Positions 1 through 64,000 of a stretch of DNA of 64,000 bases are shown piece after piece. The translations under genes were made by a program, and so were the position numbers. The DNA is taken from contig CDPCPM010000128.1 of assembly GCA_976551045.1 (NCBI GenBank), positions 8,184,001-8,248,000 on the forward strand, given 5' to 3'. This DNA is from Glaucostegus cemiculus (lineage: Eukaryota). The notes under the pieces are model-generated. The model saw only the letters and a list, made by a program, of their open reading frames with translations. It ran no database searches and was not told the origin of the DNA. The number at the start of each line of letters is the position of its first letter. The first letter of the stretch is position 1.

Positions 1-1749
1 AGGCTATCTGCTAGCAGTAAAGGACAAATTAGAGTCTCCACCTAGAGTCTGTAACACACTGCAATAAATGTTGTTGTTATTAATCACACTTCCATGCTTC
101 TGTTTGTGGTCCTATTTCAATCTCCTTCCCCATTTCTCACAAAGTGTTGCCACCGTACTGGGGTGTAATAGTACATGCTTATTGCTCCCTTTGCATGAGC
201 CTCGAGTGTAAGTGATGTCGGATGTTTCGTCCTGAGGGTACTTGCACCTGGGCTCAATTGTCTTTGGCAGCATTCCCCAATCTGCTGTACCAGGGTAACT
301 TTCCTTTCCAAGACCTGGGGGCCAAAGTACAGCCGAGCCATCCCAGTTGAACTAACTCAACTCAGGCTAAAAACTGAACTAAAATTTAGTCTGTTTTGCG
401 TTCTGGGCAATTGGGCTGAGGTATTGCTGCTCACTATGTGGATTAATAACATTGCATTCTTAAAATGAATTTCAGTATGGAAGTCTGTCAACATCCCTCC
501 CCTTGGGCCAGTTTTTAAGCCTTGCCCACTTTGCTAGATTGCATCAACTATTGATGTATGGTTTATTGACTCAAAGCTTTGTGAAATATATCCCAGCACT
601 TCACATAAATATGGTGCAAGGTTAAACATACAGACCCTTTTGAATGTATTGTGAAATTTCAGACGGCTCTATATTTTGTAATCAAGTCTTGTATTCAGTG
701 GGTTGTGCAATACCAGATGACTGAATAATCTTTATTAGCACATCACATTTTTCCATTAGAGCAACATTCAGTGCACTCTTAAAGAAATAAAAATAATTGA
801 TAAATACTATCTTTGCATGCACTTCGGGGATGCTAGGTTGTATATGGGAGGAAAATACAATTAAATGATATTCTGATGAACCTGCAAGAAATATTCGTGA
901 GGTCTGAAGGCAGCTCCAGATAAAATAGTTCCCAAAAGATTTAGCTACACCATTACTATGATTTAACTGAACAGCAGGGCAAACTCAAGGGGCTGAAAGG
1001 CCTCCTTCTGTTGTGTCCTTTTTATTGCCTTGTGCTGGGAAAGATTTTGCAAGGATGACCTTGGTTGTGATTTTGTTTTTAACAAGATTTTCATTCTGCA
1101 GGGATGCTATTCTTTAACGCTGGTGAGAGATTCTTCTCAAAGTGCCCTGCAGCTTATTCCCGTTCTGACTAAGCTACACTGAGTCAGGTCCACCGATGCC
1201 TTGATGTTAAGTTCTCCCCATGTTCTCGTCCCTCCATCACCTTGTTTTTCCTCAGCTCAATAAACTACTACAGGGGTCTAGACCTCTTCTTCCAGCTCCA
1301 GCCTCTTGTGTAGTCACCATTCACTTTGTGTACCATTTGAGATCTGCATCTGCAAAGTTCATACCCTTTTCCACCTCCTCCTCCTTTCTTAATATGTTCT
1401 GTAAAGGATTGAAGTTACCAAGCTATTGGTTCCCTAACATCCATCCCTCATCGATAATGCTTTTGCAAAGTGTGGGAATGATTCATGATGTTCAATGCAA
1501 ATTGTTGTTTTGCAGTGATGTCACTGAGGGTTATGGGTGGTTGTTATCTACCTGCCTTTGGGAAGATGCCAATTTCAGTTTGCTGAATCATGCAGTCTGT
1601 TTGGATTGATGTCATTTGTGCTTCAGGCAGTTACCCCCCAACTTAGTGCATCACGTTCCACAGATCTTGCAGCCTCTTAAGGTTCACTGTGTCTCATCAA
1701 CCCAGCGTTTAATATTCCTGTGTTCCCTGCAGTTTTTAACTCCCGGATC

Positions 1750-2450
1750 CATAAGCCATAGGAGCAGAATTAGGCAATTCGGCCCATTGAGTCTGCTCTG
1801 CCATTCGATTGTGGCTGATGTATTTTCCCCTCTCAACCACATTCTCCTGCCTTCACCCCATAACCTTTGACACTCTTACTAATCAAGAACCTATCAACCA
1901 CCACTTTAAATATACCCAGTGACTTGGCCTCCACAGCCATCTGTGGCAATGTTAGATTCACCACCCTCGACGTTCCTCCTCATCTGTTCTAAAGGGAAGT
2001 CCTTCTATTCTGAGGCTACACCCTCTCCCACTACTGGAAACACTCTCCACGTTCACCCTATCCAGGCCTTTCAATATTGGGTAGGTTTCAATGAGATCTC
2101 CACTCCCACCACCCCCCCCCCCCCCATCTCCTAAACTCTAGCGAGTACAGGCCCATAGCCATCAAATGCTCCTCGTATGTTAACCCTTCCATACCTGGGA
2201 TCGTTCTCGTAACCCGCCTCTGGACCATCTCCAATACCAGTACATCCTTCCTTGGATATGGGGCCCAAAACTGCTCACAATGTTTCCAAATGTGTTCTGA
2301 CTAATGCCTGATAAAGTCTCAGCATTACATCCTTGCCTTTATTTTCTAGTCCTCTCGAAATGAATGTTGGCATTGCGTTTACTTTCCTTACTACTGACTA
2401 GACCTGCAAGTTAACCTTTAGGAAATCATGCACTAGGACTCTCAAGTCCC
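1750..2450 (-). mobile_element. CR1-clade LINE, 5'-truncated 3' end
   Basis: Starts with the antisense CR1 tail (cataggagcagaattaggcaattcggccc), followed by decayed ORF2 C-terminal sequence (ggggcccaaaactgctcacaa). Confidence 0.85.
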
Positions 2451-3284
2451 AAATCCACCCAACACTTCAAAGCAAAAGCGCAAGTTGGAAGCAATCACGA
2501 AGTGCCCTTGATTCTGGCATTCTGTAAGCCAGCTCCTAGTATTAGCAATTAAAATAGTTTGTGCTTTCAATTGATCGTACCTTCGAATTATGCAAGGGCT
2601 ACAATAAAAAAAAACATTTTAATATTTTCCATGCACTGTTTATCTTGCACTGCATCAGATTTACTCCCCAGTGCTTTTGATTTATTCAGCGTGGTAATTA
2701 GTGCCTGTATAATTTATAGTGCAAGATAAATATGCTAGTACTGTGTGCATTGAAATTGCTTTATTGTAAAATTAAGGTTTAAATAAAGAATAATACATTT
2801 TAGAAGATTCAGAATTAACCCTCGTAAATTCTGTACACGAGGTTTATTGTGTATGGGCAAATTTTCACTCTGAATTTTATTTTGCCTCAATATATTAATG
2901 AAGAACGCAGTATCCATGAATTCTCATGTCCCTTCAAATCAGAAATGCAAATTTATCCCCACTCCCATTGTATCCCAGGAAGTGAAGTGTTGCAAGATCT
3001 GAACTAGTTTTACCTACTTGTACCTACACTGTCAGCCAAATGACCCATTCAACAAGCTCCTTGGCAGAATTTAATTTTGCATAAAAGCCCTGGGCTGGGT
3101 GAATCTTCATGCGAACAACCGGATGGCAACTATGTCTACCAATCACTTTCTGTGACCTTCGCAATTGACTTTTCTAAATTTGGTCATTTGCAAAAGCTTT
3201 CCAGAGAGGCAGTACACACACACAATCATTTTTATTTTAAAAGTTTAAATAAAAGAACAACATTTTCTAGAGACCCCCCAGAAG

Positions 3285-3500
3285 CTCTTGGAGCTGATGT
3301 AGGTCAGCAAGTTGGTCAGCATCTGTGAAGAGAGAAACAAGGTTGACATTTTGGATCGGTGACGTTTCATCAGAACTGTTCTGAGCTCAAGTCTTGTTTC
3401 AAGCCAATGACCTTGCATCATCCATTCTGCTTCCCACCCCAGGGATGCTGCCTGGACAGCTGTGTACTTCCAGAATTTTGTATTTTTAATTTGAGTTCCT
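3285..3500. mobile_element. Penelope-like pLTR-derived inverted-repeat remnant
   Basis: cagcatctgtgaagagagaaac...tttcatcagaactg arm followed by an oppositely oriented arm (gatgctgcctggacagctgtgtacttccagaattttg). Confidence 0.7.
3341..3378 (-). ncRNA. Degenerate minimal type-I hammerhead ribozyme motif
   Basis: Minus strand: cagtt CTGATGA aacgtcaccgatcc AAAA tgtc aacc. CUGAUGA is intact, GAAA reads AAAA, stem II is damaged. Confidence 0.5.
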
Positions 3501-5489
3501 GGTTTCCATGACAATTTGTTTTTGTGGGTCAACAAGAACGTCAGTCATTATTGTTTGGCTATTGAACTCCATTTGATACCATCCATAAAATGTAGACAAC
3601 TTTGACAACGTTTCACTTTATAAAAATGAACACCATTTCCCTAACATTAGGGGCCTGGAGATGTGGGGTTGGTGTGTGGCTGTTCAGGGCCCAGAGGGGA
3701 ATGGGGTAGAACTTAGAGGACTTACCAAAATTTTATGCATGAATTCAATGTTTTCAGTTTAAACTGTTAAATCTGTATTTTTATTGGTGTAATGTTACAT
3801 GTTAATTCATAAATCAGGATGGCAACGGGAATAATACTGAATAAATGAACTTAGCAATTTGATTAATTCACACTGAATGCGTTTGAATTAGTTGCATTAA
3901 ACTGAGATGGCTTTTGATTTGAATTCATTGAATCAGTTTGTTATAATTTATTTGCACCAATCAGAAAAGAGTGGATTTTCCCCAGTGTCTCAGACAAACT
4001 TAACATCAGTTGAGCATTTAAAGTGTGATGTTCTATATTTTAATTACACTTATGCACAGCATTGACACATTATAGTAAATATAAGTTATTTACAGTGGTA
4101 CCCAAGCAAGACTCTGCAAGCTCTTTGTGCCTATGTGTCTTGTGCATTTCCTTCACTGATGATTTTAGAAATCCCATGATTTCTAATTTATAAAAATGTG
4201 GAAGGGTGGGGGTTGTGGGGGGGGGGGAACGAAAATGGATTTAAATCAAGCTATCAATTGCATTCCTTTCTGACATTGCAAAACTAATAAAAATTCCATT
4301 TGTGTAGCAGCAATTGGGTTACTTTATAAGGAAAAAACCTTGCCTTTGGCTACTCCTTCCTCTGAACATATAATACATTTTTTTTGCTTGGGGAATATTA
4401 ATGACAATAGTGCTGTAGTATGTGATATTATTACTCAGACACATACACTGACTCATTGCAGCCTGCGTGTCATTACTTGTTCTGAAAGTGGAGCACTCTG
4501 CTAAGGATTTTGTTTTGTGAGTAAAAACAAATTATGATTTTTAGGAAGAATTATTTTGTTCAGACTTGCTTTCACTGTCTTGGCAAAGCTTGCATGTGTC
4601 TCTTTTTTCTCCCCCTTGCTGGTACTGATAAGTGCCTTAATTTAGGAAGCATACATGACTATCATTCTGTTCTGAAGAATTTTCCGTGCCGAATCTGCTG
4701 GTTTTTGCATGCATTGGGAATGCACTGTAGAAACTGTGGACTTTCACAAACTGAACAATGAATTGATGGTCTACAAGTGGTTGGTTGATATAATAAATGA
4801 ACATAAGTAGAGAATTCTCAACATCAAACAGGGTATAAATAATTCTATCATGTGTTATTTACAGCAAGGGGAATAGGCACATTGTGTTTAATAATTCATT
4901 AAAATTCTATTAACTTATAAATCACAATTTTAATATAAAGAAATGATCTAAAACTCTTTATTAAATTGAATTATGTAGTGAAACGTATGTCGTATGCTGC
5001 AAAATGCCATTTTATTTATTGCTTGTATCTCATTGCACCAACTCAGTTTGTCCTTGAGATTATTAAACTGTAATGCTTATTTATACAGCCTTAAAATGGG
5101 TCAGGAAACAATTATAGGCAAATCTGGGTAGTTAATCCAGAGATCAGAACAAAATATTTTTGAAATGTTTGCTTGAGATTGAATAATTCTCAAGTTGTGT
5201 ATAAAGTGGGGTGGGGGCAATGTGGGGATGTTTCAGCATGTGCTTTCAGATATATATGGGTGCATCCCATTTCTGAAGATCCACTGTTTGCAGAGGCCTT
5301 CCAATCTGACACATGAATATCAAGACTGTTCCTAGAGTTGAAACCTGCCCCATTTGGTGCACTTGTTCCATTGCAAGTGGAAGAACGTTTAATGGTCTTG
5401 GCAAGTAAGGTTGGAATGTGCACAGGGACTGGATTTAATCCTTAATGTTTTTTAGAATGGCAGTCCAAAGCACTTCTAGTGCCAGTATT

Positions 5490-5930
5490 TCTTGTGTGGT
5501 AAGCATTAGATGTCAGCCCTTGGCTCAGTCCATCATGCAATTGTCTTGTGAAGCTCATGGCTTCAGGCTCATTTCAGGACATTTTAGCTCAGAATCCCAG
5601 GCTGACATTCCAGCACTGCCAGAGGTGATAGGGTGGAAATTCGTTGCATGTTAAGGCTCCAATATGGTAGTTGCGGAGTGTCGCATTCTGCTTCTGCAGT
5701 TCAGTTCCACTGATGTCATATGAATTGAACAAGTGGAGTGTGTCCCAGCAGCTGTGATTTTCTTGCACATTTAACACAAGAGACCAAGGTATTTGGGATG
5801 ATTCATTGAACCAAATTCCTGCTCTCTGTTGGATATAAAAAATCTCATGGCATTGACTTTTTTTAAAAAAAAAAGAAGCCAGAGGAATCCTCCACTGAGT
5901 CCTGGCCAACTTGCATTACTAAAAAGCATA
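5490..5930 (+). mobile_element. Old Deu-domain SINE remnant
   Basis: caggctgacattccagcactg...ctctgttggatataaaaaatctcatggcatt...gtcctggccaac resembles the Deu domain in other copies in this window. Confidence 0.5.
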
Positions 5931-6562
5931 CATTAGCCTAGAAATGAATTTGATGCAGCCTGCCTGAAGTAAAAGTATTGCTGAACTAGAATGTAATTGA
6001 AACCATTTCGTAGTCACCAATCTGACATTGACAAGGCATTTCTGCTCACGAATTATCCTTGTGTCAGTGATGGGGTTTCTACATTAGTTGCGCACAGGAT
6101 GACATGGATCCCCATGCAGGATTGTGATGGAAATTGGATTACCCATCCCATGTTACTTCTAAACAAACCACATGGGCTGCTCACTGTAGTAGTGCTATTC
6201 ATGTGGAACCCAAATTGGGTATGTCTTCTGTTGGTGTTTCTCATTTAGTTTACACACCTCTGTTCACCAGCATAAACCCCACTCCTAACAACAGTTCACC
6301 CCCATTCCTCTGAGACAGTAGCACTTCTGAGTTGATCGCCGGACAATCTGCCTGCTGCCACCGCCACCACCAAGGCTCCAGTCTGTGCATCATTCATCCC
6401 ATAGTGGTGCAATCTCACCCCTCCTCCTCCCCACCTTGTTATAAACCCTAATCCCCAGGAAGCTGCTCCCTTTGCCCGCCGAGCCTCAGTTGAACTGCCA
6501 AACATGAAACCCTCTCTCCCTGAGCTCCTGTAACCTGGTCCTGGGCTTCAAATCTCCTTGCA

Positions 6563-6883
6563 GCATAAAGGGAGGCCATTCAGTCCTTACAAGTTTATTC
6601 CAGCTCTCATAGAGCGATCCCATTTCCCCCACTATTTCCTCTTCTCTCTCACGTGCCCATTAATACCCTCCAGATTCTCCTGCCACCCACTGACATTGAG
6701 AGCAACTTGCAGTCACTAACTAACCTACCCACTGACACAGCTTCGGGCTGTGGGAGGGAAGGGGCAGACCCAGGGAGTCACAGTGAGGATGCTCCCCACG
6801 GAAAGCACCGCAGGTCAGAATCAAACCCCAGGTCGCTGGAGCTGTGAGACAACTGCACTACCTGAAGCACCACTGCGTCACTC
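6563..6883 (-). mobile_element. tRNA-derived V-SINE (HE1-like) with CR1-type tail
   Basis: Antisense head (gaatcaaaccccaggtcgctggagctgtgag), V-domain remnant tgtgggagggaa, tail aggccattcagtcc. Confidence 0.75.
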
Positions 6884-7459
6884 CAGAGTGTGTGAGGAGA
6901 AAGCACGCAACAGATGATCAGGAGTGCCTGATGACCTGCACCTTGGGTATGACCACATTATGCTGTGGTTGTCATGTAGCTGGAATGGTGGCTGTTGTAT
7001 ACTGATCCTTTAGCATGATATTAAACATGCAGTTCAATTTCTGGACCTTTATCTGGTTATGTATCGCTTTGCTATTAGTAAGAGTTTGCTATGCATACTC
7101 TGGCTCTGCATTTTCTCATTTTAAAACGGTGACCACAGCATTCCAGAAGTACTTAACTGGCTATGAACACTGAGGACTGTTGTGAAAGGTGCTGTATAAG
7201 TGAATGAAAGTATATAAAAGATGGAATGAGATGCCAATGAGTGCCTGAAGAATACCCATAGTCTTTACTTTCAATGTATTGCCTCTGTGGGGAATGTGTC
7301 TGGGTGCAATCTAGTATAACTAGTGCATACCTCAAGCCAACTAACATGTTCTAAGTGTTGGGAATTTGTTTGAAAGCATTGAAGACCTACGGAGTTTTCC
7401 TTTTGCTTACAGCTTGTCAACAAACTGAAGCAAGTTCTCTCATTTTTTCCTTATTTCCT

Positions 7460-7862
7460 TACAACACGGAAGAAGGCTGTTTTGTCTCATTATGTCTATG
7501 CCAGCTTGTCCTGTTTCCCCCTGTAGACACAAGAACCTGAGGCAAGGTTTCGACCTAAATTGTTGACAGTTCCTATTGCCCCCATTGGTGCTGCTCAACT
7601 GCTGAGTTCTTCCAGAAGATCGTTTGATGCTCCTGTTCCCCTGTGACCTATTCTCCCAGCAGATTCTACCTTTTACCTATAGATCAGGGACAATTTCCAG
7701 CAACTATTTAACCAACCAACCTGCACATTTTTAGGATGTGGGAAGAAAATGGGAAAACCCCACAAGGAGCAAGTGCAGACTCCACGCATACAGCACTGGA
7801 GGTCAGGACTGAACTTGGGTCACTGGAGCTGTGAGGCAGCAGCTCTACTCAGTGTGCCACCT
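7460..7862 (-). mobile_element. V-SINE (HE1-like) interrupted by a Penelope-derived insertion
   Basis: Tail at ~7460, V-domain ggatgtgggaagaaaa, head ggtcaggactgaacttgggtcactggagctgtgaggcagcagctctac. Confidence 0.75.
7525..7632 (+). mobile_element. Penelope pLTR fragment with degenerate hammerhead motif (7535-7567)
   Basis: agacacaaga...CTGAGGC aaggtttcgacct aaat tgtt gac...ctgctgagttcttccagaag, flanked by the imperfect duplication cctgtt(t)cccc(c)tgt. Confidence 0.65.
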
Positions 7863-10059
7863 GCAGTGAAATAGTTAAAAACAATCTGTAATGCAAGAAC
7901 TTTATTTGGACAAAAGCTGTGCTCACAGAGTCCATACTGATGAAATTCTGATACAAGATGTGGTTTGTAGCTGTCAAGCTGCAGGATCAACTCCAGATTG
8001 TGATCACCAGGATTGATAATCAGAACTACTCACTTATCTCATCAATGCAAAACAGATCAATTTTCCCAAAATAAAACTTTGCACGGGTTATCTGGCACCT
8101 CCACTATGCAGATCCCCCAACTACATCATTCACGTCTCTTTATTAAGAAATGTTATTTATCATACACAGCTCATGGTTAAGTGCAACTGACTGAGCCTTG
8201 GATTACAAGCGCACCCCAGGTTTTTTAATTAAGGGGTAAGGTATTTAGATAGAAGGTCAAGCCAGCGTCTGCTCAATCCTTTCTACTGGCACAGTGTTGA
8301 GATCATGGGATTGTCACATGTTCAGACACAAGTTCAAAGAAGCAAAATGTGAACTTTTCCACCAGTTCCAGAAATTCCAGTGGAAGTTAAGTCATGGTTA
8401 AGTGGAGTTATTTTCACAACCCTTTCATCGGATTCATCCTGCAGAAATATTGTCAACATACAGGGGAAGTTTCTGATTATATTTATAAGTTTGCTGTAAC
8501 TCAAGAGTGTGCCAGGCTGTGGGGGCACTTCATGGGAGGAGAGAAGGAAGTAGAGTTCTCTTACCTTTGAAACTTAATGAATTATTTCTTAAAAATATAA
8601 ATGCAAGTTGTTCATGTACTTGGTGTACAGTACTTGGTGTCTTATTTTGTGTACACAGAAGGAGAAATGTGTTATTCTGTTATTACTTAGTGGAGTTTTA
8701 ATCAGGGAAGATCTTTTTTTATGTTTTATGATACATGCGGCAATAAAAGCACCATATGTTGTAAATTGTCTGGTTATTTGGCATTCGGCTATAACAACGG
8801 TGCACAAACATTGATTTAGGTTTTGATACTAAGCTATTCAGTTCTCAGAAAAAATACAAGATCGTTTCTTTGTGGTACAATGCAGAAATGCATTATAAAG
8901 AGATTACTGTGCTATTTATAGAAACAAAAAGCACACATAACATAACCCATTTAAAACAATGTTTGTCCTTTTCCTCCTTGGGGGAATAAAATCAATTCTG
9001 TTTGTGAATAATGGCATGGCTACTTAAAAAGAAATTAGTGGCTCCAGATGAAACTTTTTGTAATGATTTTTGGCACAAGGTGTAATTGCTTTATTGTGTT
9101 TATATGGTGGGAGTATACACCAGATATCTAAATTGCCTCTTGCAGTATTTTAAAGCACTAAATCATGCTTTCCTTTTCAGCAGCCCAGAGATGATAGAAT
9201 AAAAGATTAGAGGAGAATATCAGTCCAGAGAGTCCTTGTCATGTTTCAGTATTGCAGGAATTCAGCACTTTTTAAAGACACCAGATAATTCACTGTAGAA
9301 CTGGACCCAGGTATTTTGCACAAAGCAGTTGAAACTTTGACTTAAAAATAGATGGCGGCTTGAAGCAGTTGAAATATGATATCTGTCAACTCCTCATTAT
9401 AGCCTTTGTAGACGCCAGAGAGGGCATGTTTACTTTCTGCTTGTGTAGAATACTAAATTGTTCATAGAGCTGTACTTTTTTTTAAAAAAAACACACAAAT
9501 TAGGAGAACACTTCCTGATGATAGCCGCACACTGGAATATTAGTCCAGGTTTATTTGTAGTATGAAAATTTCCCACCCCTAAGACTAATTTGTGTTTCCC
9601 TCGGTTCAGCTAGGTCTGTGATTGTGAGTCTGTGAGCCTGTAACAAATTGAACAATGCTCCATAATCAAATTATGGTAAGTTTTAGTCACAAGGTGGCTG
9701 GGTTTGTTGGTTCAGTGTGTTACAGTGATATTCAAGCTGAAATAATAGACGATTGTTTGATGTTCTGTGTCCCTGTTATCTTAATAGACCTTCAGCTGTC
9801 ATTCTGTAATTGGTCCATATGTTTTATAACTCAATTTTTAATAATCTATACAAGGTGATGGGGACATGTTGACTGGAGGGATGAGTGTGGGGAATGATGA
9901 TGCAAATCTAAAACTGTTAAATTCTGCAGGAATTTAAGATACACATGGTCCATGTTTGGCCATTGAATAGTTCACTGTAAATGGTGCTAAGCAGCATCCT
10001 GGTCTTCCACAGGTCTGTATCTCTCCTTTCTCCCCCATTTTTATATAAGATGTACCCAC

Positions 10060-10470
10060 CAAGGGAATAGGAGCAGCCAGTTGGCCATCAGACCTGTTCC
10101 ACTATTCTATCAGAGCATAGCTGAATTCATTTCTTTTACTCCCATTATCTGCCTTTGTAACCGATTTTATTTCTTTCCCCCCATGTCTTTACCAAACAAG
10201 AATTTATCTCCATCAATCTTGAAAGTTTCAATTGTCCCCTGGCATCCACAGACCTCTGGAGAGGGGATACCAGAATTCCACTGCCTTTTGTTTGAAAAAT
10301 GTGCTCCCTCGCTTCACTTCTGAAGTGACCTGCATAGGTTTTAATTTTAAGATTATTTCCTATCAATTTTGATTTTCACCTCCTCTCCTCCCACCCCATG
10401 GGATTAGATCTGCCTCATCAAATGGTTTTAACAAGTCTACCTTCCTGATTAGATCTAACCCTCCAAACTC
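10060..10470 (-). mobile_element. CR1-clade LINE 3' fragment
   Basis: ggaataggagcagcc...ggccatc...cctgttccactattc tail and decayed body (ccacagacctctggagaggg...gaattccact). Confidence 0.7.
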
Positions 10471-10479
10471 TGACGTGCA

Positions 10480-10805
10480 AGTCATAATGGAGTAAGCAAT
10501 GAACTCCTTGAGAAACCGTAATGTTCCCATGAGCTCCTGCAAATCTCTCCACTGTGACTGCTCAAAAAGGAGAAGCAGCAGTTGGAATGGTGTTGAGAAG
10601 CTTCAGTCCATTGAATGAGGAGCAGCTGGAGGCTCTGTCTGACTGGTGGATGGAGCATGCCCCATCACAAACCACCCACCCACTTGCCCGGTCAGCTAGC
10701 TGTGAAAGAGTGTGCCCTTCCAGCACTCATCGGCCACCTCAGAACCCACAAAACTGGACTGGAAGCTGCTGATCCTCATTTCCAAAGAATTGCCTTGGAA
10801 GAAGA
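10480..10805 (+). mobile_element. RTE-clade LINE 3' end
   Basis: catcggccacctcagaacccacaaaactggactggaagc...gatcctc...gaattgccttggaagaaga with a (GAA)n-like tail. An antisense copy of the same sequence is at 15091-15185. Confidence 0.6.
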
Positions 10806-11199
10806 TCAGGCATTAGGATACAGTGTCCATGGATGTAGAAATATTTTTAACTAACTTTTAGTTCATGGTTTAGGGACCTCTGGCACAAGCACTCTCCTTA
10901 TTCACATCCATTGGTTCAGCTATCCCCTCACATGTAAATTTAAATTTAAAATAGACTGATGCTGATGTATTATTAAGGTAAGGGGTGCTTGATTTTTCAA
11001 AGTGATATTGTTTGGCAGAGAAGTTAAATCAGAGTCCTCTTCCCTTTTTCTGTGATACACGTGGACAATAATTTGCTTTTAAGTAATACCTTCCAAGCCA
11101 CTATGCAATTCAAAATAGCCAGAGTAAATGAAAAAGATAATTGGAGGTGTGATTAAGAGTTCAGTCAAACTGAGCTAGGTATTATAAGAAATGAATGAT

Positions 11200-11300
11200 G
11201 CACAATATCTGAAACAAAAACAGAAAATTCTGGAAACGCTCAGCAGCTCAGAAAGGGAAACAGTTAATATTTCCAGGTTGAAGACCCTTTGTCAGAATTT
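11200..11300 (-). mobile_element. Penelope pLTR fragment with degenerate hammerhead motif (11262-11298)
   Basis: atctgaaacaaaaacagaaaattctggaaacgctcagcag...; minus strand aatt CTGACAA agggtcttcaacct gGAAA tatt aact. Confidence 0.65.
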
Positions 11301-11444
11301 ATAACATGCAGGTATTGTAAGAGGTAGACTGAGTGGTGGAACACTTCAAGTGGGAATTCCAGAATGTGTTTTCAAGGTGATAATGTCAGGGTTTTTAGCT
11401 GGAGACCTGAATTTAAAAAAAAACAGCATTTCAGTATTTTCTGT

Positions 11445-11880
11445 TTTTATTTGCATTTATGTTCCACTTCCACAAACTTGGCATTCCAGGTTGCTTTAGA
11501 GCAAGTACTTTTGAAGTGAAGCCACCGTTATGATGGATGTTTGAATGTTGGGAACATGGCAGCCAATTTACACACAGCAAGATCCTATAACTAATGAGGT
11601 GATAACGACCAGATAATCTAGAGATATTTAGTGGTTATTTGTTGATGGATGAACATTGGCCAGGGCACTGCTACAAAATCCCCAATCATCTTTGCGATAT
11701 CATTGTTAAGACGTCATTGTCGAGTCTTTTATATTTATTGAAAGGGCAGGCAATTTAATGTCTTGCTCAAGAAATGAGATTTCCAGCACTGTGACACACC
11801 TTCACTACTACATTCAACAGCCTAGACTTCGCTTCTGAAGTGTGGCTTGAGCCCACAGCCTTCTGACCAAATAAGGCACA
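11445..11880 (-). mobile_element. Deu-domain SINE with L2-type tail
   Basis: ttgcatttat tail; ggcagccaatttacacacagcaagatcc; attggccagggcact; tRNA-like head cttgagcccacagccttctgac. Confidence 0.7.
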
Positions 11881-13909
11881 ATTGACAGTTGTTTTTTTAG
11901 AAATACTACATGACATGCAGCACACAGGGCAAAAGATAATTTTCCCAAATGGGGTGGCTGGAGCAAAGCAAAAATGATTCTGTTGACAGATGTGGGTTTG
12001 TTGATGGTTTTAGATTGTCAATTTACAGAAATATTCTCTTTCAGTATTTGTAGGAACGGTGACAAAAATATATTGCAACTGATTTTGACTGATGGAAGAG
12101 AATTTTTTTAAAAATCCCCTTCTGTACACTGCTGATGCAGGCAAAAATTTTTTATCCAACTAAAATGTAACTTTTAGTGAGCATTTTAAGGCACTTGAGA
12201 GGCTCTGGGGAGCAAATGACAGTTTCAATAAAAAATCTATTTAAATTTCTATTTTAAACAAAAGCTAAACCATGTAGAGTCTGGTCTGTACACCAGTGTT
12301 CTTGCAGCATTAAATCACTAAAAGAAAGCATCAGTAATCACCAGGGTCTTGACAAAATGAAATATACATGAAGACCACTGCTTGATAACGATTAAATACT
12401 TTCTCAAAGTCCCAAGCTTCTAGTCCTAGTTACATTATCTGGTAGGCTAGGAATTCAGTGAAAGGTTTCATGCTGTGAAATAATTAAGAATGTTACCAGA
12501 ATGTGAAGTATTTTCTTTTAGTAACCACATTCCTAACTGTGCTTTCGATACAAGTTGTTTGATTATCACCTTTTGAGTAATAACTGTACACTCCAGGATC
12601 ATTTCTTGGTGTCTCTTGTCACTTAATCACAGGAGGACCAAAATAATATCTGAATCACATGTTGCTTGTTGCCCTGCTTTTTATTTCACTGCTGCTTTTA
12701 GGTGGGGTGGTTGCCGAGGGGAAACTGAAAGTGAACTTGAGGCAATATAATTAGTGGCATTTTCTAAAAAGAATGTTTTGCTTCTGATGTGGGAACTGAG
12801 AACATTAAGATGGGCAAAGGGTTCTCGTTCAACTATAAGACAGGTGATTTGTTCCAGATTGGAAAAAGAAATTAAGCATTTTAAATGATCAGATCAGCAC
12901 TTTTTACAAAATATTGTCATAGTTTGCTGACACTAATGATGTGAATTGACAACGTGACTCCACAAAAGCAACTTGCTAAGGTGCTGATAATTTGAAATAT
13001 AAATGAAAACAAAAATTGATAGCAATACTCAGCTTTCTACTGACTTTTTTATTCAAAGCCCTTGTATTAGCAAAAAAGTACAACCGCTTCAGAACTTTTA
13101 ACTGTTAAAAGTCTAAACAGTGTTATTATGAGCAATTTGAATTGAGTCATAATGAATATTTTGAGATTAGAATGAATGTTTTCCATGTAATTTGCCTTGT
13201 AACTTTATACTTTCAATGATTCATCAAAGACACAAGCAGATAAGACGACTCTTCAATTTGGGCAACAGATTCTGTACTCAAGTCCGGATAAAACTGAAAT
13301 CAAATACTCCAGCCTTGGTGTGCTTCAAGAACTACCCCTGGAACTTATTTAATATAGAAAACTGGAGGGGCTACTCAAACTGTACTGCCCTTTTTTGGTA
13401 TATAAATAATTTTTGAATTGCATTTAATTATAGTCTTGGTACAAAGCTGTAGAGACTTGAAGGAAAGCTTCAACTCCAAAGATGTTTAGTCTTTGCAGCA
13501 TCAAGTTAACTTGGGAACCTAGCCAAACAAAATATATTACAAAGGGTTCTGTGTGTTTTTGAAGCATTTCAATAATTACTTAGAAAATGAGTATTCTGCT
13601 TTTTCTAATTATACATCTAGTTTAGGATTTTTTTCTATTTCTCTGAATATGATCTCATCTTTCAATTTAACAGTGCGTGCTCTAGCTGTACTTATTGTGC
13701 CAGCACTATTTTACGTGGTTGCATCACTTTTTTTAAAGCTGCATTTGCCACAAGACCACCAGATTTGGGTGAATTATCGAAAGAAGATTCAGTGGAGTAT
13801 TTACAAAGTTCTTTAAATAAACTTTAATTTTGGTTTTTTTTTGGAATGTAACTTGTTCTTTAAACTCATTTAGATATTTTTTCTAGCGACCAGCTCATAC
13901 ATTGCTGAA

Positions 13910-14450
13910 GCATCACAGATTGCAACGTAACTGAAGGCCACTTGGTCCATCAGGTCTATGTTGGCTGTAGGCAAGTGCAATCCAGCCATTCCCAGTCCCC
14001 TGTCCTCTTCCCCATTGTGCTACTTGTACCCTCCTTTCAACTAATCCAGTTCTCTTTTGAACACCAGAACTGAATTGGGCTCCTTTACTCTTCCTGGCAA
14101 TGCATTCCAGACCCCAACCACTTTCTACGTGAAAATATTTTCAAAATGGCACACTTTTGATTCCTTTGCCGATCACGTTCGTTCTCTGTACTTGTTCTTG
14201 ACACTTCTATCTATGGAAGCATTTCCCTTCTCTAATCTCTCTGGATGCTTCATGGTTTTAAACACTGTTATCAGATCCTCTCTCAACCTTTGTCCAGGGA
14301 GCACAATCCAAGTTTCCCCAGTTTGCCCACAGAACTTAACTCCCTCATCCTGGGAATCCTTCTAGATTTAATTCTTCTGCTGTCTCTTTGGCCTTTGCAT
14401 TTTTCCTGAAGTGTGGTGCTCAGAACTGGACACAACACTGGTTTAGGCAC
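13910..14450 (-). mobile_element. CR1-clade LINE 3' fragment
   Basis: aggccacttggtccatc tail; ggcaatgcattccagaccccaaccact; gtgtggtgctcagaactggacacaa. Confidence 0.75.
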
Positions 14451-15090
14451 CAGAGTAGTATTAAGATTTTACAAGAGAACTGAACAAAATAAAGACAGAT
14501 TTTTCTCCTGGAATACCAGAAACTTGTGCTAGACAGGAAGCTGACTCCAGCAGAACTAATCTTGACATCCCCATATAGTGATCCATTGCTAGTCAAGATG
14601 TAGTGGGTAGGGACTCCACCTCCAACCCAGAAGTCATGGGGGCAGGGGGTTCAGGTTTTGGCTGCAGAATCTGGAATCCTATTGAGCCCAGTGCAAAATC
14701 ACATTCTAAATCCTCACACAAGGCACCCTCCGCTGACCTTTGGTAAGGTTGGCAACCTTCCTGTATCATTGGCTTCAGGAATCTGGCGTTAATCTCCTAC
14801 TGCGAGCAACCATTGCGACAAATCAATGGGGAATTGTCACAATTGCCACAATGAAAGGGTGAACCAGATTTATCTTATCACCTTCCTATTATAGTGCCAG
14901 TGATCCTTGTTCAATTCAATTAAGGCACCCTGTGATTATCCTCTGTCAATTATCTTGTTGTTATTTTCTTGATATCAATAAATGTGTTTAAAACTGTTCA
15001 TTCCTGTAAGCCTTGCATATGTAATGACACTGTTTACCACATATCCTACCAGGGCACTGGAAACCTAGATGTAGCAGGCAGTTCGACTAT

Positions 15091-15185
15091 CCTCCTTTCT
15101 TGGGCAGTTCCTTGAGGTTGACGCTGACTTGCTTCCCCTCCGGTTTTGTGGGTTCTGAGGTGGCTAATGAGGCCAATGTGGGGAC
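15091..15185 (-). mobile_element. RTE-clade LINE extreme 3' end
   Basis: Reverse complement of the 10730-10805 tail (ggttttgtgggttctgaggtggctaatgag). Confidence 0.55.
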
Positions 15186-16381
15186 CATAGTATCGTAGAT
15201 TAAAGTGGCAATAGCACACTGGTTATGGAGCTGGATTAGTAATCTAGGGGCCTGGATTGATGGTAAGTATATGCTGAATATTGTAAAAGAGACCCTGAAT
15301 TTGTGCTAGCCTTGTGCAGCCCCTGGTTTACTGTTAAGCTCCCTCTGAGGTGGTTTTGCCAGCCACTCAGTTGTCAGCACCTTGTCAGGAAAACAAGGGA
15401 TAAGCAAAAGAAAATGCTGGCCTTGCCAGTGACTTCCCACAGTCTGTGAATGAATAATGTGCAATAAAACATTTGTCAAGACCAGATGGAATTAAATCAA
15501 TGTCTGTTTATCTCACCCATTTTTAAAAAATATTTTATATTGCCTATGCACATCAGTGAAGGAATCTGGGTGTGTGTGTGTGGTGGGGGGGGGGGAGGGT
15601 GTTGGAGAATGGGGAATTTGTATCTGTGATTGACTTCAATGCAATTTGATAAGGGATAAAATTCAGTTTTGCATTACCCAAAGAATCAAGAAACCTAAAA
15701 TCAGGCATTCTTATAAAAATTTAAAAAAACCCACCTGTTCAGCACTTTAATTTTAAAACTGTTAGAATTAGATAAATTTCCATTGTACTATTGCTATTTA
15801 ATTGCATCTGGCCTTCAGCTGTAAGGTTTAAAGTATATTGCAATAAATGAGAGTTGTTGTGACCTAATGCAGGGTCAGTGCAAAAATGCTGCTTTTCACA
15901 TTTTTTTTCCAAGATAGCTCAGCAGCTGAATTCTTAAAGTGTAACCTGAAACCTATTTGAAAAGATATTAATCACAGCATCTGGTATTTTACTTTCTGTG
16001 AGTTAAAACTGAAGTTTTGCAAGCAAATGTTAGCTCAAGTGTTATATACTTAACTGAGTCAACAGTGTGATTTGCCTGCCCATTTTAATCATACACAATG
16101 CAAAAAAGGGGGAATAAGCCAAGAGATGTAGAACTGGAAGCATAGAGACCTGTGTTAATATCACCTCACTCATAATCTTAGCAGCTAGGCATGAATTTGC
16201 AGGCATTCCGCTTAAAATCATATCTCTGTGACTGAAGGATGTGTTCAATAACCATTTCTTTGTTTGTTTCCAGCTGTGACATCTGTAAACAAAAAAATAT
16301 ATGCATCTGAAGTAGAGAAAATCATTTGAAACACAATCTTCTTCGCAACTTGATTGGCAATTCTCAAGTAAGATTTGCCAA

Positions 16382-16625
16382 TACTTGTAATGGGTCTTTA
16401 ACCCAGCCAGCGAGAAGATTATGTTTGGGTTATTCAAGCACCTATTACAGCGAGGGGATCATAGCTACAAAACATATTTAACCTAGCCAATTTGCAGAGT
16501 GTACTTGTAATGGGTGTTTAACCCAGCCAATGAACAGATTACACATGATATTATGCTACCAAGCCAATGAAGAGATTGCACTTCTAATGGCTATGTTACA
16601 GTCAGTTAATGAGTTGTACTTGTCC
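16382..16625. repeat. Decayed ~40-bp tandem repeat
   Basis: tacttgtaatgggt[c/g]tttaacccagcca at 16382 and 16502 (120 bp apart), with partial units between and after. Confidence 0.75.
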
Positions 16626-18600
16626 AGGTAGCAGTTGTTGAAATGTAATTTAAAAGCCTGCAAAAGTATAACTGTCAATTCATGAATTTTAAAGAGAAAC
16701 GGGCACCTTTTTTGTCATTTGGGTCGATTTAAGTGATGTCCTTGGTATCTTTGGGTAGTGTGATTTGTGCTTGAAGTGGATACATTTTATAAAACGTAAT
16801 AGCAGGGCTAAGAAAGTAGTCTTTTAATTTAGCAAAACTTGGATATGACACATTATTTGATTTTTCAGAGAGGGCTGGAATAGATATAATAAACTCAGTT
16901 CAGAAAAAGTGAATTTCCCAGAATGTTGTTGATGCAGCAAATTTTGATTAATTTCTGATGTGATAATGACATTTTTCCATTTCTACACAAGTTCTAGTTT
17001 GAAGCAACATGTATTTGTAGAATTTGTAGAAGCAGCTAGCAGTAGTTTACTGGAAAATACGTGAGAGTGACATCAGGGAAAGATCACCCACAGATTGCTG
17101 ATAGTTTATTTTCCAGTAAGTCAGTATATAAGTCATTTGTTGTTTCTTTTAACCATATGCTCTATTGACCTTATTGGACATTTCCAACTACTTCAGAAAA
17201 TGAAGCAATGTTGTATTTATATGGTATTTACTCAGTGTAATATTGCTTCTTTTAAAAAAAAAGTGCATAGTTTTAGTTGCATTTGCAGCCTCTCATTGGA
17301 CTTTAATATAAATTTGCATTTGCTGCTTGGGTCATGAAAGTACCAGTGCAAGTTGCCAACCTGTAAGGTCTCTGCAGTCAGTATTCTGTGTGGTACTGAA
17401 TAACATGTGAGTGCAACAGTATTTTTTTTTGCATACTTCCACTGTAACTGGGGTTTGAAGTGTGCAATCTGTAATCTAGATTGGGATATAATAAAGGGAG
17501 GGTGGGGTTGAGATTATTTCTTAGTTGGAAGAAAACTGAAATGCGAGGCGAAGCCAGTTTTGTTTACATTTCATTGAAAAATGTAAGAACTTGCAAGAAG
17601 CAGTGATTATAATTGTGTTCAACAAGCCAGGTCATTAATCTTGCCAAAATCATTTTGGCATTTTCATTATGTCAATGGGACTCTTGGCTATTTTACTTCT
17701 GCTGATTTAGCTGGGATGAAAGTCGAGAGGTTTCGGGAGGTCAACAGAAAGGGGCATCGTTCTCAAAACAGTAATTGAGCAAAAATACTTTGGCTTCAGA
17801 AATACATTTGAATGAAACCATGGCCACAGTATTTGTAAAACCAAGCTTTTCGTCAGATATCAGGACTTGTTTTGATTTAATCTTACAATGTTCTTTTCCT
17901 GCATCTGGGGAATGAATTAATTTTGTTACAAGTGAAGTTAAATTTTCTAAATGGCTAGCCCACAAAATTGGAGCCATGAAATAAAAGGATTGGTGATGGC
18001 ATTAATATGAAACCGTCTGGGATAACGTGCAGGGTCATGGTAAAGCATTGTTTTTGAGACTGTAGGGAGTTGGATTGTGCTCTTCCCCAGGGATCAGCAC
18101 TGGAACCATCTCATATTTTTTTAATATATTAGTGACTTGGACATTGGTGTACAGCGTAAGATTTCTGAATTTTGTGGATGATGTAAAGCTTGGAAGTGTG
18201 GGAAGCATTAAGATGGATAATGCATTTCAGGTGGACATTGCCAGGTGAAGTGGACAGACGTGGCAGATGAAATTTAATATGGAGAATTTCAAAGTGATGC
18301 ATTTTGGCAGTGGAACAAGGGAAGATGATATGAAGCCAAGAATATAATTCCAAAGAGGGTGATGGAACCAGGAGACCTGGGTGCATTGTAAAGAAGGTTG
18401 TGCAAATTCTTTTTTTCTTCACAGAGTTGCTAACTTCAGCTATTGAGTGCTTTCCTTTACGTGCAGTGGTGGACAAGGAATGAGGAATGGCATCCGGGAC
18501 TCAGTCTGGGGTATGGGGAGAGGGCTACCTTCATAGCTCTGCCTGGGGACCTCGAAAATTGGAGGATAATGAGAGGGGTGCACAAAATCTTGACGGGTGA

Positions 18601-18937
18601 AGATCAAGTTGAGTTTATTGTCATGTGCACAAGTAAGTGAGGTACAGGTACAATGTAAAACTTGCTTACAGCAGTTTCACATGCACGTAGGTACAGACAA
18701 CACACTATATATTATACAAGTCAGTGAAGAGAGGGGGGGAAGGCATCACTGTAAAAAGTAAACACAATCAGAAATGAGTCCATGGTAGTGTAAGAGGTGG
18801 TCCATAGTGTTCCATTGCTGAGGTAGGGTTAGGGTTATGCAGGTTCTTTCAACAACCTTATGGTTGTAGGAAAGTAGCTGTTCCTGAACCTAGTGGTGTA
18901 GAACTTCAGTCTTCTGTACCACCTGCCTGATGATAGC
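18601..18937 (-). mobile_element. Rex1/Babar-like LINE 3' end nested in CR1
   Basis: caagttgagtttattgtcatgtgcacaagt tail; aagtagctgttcctgaacctagtggtg...cttctgtaccacctgcctgatgatagc. Confidence 0.7.
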
Positions 18938-19110
18938 GTAAACAGCAGAAGAGCAAGGGGTCTCAGATCAGAGGACAAGGATGTAGGGTGACAGGCATAA
19001 TATTCAGGGGTGGCATGAGGAAGAGCTTTTTATAATGTCATGAGCAGTTACATGTGCTGGGAGCTGAGGTTGATGGATACTGATTCAGTGAATTTTGTAA
19101 AGGAACTTGC

Positions 19111-19460
19111 AGGCACCACAGTGCTGCAGCTCTGTAGATCTGCTGCCTTACAGTGCCAGAAACCAGCGTTCAATCCTGACCTGTCTAGTGTGGTGTTTGC
19201 ACGTTCTTCCTGTGGCTTTCCGGCTTTCCTTTGGGTGGCCTGGCTTCCTCCCAGGTCTCACAGGTGAATGAGTTGGTAGGTTAATTGGCCACACGGCAAG
19301 TTGCCCCATGCGTGTCGGTGAGTGGTAGAATCTGAAGGAAGTTGATGAGAAGGTGGGGAGAATAAGAAATGTAATGTAGGTTAGTGTAAACTGGGTGCCC
19401 TCTGGTCAGTGCAAACTCAGTGGGCCGAAGGGCCTGTTTCGGCTCTGTATCTCTCTATGA
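19111..19460 (+). mobile_element. Full-length V-SINE (HE1-like) nested in CR1
   Basis: Head with B-box-like gttcaatcc, V-domain ggcttcctccca, CR1-type tail gggccgaagggcctgtttc...ctctatgac. Confidence 0.85.
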
Positions 19461-19999
19461 CCTGAAAAATTAGAAGGCTAAAAAAAAAATTGCGGGGCAG
19501 TAGAGAAGGAGAGTGAGGCTCTGCAAAGAACTGGCTTGGGTCCAAAGGCTGAAATCATCCTCCTCCTGTCCTATAATGGTTCTATGATTCTAAGTAACTG
19601 CTAATCAGTCATTATGGAAGTTATTACCTTTTTTATTAGTTATTTTGACCAGAAGCCAAACTATGCTCCTCTCTCACCTGAGACAGATTTCTCATGATGG
19701 ATCTGAATCCTTGAAGTAATAAATAATCATCAGTAATGGTTTCTTTGGTTATGTGGGTTGAAAGTTTGACACTAGAGGGCAATTGAGTGCTTTGGTGAAC
19801 ATCATACTGTGAACCAATGTAGGTACTTCCTTAACTGGAGCTGTTCAAAGTGTACTCAGCCTGGCTTTGTGCCTGTGGAGATTTTTATCACAAGGTCTCA
19901 GTAAAATATTATGCTCTCAGTAGTGGCAAAGACTGCAATACAGCTAGATGGCTCTTGCAAGCTCTATTGGAAATAGGAAAAAGCTAATGACTTGGGGAA

Positions 20000-20420
20000 A
20001 CCCCAAAGTGGGTTCTGACCAATGAAGTAACTTTTGAAGCATAACCAATGTTGTAATTAAAGGTGCCAAAGAAACCAATTTACACACAGCATGCTCCCAC
20101 AGAGAGAAGTGCAGTAAATGACCAACTCATTTGCTTTAGTGATGTTGATTGTTGGGCAGGAGCCGAGGCAGAACTCCATGCTGTTCTTCACAGTGGTGCC
20201 ATGGGGTTTTCATGTTTATTATTGTCATAGGCACACATGTACAGGGTATAAGTGCCATGAAAATTAGTTTTTGCAGCAGCAGCACAGTATATTACAAGAC
20301 GAGGACAAAGTTCACCTAATTATTCATCCATATTCACCTGAGAAGGTAAGTGGGTTCTGACAATGTGACTCTCCATTGGCACTGGAATGTCAGTCTGGGC
20401 AATGTGATCAAATCTGTGGA
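20000..20420 (-). mobile_element. Deu-domain SINE containing a Rex-like 3' fragment (~20212-20320)
   Basis: ccaatttacacacagca...gggcaggagccgaggcagaactcc...agtggtgccatggg, with nested tttattattgtcataggcacacatgtac...ttgcagcagcagcacag. Confidence 0.6.
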
Positions 20421-21324
20421 GGGGAAAAAAACTTATTTCTCTCTCTGCCAGTTTTTGTATTATAAGTAGCTGTGTACAGGAAGTTAAAGAATAAATGTTT
20501 CATGCATGCCACATGACAGCAGTTGCTGGCTAGTGCATTGTGTTGGATGCTGAGATATGTGGAGTATTTGGAATAAAATGGGTCTTTGACTCATCCTCAG
20601 TGACTTAATCATAATATAGGCCTCTAATATGGAGGCCTTGTGTGGCCAATTATACTCAAATAGATGAGTAGAGACTAGAAAATATTCTCCTTCAAAATTG
20701 ATTCCAGATTTGTTGTATGTGATGACGTGTTTCAGCCAATATCAGTAAGCTTTAATGATTTATTGTTAGATGCCTATTGATAGGAACAAGCCACTACCCA
20801 TACCTGGAGGCCACTTATTAGCACTAATTTCATTCGCCAACTTTCCAAGATCGATCAAGTGTTTTTAGAAATTAAAGATTAATCTCCACAATGATGCTGT
20901 GACTGAGCAGGTAGAGAAATTAAAACAATTGTTTTGTTTTCTTTTCTTTTGAAGAATATTGTAGATGTGAAGCAGTACCATTTGACTGGATAGGGCGGTA
21001 GGTCAGAGGTCATGTGATTAAAACCTCCAGGAATACATCTGGCTAAAGAACCTCATGAGCAAATGATGACAGAGAGATGAGGCCAGATTCACTGTCCTGC
21101 CACCAGAACTAGGGCCGCAGCACTGGAGTGCTTATTTATTGACCTGTGCTCCATTCCAGCGCTGCTCCCTACTGGCAACACGACGCTGTGAATTACGGTT
21201 CAAGTGGTGACAGCTGTCGGAGGGAACATAAGCACAGTCAGGCTACAAATCCCAGGCCCACAAAACATGGGGCCAGATCTTTGAGGTATTAATTCTGATA
21301 GGCTTGACAAAAGATGTGACCTTT

Positions 21325-21660
21325 TGGTCACCTCTGAGACTGAGGGTCATGCATTCAAGCTTCAACACTCCCTCCCCCGTCCAATATTCCTCGTCATCCC
21401 CAATCTACCCCCATTCTGAGATTTGACATACGGTCTTCATTGGCACTTGACTGCAGTATTGAGGTAACACTGTTTTTAAGTTGGCGTGGAAGATCCATGA
21501 TGCTATTCAAAGTGGAGCAGGAAATTCTAATATCCTGATCAATCTAAACAAATTAAGTGTCACTCATCTTCTTTGCGACATTTATAGAGTGTATCTGTTT
21601 ACTTAGAGCTCTTTTTGAAATGTTTGTTTCAAAATGCCCTGAGACAGACTGAAATGATTT
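21325..21660 (+). mobile_element. Old Deu-domain SINE remnant
   Basis: cacctctgagactgagggtcatgcattcaag head; gtggaagatccatgatgctattcaaagtggagcagg. Confidence 0.5.
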
Positions 21661-22869
21661 TGTTCTAGACTGTTAAAAGTTGTTTTTGAACACATTTTTA
21701 TTTTAGTTTTATTTTTAGTGCAATGAACAAAAGCGTTGCCTATTGCAGTTCTGGCCCATGCCAAAGAATTTATTCAATCATTATGCGCCTGTACTTGCAC
21801 CAAATCCTGCCCACTGAACTTCATTAGCCACCAGTCTACCAACAGCATGAGTTTAGGATTATCATCCTTGCGTTCAAATGCTTCATGGCCTGACTTTTTA
21901 AACTTCCTTTAGCTCTCTTGAAAATGTGTTTCCCCAGCTTTGGCACAACAAAGCACCATTTGCTCGATTATTTTGTTATTTCAAAAATAAACTTTATTCA
22001 TAGAAAATATCTATGGGAAATACATTACAATCAACACATGCCTTTCCTTGCATTCATAGTGTCATCAAAACAACAAATCAAAACATTCATTGTCCTGTCA
22101 TATCAATACATTATATTTACAATGCATCAAAGCCAGTCATGTTTCCTGCTCCATTTTTGGTGGCTACGCATAAAGCTGTCTAGGCTCTAGATTCTGGATT
22201 TTTCTTAAACTTCTTTTGTTTGCCATTCCTTACTCCTCATTTTAAGGTGCTCTGAAAAACACTCTTCCATCCAACTATTTGCAATTTGTTCTGATGTCTT
22301 ATGTGGTCCAGTAGAAGAAGGAGGAACATCAGAGGGAGAACGGAATAAATTATATGTTGAGTAAGGTGAATTTTTTTGGCTAATTGTGTTTTTGTGATGT
22401 TTGTTGGAGTAATTGTCCCTGGTAATTGTGTTGCCTAAATATATTGTTAATTTGGTAAATTCCTTATCTACTCTTCAACCTGCAGCCTCTTGCCTTTCAG
22501 GCTAATAATAATAAAAAAATGTGGAAAATAAAACTTGGCAGAGTGTAAAATGGATAGGTGATTTGCTATTGCCTGTTTTGCAATACTACCAAGATCAAAT
22601 TTCATCCCCTGTGGGAAGTTAGTGATGGCTAGGCATGAGGCATTTTAGCAGTAATCTTTTTTTGCTTGAGTCTAGTGTTCAGTTTGTATATCTTCATGTT
22701 GAACCAATTTTGAATTGGGTTTTCCTAAACTCAAATCATTAGGTAATCTGTAAGAATCTTACTACGCAAACACAGCAGATTACTTCAGCAAGCATAGGAC
22801 AGCATCAGTTGCTTTTATAGGCTTCAGAAATATGTCAACCAGATAATTGTTTATTGTGGGAATTATTAA

Positions 22870-23541
22870 GAGAGGCACAAGAGACTGAAGATGCTGGAAT
22901 CTGGAGCAACACACAGCACTGGAGGAACTCAGCGGGTCAGGCAGCGTCTGTGGAGGGAAATGGACAGTCGACGTTTTGGGTTGATACCCTTCATCTGGAC
23001 TGGAAAGAAAGAGGGGTGATAACCAATATAAAAAGGTGGAGGGAAGGGATGGAGGAAGAGCTGGCAGGTGATAGGTGGATCCAGGTGAGGGGAGTGATAG
23101 GCAGGTGAGTGGGAATGATAGAAGAAGCTGGGAGGTGATAGGTGGAAGTGACAAAGGGCTGAAGGTGGAATCTGATGGGAGAGGAAGGTGGAATGTGGAA
23201 TAAAGGGAGGGGAACTGGTGGGAGGAGTGTGTGGGTGATGGGCAGATGGAATAGTTAGGGAGGGGAGGACGTAGGGTGATGGGGGCCAGTTGGATCAAGA
23301 GGAGAGAGAAAAAAGACAAATGGGGGTAAAGGGACAGAGGGGGAGTGGTTATCGGAACTTTGGGAATTTTATGTTCATGCCGCCAGGTTGGAGACTATCC
23401 AGGTAGAATATGAGGTGCTGTTCATCTAATTTGCATTTAGCCTTTACCTGGCTGTGGGGGAGGCCGTAAACAGATGTATCGGTGTGGGAATTGAAATGGC
23501 TGGCGACTGGGAGACCTCGGCTGGTACGGCGGACAGAGCGG
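22870..23541 (-). mobile_element. 5'-truncated Penelope-like retroelement (GIY-YIG C-terminus, 3' region, hammerhead motif)
   Basis: Minus strand 23540-23349 translates RSVRRTSRGLPVASHFNSHTDTSVYGLPHSQVKAKCKLDEQHLIFYLDSLQPGGMNIKFPKFR*. 8-bp TSD attattaa at 22862-22869 and 23542-23549. Confidence 0.9.
22965..23002 (-). ncRNA. Minimal type-I hammerhead-like motif (variant core)
   Basis: cagtc CAGATGA agggtatcaaccc AAAA cgtc gactg: perfect 5-bp stem I, GGG/CCC stem II, ACGU palindrome and GUC cleavage triplet. Confidence 0.6.
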
Positions 23542-23997
23542 ATTATTAAAATCAGTTGCTTTGAGATTATGGTACTAGATTAAATCTGAATTCTGTGAAA
23601 TATTGTAGATTCCTTTTGAATAAGGATTTTACACCCTGCCTAAAATGAACCTGATGATGTGCAATAGAACTTTCTGTATTTGATCCATTTTATTACTTAT
23701 ATATCAACCAAAATGAATAGTAAAACTGTTGACCTCAATTTGACCCCAGGATATCAAATCCTGTAAAGTTAGTCCAGCCATCTAACACTGACTGTTTTAA
23801 GGGCTGTTCACTCTCAAATGCAGAGTACTTAATACCTCCGTAATTATTCAGGAACCACATAATGGCCTATTCCAGAAAATCTGGTGATCGCTTATCTTGA
23901 GGGTCAAATAAAACACACAACTATGTCGCATTTAGATCAGGATTCCCGCCAGAAGACATATTCCCTCCTTTTAGGTCAGTTACAGTCAGTTGGTATA

Positions 23998-24415
23998 CAG
24001 GCAGTCCCTGGGTATGACAGGGTACCCGAGAACTGTTTGTAACCCGAACCGTTCGTAAATCGGAAATGAATATAAACGGCATGTGGGAGGGGACCACGGA
24101 AACCACTGTGACTGGAGAGCGAGCAGGCGCGGGGAGAGCAGCTGCCAGCTCTCGCTCACTGATTTAGTGGCGAGTCTGCTCAGTGGTCCTAGCTCAGCTC
24201 AATCCAGCCCCCTCAGAGGTTGGCGGGGGGGGGGGGGGTGGGAGGGAATGGAGGGGAAGGTATGCTGAGAGAAGGCACACGGAAATGCCCTATCCCCGCC
24301 CACCAGAAGATGCCTGCAGCCCTGCAGCAGCTGGCAAATCCATCCTGCTGGTCTCCCAAATGTCGATCAAGTGTACTGGGTGTCCCTACATGGTTCGTAA
24401 CATGGGGAGGACCCG
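23998..24415. mobile_element. Tigger/pogo-like (Tc1-mariner) MITE
   Basis: TA|caggcagtccctgggtatgac ... gttcgtaacatggggaggacccg|TA: imperfect TIRs, TA duplication, CpG-rich interior. Confidence 0.7.
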
Positions 24416-25049
24416 TACTCTGCTTGTGATACCGAATTGCTAGGGACATTGAAAGCAATAATAACTTCCCAGGGGAAATCAGGAGCTTTGGAAATAGAGC
24501 TGCAGCAGTGGAACAGTGGGAGGAACGGAGATCATGCTATGGTGGGGAATGTTGATGCAGTATGTAGAAGAAGGGGCTATCAAAGGGTAATGGGTTAGCA
24601 AGGGACTTGGCTGATAGGATTCCCAGTCAGCACTGTGCTGGGAAGACCTGGTTGCCCCTGAGTGCTCAGTGTTGGTTGCTCCCAGGTCAACGTGGCTTGT
24701 GTTGCACTGCAGTACCGAGAGGCCTCATCGTGGCTTGCACTCGGAAGTGTCTGGCTAAATTTATGGAGTGACATGAAACAACCTTTGGGATGGGAGGTTT
24801 AGGAAAAAAGGGATTTCAAGGACATTGGGTTTCTTTTCAAATAAAACATCAGTGCAATTTAATTTCTGGGCACATGCATTTGCTGTCATTTAAGATGATA
24901 ATGAATTCTTTTTGGTCCAGTTTCACACAAGAAAGGATCCTCACATCAATGTAACAATACAAAATATGCGATTTAAATTTTGTAGGCTTGATTTACTTAA
25001 GTACTGAAGATGTACGTGAGCTGACTGTAATTTAGTGTAGTATTACTAG

Positions 25050-25340
25050 ATGTATTGGCAGAAGGGTCGAGGAGGGATGACATAGAATTATCTGGTTGGC
25101 CAAAGAATCAGAACTGAGATGAGGGGAACCTTTTTTTATGCATTAAATGGTTGGGGTCAGAAATGCACTGTCAGGAGGAATATTGAAGACAGATTCAGTT
25201 GTAGCATTCAGTAGGGAGCAAGATTAGTAGCTGAATGAAAAGAATTTACAGGTCCATGGGGAGTGAGACTAGCTGGACTGCTCTTACATAGATCCAGTAT
25301 GGACTTGACAGGCCAAATGTCCTCCTTTCCTGTAACACGA
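25050..25340 (+). mobile_element. CR1 LINE 3' fragment
   Basis: gagatgaggggaaccttttttt...aatgcactgtc...ggccaaatgtcctcctttcctgt. Confidence 0.7.
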
Positions 25341-25882
25341 AGCAACATGCAGTGTTGAATTTACCATGCATAAGCATTTATAAATCTGCAAGTTGGGGAA
25401 ATATTCAGCACTGTGCATTTTGGTAGAAGTCTTTCACATCATTAAACTGCCTTAAAAATAATGCTGGCAGGAATTTGGTTTAGAAGCTTAAGAATTTCTC
25501 ATTGGAAGATCTTCATCAGTAAGCCTTTAACAAGCTGAGCACATTCAGGAGTTGCAAATTAAGGCGTGCAGCAATTGCAAAAGTAACATTGGGAGTTGTT
25601 GAATGTTCTACATTAAAACAAGAAAAAAAATTACTTTAAGTAGGATTTGCACAGACAGTTTCATTGGCCGTTGTCAACTTCTATCCAGGCAATAATTTAT
25701 TTCAGACGAGACCAAATATGCAAAGGAAAGCATCCACTAATATTGAAGCAAATGTAAACTAATATGGAGACACTAAACTTGTACTGGGTTGATTGATTTG
25801 ACCACTTAAGTAATAAGGCTTTAAAATAGCTGTAGGGTTCTTTTTTGAATACCAAAATTCAAGACCACGAAGTTGGGAAATA

Positions 25883-26375
25883 AACAACTTGCATTTATAT
25901 AATGAATTTTACGCCCTTTGGGTATTCGAAAGTACTCCAAAGACGGTGAAGTCACCGTTGTACTGTAGGAAACACAGCAGTCAACCATAGTGTGGCAGAA
26001 GCAAGGACCTATGAGTCCTGATGCAGGGTCTCAACCCAAAACGTTGACCATTCCCTTTGCCTCCATGGATGCTGCTTGACCCACAAAGGGTGTTTTATTC
26101 CAGCAGTTTTATTTTTTACTCCAGATTCCAGTGTCTGCTGTCACTTGTGTTATCTATAAACAGCAATGTGATAATGATCAGTTAATTTATTTTTAGTGAT
26201 GTTGATTTTTAAATGAATACTGGGCAGGACATCAGGTTTATTCTCTGCTCTTTGCATAGTGCCAAGGGATCTTTTATGCCCATCCTGGAGGGCAGGTGGA
26301 GGACAAGGTACATACCACATAAAACACCGGTGCACAAGATATTAGACAAGTGTGTTCACGTGGATTGTAGAATGA
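25883..26375 (-). mobile_element. Deu-domain SINE interrupted by a Penelope fragment
   Basis: aacaacttgcatttatata L2-type tail; aacagcaatgtgataatgatcag; ctgctctttgcatagtgccaagggatctttta. Confidence 0.7.
26013..26150 (+). mobile_element. Penelope pLTR fragment with hammerhead motif (26015-26048)
   Basis: gtc CTGATGC agggtctcaaccc AAAA cgtt gac...gatgctgcttgaccc...ccagattccagtgtctgctgtcacttgtgt. Confidence 0.75.
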
Positions 26376-26424
26376 TTAGCACTTAGAGTCAGAATAAACT
26401 GATTTATTACAGGCTGGAAGGATG

Positions 26425-26770
26425 TCATACAATCATGGAGATGTACTGCATGGAAATTGGCCCTTGAGCCCAACTCATCCATGCTGACCAAATTGCCTAC
26501 CTGAGCTAGTCCCATTTGCCTGCATTTGGTTCATGTCTCGCTAAACCTTTTCTATCCATGTATCTGTCCAAATGTTTTTTAAACATTAATTGTACCCACC
26601 TCGACCAATTCCTCTGGCAGATCGTTCCATGTATCCACCACCATCTGTGTGGGAATAAAAGTTGCCCCTTGGGTCCTTTTTAAATCTTTCTTCTTAAATC
26701 TGTGCCCTCTAGTTTTAGACTCCTCTACCCTAGGGAAAAAGACTGTGACCATCCACCTTATCTACACCCC
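26425..26770 (-). mobile_element. CR1 LINE 3' end
   Basis: catggaaattggcccttgagccc tail; ctctggcagatcgttccat; gccctctagttttagactcc. Confidence 0.85.
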
Positions 26771-27748
26771 TGTAACTGGTGGAGTTCCCCAAGGTTCTTG
26801 CGCCTCTATTTATGATTTAATATTAATGATCTGGAGGAGGGGGTAAGTTTGCTGATGGCATAGAAGTAAATGGGAGGCCCTGTTGTGATGAAGGTATTAG
26901 GAGTCTGCAACAGGATATGGGCAGGTTGAATGAGTGGGTAAAAACTTGGCAAGTGGAGTCTAATGTGGGAAAGTGGGAGGTTGTGCATTTCAGTAAGAGG
27001 AACTTTAAATGGAGAAAGATTGCAGATGAGTGAAGTACAGAGGAATTTAGGTGTACTCATGCATGCATCACAAGAAGTTGGAATAAATGAGTCTTTTATT
27101 ACAACAAGTGTTTAGGAAGGCACATTGCTCATTGGCCTTTATTGCAGGTTGAAGTTTAGAAATGGAGAAGTCTAGTTGCAATTGTACAGGGTACTGGTGA
27201 GGCCATACCTGGAGTACTGTTCGTGGTTTTGGTCCCCTTATTTAAGGATATACTGACAGTCCAAAGGAGATTCACTGGGCTAATTCCTGGGATGAGATGT
27301 TTGTCGTATCACAAGTGGCTAAAGAACTTGGGTCTTATATTCTTTGGAGCTTTCAAGACTGGGGGGATAATCTTATTAAAACATACACATGATCGTTAGA
27401 GGCATGACAGGGTAGGTGTCAAGATGTTTCCACTAGTGGGAGAATCTCAAACAAGGGGATATAGTCACAAGATTAGTGGGGCGGTCATTTAAAACTGAGG
27501 TGCGTAGCAACTTCTTGCGGAGAATGGTAAACTTCTGGAATTTCTATCCTTGTGGAGGGTAAATCATTGGGGCTGTTTGAAGAGGAAGTAGATACATTTT
27601 TGAAAAATCAGGTATTTAAAGGTTATGAGGAACCAGCATGGAAGAGACGAGGCCTGGGGCAGACCAGCCATTATCATAACAAATGACAGCGCAGGCTTGA
27701 GGGCCGAGTGGCCTACTCCTGTTTTATTGTGTACTTGTGTTCTTATGG
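26771..27748 (+). mobile_element. CR1 LINE (RT C-terminal half and 3' end)
   Basis: GGVPQGS, INDLEEG, KFAD motifs with frameshifts; RPYLEYC; tail gggccgagtggcctactcctg...tgttcttatg. Confidence 0.9.
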
Positions 27749-28539
27749 AGTTTGGAATAATGACTTCTTGAAAGACTGCACTGCATTCTCTCAGTGTTGC
27801 ATTGAAGTGTTGACCTGGATTCAATACCTAAACCCTTTGCAGGGCTTTCTCACACATTGCCTTGTAATTCAGAGGTATGAGTACTACCATGTAGGCTCTT
27901 GTAATGTAAGAATAGTTCAGTCCAATTTATAAAATTGGCTGAATCATTGGTTGAACTAACCAGCATTGCATGAATATTACAAAAAAAATGCCGTTAACTT
28001 GTGCAACTCCAAGTAATTTTTGTAAAAACATTTGGACCACCAGCACTGAGGAACGTGAATCCGTTTCTGAATGAGTTTACAATGGGTTTGAATGGGACTA
28101 AGGTGAAAATTTAAAAAGAAACAAGTTATTTTGCACTCCCCTGAGGCATGGGTGCTACTTTTGGCGGAATGGTTAATTCAGTGAATTTCCTCAGATCTGT
28201 TTTCTCACAGGAAGTACACTTTAACTTAGAGTTTAATTAAAATTATGAAGCTGGCTGTTTCTTTGTGCTAATAAATAAAGTGCCTAGAAATTTGCTGGCA
28301 CCTTTAAAGGCCCAGTAGTTAGGAAGCTTGTGATGGGCCAGCAGGGATGCCATTCACGGGCTTGCTACTGGGATGTTCAAAGCCATGTGAGGCATGGAAT
28401 CCACAGAAGACCCCGATGGAAATTTCAGATTTTGTGCACTTGCATAAAGTGCCCAACTTTCGTTTGTTTTCTGTTTACATTGGGGTTGGATCTTGTAAAG
28501 CTCAAAGATACAGAATTATGCCACCTAATTTCAAAGCAG

Positions 28540-29205
28540 AACTTTACCACCGGGAACGTCCATATAATGTAAAGGATCCTGATATAATGTAAACCACAGC
28601 GTAGAATACAAATTGAGGAAGTTGTGCCTAACCTAATAAATTGTAGGATAACTTGGTCTGGAGTTTTCAGTCTACTTTTGTACACCACACGTTAGAAATA
28701 ATGTTAGGGGCTTGAGGAAGGTACAAAGAACATTAACAGTATGGTAACAAGACTGTGAGTACTTCAGTTATATGGAGAAACTGCAAGAGCTGGAGTTGTG
28801 CTTTTTCTAAAGAGTGAGAAGGTTAAGGGGCTATTTAATTGGGATATTCAGAATTATAAAGGAAATTAGTAGAGTAAGTAAAAGGTAACTGGTAGAAGAG
28901 TCAGTAACCAGTTGAAACATTTAAGATTATTGGTTAAAGAACTCACAGGAAAATGTGGAAAAACTTCATGAGATGAAGTGTTATGATCTAGAATGCACTG
29001 TCTGCAAGACTAGTGGAAGGAAATTCAACAATAACTTTTCTAAGGGGATTGGATAAATCCTTGGGGGTGGGATGAGGGTGGGGGAGAAGCATTTGCAGGA
29101 TTATGTAAAAGGAACAGAGAAATGAAAGGAATCCTCTTCGAAATAGCTAGCACGGGAATGGTGGGCAAAATGGCCTCCTCCAGTAAAGTATTTCCATGAT
29201 TATGA
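28540..29205 (+). mobile_element. Degraded CR1 LINE 3' portion
   Basis: gaaggtacaaagaacattaac, gagaaggttaaggggctatttaatt, gaatgcactgtctg, tgggcaaaatggcctcctcc. Confidence 0.7.
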
Positions 29206-30479
29206 GCTTCAATTCCCTGTACACACCAGAGAGAAACCAGCTGTATCCTTAATGTGTGATGAAACTAAATAAAGCATCTTAAATTTGAAACATATTGTTC
29301 ACAGTGATGATTTAAAAAAAAAGGTTGCAGTGAGAAATGGTGGATTGCAATGCCATTGCAGGACTTTTATGCCTCAGAATATCTGGCATTATTGCTTTAA
29401 TCATCGACATAATGAGGCAGGATGTCCGATCCCAAAAGGGAGATGGTTGCAAACTGAACTGTTTATACTATGTGTGTTTTGGTCTGTGAAAAGAATTATG
29501 GAAGGAATATAATAACTGAAGTAATGGGATCATGTTCCAGTGAAACTTAAATTGGATTTTCATTTGCAGTAATTAAGAGGTTGTTTTGTTCACATTCTGG
29601 CACCAGCACTTGAAACCTAATAGTTGAAGAGTATATTTATGTCATGGTGCAAGATAATCCTTTGTTAAGTTTGCTGCACTACTCGATTTACATGCCTGAT
29701 ATTTAAACCTGGGGTTTTATGTTCATTAATATTATAAGAGGATATAGTACATTAGCCCATTAAATTACTTATGATTTAATTTTATAGTTTAATGCTGCCT
29801 TTTATAGACAAAAATTTCAAGGATGCTGTAAACTCTGACTTCCAAATAAAACAAAGAATTAACCCGCAAGCCTATTTTAATTACTGAAACTTTTGCCCTA
29901 CTAGGAAATGATGGCGTCAGCTGCTTGCACAACAAAGCAGTAACACCTTTGTTTCAAAACCTGCTTGTGGCCCTTTGGACTTTGAAATTGGCCATGTCCA
30001 TTTTAGACTGCAGCTTCTAACACTTCTAACGAAGGAAGTTGTTTGTGTTTGGCAATGTGCTTTTATAGCCATTAGCATGTTCATCTTCAGCAGATAATGA
30101 ATCTGCAGAGTTAATTGCAAGGCAATGATTTTAATAAATTGATTAAAAGCTGTGGTGAGCTTCAATTCCCAATAAGCATAGGAGGGAGAAGTGGAATCTT
30201 AAAGGACACAACTGCCTCTGGTAATTTATTACCTAAATTCTATTAAGTTACCTTTATCCTGCTTTCTAATAATTCTTCTGCTTGTGCCCAGTTTGTGCAG
30301 AATCGCTATTGTGTTACGTTATGGTGTTATGCACTTGAAAAATATCAGCAAACTAATCTATCTATGTTGTCAATTTTAAGTATATGGGAAATTTTGTTCG
30401 TTGTGCTTGCTTGTAGGCATCAATATATCTATAACTATTCACAGCAGGACCAGGATCTCTGAAATATTGAAAGTCCCAT

Positions 30480-30942
30480 AAATATCAAATTACACAAAAC
30501 CACGAGCCAGCACATCGTCCCTGTGCCACATTCTCTGACGTGAGTAACTGGGTTCTGAGTTGTAAGCGGGTGCAGTGCCTTTCAATTGAGTTGGCAATTG
30601 GAGCCAGGAAAGCAACTCCAGTAATTGAAATCATTGTTACTATGAAAGAGGTGGGACGAGATGACAACAAATGGGCTGTGAAGAACTGGGAGCTCGTATG
30701 CAAGGTTTTTTTTTATCCTGCTTGGCAGTTCATCCTCTTTTTTGTTTTGTCAGTGATCTGTTGTTATTTGAGTAATCGTCCTCTTGAGCCCACGTAAAAG
30801 CTGTTGTGGGCACAAGACAGGAAGCACGATTATTGGCAAGTGGTTCAACTTATCGTGCATCGGAGTGGCAGGGATGATGCATATCACCACATGCTGCAGT
30901 GCTAATGTCAGAGGCTGATAGAACCTGGTTAATTCAACTGAA
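30480..30942 (+). promoter_or_regulatory. Candidate internal promoter and 5'UTR of the ARID5B short isoform
   Basis: Repeat-free, locally CpG-retaining stretch directly before ATGG|gt. CRE-like TGACGTGA (30536-30543) overlaps AP-1-like TGAGTAA. TSS cannot be placed. Confidence 0.55.
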
Positions 30943-30946
30943 ATGG
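30943..30946 (+). CDS. ARID5B: ARID5B short-isoform alternative first exon, coding part (ATG+G)
   Basis: ctgaaATGG|gtaaca: G at -3 and +4, phase-1 GT donor. Splicing to 33725 gives ATG GCA CTA AAT CTC AAA GGC = MALNLKG, matching the recalled human short isoform start MAPNLKGRPRKKK. In-frame TGA TAG lies just upstream (30916-30921). Confidence 0.7.
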
Positions 30947-33724
30947 GTAACAGTTTTTGTTTTCACTTTCTATGTTTATTCTGTGAATCCTTTTGTACTT
31001 TGTGATTGCTTGTGTTTGTCAAGTCAGTAGGGCAATAAATGTTTTTTGGTTAGTGTACCCTGTGGCTCAATGTCAGTGTAATGTTTAGTAAAGGTCCAAA
31101 TGTCTCCCACAGTAGTATTAAATTAACTAAATTAAAAATATAGGCACCACACAGCTCTTGATGTAATGAAGTGATCAGGAGTTCATGGTACTAGTTTAGG
31201 GGGTGTGTGTGGCCAAAGTAAGGTGGTTTATGTTCACTTTTACTGCAATCTATACAGGATGTCATCATATTTTAATAATGGTAAAATTATTCCATCCCAA
31301 GCCATTTTTGGACATATTCAGCTGAGCTGCAGTTTGTCTGATATTTCTGAATCAGCTCAAATTGGATCACTTCCTCAGTCAGTGCTATTTAAAGGTCACC
31401 TTCACATTCGTTAAGTATGCTTCAGTAACTTGTAATGTACAACGGAGAGCCTTTAGTTAATTAACAGAGTAACATTTCTAAAAGATTACACAAGACTAAA
31501 AAGACCAAGGACTAGTATGTCACTTGTATGTTTTGGCCACAAACACAAATATCAAAAATAAACACTGTGTAAGGCGTTTGCATTGAAGGTAAATAATTCA
31601 AAGTACCAAATAAGGATAATAAGTGTTACACATTTACCCTGTATGTAGTAGACTATATTTATTCTCAATGAATTTACAAATGCAAGCCTGCTTTGAAAAT
31701 TGTAACATACAGCAGCAAGATTGGATTATGTTTCTTTGCTATATTTTCAGTAACTCCTTGGCTTTACAGCTATTTTGCTGAGTCCCATTACTCATTACAG
31801 TTTATGTTTGAACCCTGTCATTAAAACAGTCATCAGCTACTGAACAAATATACAGTAATTAAATAGGAATTGTGGCTTATTTCATGCAGCTTTTGATGTC
31901 TTGGCTGCCTTTTTATAGTACGATATGAAAGAAAATATGAACTTTTGAGTTGTCAAACAATGTGCTTAATGATTACTAATCTCTCTGATCTTTTGCAACT
32001 GTTTTGCTTTAAGTACTTGAAACCAATCTCAAATAGTCATGTTCCAGGCAGTTCTTGTTTAGTTCCGGAATATTCCACAAAATTGCAAAAGGTGTTTGAA
32101 TTCCTTTCCTTGAATGTGGAATTGGTGTGACTGACGTGAGTTGCATACCCTGAGGCATTGCTTGTATGGTATGAACATGTCATTGTCAGTGCTATCAATA
32201 GACAAGTACAGAGTGAGATTTATGGTAGGTTAGGCCCTTCTAGGCAATAATGTGCTAAATATCAAAACATGGCAGAGGGGTATTTGCTAGTATTGAGCAA
32301 TGAAACTCCAGGCATGGCCTAGTATGGAAGGAGCACTGTACATTCAACCTGATTTATAACAAGCATTTCACCTTTTACTATGTGTGCACAGGAGGTTAAA
32401 ACAACAACCTTACAAACATAAATTTGATCACCACCGTTCTAGCTACAGTTCAAATACATTTTTGCAAAAGTCACCTCTGGATTATTTATGGATCTCTTAC
32501 TGCTTCAGAAAAGCAGAAACGTATCCATTGCAGGATTGGTAAATTGAAGAGTACCACGTAAATACCCCCGTAGGAAGTGACTGGAATCTAGCAAGGTTCC
32601 CTTGGATTTGCTACAATGAAATCCAGCTGCAGCAAAATAGTAACACTTCCACCCCTGTGTATCTGCTCTTCAGCTGCCTCTTATACATCTCTTCCAATTT
32701 CCATTTCACTAGAATTCAGTAGGCGGTTGAGTCTATCAGTTTTACACAATTACTCAAAATCAAAATTAGCACGCAAGATCTCCATTGTTCTAGGTGATCT
32801 AAGCACATTAATGATGCTGAGTCAAGGAAGAATAGCTGTGCTTGCAAGAAGCACAGTCTAAAGGTTCGTTTTGGAGCCCACTGTCTGTTACTTGACGATG
32901 TTGTCAAGTCTGCCTGTGCAATGGTGGAAGGCCAGATTTGCTGTAACGTTGACGTCATGATTAAGGACCTGCCATTATCAACACGTAGGCATCCGTCTAT
33001 GAATCTTCTTCGAGCTCACGGACTGCTGCGGTTTGTACTCTGGTCAAAGGGGAGCCAAGGACACCAGTGGGTGGTGACCGAAGAATGTGAAGTGATAGTT
33101 CCTTGCCATAGAAAACCAAATGTTGACAGTCTTGAACATGATGCTACAGTGATTGAGGTTTATAGTTTACAACTAAGTGACAAGGCTGCTGTTCTGTCAA
33201 AGCACAAGTTGCTGTTGTGAGCAAAGTGGTTTTTTTTAAAATGCCATGTGACTTACAAAAATTAAAAGCAAAATGTCATCAATGTGATAACTTTCTCTTT
33301 TGCAATTTCAGCTGAAGAAAATGTGCTTTGTTCAATATTTTGTAGAGCAAGTTATTTATAGCAGCAAAGTCATACAGCTGCACAGAATCCACATGCTTGT
33401 TAATGGAGACATATTCATTGCAATTTGCACTTGTCTCTCTGGACCCTGCAGTTTCTGTGCAAAATGCAGGGTTACACTGGGAATGGCTATTAAATCCACG
33501 CCTGTATTTTCAGTAGGAAAGCCATGGTGTGCTAAACATCATGCCTTGTGTGTAAGTGGCTTAATTAAGGAAATGCAACTGTCTTAATACTGGGTTGATT
33601 TGACCAGTGTGTAAACATACAGTGATGTCAGTGCAGATTCATAAACATGATAAATTGTAGATGGTTTTTGTTGCTTTTTATTTTGGCTTCTGAAAATCAT
33701 TTCCCTTTTTTTAATCGATTTCAG

Positions 33725-33843
33725 CACTAAATCTCAAAGGCCGACCTCGGAAGAAGAAGGCCTGCTCCCAGAAGCGGGATGCACAAGCTCTCAACGGCTT
33801 GAGGGATTCCAATGAGGATTCGGATGGGAAGAGCAATCCCAAG
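33725..33843 (+). CDS. ARID5B: ARID5B internal coding exon (human exon 5 equivalent) with GRPRK AT-hook-like/NLS motif
   Basis: ttttcag|CA...AAG|gtatgg, 119 nt, phase 1 to 0. Translates (A)LNLKGRPRKKKACSQKRDAQALNGLRDSNEDSDGKSNPK, similar to human APNLKGRPRKKKPCPQRRDSFSGVKDSNNNSDGKAVAK. Confidence 0.95.
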
Positions 33844-34269
33844 GTATGGTCCAGTTCATCATTCCAACTTGTATGTTTCAGTTCATAGCTGTTCCCCTCT
33901 TTGTTCCAGTAATCAACAGCAGGGTGAAAGATCGTGGGCCCAGGCCCCACTTCAGAGACTGTTGCACAAAATCTAGGTTCATGGTAGAATCAGCTGACTA
34001 CTTAACTCACCGCTGCCTTCTACTGAGGTTTTCACCCCACGTATTCTGTAACTTAATCCTGGCTGGTCTCCCACTCATAAACTTCAGAATCATCCTGAGC
34101 ACTACCTCATTCCTGTAATATCTCAACCCATTTACTCACCACTCCCATGTTTGCTAACATACCTTGTCTCCTATTTGAGCAATATCTGACTTTAAAAGCC
34201 TCATCGAACCTCTCCACCTTCTCTTCCTGCCTCGCATCTCTGTGATCTACTTCACCCCCACTACCTGGA

Positions 34270-34630
34270 CTCATGGAGAGTTATTCAGCACCAAAACGGA
34301 TTCTTTGACCCACTGAGATCTTGAAACCAGTAAGCACCCATTTATGTTAATCCCATTTTATTCTCTTCCCACCCCCCAATATTCTCATCAACTCCCCCAG
34401 ACTTTATCCCACACCTACACACTAGAGGCAACCCACAGTGACCAGTCAATTTGCCAACCCGCACACCCTTGGGACACGGGAGGAAACCAGTGCAAATGGG
34501 GGAAATACTACACAGCCACAGGGAGTACTTGAAGACTCCACACACAGGCAGCACCAGAGGCCAGGACTGAATCTGGTTTGCCGGCATTGCAGGGTAGCAG
34601 CTCCTCCAGCTGTTCCATTCACCCATCTGC
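34270..34630 (-). mobile_element. V-SINE (HE1-like)
   Basis: Tail at ~34270, gggaggaaacc V-domain, head ggccaggactgaatctggtttgccggcattgcagggtagcagctc. Confidence 0.75.
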
Positions 34631-34818
34631 ACTAAAGAAATTTCCATTGCAAATCACTCGGCTGTCCTCAATATCTGGTCACATGATTGTACCTAGAGTA
34701 TTGCTTGTGCCTTTTCCCAACAAGGTCTTAATCTCTGGAATTCCCTCTGAGTTTGATGCTTCACCATCCCTTTCCTGTTTGAAGAGGCGCCTTGATATCT
34801 ACTGCCTTAATGTGCCTT

Positions 34819-35020
34819 GAGCAAAAAACAAGGTGCTGGAGGGAGATGGACAGTTGATGTTTTGGGTCAAGACCCACCATCTGGACTGGTGCGCCCAATC
34901 CAGATGAAGGGTCTTGACCTGAAATGTCAACTGTCCCTCCGCAAATGCTGCCTGACCCCTTGAGTTCCTCCAGCAGTTTGTTTTTTGCTCCAGGTTCCAG
35001 CATCTGCAGTCTCTTGTCTC
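34819..35020. mobile_element. Penelope-derived fold-back element (two inverted pLTR arms, each with a hammerhead-like motif)
   Basis: Arms ggacagttgatgttttgggtcaagacccaccatctgga and tccagatgaagggtcttgacctgaaatgtcaactgtcc around a 13-nt loop. TSD aat[g/a]tgcctt at 34809-34818 and 35021-35030. Confidence 0.85.
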
Positions 35021-35286
35021 AATATGCCTTTATGTAGCTCATTGTCAAGTTTTGTTTGATCATATTTTGTTAAAGGCACTGTATAAAAGATGCTTGTTCT
35101 TTGATTAGAAAGTGCTTTGGAAAATCTTGAAGCTGTAAATAAATGAAAGCGTTTTGAACTACCATAAGTGCTTTACATAGCAATATTAAGAAATAATAAC
35201 CTACGGGTTCCATGCAAACTTTGAATCTAAATATGATGTGTCAATCACTGTCCTGTTACAAATTCTGTGTGTATTTTCCATCTCAG

Positions 35287-35491
35287 TCGAAATGTGAGCC
35301 CAAAACCACGATGGCAAAACCCAAGAATAACAACAGCAACTGCAAAAATATCACAGCTGATGAAAAATCAAAGGTTGCAGCGGGCGATGAATGCAGAGCA
35401 GAGGAACAGGCTTTCCTCGTCACCCTTTACAAGTATATGAAAGAAAGAAATACTCCAATAGAAAGGATACCGTATCTTGGATTTAAACAAA
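35287..35491 (+). CDS. ARID5B: ARID5B coding exon (human exon 6 equivalent), start of ARID domain
   Basis: tctcag|TCG...CAA A|gtaagt, 205 nt, phase 0 to 1. SKCEPKTTMAKPKNNNSNCKNITADEKSKVAAGDECRAEEQAFLVTLYKYMKERNTPIERIPYLGFKQ. Confidence 0.97.
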
Positions 35492-38400
35492 GTAAGTGTG
35501 ACCTTCTTTCTTTTATGACATCTTCCAAGAATTCATGACATTTGAAATGAGTAAAAATTTATTTCATATCCGATGGATGCGCTGACTGGGAATGATCAGG
35601 TGATGCATTATATTATTAATTTAAGGGATCTTTTGTACCAGGAACAGACTATTATCAGCAAGCAGGCTGTTGATGACCTTGTAAACTGGTTTGCATTTGT
35701 TTCTGGTCATCAGCTGGCATTTCTACAGACAGTTTCTGTTGAAATGCCTAATTTAGAGCCACTTGAAAGCCATGTGCAGAGAAGAATGAGGTTTCTCCTG
35801 GCATTGTTTATTGAATAAAGTGAAAACATTTTGCTCCCCCCCACAAAAGGGAATGTGTAGTGTAACACGAATGGAATTATCCCTTGTATTTAGTTCATCA
35901 CCAGGGATATCTACCCCTTCAACGAAGGAGGTGAAATCTGTAGTGACTATTGCTGGGTCCATTCTTGAACATTGAAAATGTGTTTACTGCTCGTTAAGAC
36001 TTTGTTAAAGCCAGTCATGAGAAGTATATGCATTATTATATGGCTCAACAAACTCAAAATATTCAGCTTGGTCATCATGGTAAGCAAAGAGGCAGCCTGT
36101 GTCCCTATGACTGTTGCTGGGTTTCTTAGAGGAAAGGTTAACTTGGAAGTTCAAAGACCCTTCAGAGCCACCCCAATGGTGCTTGGGACTTCACATGGCA
36201 GTAACAGCATCACTTCCTTACATAATTTAGATGCATTGCATCATATGTTCCAAACAGACCCCTATCAAACTGCAAACAACCAACCGATGCCCTCACTTTA
36301 TGTAACGTATGCACCTACAAGACCCTTACTGGAGGTCACGGAGTATGCAGGAAACTGCCCATTGTCAAGAATAAAGCCCTGCCATGATTTGTGCCCAGTT
36401 ACACATGTTGAGCCTGAGTAACAGCAGACAATGGCTGTGTTAGCTAAGTTGTTAGCGAACTGCTGGTGTTCCTGGGGTGCAAGGGATTGCGTGACTGCTT
36501 TTATTCATTCACTTCCCTGTATAACGGTTCTGTAGCACATCTAAATCAAGTGGGCTGTTCATTCATTGCACGTCTTGTTAGCGAACTGCTTGTGTCCTAT
36601 CACGCACACACTCCTGATTGTAGAGTAGATGGTCAGCTACATTATCAGTTCTTTTTACTCCAAAGGGCTTCTTTCTGAGGTAAATCTTTTTTCTGCAAAA
36701 TGATATCAGGCTACTGTACTACTCCATTGTTGGTTCTTAAGGAAGGCCATCAATGTCATCTGTATACAGGATGTTTAGAAGTCATTAATCTAACTGGAAG
36801 GCCTCTTGCTCTCAGGGGCTGGCCATAGTCTTGCATTGTGGATCCTCAAACAAGGTGGTCAGAATGTGTCCAGCATTGTGATGCCTACTGCAGGTCATCA
36901 CTGGTGTTGTCCCTTTAGAGGACTTGGTTCAGACTACCAGTCTCATTCAAGTGAGAGACTGCAATGCACTCCTTCCTGCTTGACTGTTACCCCTACTGTC
37001 AAGCTCAAGGAGTTGACTTGCTCTTGTTGCTCTACTTCAATGAAGTTCTACATAGGTCTGTGTCCTTAAAATGAATAAATGGCTTTTTTTTTCTATTTGA
37101 GGTGTTGAAAGGGATAGAAACTTTCAATCTAAATGGATTGCCAAATGAGCTGATAGGTTGAATTGCTTGCTCCTAGATACACACCATCTTTACAGCTCCT
37201 GTACTATTGCCCTGACTCTATGATTCCACAGAAGCATCATTATTATTTCTGCTTCAGTTGTATTTGTGTGGCAGCTTGATCTGAGGATGGTTGGGTTGTC
37301 TTGGTGCGCTCCAACTGTTATAGTTCCATTGAAGGACACCACGTTCCCGTTGCCTTAAGAACCATTAAGTGAATCATTAGGCTGGCCCTCCTCCTCTGCA
37401 CCCAGATATTTGATTCACTTGGCCTTGGGACCTGAGGGTACTCATCTCCAAATGAATGTTTTGACAGACTGCCTGTGCACAGTCCCATTTGGGTTACTCC
37501 ACATAACTTATTGTCACAAGCTTTGACTAACCACAGAGAATAATCCAGTCCAAAACTCGTGGACTGTCTGAATTTCCACCTTCTGAATTCATTCCACCAT
37601 TGAAGTTCTACCTTGTCCCTACTTGTGCAAATAAGAATTGGAAGGCGAAACTAAAGTTTGCTTGAAGGTGACTATGAATAGGAGCCAGGAGAAAACGGCC
37701 TTAAACAAGAGTAATAAAAAATATTCTCATTGAGATTTGAATGTTACTGGAAAACTGTCATGTGTTGTCCATCCTTTGTATTGAATTGCCTGCTTGGTCA
37801 TTTCAGCAGACAGCTTAAACTCAACAGGCTGGTGTGGGCTCGAATCAGATTTTAGGCCAGATTGGGTGAGGATGGCAGTCTTTATGCCGTGCAGGGCATT
37901 AATTAGATTTTCCAGTTTTATAAAACTGAATTCAAATTCTCAAGCTGGCATTGTGAGGTTTAAACTTTTATTTGGATCACTAGTCCAGTAACATAGCCAC
38001 CACACACTTGTATCTATAATTAAGTCTGTGCACACCTTTCACCACGCTGTCTCCATACGAGTAGAACGGTAACTCCAGCTGAGTAATTGGCAATGAAAAT
38101 TACCTCAGTGCAAATGGGTGTTTTGAGATCACCCCTAATTTCCCCTTTTAAAAGGAATTAAGGATGTAAAATGCAATTTGTTTTATCTTTGATCTGTGGA
38201 GCCTCTGAATGGTATTACCAGAGAAACTCATACTATTTAGAGCTTGCTGTGAGTCTCCTCAGGGTACTCATCAACAAAATGAGAGCATTCATATCTTGTT
38301 CTACTGCAGGCTATACTGAAGATCTTACGTGATGGGATTCAAGTTAGACTTAAGATCATGATAAGTCCAATAAAAACCATCTAAATGTAACTAATGTCTT

Positions 38401-38782
38401 TAGAGTTGCTTGATGTTCTCAAATTATACATGCATCCCCTTTTTTATTTAACAGCTAGTAATACAATCGATAATGCAAGTGCTTTATAATAATAGAGCCT
38501 GCTGAAGGCTTTAAATGATTATCTGTAGATATCTCTATTTGTCCTTTTCATGCCTTGGTGCTTGCTGACTTTCTAAGGATGCAGAGAGCATCATTTACCT
38601 CATGTCAAAATCCCCCATTAATTCATCAAAAGCTCACACTTATTCCTCTCGCTTCCCTTTCTGATAATCCCCTGGATGATCCATAGATTTGAGTATTGCT
38701 TCATTAGTAGCATTGAGAGTCCAGGTCAAAGTTACCAGCAATCTGCCCTGCAATATGAAACTTCATAACGTTATCCTATGTT

Positions 38783-39020
38783 AAATTTAAATTTTATTTA
38801 CAGCGTGGTAACAGGCCCTTTTGGCCCAACGAATCCGCGCCGCCCATTTTAAACCCCCTACCCGTATGTCTTTAGAATGTGGGAGGAAACCGGAGCACCC
38901 AGAGGAAACCCACGCAGACACGGCAGAACGTACAAACTCCTTACAGTCAGCGACGGGAATCGAACCCCTTCGCTGGCGCTGTAACAGCGTCGCGCTAACC
39001 GCTACGCTATCGTGCTGCCC
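38783..39020 (-). mobile_element. Young V-SINE with intact Pol III boxes
   Basis: Minus strand A box TAGCGTAGCGG, B box GGTTCGATTCC, V-domain GTGGGTTTCCTCTGGGTGCTCCGGTTTCCTCCCACA, CR1-type tail. Many CpGs retained; possible TSD atgtt. Confidence 0.92.
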
Positions 39021-39959
39021 AATGTTCTCAGCTTGCCCATAAGCTTCAACATACTCGTTTATTCCATTGTCCCTGTGCCCCACCACCTTGTCTACCATGG
39101 TCCACTTCCTGTATCCAGCCCAACTTCTCCCCACGTTGCCAGCACATTAACCTCAGTGGTCCTCTGCTCTACTCTCTGGTCATCCAGCCTCTGGATCACC
39201 TGAAAATCTTGCTTCCTATTCCCCAATTACATATTATTGCTTTGTACGGCTTTCAATCGGATACTGATGTCACGTAGCAATCCTATTTTCACTTCCACTT
39301 GCTCTCTTTTTCTCTCTCACTTTGTCTTCTCTCTTCCTCTCCTGCCCCTGTATTAGCATTGAACAGGTTGTGGATGAATCTAGATTTTTTTCTAAGTGTA
39401 TATAAAGAACACAGCAGGCACCCCTTTTGCCCTCACACTACAAGCCCTGTCCCTGACCATTCATTGCTGCCTGATCAGATCAAAGGAGATGAGATTCTGC
39501 ATTCTGTTCATCCCTGAGTTGAACCGCAAACTCTTTTCCAATACCAAATCTGCTTGCACCTACCCAAGGCAACGTGCTCTTCAGCCCTCCATGACTAGTA
39601 ATCATTACCTCCAGATATGATGTTGCCATCTTCTTTCTCCCTGTTATCTAAGCTTTAGTCTGTTGTATTCCTCCAAAGTGCCTGTGTCACTAGTTTAGCA
39701 TTAGGTACTGCTAACCCATGATAGTACAGTAAACTATCCCCAGCTAAATCAGGTTTAAACATTTTGTTCTTGTTTTCAAATTCACCATGGCTTGCATGCA
39801 GTTGCCCAAATTCTCAGCTCTACATATTTGGATCTCTTATGGAACCCAAACCACCCAACCTCAAATGGTGGAAATCAGCTCTTTGTGGAATTACTTCCTC
39901 AACCTAATCTGGTCTCTTTGGTCTTGAATCTGACAGTGGAGATTTGATTGAGCTACACT

Positions 39960-40910
39960 TGGTTGAATAGGAAGAGCAGGGCTCTTCACCTTGTGGTTTG
40001 AAACAACAGAGCTTTAACAGCCCCCAGTCTTTGCTCTCTGATCACGTACAAAAACAAAAGGTAGCTGCAAATTGGGTTATCACCAGGCATGGATGGACTG
40101 CTATTATCTTAAAGCAAACCCAATATTATTTGACTCGTAGTTTAACAGAGCTGTTGAAGAATATTGGTGTCAAAGAATGTTTTTGGTTCAGGCAGAGAGA
40201 TTCATCATAGGATCAAAACTACATTCTCCCTTGTTTCTTTTTTTTGTGACAATGGGGTGACCTGAGTATTTCCTTACCAGCTGACCACCTGGTTTATCTG
40301 GTAGTTAACTGGTTCTTTTTTTATATATATGTCTGGTACTTGTATTTATGTGCGCCTTGCTTTGCTGCCTTTTACTTTCGACTTTGATAATAGGCACTAT
40401 TACACATAATAGCTATAATCCATAATGATAGGAATGAGTACATTCATAGTTATAGAGTTGGACTGATAATACAGCTCCTTGTACCTTCTGCAGTGGGCAC
40501 TAGGAAACATTAACATGGTACCTACGTCCTTGATTTTGAAAACGAGATCTTCCAGCAGTACACATGGGGAGAGTAAGTTGTAGCTGAGTAGGTGATTTAT
40601 TGGTTGCCAGGAGATAATGTCTTCTGGCACCCCTTGATGGCCATGTCTGATTTTTTTTTAATTGGGTGGGGGATTGGATGGAGGTATCCCACCATGAAAT
40701 AACTAGTGCACTGATCAACAAAGCGAGGGCAGAGGATCCTGTAATGTGTGGTGGTCTGACGAGGAGTAGGGGACCATCCCAACAAAGCAGAAGATCAGTC
40801 TTGCTACAGGACATGGTGAACAAACTGTTCCGAGTCACTACACCATGGTGAATGTGTAAAATCTTTCACCTTGTTAACATAGTTTAGATAAGGTGATTCT
40901 CAATCATGCA
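39960..40910 (-). mobile_element. Ancient CR1-like LINE endonuclease-region remnant
   Basis: Broken minus-strand peptides (HVL*QD, ISWW, RGARRHYLLATNKSP) resemble APE-domain motifs. Heavily decayed. Confidence 0.35.
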
Positions 40911-40914
40911 TCAG

Positions 40915-41290
40915 CCATGAGATCTTAAATCTGGATCTTGTTGATAACTGTAGGTTGGAGTCGAACTGCAGAGACTTGGGCACTTCACCCAGACTGATAC
41001 CACTGCAGTACTGAGGGGTGATCGTACTGTTGGAAGGGCTGTTATTTGATTGAGACATTTAAATTTATTTTCCAATGCTGCTTGACAGGCAGGGAGTTCT
41101 CCCAGTACGTAGGCCAATATTTATTTTCCAACCAACATCACTGAAACAGGTGATCTGATCTCATTACAGTTTGTGGGAATTTGCTGAGTGCAACTTGGCT
41201 GTCTTTTCTCATGCAGTTATAATGGCAACTACATTTCATAGGGTTTGGAATGTCCCAAGATTGTGACGGATGCTATAGGAATCTTCAATT
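40915..41290 (+). mobile_element. Deu-domain SINE
   Basis: gagacttgggcac...ctgataccactgcagtactgagggg...gagacattta...ggccaatatttattttccaaccaacatcactgaaacag...gtgggaatttgctg. Confidence 0.75.
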
Positions 41291-42370
41291 TACCTGAAAC
41301 GCTTGGGTGCACATTGCATCTCCCTATGTTGATGGCCAAGTTAAAATCGTGGGCTTTGGTGATCCAATACCATTTATTAAATAACCAGAGAAACCAGTTT
41401 CTAAGTAAAGCACATTTTTCTCTAAATTGGATCCCATCCTCTTTGTATGCTACTATTTGTGCTGCAATAACACTAATGCCGATTGGGATAGCCTGAAAAA
41501 CTTGAGGCAGTGGTCAAAAAGTGCACAGACATGTGGTACAACAAGACCTGCATGCTGCGAGCCAGCAGTTGCGTGCACACTCACAGCTGCTACATCATTG
41601 CCTTGGCCACTACAGGGAAGTGAGTTGGAGCTCAAAGAGCTCTGGTCATGGCAGCCACAGTTCAGTGGCAACAAAAGCAGCCATGGGGGTGAGGGAAGAC
41701 ACGGAGGGCCCTCTGTATCAGTATCAACCCTGCACTGAACTGGCCATGAGTGGCCCCAAGCCACTGCAAGGCTCAGGCTGATTAAGGGACTCTGACAACA
41801 ATATGCAGGCAGAAACATCTAAACATAGAGGCTGTGATCAGTGAAGGGAACATTAACGCTAACCATTGTAAACTGAGGCTGGCAGATGCTAGGTGCAAGA
41901 TGCCACTGTCACAGTACAAACCTGTGGCTGTCTCATTTGCAGTCCCTCTACAATGGTGCTCCTGGTATTCTCTCTGAGTGCCATAGGATTTCCACAGAAG
42001 CACCAATTTCTGCAGACAGTGGAGGAAATACATAGCAAGTAGCCTGTGATGTCATTGAGTGCCTGGCTGATGCCAGTCAAATCTCAGCTGTACACAAAGT
42101 GCCCAGCCCAATTTCCTGATGGGCATGATCTCTCTGGAAGTGATCGGTAGCACAATTTACCATGGGCAAAACTGCTTCTATGCATGATGTACACGTTAAT
42201 AATGTGTACAAACGAGTATAGTTTCTTGTCTGTTCTTAGAATTAATATCTCATTAGTTAAGTGTATGATTTACAAAAAAAAATTATTGGCTAATATTAAC
42301 TCTTATACAAATATATTCAGTTCCTACTTTTTCTTTCTGGAATTCTTACACTTATTGTTCTTTTTAACAG

Positions 42371-42423
42371 TTAACCTTTGGACTATGTTTCAAGCAGCCC
42401 AAAATCTAGGAGGATATGAAGCG
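42371..42423 (+). CDS. ARID5B: ARID5B coding exon (human exon 7 equivalent), ARID domain
   Basis: tttttaacag|TT AAC...GCG|gtaagt, 53 nt, phase 1 to 0. (I)NLWTMFQAAQNLGGYEA. Confidence 0.97.
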
Positions 42424-43104
42424 GTAAGTCCAGTATTGCTTCACTAAAGATCACGCTCTGTAACATTTGCTTCTTTCGGTCCTGTCATTCAGCAGTTTAT
42501 ATAAATAAACAGTGGTGATGACAAATTCTTAGAATGGCTGCAATCATTCTGAGTGTGTTTTAAAAGATTCTTTTTTTTTGCACAGAGGCTACAGATTAGA
42601 TCCAGATTTAGAATGGAGCAGATTTATTGTAAAAAGCTATAAGTGGAAAACACATGTAACAGCTCCTCTGTCAAGGAAAGAAGTGAGCTCTGTAATTTTT
42701 TCCCATGTTGCCTCTCAAAGGGGACAATTATAAAGCCAAGCCAAGACTGTAGAAAGGAATTTTTACTTGGCTGCTTACTTGGCATCTGTTCATTTGTAAT
42801 ATGGGAAAGTATTAATGGCTGAAAAGTGAGTCAGTAATGGTTGTTAAAGAATTGTAAAGACCATTTGTCAGTTGTTTTTTTTGACAAGCTAATATGGAAT
42901 ATTAAAAACCATCAGTACACTAAGCAATGACGTCCACATCCTTTGCTTGTCTGGTCAGTCAGTAGGAGATTAATACAGTCTGTATATAGAATGATTAACA
43001 TTTTTTTTAGACCAACTGTTGAAGTACTAATATTTCAGCTATTTGTGCAGGAAAAAAGCTGCCGATTAAAAATGACTTTTAAATACACTAGTCTTGGGTG
43101 TTGA

Positions 43105-43685
43105 TCATGGGTTAGTCAGTGAAACTCTCACCACTGAGTTCAAAGAGTGTGGATTCAAGTCTCGCTCCAGAAATACAAGCAGAAAATTTAGAATGGCATT
43201 TTAGTATGGTGCTGTTCGCTGTTATATGTCAGATGAGATGTTAAACCAAGTCCTCTTTTAAAGGATTTAAAAGCATAACAAGTTCAAGAGGTGGTGCATT
43301 TCAGGTGTTTAAAATGAATAGATATCGTACGTAGGGATAAGTAATTTCTTCTGTTGGAGAAGAGGGTTCAGAATGTAAGTTTATAATAAAATTAGGCCAT
43401 TAACGGGTGAAGGCAAAAAGTACTTTGCATAAAGGGTAGAGAAACTCTGGAACCTTTTCTGCCCCTCCCAAATCCAGGGGTCAGTTGAAAATTTCATAGT
43501 AGAGATTGATAAATTTTTATTGGGCTTATGGGTAAATGAAGATTTAAAAAAAAACATTCCACTCTGTTTGTGGCACTATGTAATGCACAGATTGGGTGTC
43601 ATATTTGCCAGCGTTAAGTTACTGCCCTCAAAGTTGGTGAATAAATATGTTGGTGATGTGATTCAACAGAAATGCAAATTCTACT
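43105..43685 (+). mobile_element. Deu-domain SINE split by a CR1 fragment (~43265-43545)
   Basis: Head ctctcaccactgagttcaaagagtgtggattcaagtctcgctccaga, cagatgagatgttaaacc; CR1 piece aagggtagagaaactctggaac...gtagagattgataaattttt. Confidence 0.6.
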
Positions 43686-45848
43686 TTTACAGTAATCTCT
43701 CCAGATATTGAACAGTGGGTGAATTATAATGTTATTATTCTAGTGATAGATATCTAGAAAAGCTATTTTTGTATCTTTGGAATAGGGGAACTAACATTTT
43801 TGATAACTGAAAAACCAGTTTTATTTCGGGTGAGGCAAATGTCTTGCAAGAGGGGAAATTTCATAAAAGATCATGAGATGTGATATCAGCGAAGTATAAA
43901 TGCCAGATACTGCTTACATCAGATGTAGGAGGTTATAAATTTCCATTATGTTATCTTTGGGCATGATACAATAATGCTTTCACTTGCCACTGTTTTTTCT
44001 TTCTCCGTTCTGCTCTATCTGTGTCATTCCCTCTCTTGTTCACTTTCTGCTCCCTCTGCTTCTCCCACCCACTCTTTCTCACTTAGCTCCATTTCTCGTG
44101 GTCTGATATTTTAACAGAATATTAATCTGATAGTGAATGGGCTGCCACAATCTAAGTAATTTCAGCTCCGGGCACAGATATGAAATGTTTAGCCACTGCA
44201 TTGTACACAAAGAAGATTATGTTTGCTTTGTGCTCAGCGTCAAGAATTTATAATGTGTGTATTCATACAGCTTGATAACCACCAGTTTGTTAACAAAGCA
44301 TAAAAGCCCACTTCATAATAGAAAGTTATAAATATTATTTACTGATAGTAGAAAATGTAATTGCTAGCGAATGGATGCAAGAAGCAGCATTGTTTCTGAA
44401 AACAAACTCTTTTGTTTGTTTTAATAATAACAGTACCCCCGTTGCCTAGGTTTTCCATTACAGCCTTTAGTAATGAAATTCCATTGACGATTGCACTGCG
44501 CAAAAGCCCATTTTCTCTACATGATACACTGTTCTCATACAGGGCTTTTATGCAAATCAGGCTACAGTGGAGCTGCGTTTCCTTTTTGCGAGGCCCTTCT
44601 GAATATGTGACTCATGAACAATGGTTATGTCTTGTAAAAATTGAATAAGCATTGTGAAATATGACTGCATATCAAGGAGATGCAAATTGAAATATAAAAG
44701 GAGTGCCTTGTAACAAAATCCTGGCACTGAACAGAAAATCAATATATTCTTGTGCATCCTTTTAGTCATCCTTGCATTATCAAGGCTTGCACATGATTCA
44801 CACTGTGTTCAAACCCAGGTTTACTACTGGTGAAGAGCATTTATAGCCTTGCACCAATGCTGAGTGGGTGTTGATATTTTGAAGTGAAGCAAACTGAACC
44901 CTCCCTCCGCTGCAGAGAGTTGAAATGATTTTTCTGATGATTCAGGCGGGCTCTGACATCAGATTTGGGTTGTGGCTAAAACCATTTCACAGACAGCAAT
45001 ATTGCTCAAGAGTAAGTGGAAGCATTTATCACCTTCACTGATGGGCTGAACTGGAAATTCTCATAATCCCAACACACAAAAACAGACCTTCAAATATTAA
45101 CCATGCCCCCAAATCAGTGCAAGTGAAAAATTCGGCAAACGCTGTAATGGCTGTGAAAGTGCAGCATCACCCATTCACAGTCCAAATTGAGAACTTTCAT
45201 CAATTGCTCCTTTAGAAAGAAACTTCTGTGGGTCCTTTTAAAAAGTTTCCATTTTCAGTCAGACTGATACAAGTCAGGCATTCTCTCAAATGGTGCATGG
45301 CTGAAAGGATTCTGTTAGTTCTTCCATCCATAAGAATAATGTTTAATGTCATGTGGAGCAGATTTAAACAGTTTGATTTGCACCAGCTATCAAGTGCCCA
45401 GGGGATGAGTTACTGACTTGTTGCCACAGGTGGAGGGAATCAATGGATCACAGTGATAGGTGGGTGACTGAGTTGCTCACGTCCACCCTCTGGTGGCTGT
45501 TCATGGAGGGAGCATCATTGGACCCAGCTGAGAATCATATTGCCTTTAACACTGAGATGGTGCATGAAGCAGAATTAGGTACAGAGGAGTAAAATAGACT
45601 TTGGGGGGGGGAAAAAATTCGAGGTTTGGAAAGAAAATATTCCTTTGGAATAAATGGCAGACTTAAAGTTTTTGTGTTTGTGAAACTCCATCTCTCACTC
45701 CCTTGTTTCCAGAATTTTTGGATTGTCTTGGTATCTTTCTGAGCTGTATAGAAATACTGCTGGCTGGGGAGCAGGAAATGGTTTGGGTTGGGGCAAGGAG
45801 GGTCTAGCTACATCTATAATATCCAGCAGGACATTATTACTGATAAGT

Positions 45849-46152
45849 TAGATATAGATATTTATTAGTCACATGTACATTGAAACACACAGTGAAATGC
45901 ATCTTGTTGCATTACTGAGAATGTGCTGGGGGCAGCCTGCAAGTGTCACCACTCTTCTGGTGCCAACGTAGCATGCCCACCGCTCCTAACCTGTACACCT
46001 TTGGAATGTGGGAGGAAACCGGAGCACCCGGAGGAAACCCACACAGACATGGGGAGAACATACAGACTCCTTGCAGATAGCAGCCGGAATTGAACCCATA
46101 ACGCTGGCTCTGTAGTAGCGTTACGCTAACTGCTACGCTACTGTGTCGACCC
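45849..46152 (-). mobile_element. V-SINE with Rex-like (non-CR1) 3' tail
   Basis: A box TAGCGTAGCAG, B box GGTTCAATTCC, near-perfect V-domain, then ...gcatttcactgtgtgtttcaatgtacatgtgactaataaatatctatatcta. Confidence 0.88.
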
Positions 46153-46499
46153 AGCAGAGCCATTGTAATCAACTGTGGGGCTCACCAGGTGAGAGAGGAT
46201 CATTATAGTCACACAGTACAGATAAAGGTCCCACAACCCATATTGATCATCAAACGCTCAACTACACTAATCCTGCACTAATCCTGTTTTATTCTCCTTA
46301 CATTCCCATCAACTCTTTCCATCTGATTGGTCTTACCTTGAACTAGGCAGCTTCCTCTGGAGTTGCATGTTAAAATCCTGTAAACAGGACAACTGTGTGT
46401 TACATGGGGATAGTTCCCCAGGTCAGGTTATGTAGCCTGTAGTGGGAGGGCAACAGTCGGACTTTCATCTAACACTGGCTTTTGCTGTGATTGTGGCAG

Positions 46500-46597
46500 A
46501 TAACCGCGCGTCGGCAGTGGAAGCAGATCTATGACGAATTAGGAGGTAACCCTGGAAGCACCAGTGCAGCAACGTGTACTCGCAGACATTACGAGAG
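46500..46597 (+). CDS. ARID5B: ARID5B coding exon (human exon 8 equivalent), ARID domain
   Basis: Branch point ctaac near 46469; gtggcag|ATA...GAG AG|gtaaga, 98 nt, phase 0 to 2. ITARRQWKQIYDELGGNPGSTSAATCTRRHYE(R). Confidence 0.97.
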
Positions 46598-47084
46598 GTA
46601 AGAGTCTGTCTGTTTGGGATAAAAATGCACACGTTCACAGACCTATTCGTTCAGCTCCTTTTGCACCAGGGTCACTGGACTTTACAAACTCTCGAGCACC
46701 ACATCCGAAAGGAATTCCATTTTGTCAGTGAAGCTTGTTTTAATCATGAAATTGCTGGTTGAAAATTTCACACTGGCAGCTGGAATTGCCTCGATTATAG
46801 AAACTGCTCGACTCTTTTATTCTCATTGGTTTCAATGGAACTAAAAATGGGATGGTTGATTTACCCAGATATCTGAACTGCATGGTCTTTCAGTCCTACT
46901 TTATATATCAGTATCTGACCCACATGACCTACTTATCCCAGGGAATTATTTTTCAACACTAATCTCGGCCAATTGATCCATAGTGCTAGTTACTTTGGGC
47001 AGCTAGCCTGCAGCTCTAGTTAATTCCTGGTGATTGATCTGCAGCATGAGTTATATTTAGTCAACTAATCTAGAGGACTGGTTT

Positions 47085-47356
47085 CATCAGTGGGAGAGTC
47101 GCAGACAAGGGGACATGGCTACAAAATAAGGGGCCGGCCATTTAAAACTGAGGTCTTCTCTCATAGGGTTAGTGACTCTCAGGAACACTGTACCGTCGAG
47201 GGTAGTGGAGATGGATAAATATTTGAAAGATGGGTGGCTGTGGGGAACTGGCACAGAAGAGCAGTTGAACCCAGCAAAGATCAGCCATAATCATGTTGAA
47301 TGATGAGGCAGGTTTGAGGGCCCTGGTGGCCTACTCAGGTTCCTATTTCTTGTGTT
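47085..47356 (+). mobile_element. CR1 LINE 3' end
   Basis: aaggggacatggctacaaaataaggggccggccatttaaaactgagg...ggcctactcaggttcctatttcttgtgtt, same family as 27450-27745. Confidence 0.85.
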
Positions 47357-47399
47357 AATTCAAGATGATTAATTTTGTGTCTCTCAGTGTTTGTTTCTT

Positions 47400-47500
47400 T
47401 TTTTAATGTGATGAGCACCTTGACCTGTGAAGTATGGTATTTTGCTCCAATGCATGCTGAATGTGTATATAGTAGTGACAATAAAACTGATTCTGATTCA
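47400..47500 (+). mobile_element. Rex-like LINE extreme 3' end
   Basis: gtgacaataaaa followed by a (ctgatt)n tail. Confidence 0.5.
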
Positions 47501-49699
47501 GACCCCTATATAGTGGCAGACTAGTTAATCCCAGGCAATTGATCCACAGTGTGGTTAATCCCAGGCATTGTTATCCACAGCACTGGTTAATACTGTGAAT
47601 GAATTGTAGGACTGGTTGATAGCAAACCACTGATTCACTGTGGTAGTTAATCCCATTGATTGATCTGTATAGCTGGTTAAATGATGTGTAATGCTGGTTA
47701 ATCCTGGATGAGCAATTCACAGCACTGATTGGTCCTGAGTGTTGATCTACACCACTAGTTAATCACAGGCGATTGATTGTGGCTCTGTGAAAACACAATA
47801 TTGTTAATCCTGATGGCAAATTGAAAGTTATTTCCATTTTGTTCCTGTAAAAGCTTCACGTAGCATGAATATTCTGAGTGCATCTTCAGTGTTCGACACT
47901 GGACCAAGTTCACATTAGCTACCTTTTCGATTGTATTAAAAGAGATTTAATTATTGTTTCTTTCTGGTCAGCTTCAGCGACATCAAGCACAAAAACAAGC
48001 AGCTCCTAGCTGATATTGATAGAGTGGCCTGCTTTAGAGGTTTTTTTTTCCTCAGGAAAGCAATGACTAAATATGTTTACACTACCGATTCAGTCTTTGC
48101 TACAACACTTTAAGATGATTAAGTGGGGCAGTGTGCTGTCAGGATGAATTGTGCTCCGTTTCGGAACATGCACAGAGCACAGTGTTTATTTTCACATGGA
48201 TTATTTTGTATTCACTGCAGAATAAATTCATTTGATTTTTCTTCCTTGTGATGTAGTCTCATGCTGGATGGAAGCTTTTATTTTAAGCAAAGCAGAAACA
48301 ATTTAATGCTGATGATTTCACTAATGTCCCTCAGGCTTTAACTGGTCCAAGCCTGCCTCTACTTTGTTTTAATTCAAATCAACTCAGATACTTTATAAGC
48401 AAATGTCTTAGTCAGCTTTAATTCATTCAGCAACTATCCATCACTGTCAGAATTTAATACAAATTACCAGCTACTTGGCTAAGGCTCTTCACTGCTCTAA
48501 ATTTAATTAGTTGGATTACTGATGATTAACTGTAAAGTCAGCATTGATGTGATTCTCTCTGTGAGGTTCTGCTAAGAGTGTATTTAAAGTTAATTTTATT
48601 CGGGCCTATAATTAGATTAGAAACATGAATCTGTTTATGAGTTAATTTAAAAGACACAATTGGTATCTGCAAACTAATCAAGGGATCTGTAATCGGCAAT
48701 TAGCCTCTTATTAGTTTTGCAGTTCTTACTTAAAATGTTAAGAAAACCTTTGGAGTGTGAGGATATACCACTACTGTCTCAAAATTACAAACAGGATAAT
48801 TCTCCCCGCATGGCTAGAAATTGTCATTATTAATGTTTAGTGCTTTGTGCTGACCTACAGTCTGAACAATACAACAAGATTGGTTTTCAACATGCTGCCC
48901 ATTCTAAAATACTTACAGGTTTATTCTGCAATATACAGTAGTAAAATGGAACCTGCCTCAAGAGATCAAAATGAACTTTATCAATATACAATTTCAAATA
49001 TTATAATAAAGCACAAATGTACTCTCCTGCTAATTGGTAATATATGAAAGGAACTTGTATATAAAAAGAAAATATGGAAGCTACAACACGGATATAGGCC
49101 ATCCTATCAAACTATTCATTTGTAAACTGCTACCACTTTTTCAAGGCCAATTAGAGATGGATAATAAATGCAACCTTGCCAGCTAGCCAATAGATACTTA
49201 CTTGGAAAAGATCCAAGCCTAACAAAGTCAGGAAAAGAAAACTGGTTAACAATAGAAGGTTATTTGGATGAATTTTCTCCTCAATTTACCATGTTAATGG
49301 ATTAAATGAAAGGATGAGCTGCATTGATTACTTTGCAAAAAGAAATGTCATGTTGGCATACCTGGGACAAGATCATGGAAGTTGGTGAGACGTGCCTTAC
49401 AAGAATCCAAGTAGGGCCACACCCAGTCACAGTATTTATTACTTTCCCATCACTTAAGTTTGCATCTTCATGGATCATGAAGTGAAGATGGATGGTATTG
49501 TTTGTAGCATTAAATTAGAAAAAAAGTTGTTTATTAATAAACTTGTATGATTTGAGTTGGCCAAACTATTGGAAACTGTGACATCATGAGTTTGGACTTA
49601 AAAGTAATACAACATTGCTATGCAACTGTGTTTATTGTAGAAAATACAATTTTAGCAGAGCCAGATATTCTAAGTTGCATCACAGGTAAATTGCGAGTT

Positions 49700-50800
49700 C
49701 ATCATGAGCTATACAGGAGGGATTAGGGCAAATGACGAAGAGATGGATCTAAGCGTTGGCCCTTAAGGATCCACTAAAAGGAGGGAAAAGAGTCAGAGAG
49801 ACAGATGGGTTTTGGGAGGGAATTCTGGAACTTTAGTCTCTGGGACCAGAAAACATGGCCACCAATGGTGGAGCAATTAATTTCATGGATGATGAGGCAG
49901 CCAGAATTAGAATGATGCTGATATCAAGGAGGGTTGCAGGCAGGGGTGAAAGTAACTTAAATTCCCACTAGCATGTAAATTTCTTAGCAAAAGTTCATGA
50001 TGCCAGCCACTTTCTTACTGTGCCAGCCTGCACCAGCTTACTTCCTCCTCTGGTGGAGGGCTAAAGGTCAGGGATGTACAAGGACTTGAAAACAAAGATG
50101 AGAATTTTTAAGGTTGGGCCTTGTTCAACTAGGAGACTGAAGTTCAGTGAGCACAGGGGTGAGGAGTAAACAGGACTTGATGCTCGTTAGTATATATGAA
50201 TTTGTGTGACATTGATTTCAGAGTCTAGAAAGATGGAGCCTGTCAAGTAATGTATTGAAATAGACAGGTTTAAATGGACAAAGCTGTGAGTGAGGATTTC
50301 AGCAGGAGATGAACTGAGACTGGTGAAGTAGGGCAACCTAACAGATGGCAATTGGCAGTGTTGGTGATGGCAGATATGGGAGCTGGGAAGCACAACCTGA
50401 GGCCAAACATAACATTAGCATGGTGAACAATCAGTAAAAATCATAAAACCTGCAGATGCTGGAAATCTGAAGCAAAAACTGAAAACACTGGAAATATTCA
50501 GCAGGTCAGGCAGCATTTGTGGAAAGAGAAACCAAATTATTGGTTTGCTGGGTGTTTCCCGGAGCTGAACAATCGGGTTTGGTTTCAGACAGCTGCTAGG
50601 AAGAGGGACGGAGCTGGAGGTTAGGGAAGTGAGTTTGGGATGTGGACCGGAGATGCTGGCTTCAGTCTTCCCAGTATTTGATTGTGGGAAAGTTCCTATT
50701 GAACGGGGACATTTGCAATTCAGGGAATGGAGTGGGCAAATGAAAAGTGTTAGTGAGGGAAGGCTGAGTATTGTCAGGATACTGACACTGTGTTTTCAGA
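49700..50800 (-). mobile_element. Decayed L2 LINE
   Basis: gggagggaattctggaac, ggacttgaaaacaaagatgagaatttt, tgtattgaaatagacaggtttaa...tgaggatttcagcagg (antisense SPAEILTHSF, L2 ORF2-like). Confidence 0.7.
50433..50565 (-). mobile_element. Penelope pLTR fragment inserted in L2
   Basis: ctgcagatgctggaaatctgaagcaaaaactgaaaacactggaaatattcagcaggtcaggcagcatttgtgg. 9-bp TSD tgaacaatc at 50424-50432 and 50566-50574. Confidence 0.8.
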
Positions 50801-50955
50801 TGTGTTAAACCTGAAGTTGGTGTATTTTTGTAGTTATTGGGGAATGTGGGATAAATGCAGGTTAATGGAGTTTAGTCACAGATTAGCCAGGATCTCACTG
50901 AAAGCTGAAACAAGCTTGAGGGCCTAACTTGCCTATTCCAGACTTTATATTCCTA
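50800..50955 (+). mobile_element. CR1 LINE 3' tail
   Basis: cagattagccaggatctcactgaa...gcttgagggcctaacttgcctattcc. Confidence 0.6.
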
Positions 50956-51134
50956 AAGTAAGACACCAAAGCAGACTTACTGAATCACCGAGTAGACTCA
51001 GTGCTACAGTTCATACTTATTAATTTGCACCACGTATGTGGATTCATTTCCACTGTAGACAGATGGAGAATATTGTTTCTTTGATAAGGTGACAGCAATA
51101 TGAGTGACAGCACTTGCTTTTAATAAATTAATTT

Positions 51135-51470
51135 AGAAGATCATGAGTTCGAGACTTGCTCTAGAAACTTGAGCACATGCTCTGTGCTGACATTTCAGCA
51201 TAGCACCAAGGCAGTGATCATCTGTTGGATGAAATCTTTGGGTGAAATCTTCCTTCTGGATGAACATAAAAGATTATTCAAAATACAGGCCAAACTTTTA
51301 ACCCAACACCAGTTTAAAAGCCATAATGTGGTCATTTAACAAATAGGTATTTATTGGATCTTGCTATGGAGAAATTGTCTGCCACCTTTCACTGCATTAC
51401 AGCAACGACCTTGTTTCAAATATATTCCATCAGCAGTTAAGCACTTTGGGACTTGCTGAGTTTGTAAATT
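51135..51470 (+). mobile_element. Deu-domain SINE
   Basis: gagttcgagacttgctctagaaacttgagcacat...ggatcttgctatggagaaattgtctgccacctttc...aagcactttgggac. Confidence 0.65.
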
Positions 51471-53964
51471 TTAATTCTTTCCCATTCTTAAGTGATTTTT
51501 ATCAAATAATTTCACCTTCAAGAAAATATTTTTAAACTGCTGTTCTGGAAAGTTGACAAAGGGTTAACAGATAACATCAATGAAATTACTCATTGTCATC
51601 TGTTTTTTTTCACGCGTTAGATGGTGATTGGCAAAATGCCAAGCTACATCTAGTAAAGTATTTTGTTGGTCTTTGGTCCAGACCTGCAGTGAAAGATCTA
51701 ACGAGAAATTAATATGAGTTGCTGACTACAACAATTTGGATATTTTGTAGGGTCCAAATTCAAAATGATGAAACACAAGTTGCTTCAATAAACAGTTCCT
51801 CAGACTAATTTAAAACAGAGCATTGCATTCCATCCAGCTCTGCTCGTATTACAGTAACCTTACCTCTGTAAGGAATCAGTAAAAAAAAATTGCACTGCTG
51901 CACTGCAGGAAAATATCTCTAAGTTTACTTATTGTCAAAGCCACAACTCTTTTTAAAAAGTCAGAAATCAGATGGTGCGTGCTCTTTACTCAAGCTTTTG
52001 CATACCTGTAGTTATTGGAGACTTGGACTGAGTTTTGCATTATTTTTTAATGTCACATTCAAGGATGAACAGATTCTTTTTTTGGAAAGTTTCCTGGGAT
52101 TCTTGTTTACTGAAAAGTTGATGGATTCACTAATACTGCTGTAGATCAGTGTTGAGTGTCTGAAGTCCAGGTAGGTTCAACAATTGTCAAACCAGATGAT
52201 CTCATCCGTGCAACAGAAGAGCAGCACGTTGTTGTAATCTTAACTTTATTTTCTAACTGATGTTAGTTATTCTTTTTGAGTTTAGCATTTGTCCTTGTGA
52301 ATTGGATCGATGCCTGACCTGATTCATTACACACCGTTATGATAGTGTGAGCTGTATTTCTATCGAGATGTGGAACTCTTGTGTACTACTTTATTCAGAC
52401 TGGGTCCTTGAGTACATTCTAAACTCTATTTACTTATTTATGACTTCTTTCTATCATAGTTATAGTCATCGCACCTGAGAACAAACTAGTTTTGCAGATT
52501 GATGGATTGTTTGTAAAATAGGGATCAAGTAGCAGAATATATTATAGATTTGAGCTATTGTGTATTTCCACTAAGCCAGGCTATCATGAGATATGGTATC
52601 CCTATAGATTAATTTCACCACTGTTTCTCTGTAGTTACTGTGTCATTTTCGTCCTATAAATCATTTTTCCCAATTGGAAAAAATATTTGAATAGTTAATT
52701 CCTTTTGTATTTTTTTTTGGTAATTCTAGTCAGTGACAAATATGTTAATGCATGACATTTTCTTGCTATTTTTCAGTTTTGTTGTGTGAATTTACTAAAC
52801 TACCTCTGATTTGGTGGGAGCAGTTAAACAATGCTGATAGAAATGCGGCTGCCCCAGTTGAAAGTTGCACTCGAGTTTAAAATTGCAAATGTAACGTTGG
52901 GTAGGTTGATGGAATGAGGTCATGATGAGTAAAAGCTGCAGGATACAGATTCTAATGGTTCTATTGGGCTACTGTATTAACGTTAAAACAGCATTTAAAA
53001 TCTCTCTCAATCAATGTTTTTCCTCTTGAATTATTTAGCCTGAGTACAGTGTTAGGGTCTGGTGTGGTTTGTTTATGTTCACAGCATCTTGCTGGCAGAG
53101 CTGGTATTTATTGCCCATCTCTGCTTGCTCTTTAAGAAGGCAGTGGTAGGACTCCTTGGGTTTATTGGAAGTCCTTGTGGTGAAGGTTGTCCCACTGCTA
53201 TTGAAGAACGTGCTGAGTTACACATTTTCCTCGAGTGCAGGATCTTGCGCTTGTGCTTTCCAGCAAATATTTGGTTATCAACTAGAGTTGTTTGAAAGCT
53301 TCACAATGTCCAAAAAGATGGCTGTGTTAAAAATTTCCAATTTGTTCCCTTGTGTATCACAGACAAGTAGACCTTTTTCCTGTGTTTTATGTGCTGCCCT
53401 GATTAACATGGTATTTTGAGCCAAAACATTATTTCAGAAAGAGTGTGAAGGAAGGCAGGCTTGTTTCCTGGGAATAGAGGCATTATTTGATGTTGGCCTG
53501 TAAGGGGTCAGTTACCTCAGCAGCTACACAGACGGCAAATGGTTGGGAGCAAATTACTGGACAGTAATTCACTGGGAGGGATCAGATGACATAATAAAAC
53601 AGGAGAGCCAAGCTCAATCAGCTTAGAGCATAGTGTTCTGAATCCCAGACTGCCCTTTATCTTTTACTGTTCTGGAGCTTGATTTCATTATAAGGGCCCA
53701 GTTTAAATTACATTTTTGAAGCTTATCAGCAGTCTCATTGCAAGTTTTAGAAGTCGCACCTTTTAATGATCCTATGTATAGTTTGTAGAATTGTGTATCA
53801 CATGACAGGAAGCAAGTTTTATGATGCGGTGCAATGTAGGGTAAATAATGGGATTAGATGGCAGGATGAAAGGAGACTGGCACTAACATGTAATTTTACT
53901 AAATGGTACAATAGTTGGCCCACTGATATAAAACCAATTTAAGTTTGCACAGTGCCACAAATTA

Positions 53965-54320
53965 AACGGGCTGGGGCATCTTTCTCTGTGCTGAGGGGGA
54001 AGGGGTAGACTAATGGTGGTATTTAAAATAATGAAGGAGATTGATAAGGATTGTGTTGAAAAGGTGGGGGTGGGAGAGACCAAACTGAGAGGCCATTATC
54101 TAGTGGAAGCATCTATCTGCATAATGTATTCTGGTCATAAATTCAAAAATAGAATTTGGGCAAAATTTATTTTCTCAGATTGTGGGCCTCACTGCCGCAT
54201 GGAGATGACCAGCCTAAATACATTTACATGGGAACTAGATTAGTAGATGAGAAAAAATTACAATATGCTGAAGGGATAAGCAGGAACTGGAAAGAGGCTC
54301 TTGAAAACCAGCCTTCTGTT
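53965..54320 (+). mobile_element. Degraded CR1 LINE 3' fragment
   Basis: gggctggggcatcttttctct...gtggtatttaaaataatgaagg (VVFKIMK)...gggaactagattagtagatgag. Confidence 0.65.
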
Positions 54321-57300
54321 AAATAAAATTTTGTGCAACATTTATTTGCCTGGAAACATACCCTGTTGGTTGTGTGCAAGGCACTACTGAATTTCCAGGT
54401 AATTACTTTTTGCTTTTTACCACACAACTGTTTCTACCTGGGCTACATGGCATTGTCACTTTGTGTAATACTATTATCTCCCATAATTTTTATTTCTGTA
54501 TGGTCCATTATATAAAGTGAGGCAATTGATTTTATTTTTAAGACTTGCAAGCAATAATGCCATATTAAAAGTAGGCATCAGATTAGTTTTGATCAATTCC
54601 TGGTTCTGAGATTCTTTAGCCCTTTTTTTGAAAAAAGCTTGAATTGATTGATTTCACAGCCAGCAAAGATTTATTTCCATCCAATTTTATAGCTGTCGTA
54701 ATATGTGCTGAACCTGTTACTGTTGCTATTCATGAAATGTCAATGCAAAAAGAGAATTATAGTGCAACGTGACAAGGACACAGCTGTTGCTGTGTAATAA
54801 GTTCAGGCAACAACAAAATAACAGTTGCAAGGACCAGTAGAACAGTAATTTTCACCAAACGGAGCTCTGTTCTTGATACTCAGCAGGAGCTAAAAAACAA
54901 AATAATGATATGATGTGTACTGTCAGCATTCTTAGTGTAATGGCTGGTAGAGGGAAAGTTTACGACTATGGAGAATTTAATGAGTGTTTGTGCTATTTAT
55001 GTGAAGTCATATATCATGTTTGTTCAGCTGCTGTCATGGTTAACTGCACAACCGGAAAAAATGATGTTTTGTTTATTTCACCACCCCCCCCCCTCCAAAT
55101 TCCATCACTGCATTCTAACATAAAACCTCATGTCTGTACCAAGCAAATATCAGCTTTTGAAATCAATCCAGTTTCGATGTTTGCACCTCTGAAAGATAAT
55201 TCCTTGCAACTCGGTGCAGTCAGAATGCAAAACCGTGTCGAATCCTTAAAATGAGTTCTGTAGAAAAGGCACAGGCGGAAAGTGAATATTGACAGTTTTG
55301 GAATCGTGTTCAGCTGTTGTTTTCATTGTAACCTTGCCAGTAAGTGTTTAGACTGTTTCCTCCAATTCCTAGATAAAATGTTTAGCAGAAGGAAAAAGAA
55401 ATAATGTTCACATTCACTTAAAAATCTAAACAAAGCCTATCTTTGAAAGATCAGGCATAGAATGTGTCTCAAGTTATAACTTGGAATACACTTTGAACCT
55501 CAACTAGCTCCTCCTCCACCCAAAGTAACGCATATATTATTATCCATAGGCAAACTCCCTTTGGTCTAGTTGATTAATTTGCTTTGATAGTTGAAGAAAA
55601 TTAGCTGTTTTTTCCAAATCTTCTAAATATGGGAGGCAATTTGTGAAATGACCCATTTATTTTGCTTTACATTGTATTCTGAATGCAGTACTAAGGCAAA
55701 TATTCAGGATTAACAGTAAACAAAGTTTGTCCATTTAAAGAGCCAGTGGTTCAAGGAGATTTTTTAAGCTTAAGTCAAATCCCAAGAGCCTTTTGCTGTT
55801 TGTACTTTGTGACTTTTCCCTTTGCCTGTTTTTTCTTAATTTATAGTCTGACCTGACTCTCAGAAGCAGCAACAGATTAATCTGGATATCCACAGCAAAA
55901 CTGATAGCCTGAAACAAGCAAATCTTGTGTTTTGATTCCAATTTTACCTTAGTCATGACTTTACAGATACAAGGAACATTTAATTCTAGATTTCCTGCAG
56001 CTGGCAGAGGTCTCCAGGCCAGCTGTGCTAAATGTATTTTTACCCTTGTCTCACTGCCAGCTTTTGAGCTCTGTGAAAAATAAAATAAAATTAAATGTTT
56101 CGCGTCCCAGCTGAACTGTTAAAAGAGATTTAAAAGGGAAGTTGTAACCATAGGCACCTAATTTGCTAGCAAACAAAGTGAGCTATTCTTTTATTTTGAA
56201 GATAGGCTTGTATTACAAACGGTGGAAAGAAAGACCTTTTCAGAAATCTCCATAGATGGAAAAGTAGAAAGAATGTTGGCTCATTAATCTTGTCAGGCCT
56301 GATCTCACTGAATTTAAGATTTCCATTCTGGTTCAGACCCTGCTCAGCGTAAGAATGTTCACACGGAACAAGAATTTTTATTATATGACCTCAAATTGAT
56401 TTAAATCACAGACGATTATGAATGTAAAGCATTATTGTTTCCAAAAGACTGTTAATTCTCTTATATTAAAGGGAAGAATGGCTAGTGACAGGCATTGTGT
56501 CTGGTAGCTGGGCAAACAGGGTACAAGTATCAAATGAACACATCGGTGGATGCCAGTTTGCGATGCTGTTGACTGTTAACTCTCAGAGGTGTTGGAGGTG
56601 CAGACTTAGTGCTCTTTACTTCTCATCTTTGCTTAGCATCCTCTCAGCTGCAAAATGACTCCTCTGCATTTGTTCAGTGTTGTTTGTTATCATTCATATG
56701 CCACTCCTTTTTATTCATTAGATTTTTCTGGTGCTGTCTGTGAGGCAAATATCACCACAAGAAATTTGGGTTTCTTTTTCATCTCGCATTTAATGGAACA
56801 CAGTTTGAACTAAATTCCCATCCACTGCATTAATGTGTTATTCATTATATAAACGTTACTTTAACATTACTACAGAGACCAGGAATTTGGCTGATACTCA
56901 CTATTTTGGTATCTGTGTGTGTTTCCAGTGCTCAGAAAGAACTTTTTCCAGTTTTAGCAGCTGTAAGATATTTAAACATTCCTTGTAATGGCATCTAATG
57001 ATAAATATACCCCGTGGTCTTGAACTGGAGCATTATCGCTGGCAAATTGCCATTTCCCTGGCAGTAAAAGCTCGTTCAGGCCCCCTTCTGCAAGGAGAAT
57101 GTGCATTAATATCTATGCTCTGGAAATAAAATATTTGCAAGATTACATTGTTAGCTTTTGCAGGTTAGGAAAAAAATCAGTAGCTTCCGAGATGAAGTGC
57201 TGTAGTAATGTTGCATTATATCGCTGTTTCAAGCTGAGCATGGTTTAAAGGCAAAGCAGATTTCTGACAGACTTGTTGAGACTCAAGTTAATATTTATAA

Positions 57301-57729
57301 TTGCTTTGGTTGAACTTTGATCCTCTGACCCATTAGCAGTCACAGTCCTTGGATACCAAATTGCATTTCTATCACATCCCCATCCCCCCCCCCCCCCCCA
57401 CTTCCACTCCATCTCCTTTACTTAAATTTTACTCTGTTCCCGAGGGCTGGAACTGACCAAACAGAAATCTGCCTTGCGGCCTCAGATATTGATTTTCACC
57501 ATCACTTCGCCTCCCGGTGACCAAACGCAGGAAAACCACAGAGAATGCAAAGTATTTTGCAAGTCCTGCCGAGTCAATGTAGTCTGGTGTGATTCTCTGA
57601 AAGAGAGCATCTTCCACTCCCCAAGCCTGCCATTAGTTTTGCTTCTGTAATAAAGGTCAGAGCCAATGTAACGGCAGCGTGCTTTCACTGAGCTTCTCTC
57701 TCACCGAGTGTGTTTCACGGCTGTTGCAG

Positions 57730-57928
57730 GCTGATCCTGCCCTATGAAAGATATATCAAAGGGGAAGAAGACAAGCCTCTACCTCCTGTCAAGCCTCGGA
57801 AACAGGAGAACAGCTCCCAAGAGACGGAAAGCAAGATGAAGGCAGCTGGAACCAAACGGAAAAATGAACAAAACAGAAAAGTGAAAAAAGAAAAGGATAC
57901 TACTCAGAAAATGAAAGAGTACTCTGAG
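57730..57928 (+). CDS. ARID5B: ARID5B coding exon (human exon 9 equivalent), end of ARID domain
   Basis: gttgcag|G CTG...GAG|gttagt, 199 nt, phase 2 to 0. (R)LILPYERYIKGEEDKPLPPVKPRKQENSSQETESKMKAAGTKRKNEQNRKVKKEKDTTQKMKEYSE. Confidence 0.96.
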
Positions 57929-58512
57929 GTTAGTGTTGTTCCCTTCTCCGCTGTACGTCTGTTTACCATTCTGTGTTATGACATTGTGAGTCATTGTTAA
58001 CCATGTTTCTCGAAAATGCCAGGTATTTTGTTTCTGAGACTCTCAGCATGTTGGAAATAGACGATACTTGTTGAAACTTCCCCATTCATTTCTGTAATTT
58101 GTGACTTGTCCAAAGGCAGCAAAGCTAAAGTTGTGTGGCATCAGCAGGACAGAAATCATTTAGTCACATTAGGTGTTGGACAAACGTTCTAGTCCAACCA
58201 TAGGAGTTCCTGGCATTAATTGCAGCATAGTATATTGGCCATATTTTCCTTTTCAGTTAAGAATAAGCTGCAGGTCAACCTGCAACCTTTACACTGGTAC
58301 TCAGTTGCAAGGGCAGGAATTGCTCCAGTCCAGAGTTGCCGTTTGATATATAACTGTGTGGGTTGGCAAGTGCCTTTGCCAAATTGTGCTATTAATTTAT
58401 ACTGTTGCTCCCTGGTTTGGCGCAAAATTCTTGTGTAATCTGGTGTGTAGTATTGCCAAGTGCTTTAATCTGTACTATTCAAATGCAATTTGGTATGCAC
58501 ATTAGTCTGCAC

Positions 58513-58735
58513 CGTTGCCACATGGTTTGTTTCTTTTTAACTATGGTCACATGGTTTCATGTGTACTTTGGTCACATGGTTTGTTTTATTACTATTGCCA
58601 TGTGGTTAGGAGTGTATCATTGTCATATGGTTTTATGAAAACTTTTGCTACACGATTTGTATTAAACCATTCCGCGTGACCTGGTGTATACTGCTCAACA
58701 TTGTTTGGTTTATGCCATTGTCATCTGGTTTTATA
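58513..58735. repeat. Decayed ~26-bp tandem repeat with tgtcacatggttt core
   Basis: Core recurs at 58519, 58548, 58573, 58599 and 58624, and more loosely to 58727. Confidence 0.7.
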
Positions 58736-59039
58736 CATAGCTGTGCATTATTAGTAACCTGTTCTCTGCTCAGTTTGGGTTCCACGGGGTCTACTTGGCT
58801 CATGACCAAAGAACTGATCTCCAGAGGAGAGGTGGGATTTATTTTTCATATTTACTTGTCCGCTGGCTGTAGACATCATTTGCCAATTCTTCTTGCAAAG
58901 ACAACTGCATTAATGGGGTCTGGAAGGGCACAGAGACCAGGCGAATAAGGACCACAGCTTCCTTCCTGGAAGGATTTTGGTAAATCTGGTTGTTTTTTAA
59001 ACAACAATCCACACCACACTCCAGTGCCCCTTGGCAGCA

Positions 59040-59450
59040 TTTGATGGGAGTGGCATTAAGAACTCTTGGGAAAGTTGAAATCATTGAGCATCAAGGTGAA
59101 AACACTTCACTGGTTGGATCCATACCCTACACAGGAGAAGGTGGTTGTTGAAGGTCACTACAGGAGCTCCTCCAGGCAGTGTCCTAGGTCCAGTCATCAA
59201 CTCTTCCTTCAATGATCTGCCTTCCATTAGAAGTGGAGCTGTATGCTGACAAAAGCAGTCTGCTTGATTGGCATCCCATCCACCTTTCAGACTTTCTTTC
59301 CCTGCACTGCTGTGACAAATGCACCGCAGTTACTTGCCCAGGCTGCTCCGACAGCATCTCTCAAACCTGCAATCTCTATCACCAAGAAGGTCAAGCAGGT
59401 GTGTGGGAAGTCTGCTACTTGCAGGTTTCCCTCCAAGTAGTGCACCGAAT
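59040..59450 (+). mobile_element. CR1/L2-group LINE remnant (RT motifs plus 3' end, internally deleted)
   Basis: cctccaggcagtgtcctaggtcca (PPGSVLGP), ttcaatgatctgcct (FNDLP), gagctgtatgctgac (ELYAD). Confidence 0.7.
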
Positions 59451-59454
59451 ATCC

Positions 59455-60290
59455 ATTTCCCTCGCCAACATTTTGATCTCTCGCGCTCTGTCATTAGTCT
59501 GAAATTAAACCAGACTGCTCACAACCTCAGTGACAGACTTGCCCAGACGTGAGCTTCAGTTTGCCTGGCTGTGTCATTGTTGATGCTGCTGATTTTCAGT
59601 CCAAAGACATTGCCCAACTCTGCCCCTTTCTCACCACCTCTGCTGCTGAAACCCCCATCAGGCTGCCTGTACCTCCTGGACCTGACTATTCCAACCGACC
59701 TACCTGCACTGATTCTCCATCAACTTGATGTCATCCAAAATTCTGATGCTTAGGTCGTGACTCTTGCCAAGCCCTGTTCACCCATCACCTCTGTGAGTGC
59801 TGCCTTGCATTGGCTTCCAGTTAAGTATATTGTGTTTCAAGTCCCTCCATGAGTTCAACTCCCCTGATCTCTAATTTCCTCCAATCTCATGAATCCTCTG
59901 ATTTGTCTATACCTCCTTTTTGGGGGTGGGGGGTGGGGAATCTAGACATCACTGTGAGGCAAGCATATATTGCCCTTTGAGAAGACAGCCACCTTCTACT
60001 ACTGTTCCAGACCCAGCAACCAAGAAGGGCTGATGAGACATTTTCAGGTCAAAGTGGCGTGTGACTTACACTAGCCTCTGATTCTGAATTGCTTCACCAT
60101 TGGTTCTGCTTTCAACTGCTTTGAGCCAAAGTTTTGGAATTACATTCCTTAAAATTCGCTGCTTTTTTGTTTTTACCCCTTCAAGACTGACCATGTGTTT
60201 GGTCATCTGCCCTCGTGCCTCCATTTTTGTTTGGTAACATTGCTTTGAAGTTCCCTTGCTACTTTTGTATAAACAAATGCCATTATTGCT
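59455..60290 (+). mobile_element. L2 LINE 3' portion
   Basis: SAAET, DYSN, IQNSDA, SPITSV..LHWLPV motifs; tail cttttgtataaacaaatgccattattg. Confidence 0.8.
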
Positions 60291-60996
60291 GTGCTTCTGC
60301 AGTGGGGTTTGGAGTGTTTTACCCACGTTCTTTGGATTGGAGAGTGTGCTTGCCTCTAGCTCAACACACCCCACTGCTGTTCTGTTTGGTACCTGCCTCT
60401 GATGGATGTCCTATTTAGTATATGTTCTAGTTACTGCCATTTCTCTGCAGTTTTCCCAGGCAACATTGCTATGAGGTTTGGCACATGTTGTCGGGGAATT
60501 CCGGTGGTGCTACAAGGTTTCATTTAACCAACCTGCCATATTTGCTCTGCAGTTATAGGTCACGGTGGTTGTTGGGTTCTTTCCATGAGTGGACAGGTAT
60601 TAGAAACTGGTGTTTATGAATCTTATCGTGAGCTTTCTTCAACCTGAAATAATTTCTGGTTTCTACTTTCTGGCAAGTAGTTCACTAATATCATTAATGA
60701 ATGTTACAACTTTCCCTCCAAACACAGTGGCAGAGCAGAAGAGTGTAAATTCCTGTCAGGAAGCATCAGGATTGTACTTCAAAGGCAAGGGTACAAAAGA
60801 AATAGATTTTTTTTGGGTGCTTTTGTTTCTGAACAGCGGAATGCTCCCACCTAGTGGCTTGGCGCAGAACTGATGGCAAAGATACATGACCCTGGCATTG
60901 AACAGGGTTGGAACTGCTGACTTTGCATTTGGATGCTTCAGATCCAGAAACATGATTGTGAATTTGAACTGTTTTGTGTACAGTCAAATTCCTGCT

Positions 60997-61355
60997 GGCA
61001 GTTTGCATGGTGTAGCTAATAGACACTGCTACCACTTGGCTCTGGTAATCCAGGTTCAATCCTGACCACTGGTGCCATCTCTGTGGAATAGGTGAGTCAT
61101 AAGAGTTGTACAACATGGAAACAAGCCCTTTGGCCTATCAAGTTTGTACTGACCATCAAGTACCATTTTACACTATTTATTCTCCACATGTTCCTATCAA
61201 CACCCCTCCCATGAGTCTACCATTCACCTGGTAATGATAGAATAAGAACAGACCAAAATGGGATAAATGTAAGATTAGTGTATTTGGCTGCTTGATGGTT
61301 GGCATGGATTCAAAGGGCTGAAGGGCCTGTTTCCATGCTGTATGGTTTTATGCTC
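60997..61355. mobile_element. V-SINE head plus two oppositely oriented SINE/CR1 tails
   Basis: Head ggttcaatcctgacc at ~61053; antisense tail ~61096-61230; sense tail ~61235-61355. Confidence 0.7.
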
Positions 61356-64000
61356 TGGAACAAATACCTGGGTAGAGACATCCCCACCACTCTTCCTCTT
61401 CCTTGTGTATCCTACTGCAGAGGATTCAAGGTACACTTTCCACACTGGGTTCAGAAGTCCTCTTCCAGTTAGACGGCTGGGGAACATTCTGGCTGTAGTT
61501 CAACGTGCCTTCAACTGTTTCCTCATGATTTCCGGGGAGCCTGGAGGATTCGCCATTTGTGGCAGATCTTTTAGCTCTATCACTTCCCCACTCTAACCTC
61601 GTGTCCCTTGGTTCCTAGGCCAGGCGCGCAGTGCAAGCCCCACCCATGCGATCCTGCTGTTTTGTAACTGCAGCTCGTGCAACCGGCAAAGTCCCGAGTT
61701 GGCAGATTACTTCAGCCCACAGCTGTTTGTGGAGGGTGAGCTGCTCACTTCTATCAGATGGGTTGTGAGCATCAAAAGGGTTTTCCCTTCTTTCTCTACA
61801 ATCACCACCACCACCCAATACCCTCCCACCACCAGTTTGAATAGTTGGGTATCCATTTTTAGTGGCAAATTGGTCATATTCCTGCCTTGTGATTCTCCCC
61901 ATACTGATTCACACATTGTATCTAATGTACTGACGGGTGCAGTGCCAGTGACTATGGCTTCGAGGTCTTGCAGCTTGTCTGTATATCTCTCCTTTCCCTT
62001 CCCACGCATTATGGGATGAGGCTGCAACATTCCCCTCTTAAACCAGAAACTTTCTTCCAATGGGTCCAAGTGCCATTGGTTGCCATGGTGATGGCCAGAT
62101 GTTTTGGGTTGCAGTTTGAATGTGGCATTGTGTGTTTTGAGGCATGGTCAGTACCTTGGAGTTGAGTGCCCACCTTTTGAGAGGTCCAGAACACTAAAGT
62201 ATTCTGTGAAGCCACCTCAATCATGTCCAACCTAATGTTCGATGCCTTATTTGAGAGCTTAAGAAATGATCACAGTGCAGCTGCAGTTATGCTATTAAGC
62301 ATGTTGAATGGTTTTGTGAATGTACAATACATGCATTTGACATGCCTGGATACAGATGATGCACATGTACATTACTGACCAATCTGGACTTCCTCATGTT
62401 AACCATTAGTTCCTGTTCAAACACAGATGCATCCTATATTACCTTCAGTTAATTCATATCAGACCTAGAGAGAGTTGTTTTGCAGGCAGAAGCCAGGCTG
62501 ACACTTTAACACTGTGGCATATATTTTGGTCTTCCACAGTTTGTTCATCTGTCTGGTATTTTCATGCAATTCCATAGGCCCTGAGAGACCGAATAATACT
62601 TGATTTAAGAGCAAAGTAATCGCAACTTGACTCTTTCTTGTCTTTTAAACCCAGCAGAGAAGAACAGGGTCTGAAATTAAATGACCCTTCCTTCATTATG
62701 TGTGCATCAATAAAACTCTCCCCTTCATACACAACCAGTCTCCCTTGTGGATGGTATAAAGATGGTTAAAGCCATGGAAGAAGCATTCATATTATAGCCA
62801 TGTTAAGTTGCTGGTTAGCTTGTTAATCTCCCCACCACTTCACATCTTCTCCTAATTCCTTCTCCTTCTGTTCCTTTTTAAGAACTTACTTCAGTCAGCT
62901 CCTTCGACTGAGCCCAGTTCTAATATGTGTCAAATATTAGCTAATTATACTGATGTGTTGCACTATGTTAAATACACTCCTGTCACTGAGTCTTTAGCAC
63001 TTTCCACCTGGAGAATTTTAACTTCACTGAGGCTTGTGTTGAGCATGCAGCCAATGGAGGTGCAGAGCTAATCGGAGAATTGCTAGCGCCTTGTGGTGCA
63101 GGTCTTCATCATGATAGGGAATGTAAAGATTGAGGTGGAAAACAGTGAACAAATTAGAGTTGGGGAGGAAAGAAATTAGTTATAATGGTAAAATGGAGTT
63201 CAGACAGATGCTGTTGAAGCTACTAAATGCATTTCCAGGCTGGGTAGATTTATAGCTAAAAGGGCCATCTTGACATGCTGCTCAATTTGACAGTTTATTC
63301 AACAGTAAATTTAACTCTTAGACAATGCTGCCATTCGGAGTTCACAAAGGCATGTTGCAGCAGACTGACAAGAAGCTCAAAAAGGCCTGTCAGACAGCTC
63401 TGGAACAGGTAATGCATTGCACAGGTCCTGGGAGTTGGCTCCAAGTAGTCCACAATGCCACAGGTGGGGCAGTTAAGTCACATTGCAGGGAATTTAAGTC
63501 GCAGTAGCAGCTCTTGGCATTTGCCTGGATATGCTCTTAAAATAACTTGGGTTGAGAGTCCCTAGGTCAGAATATATGTTAAATTATTCACAATTTTTTA
63601 ATTCTTGGGCTTTCTGTATTAACATGGGCTTCCTCTCTTCAGGCTCCAAGAATTTTGAGTGTACTTTTAAAAATCAGATTTTGATCCCATCTCTAAGTAA
63701 GTAAAAATGGTAGATCTGTTTAGCTCATCTATCCTTGGAAAATAGTGTGAAGAGGGAGGTCTAACAGACTAGCCAACAGTCTGATGGCCTACAATGTGAA
63801 TCTTCTTTCTAAGGAAACTTGCCAGCCAACCAGGAGTCAGTTTTACATGTCAGGAGGCCTTTATGTACTTGTGCATGTAGGTATAAAGTAGGACTGTGGG
63901 ATTGTCATTCACATTGACAGAGATTGGCACTCACATCCGGTAACTGGAGCTGCAACCACCCGGTCATCAGGGATGCTGATTGGGTTACCCATTGACTTGT

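What the first reader, a model, noticed from the sequence alone, without database searches (positions are those of the whole stretch)
22965..23002. Family of minimal hammerhead ribozyme motifs scattered through ARID5B introns by Penelope-like elements
Seen: the pattern stemI-CTGATGA-A-GGG..CCC-GAAA-CGTC-stemI' is recognisable at 3341-3378(-), 7535-7567(+), 11262-11298(-), 22965-23002(-), 26015-26048(+), 34851-34888(-) and 34896-34933(+). The 22965 copy has a perfect cagtc/gactg stem I, an ACGU palindrome in place of stem III and a GUC triplet, and it sits in an element that also encodes a GIY-YIG C-terminus. Known: Penelope-like elements carry minimal type-I hammerheads that lack a stable stem III and are thought to cleave as dimers. 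Inference: these are ribozyme fossils. No copy here is fully canonical, and C-GAAA to CAAAA/TGAAA changes fit CpG decay.
Basis: partly seen in the sequence, partly recalled or inferred. Interest (0 to 1): 0.7.

Follow-up and report, generated by a model that had tools for sequence, protein, structure and literature searches.

The report
Penelope hammerhead fossils with inherited defect
These seven short motifs in ARID5B introns are decayed end-pieces of a very common, already known jumping gene that carries a miniature self-cutting RNA; the one point of interest is that whole branches of the family multiplied with an altered catalytic core, which likely means the cutting was not needed for copying.

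Summary
All seven copies are real (9 profile hits in the window, 0 in reversed DNA) and intronic. They are 3' ends of Neptune-type Penelope-like elements, whose minimal hammerheads are published (PMC4209133). ARID5B is not special: 36 hits in 200 kb sampled elsewhere. No window copy has an intact core. One correction: the 22965 copy reads CAGATGA, not CTGATGA. This U4A change is inherited, not decay: 20 of 25 copies of its tail subfamily carry it against 2 of 92 others, and carriers form one clade. A second subfamily carries C at position 9 (17 of 20). CpG decay explains the G12 losses. 5' ends cluster at the foot of the hammerhead (63 of 198), not at the predicted cut (11 of 198, background rate), equally for canonical and variant cores. 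This fits uncut RNA as template, as shown in vitro for an anole element (PMC11167929). Cleavage was not testable; RNA reads show no end pile-up. This scan has noted the family many times on other DNA, including the fixed start. Known kind, modest interest.

The parts
22870..23541 (-). 5'-truncated 3' end of a Penelope-like element: end of the endonuclease frame, pyrimidine-rich UTR, hammerhead, tail
   Evidence: 46 matches among 40 scored of 9036 candidates, 74-88% identical; longer relatives continue into RT and zinc-finger/GIY-YIG frames
23349..23541 (-). C-terminal part of the GIY-YIG endonuclease frame with its stop
   Evidence: 56% identity over 72 aa to L023; L023 scores 0.96 to GIY-YIG clusters; no Pfam hit on its own
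22965..23002 (-). Minimal type I hammerhead, U4A subfamily; G12 lost at a CpG site; predicted cut between 22970 and 22969; predicted inactive
22870..22964 (-). Tail 3' of the hammerhead, full-length form, carrying the TCCA subfamily mark
   Evidence: 3' ends of 227 copies are bimodal at about 60-79 and 85-94 nt past the cut
22862..22869 (.). 8-bp AT-rich direct repeat, one arm of a likely target-site duplication
   Evidence: identical 8-mer at both ends, next to the homology boundaries
23542..23549 (.). 8-bp AT-rich direct repeat, other arm
34837..34889 (-). Short inverted copy (hammerhead 34851-34888), U4A subfamily, with further changes at 9, 12 and 16.2; left arm of a head-to-head pair
34895..35017 (+). 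Hammerhead (34896-34933) plus full tail, U4A subfamily, G12 kept, stems partly broken; right arm of the pair
26013..26149 (+). Hammerhead plus tail with C at position 9; begins at the foot of stem I; G12 lost
7535..7637 (+). Degraded copy with C at position 9
   Evidence: E 2.6e-13
3292..3380 (-). Older-type copy; 5' core half canonical, G12 lost, stem II broken
   Evidence: E 2.5e-9
3435..3489 (+). Tail-only piece facing away from the 3341 copy (inverted partner)
   Evidence: E 4.5e-8
11198..11299 (-). Most degraded copy, G8 lost, deletion in the tail
   Evidence: E 5.6e-5
50445..50527 (-).
   Evidence: E 1.6e-14
35287..35491 (+). ARID5B exon starting the ARID domain (host gene context)
   Evidence: E 6e-13 to PDB 1ig6; splice sites

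Best explanation
The seven motifs are decayed 3' ends of Neptune-type Penelope-like retrotransposons, each holding a damaged minimal type I hammerhead that is predicted to be inactive and likely does nothing for ARID5B. In source elements the motif sat in the terminal repeat and would cut only when two copies pair through the ACGU palindrome, likely with help from the element's protein (inferred from papers). Copies were made by reverse transcription starting in the tail (inferred) and most stopped early. The commonest stop is the foot of stem I, which is likely the start of the element's RNA, so the template was mostly uncut RNA. Because cutting was likely not required for copying, source elements with A at position 4 or C at position 9 could each seed thousands of insertions. 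After insertion the copies drifted, CpG sites fastest.
For: Shown: order RT, cysteine linker, GIY-YIG, UTR, hammerhead, tail in the longer copies. Exact descriptor matches in the genome 1627, control 0, of which 334 have A4 with A9 and 313 have U4 with C9; another canonical subfamily gives 2083. Among copies picked by tail sequence only, A4 is in 20 of 25 TCCA copies and 2 of 92 others; C9 in 17 of 20 TTCC copies and 1 of 97 others. With positions 4 and 9 masked, all 27 A4 copies among 53 long copies fall in one 29-leaf clade, support 0.895. Exact tail counts 5410 (TCCA) and 2989 (TTCC) against 6262 and 3439 for canonical-core tails. 5' ends: 63 of 198 at 28-35 nt before the cut, per-base rate 6.8% against 1.0-1.4% on either side; 11 of 198 within 2 nt of the cut, rate 1.1%; canonical 5 of 100 against variant 6 of 98. 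Core identity 94% against 90% for base-matched background, p=0.078. Papers: core mutants do not reduce insertion in vitro and unprocessed RNA is the main substrate (PMC11167929); single mutants in the CUGA region have low activity (PMC9901934).
Against: No cleavage was measured, so 'inactive' rests on other hammerheads. A U4C viroid variant stays functional in vivo (PMC3088659). C9 can also be read as a C inserted before an intact A9. The uncorrected core-versus-tail comparison was significant (94% against 89%, p=0.014) and only fell to p=0.078 with base matching. The A4 clade has modest support and 26 of its 29 leaves are close BLAST matches of the window copy. Variant RNAs could have been copied by, or paired with, canonical elements in trans. 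The foot cluster could also come from fold-back of new DNA: 54 of 110 short copies have an inverted partner against 2 of 99 long ones. No intact element or full tandem unit was found, and Pfam support for the RT is sub-threshold.
Confidence: 0.7

Rival explanations
1. U4A (and C9) are working core variants: the source ribozymes still cut, helped by dimer formation and the element's protein, and cutting remained part of the cycle.
For: The rest of the motif (both stems, palindrome, GUC) is unchanged in the A4 majority; non-CpG core positions are slightly better kept than background; all 4 copies of 198 that start exactly at the cut are in variant-tail groups; the anole ribozyme needs protein; U4C is tolerated in a viroid.
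Against: Low activity of CUGA-region single mutants; no excess of ends at the cut; the one literature search for U4A with hammerhead listed 2 unrelated papers.
Confidence: 0.15
2. The short copies are a separate non-autonomous family (hammerhead plus tail, SINE- or retrozyme-like) with its own transcripts, not by-products of full elements.
For: Sharp shared 5' boundary; 110 of 227 copies lack the UTR; reads are several times deeper over hammerhead and tail than over the UTR; non-autonomous derivatives are described (bioRxiv 2026.07.22.740005).
Against: Short and long copies carry the same subfamily marks in all four groups; same-direction neighbours show no fixed spacing in 147 loci; inverted partners are typical of ordinary insertions (PMC8557442).
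Confidence: 0.1
3. One or more copies were kept by the host to cut or regulate ARID5B pre-mRNA.
For: Three of the 7 (7535, 26015, 34896) lie sense to the gene.
Against: Every copy has core or stem damage; density is no higher than elsewhere; the focal copy is antisense and 9% diverged from its clade majority, within the 7.5-13.7% range.
Confidence: 0.02
4. The non-canonical bases are all independent decay after insertion.
For: True for CpG sites and for scattered changes; C or G at position 4 gives 186 matches.
Against: A4 and C9 are linked to distinct tail marks and A4 to one clade.
Confidence: 0.03

Closest known systems
Minimal hammerheads (min-HHR) in terminal repeats of metazoan Penelope-like elements (Cervera and De la Pena 2014, PMC4209133; parts 1-2 of 4 read)
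   Same: Type I layout, 5-bp stem I, extra base between positions 9 and 10.1, G10.1-C11.1 pair, palindromic 15.2-16.2 with no stem III, mostly single truncated copies, several consensus families per genome; reported in Xena, Poseidon and Neptune elements of fishes.
   Different: Stem II is 4-5 bp, shorter than the 7-8 bp given for schistosome motifs. The core variant described there is the compensated U3-A8; the uncompensated A4 and C9 lineages were not in the parts read. Copy number here is far higher counting decayed copies.
Neptune clade of endonuclease-positive Penelope-like elements (PMC8557442, passages read)
   Same: RT followed by a cysteine zinc-finger-like linker and C-terminal GIY-YIG; 5' truncation, inverted 5' partners and an optional tail.
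   Different: Clade placed by motif only; no RT tree was built and no intact ORF was found.
Anole Poseidon element PAc (Frangieh et al. 2024, PMC11167929; parts 1-2 of 4 read)
   Same: Two 3' ends downstream of the hammerhead, AT-rich target, no RNA ends at the cut, ribozyme dispensable for insertion in vitro.
   Different: Different clade; there the ORF starts inside the hammerhead, which was not established here.
Non-LTR retrozymes (bioRxiv 2026.07.22.740005; parts 1-3 of 5 read)
   Same: Type I hammerheads derived from Penelope terminal repeats, many monomers.
   Different: Defined as tandem repeats with complete motifs; the window copies are dispersed or head-to-head.

Membership tests
Metazoan PLE minimal hammerhead (family majority) | Type I topology with stems I and II | tested here: met
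   84% of cells paired and 5 of 9 pairs with a two-sided change in a hand-picked 20-row alignment; slid controls 13-43%. The stem II A-U change was required by the search pattern, so it is not independent.
Metazoan PLE minimal hammerhead (family majority) | No stem III; palindromic 15.1-16.1 | tested here: met
   ACGT in all four subfamily majorities
Metazoan PLE minimal hammerhead (family majority) | Conserved core C3 U4 G5 A6 N7 G8 A9, G12 A13 A14, NUH | tested here: met
   Met in two subfamilies (intact in 19 of 36 and 8 of 21 tail-picked copies)
Metazoan PLE minimal hammerhead (window copies and A4/C9 subfamilies) | Conserved core | tested here: not met
   0 of 7 window copies; 0 of 20 TCCA and 0 of 9 TTCC copies
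Metazoan PLE minimal hammerhead | Located in the terminal repeat of a Penelope-like element | tested here: met
   Same-strand motif a few hundred bases past the endonuclease frame in most RT-bearing loci
Metazoan PLE minimal hammerhead | Self-cleavage as a dimer | not testable with these tools
   Needs an assay; RNA reads of a coded organism show no end pile-up, which such libraries may not reveal
Penelope-like element, EN+ | RT followed by C-terminal GIY-YIG | tested here: met
   Order shown; Atlas GIY-YIG 0.96; RVT_1 only weak, 2 of 6 frames at E 0.05-0.08
Penelope-like element, EN+ | Inverted 5' partners and optional tail | tested here: met
   54 of 110 short copies with inverted partner; bimodal 3' ends
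Penelope-like element, EN+ | Partial tandem (repeat-ORF-repeat) unit | tested here: inconclusive
   None recognised among the 30 loci; not searched further
Neptune clade | CX2-5CxxC linker before the GIY-YIG motif | tested here: met
   Seen in translations of L023, L035, L161, L164, L170; definition in PMC8557442
Neptune clade | Placement in an RT phylogeny | not tested
   No reference RT set was at hand
Non-LTR retrozyme | Tandem units each with a complete hammerhead | tested here: not met
   Window copies are single or head-to-head; no fixed same-strand spacing in 147 loci

The most novel reading that the evidence does not exclude
Two Penelope subfamilies whose hammerheads carry fixed core changes (A at 4, C at 9) each multiplied into thousands of copies, and all subfamilies were copied mostly from uncut RNA starting at the foot of the ribozyme. 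This would be a natural in vivo experiment showing that hammerhead cleavage is dispensable for Penelope retrotransposition, or else the first large natural family of working U4A hammerheads.
Probability: 0.5. Interest if true: 0.5.

Novelty: new member of a known kind. Interest (0 to 1): 0.27.

Why it matters
The finding as written is a known arrangement in one more vertebrate and has no bearing on ARID5B. What the Penelope hammerhead is for remains open: one in vitro study found it unnecessary for insertion. Side-by-side subfamilies with canonical and altered cores give ready natural test pairs for that question, and the shared 5' boundary predicts where the element's RNA starts.

Tried and rejected
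Rfam scan: 5 chance-level hits, no hammerhead. Pfam on the endonuclease and RT pieces: nothing significant. Search for an intact element: longest open frame among 150 scored RT matches was 375 aa; 20 stretches of 7-10 kb gave no full ORF or tandem unit. Cut-site footprint reported in earlier scan notes on other genomes: not seen above background here, 11 of 198; the sample cannot exclude a few percent. Two duplicate loci were dropped from 200 before that count. Extra G before the shared start (cap copy; lead from earlier notes): 11 of 17 informative copies, p=0.008, but 3 of 7 without an inverted partner, and no excess one base further in (7 of 22); left as weak (227 of 257 copies kept after removing duplicates). 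Selection on inserted cores: p=0.078 after base matching. Run search: no RNA holder listed. Laid raw RNA reads of coded organism A: family reads on both strands, no place where many molecules begin or end. Folding: the predicted lowest-energy monomer is a rod, not the hammerhead fold, for both U4 and A4 copies, and is not informative on activity. The first 5'-boundary pass used truncated references for two groups and was redone. My note of 29 of 31 for the A4 clade was a miscount; the count is 27 of 29. Lunse et al. 2017 and Ambros and Flores 1998 are not held, so they were seen only as citations; Lunse et al. may already list such core variants.

Full report
Observation. The seven coordinates were read directly and aligned. 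All are homologues of one repeat end. A profile made from 133 copies elsewhere in the genome finds 9 hits in the window and none in reversed control DNA. The pattern is looser than stated: CTGATGA is present in 1 of 7 copies and G12 in 2 of 7. The focal copy at 22965-23002(-) has perfect stems, the ACGT palindrome and the GTC triplet, but its core reads CAGATGA and G12 is lost. A strict descriptor finds no intact motif in the window or in 200 kb sampled at 20 arbitrary places. Rfam finds no hammerhead.

Host gene. ARID5B runs on the + strand. Upstream exons lie 44.5 and 8.5 kb before the window and the next at about 33.7 kb, so five copies sit in one long intron and the 34.8-35.0 kb pair in the next. 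Exons outside the two PDB matches were located with short peptide motifs recalled from memory. Density is 9 hits in 64 kb here, 36 in 200 kb elsewhere and 29 in the adjoining 120 kb. Scaled to the 2.85-Gb assembly this is roughly half a million pieces (inference). The gene is not enriched.

The element. The focal copy ends a 672-bp insertion (22870-23541) flanked by an 8-bp AT-rich direct repeat. It holds the last part of a reading frame 56% identical to a longer copy that resembles GIY-YIG clusters in the Atlas. RT-bearing relatives show the order RT, cysteine linker, GIY-YIG, UTR, hammerhead, tail. The linker matches the Neptune/Nematis description in PMC8557442 (passages). Pfam support is weak and no intact ORF was found. 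3' ends are bimodal and short copies often carry an inverted partner, 54 of 110 against 2 of 99 for UTR-bearing copies; both are described features of the class. The 34837-35017 pair is such a structure.

Subfamilies. An exact descriptor matches 1627 times with control 0: 334 have A at position 4 and 313 C at position 9. A further canonical subfamily with A at the free position 7 gives 2083. To avoid selecting on the ribozyme I picked 200 copies by tail sequence alone. A4 is in 20 of 25 readable TCCA-tail copies and 2 of 92 others; C9 in 17 of 20 TTCC-tail copies and 1 of 97 others. In a tree of 53 long copies with both positions masked, the 27 A4 copies lie in one 29-leaf clade (support 0.895) nested among U4 copies; most of those leaves were found by similarity to the window copy. 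The clade is star-like, about 10% diverged outside CpG sites. Exact tail counts are 5410 and 2989 for the variant-core tails and 6262 and 3439 for the canonical ones, all lower bounds. The A4 state is also the majority among records laid on this stretch from four coded organisms, though laying favours records like the reference.

Decay. In 25 A4-clade copies chosen by a 750-bp search, CpG positions keep 63% identity, other tail positions 89% and non-CpG core positions 94%. Against base-matched columns the core excess has p=0.078. One of 25 keeps the whole core apart from position 4.

Where copies begin. Of 198 tail-picked copies (2 duplicates dropped), 63 start 28-35 nt before the predicted cut, at the foot of stem I, a per-base rate of 6.8% against 1.0% and 1.4% on either side. 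Eleven start within 2 nt of the cut, a rate of 1.1%, split 5 of 100 canonical and 6 of 98 variant. If cut RNA were a common template, copies should begin at the cut. A transcript start at the foot is the simplest reading; the bases there resemble an initiator element (recalled, not tested). Fold-back of new DNA on stem I is a live alternative, given the inverted partners. A test for a copied cap G was weak. I had seen the cluster before consulting earlier notes, which report the same fixed start in other genomes; several also report a cut-site footprint that I could not see here.

RNA. No RNA holder was listed. Raw RNA reads of coded organism A lie on the family in large numbers on both strands, 14,000-36,000 of 11-13 million records, with no place where many molecules begin or end. 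These are reads of many copies in what may be another species and say nothing on this copy.

Mechanism and literature. Minimal hammerheads in Penelope terminal repeats, inactive as monomers and weak as dimers, are described in PMC4209133 (parts 1-2 of 4 read; two supplement files searched without a hit for sharks, skates or the A4 core, file 1 not searchable). In PMC11167929 (parts 1-2 of 4) core mutants did not affect insertion, uncut RNA was the main substrate and no reads ended at the cut. PMC9901934 (passages) reports low activity for CUGA-region single mutants. PMC3088659 (passages and section 8) lists natural core variants including a tolerated U4C; its figure was not visible. PMC6765202 and PMC11014351 were seen as passages and the bioRxiv retrozyme paper as parts 1-3 of 5; it sampled one cartilaginous fish. 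Searches listed no paper on shark or ray Penelope hammerheads or on U4A; Lunse et al. 2017 was not held and may cover them. Shown here: identity, structure, subfamily linkage and end distribution. Inferred: inactivity, dispensability and the transcript start. The label 'shark- or ray-like' comes from earlier notes and was not tested.

Verdict. A real, very common, known kind of element; the window copies are fossils. The inherited core changes and the shared start make a modest, testable side result, and this scan has noted both before in some form.

Noticed in passing
genome-wide; L209-L227, L228-L257: The subfamily with A at position 7 and a GUU triplet has a canonical core, intact in 19 of 36 tail-picked copies, and 2083 exact matches; the best source of natural active candidates. 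Its stem I has a mismatch at the fourth pair.
   Followed up: partly
L187, L189, L191, L193, L202, L204, L206, L207; window 3341 and 11262 resemble them: An older subfamily with a one-base longer stem II loop changes the first pair of stem I from C-G to U-A (U in 6 of 8, A in 7 of 8), positions not required by the search pattern.
   Followed up: partly
L333, L338, L323, L413: Some short copies are preceded directly by the mirror image of their own tail, joined at stem I, as expected from fold-back priming on the hairpin.
   Followed up: partly
window 23015-23314: In the three RNA runs, reads over the UTR part favour one orientation about 2-7 fold while hammerhead and tail are near even; if the libraries are stranded this is element-sense transcription in organism A.
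   Followed up: no
window 38870-39009 and 45999-46140; 27435-27501 and 47089-47154; 14040-14123 and 25145-25228; 10726-10766 and 15131-15171: Other dispersed repeats shared within the window (72-88% identity), unrelated to the hammerhead family by the profile.
   Followed up: no
L025, L030, L035, L175: Long frames of a second, LINE-type reverse transcriptase (CR1-like by recall) lie next to several Penelope fragments.
   Followed up: no
L050, L051, L052 (contig C4); L288-L290 (contig C1): Copies embedded in larger duplicated blocks (90-99% identical flanks for L050-L052), so some counts include segmental duplicates.
   Followed up: partly
one search list: 186 matches have C or G at position 4; the seven C4/A9 loci read mostly carry the canonical subfamily's tail, so these may be decay or a further small lineage.
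   Followed up: partly
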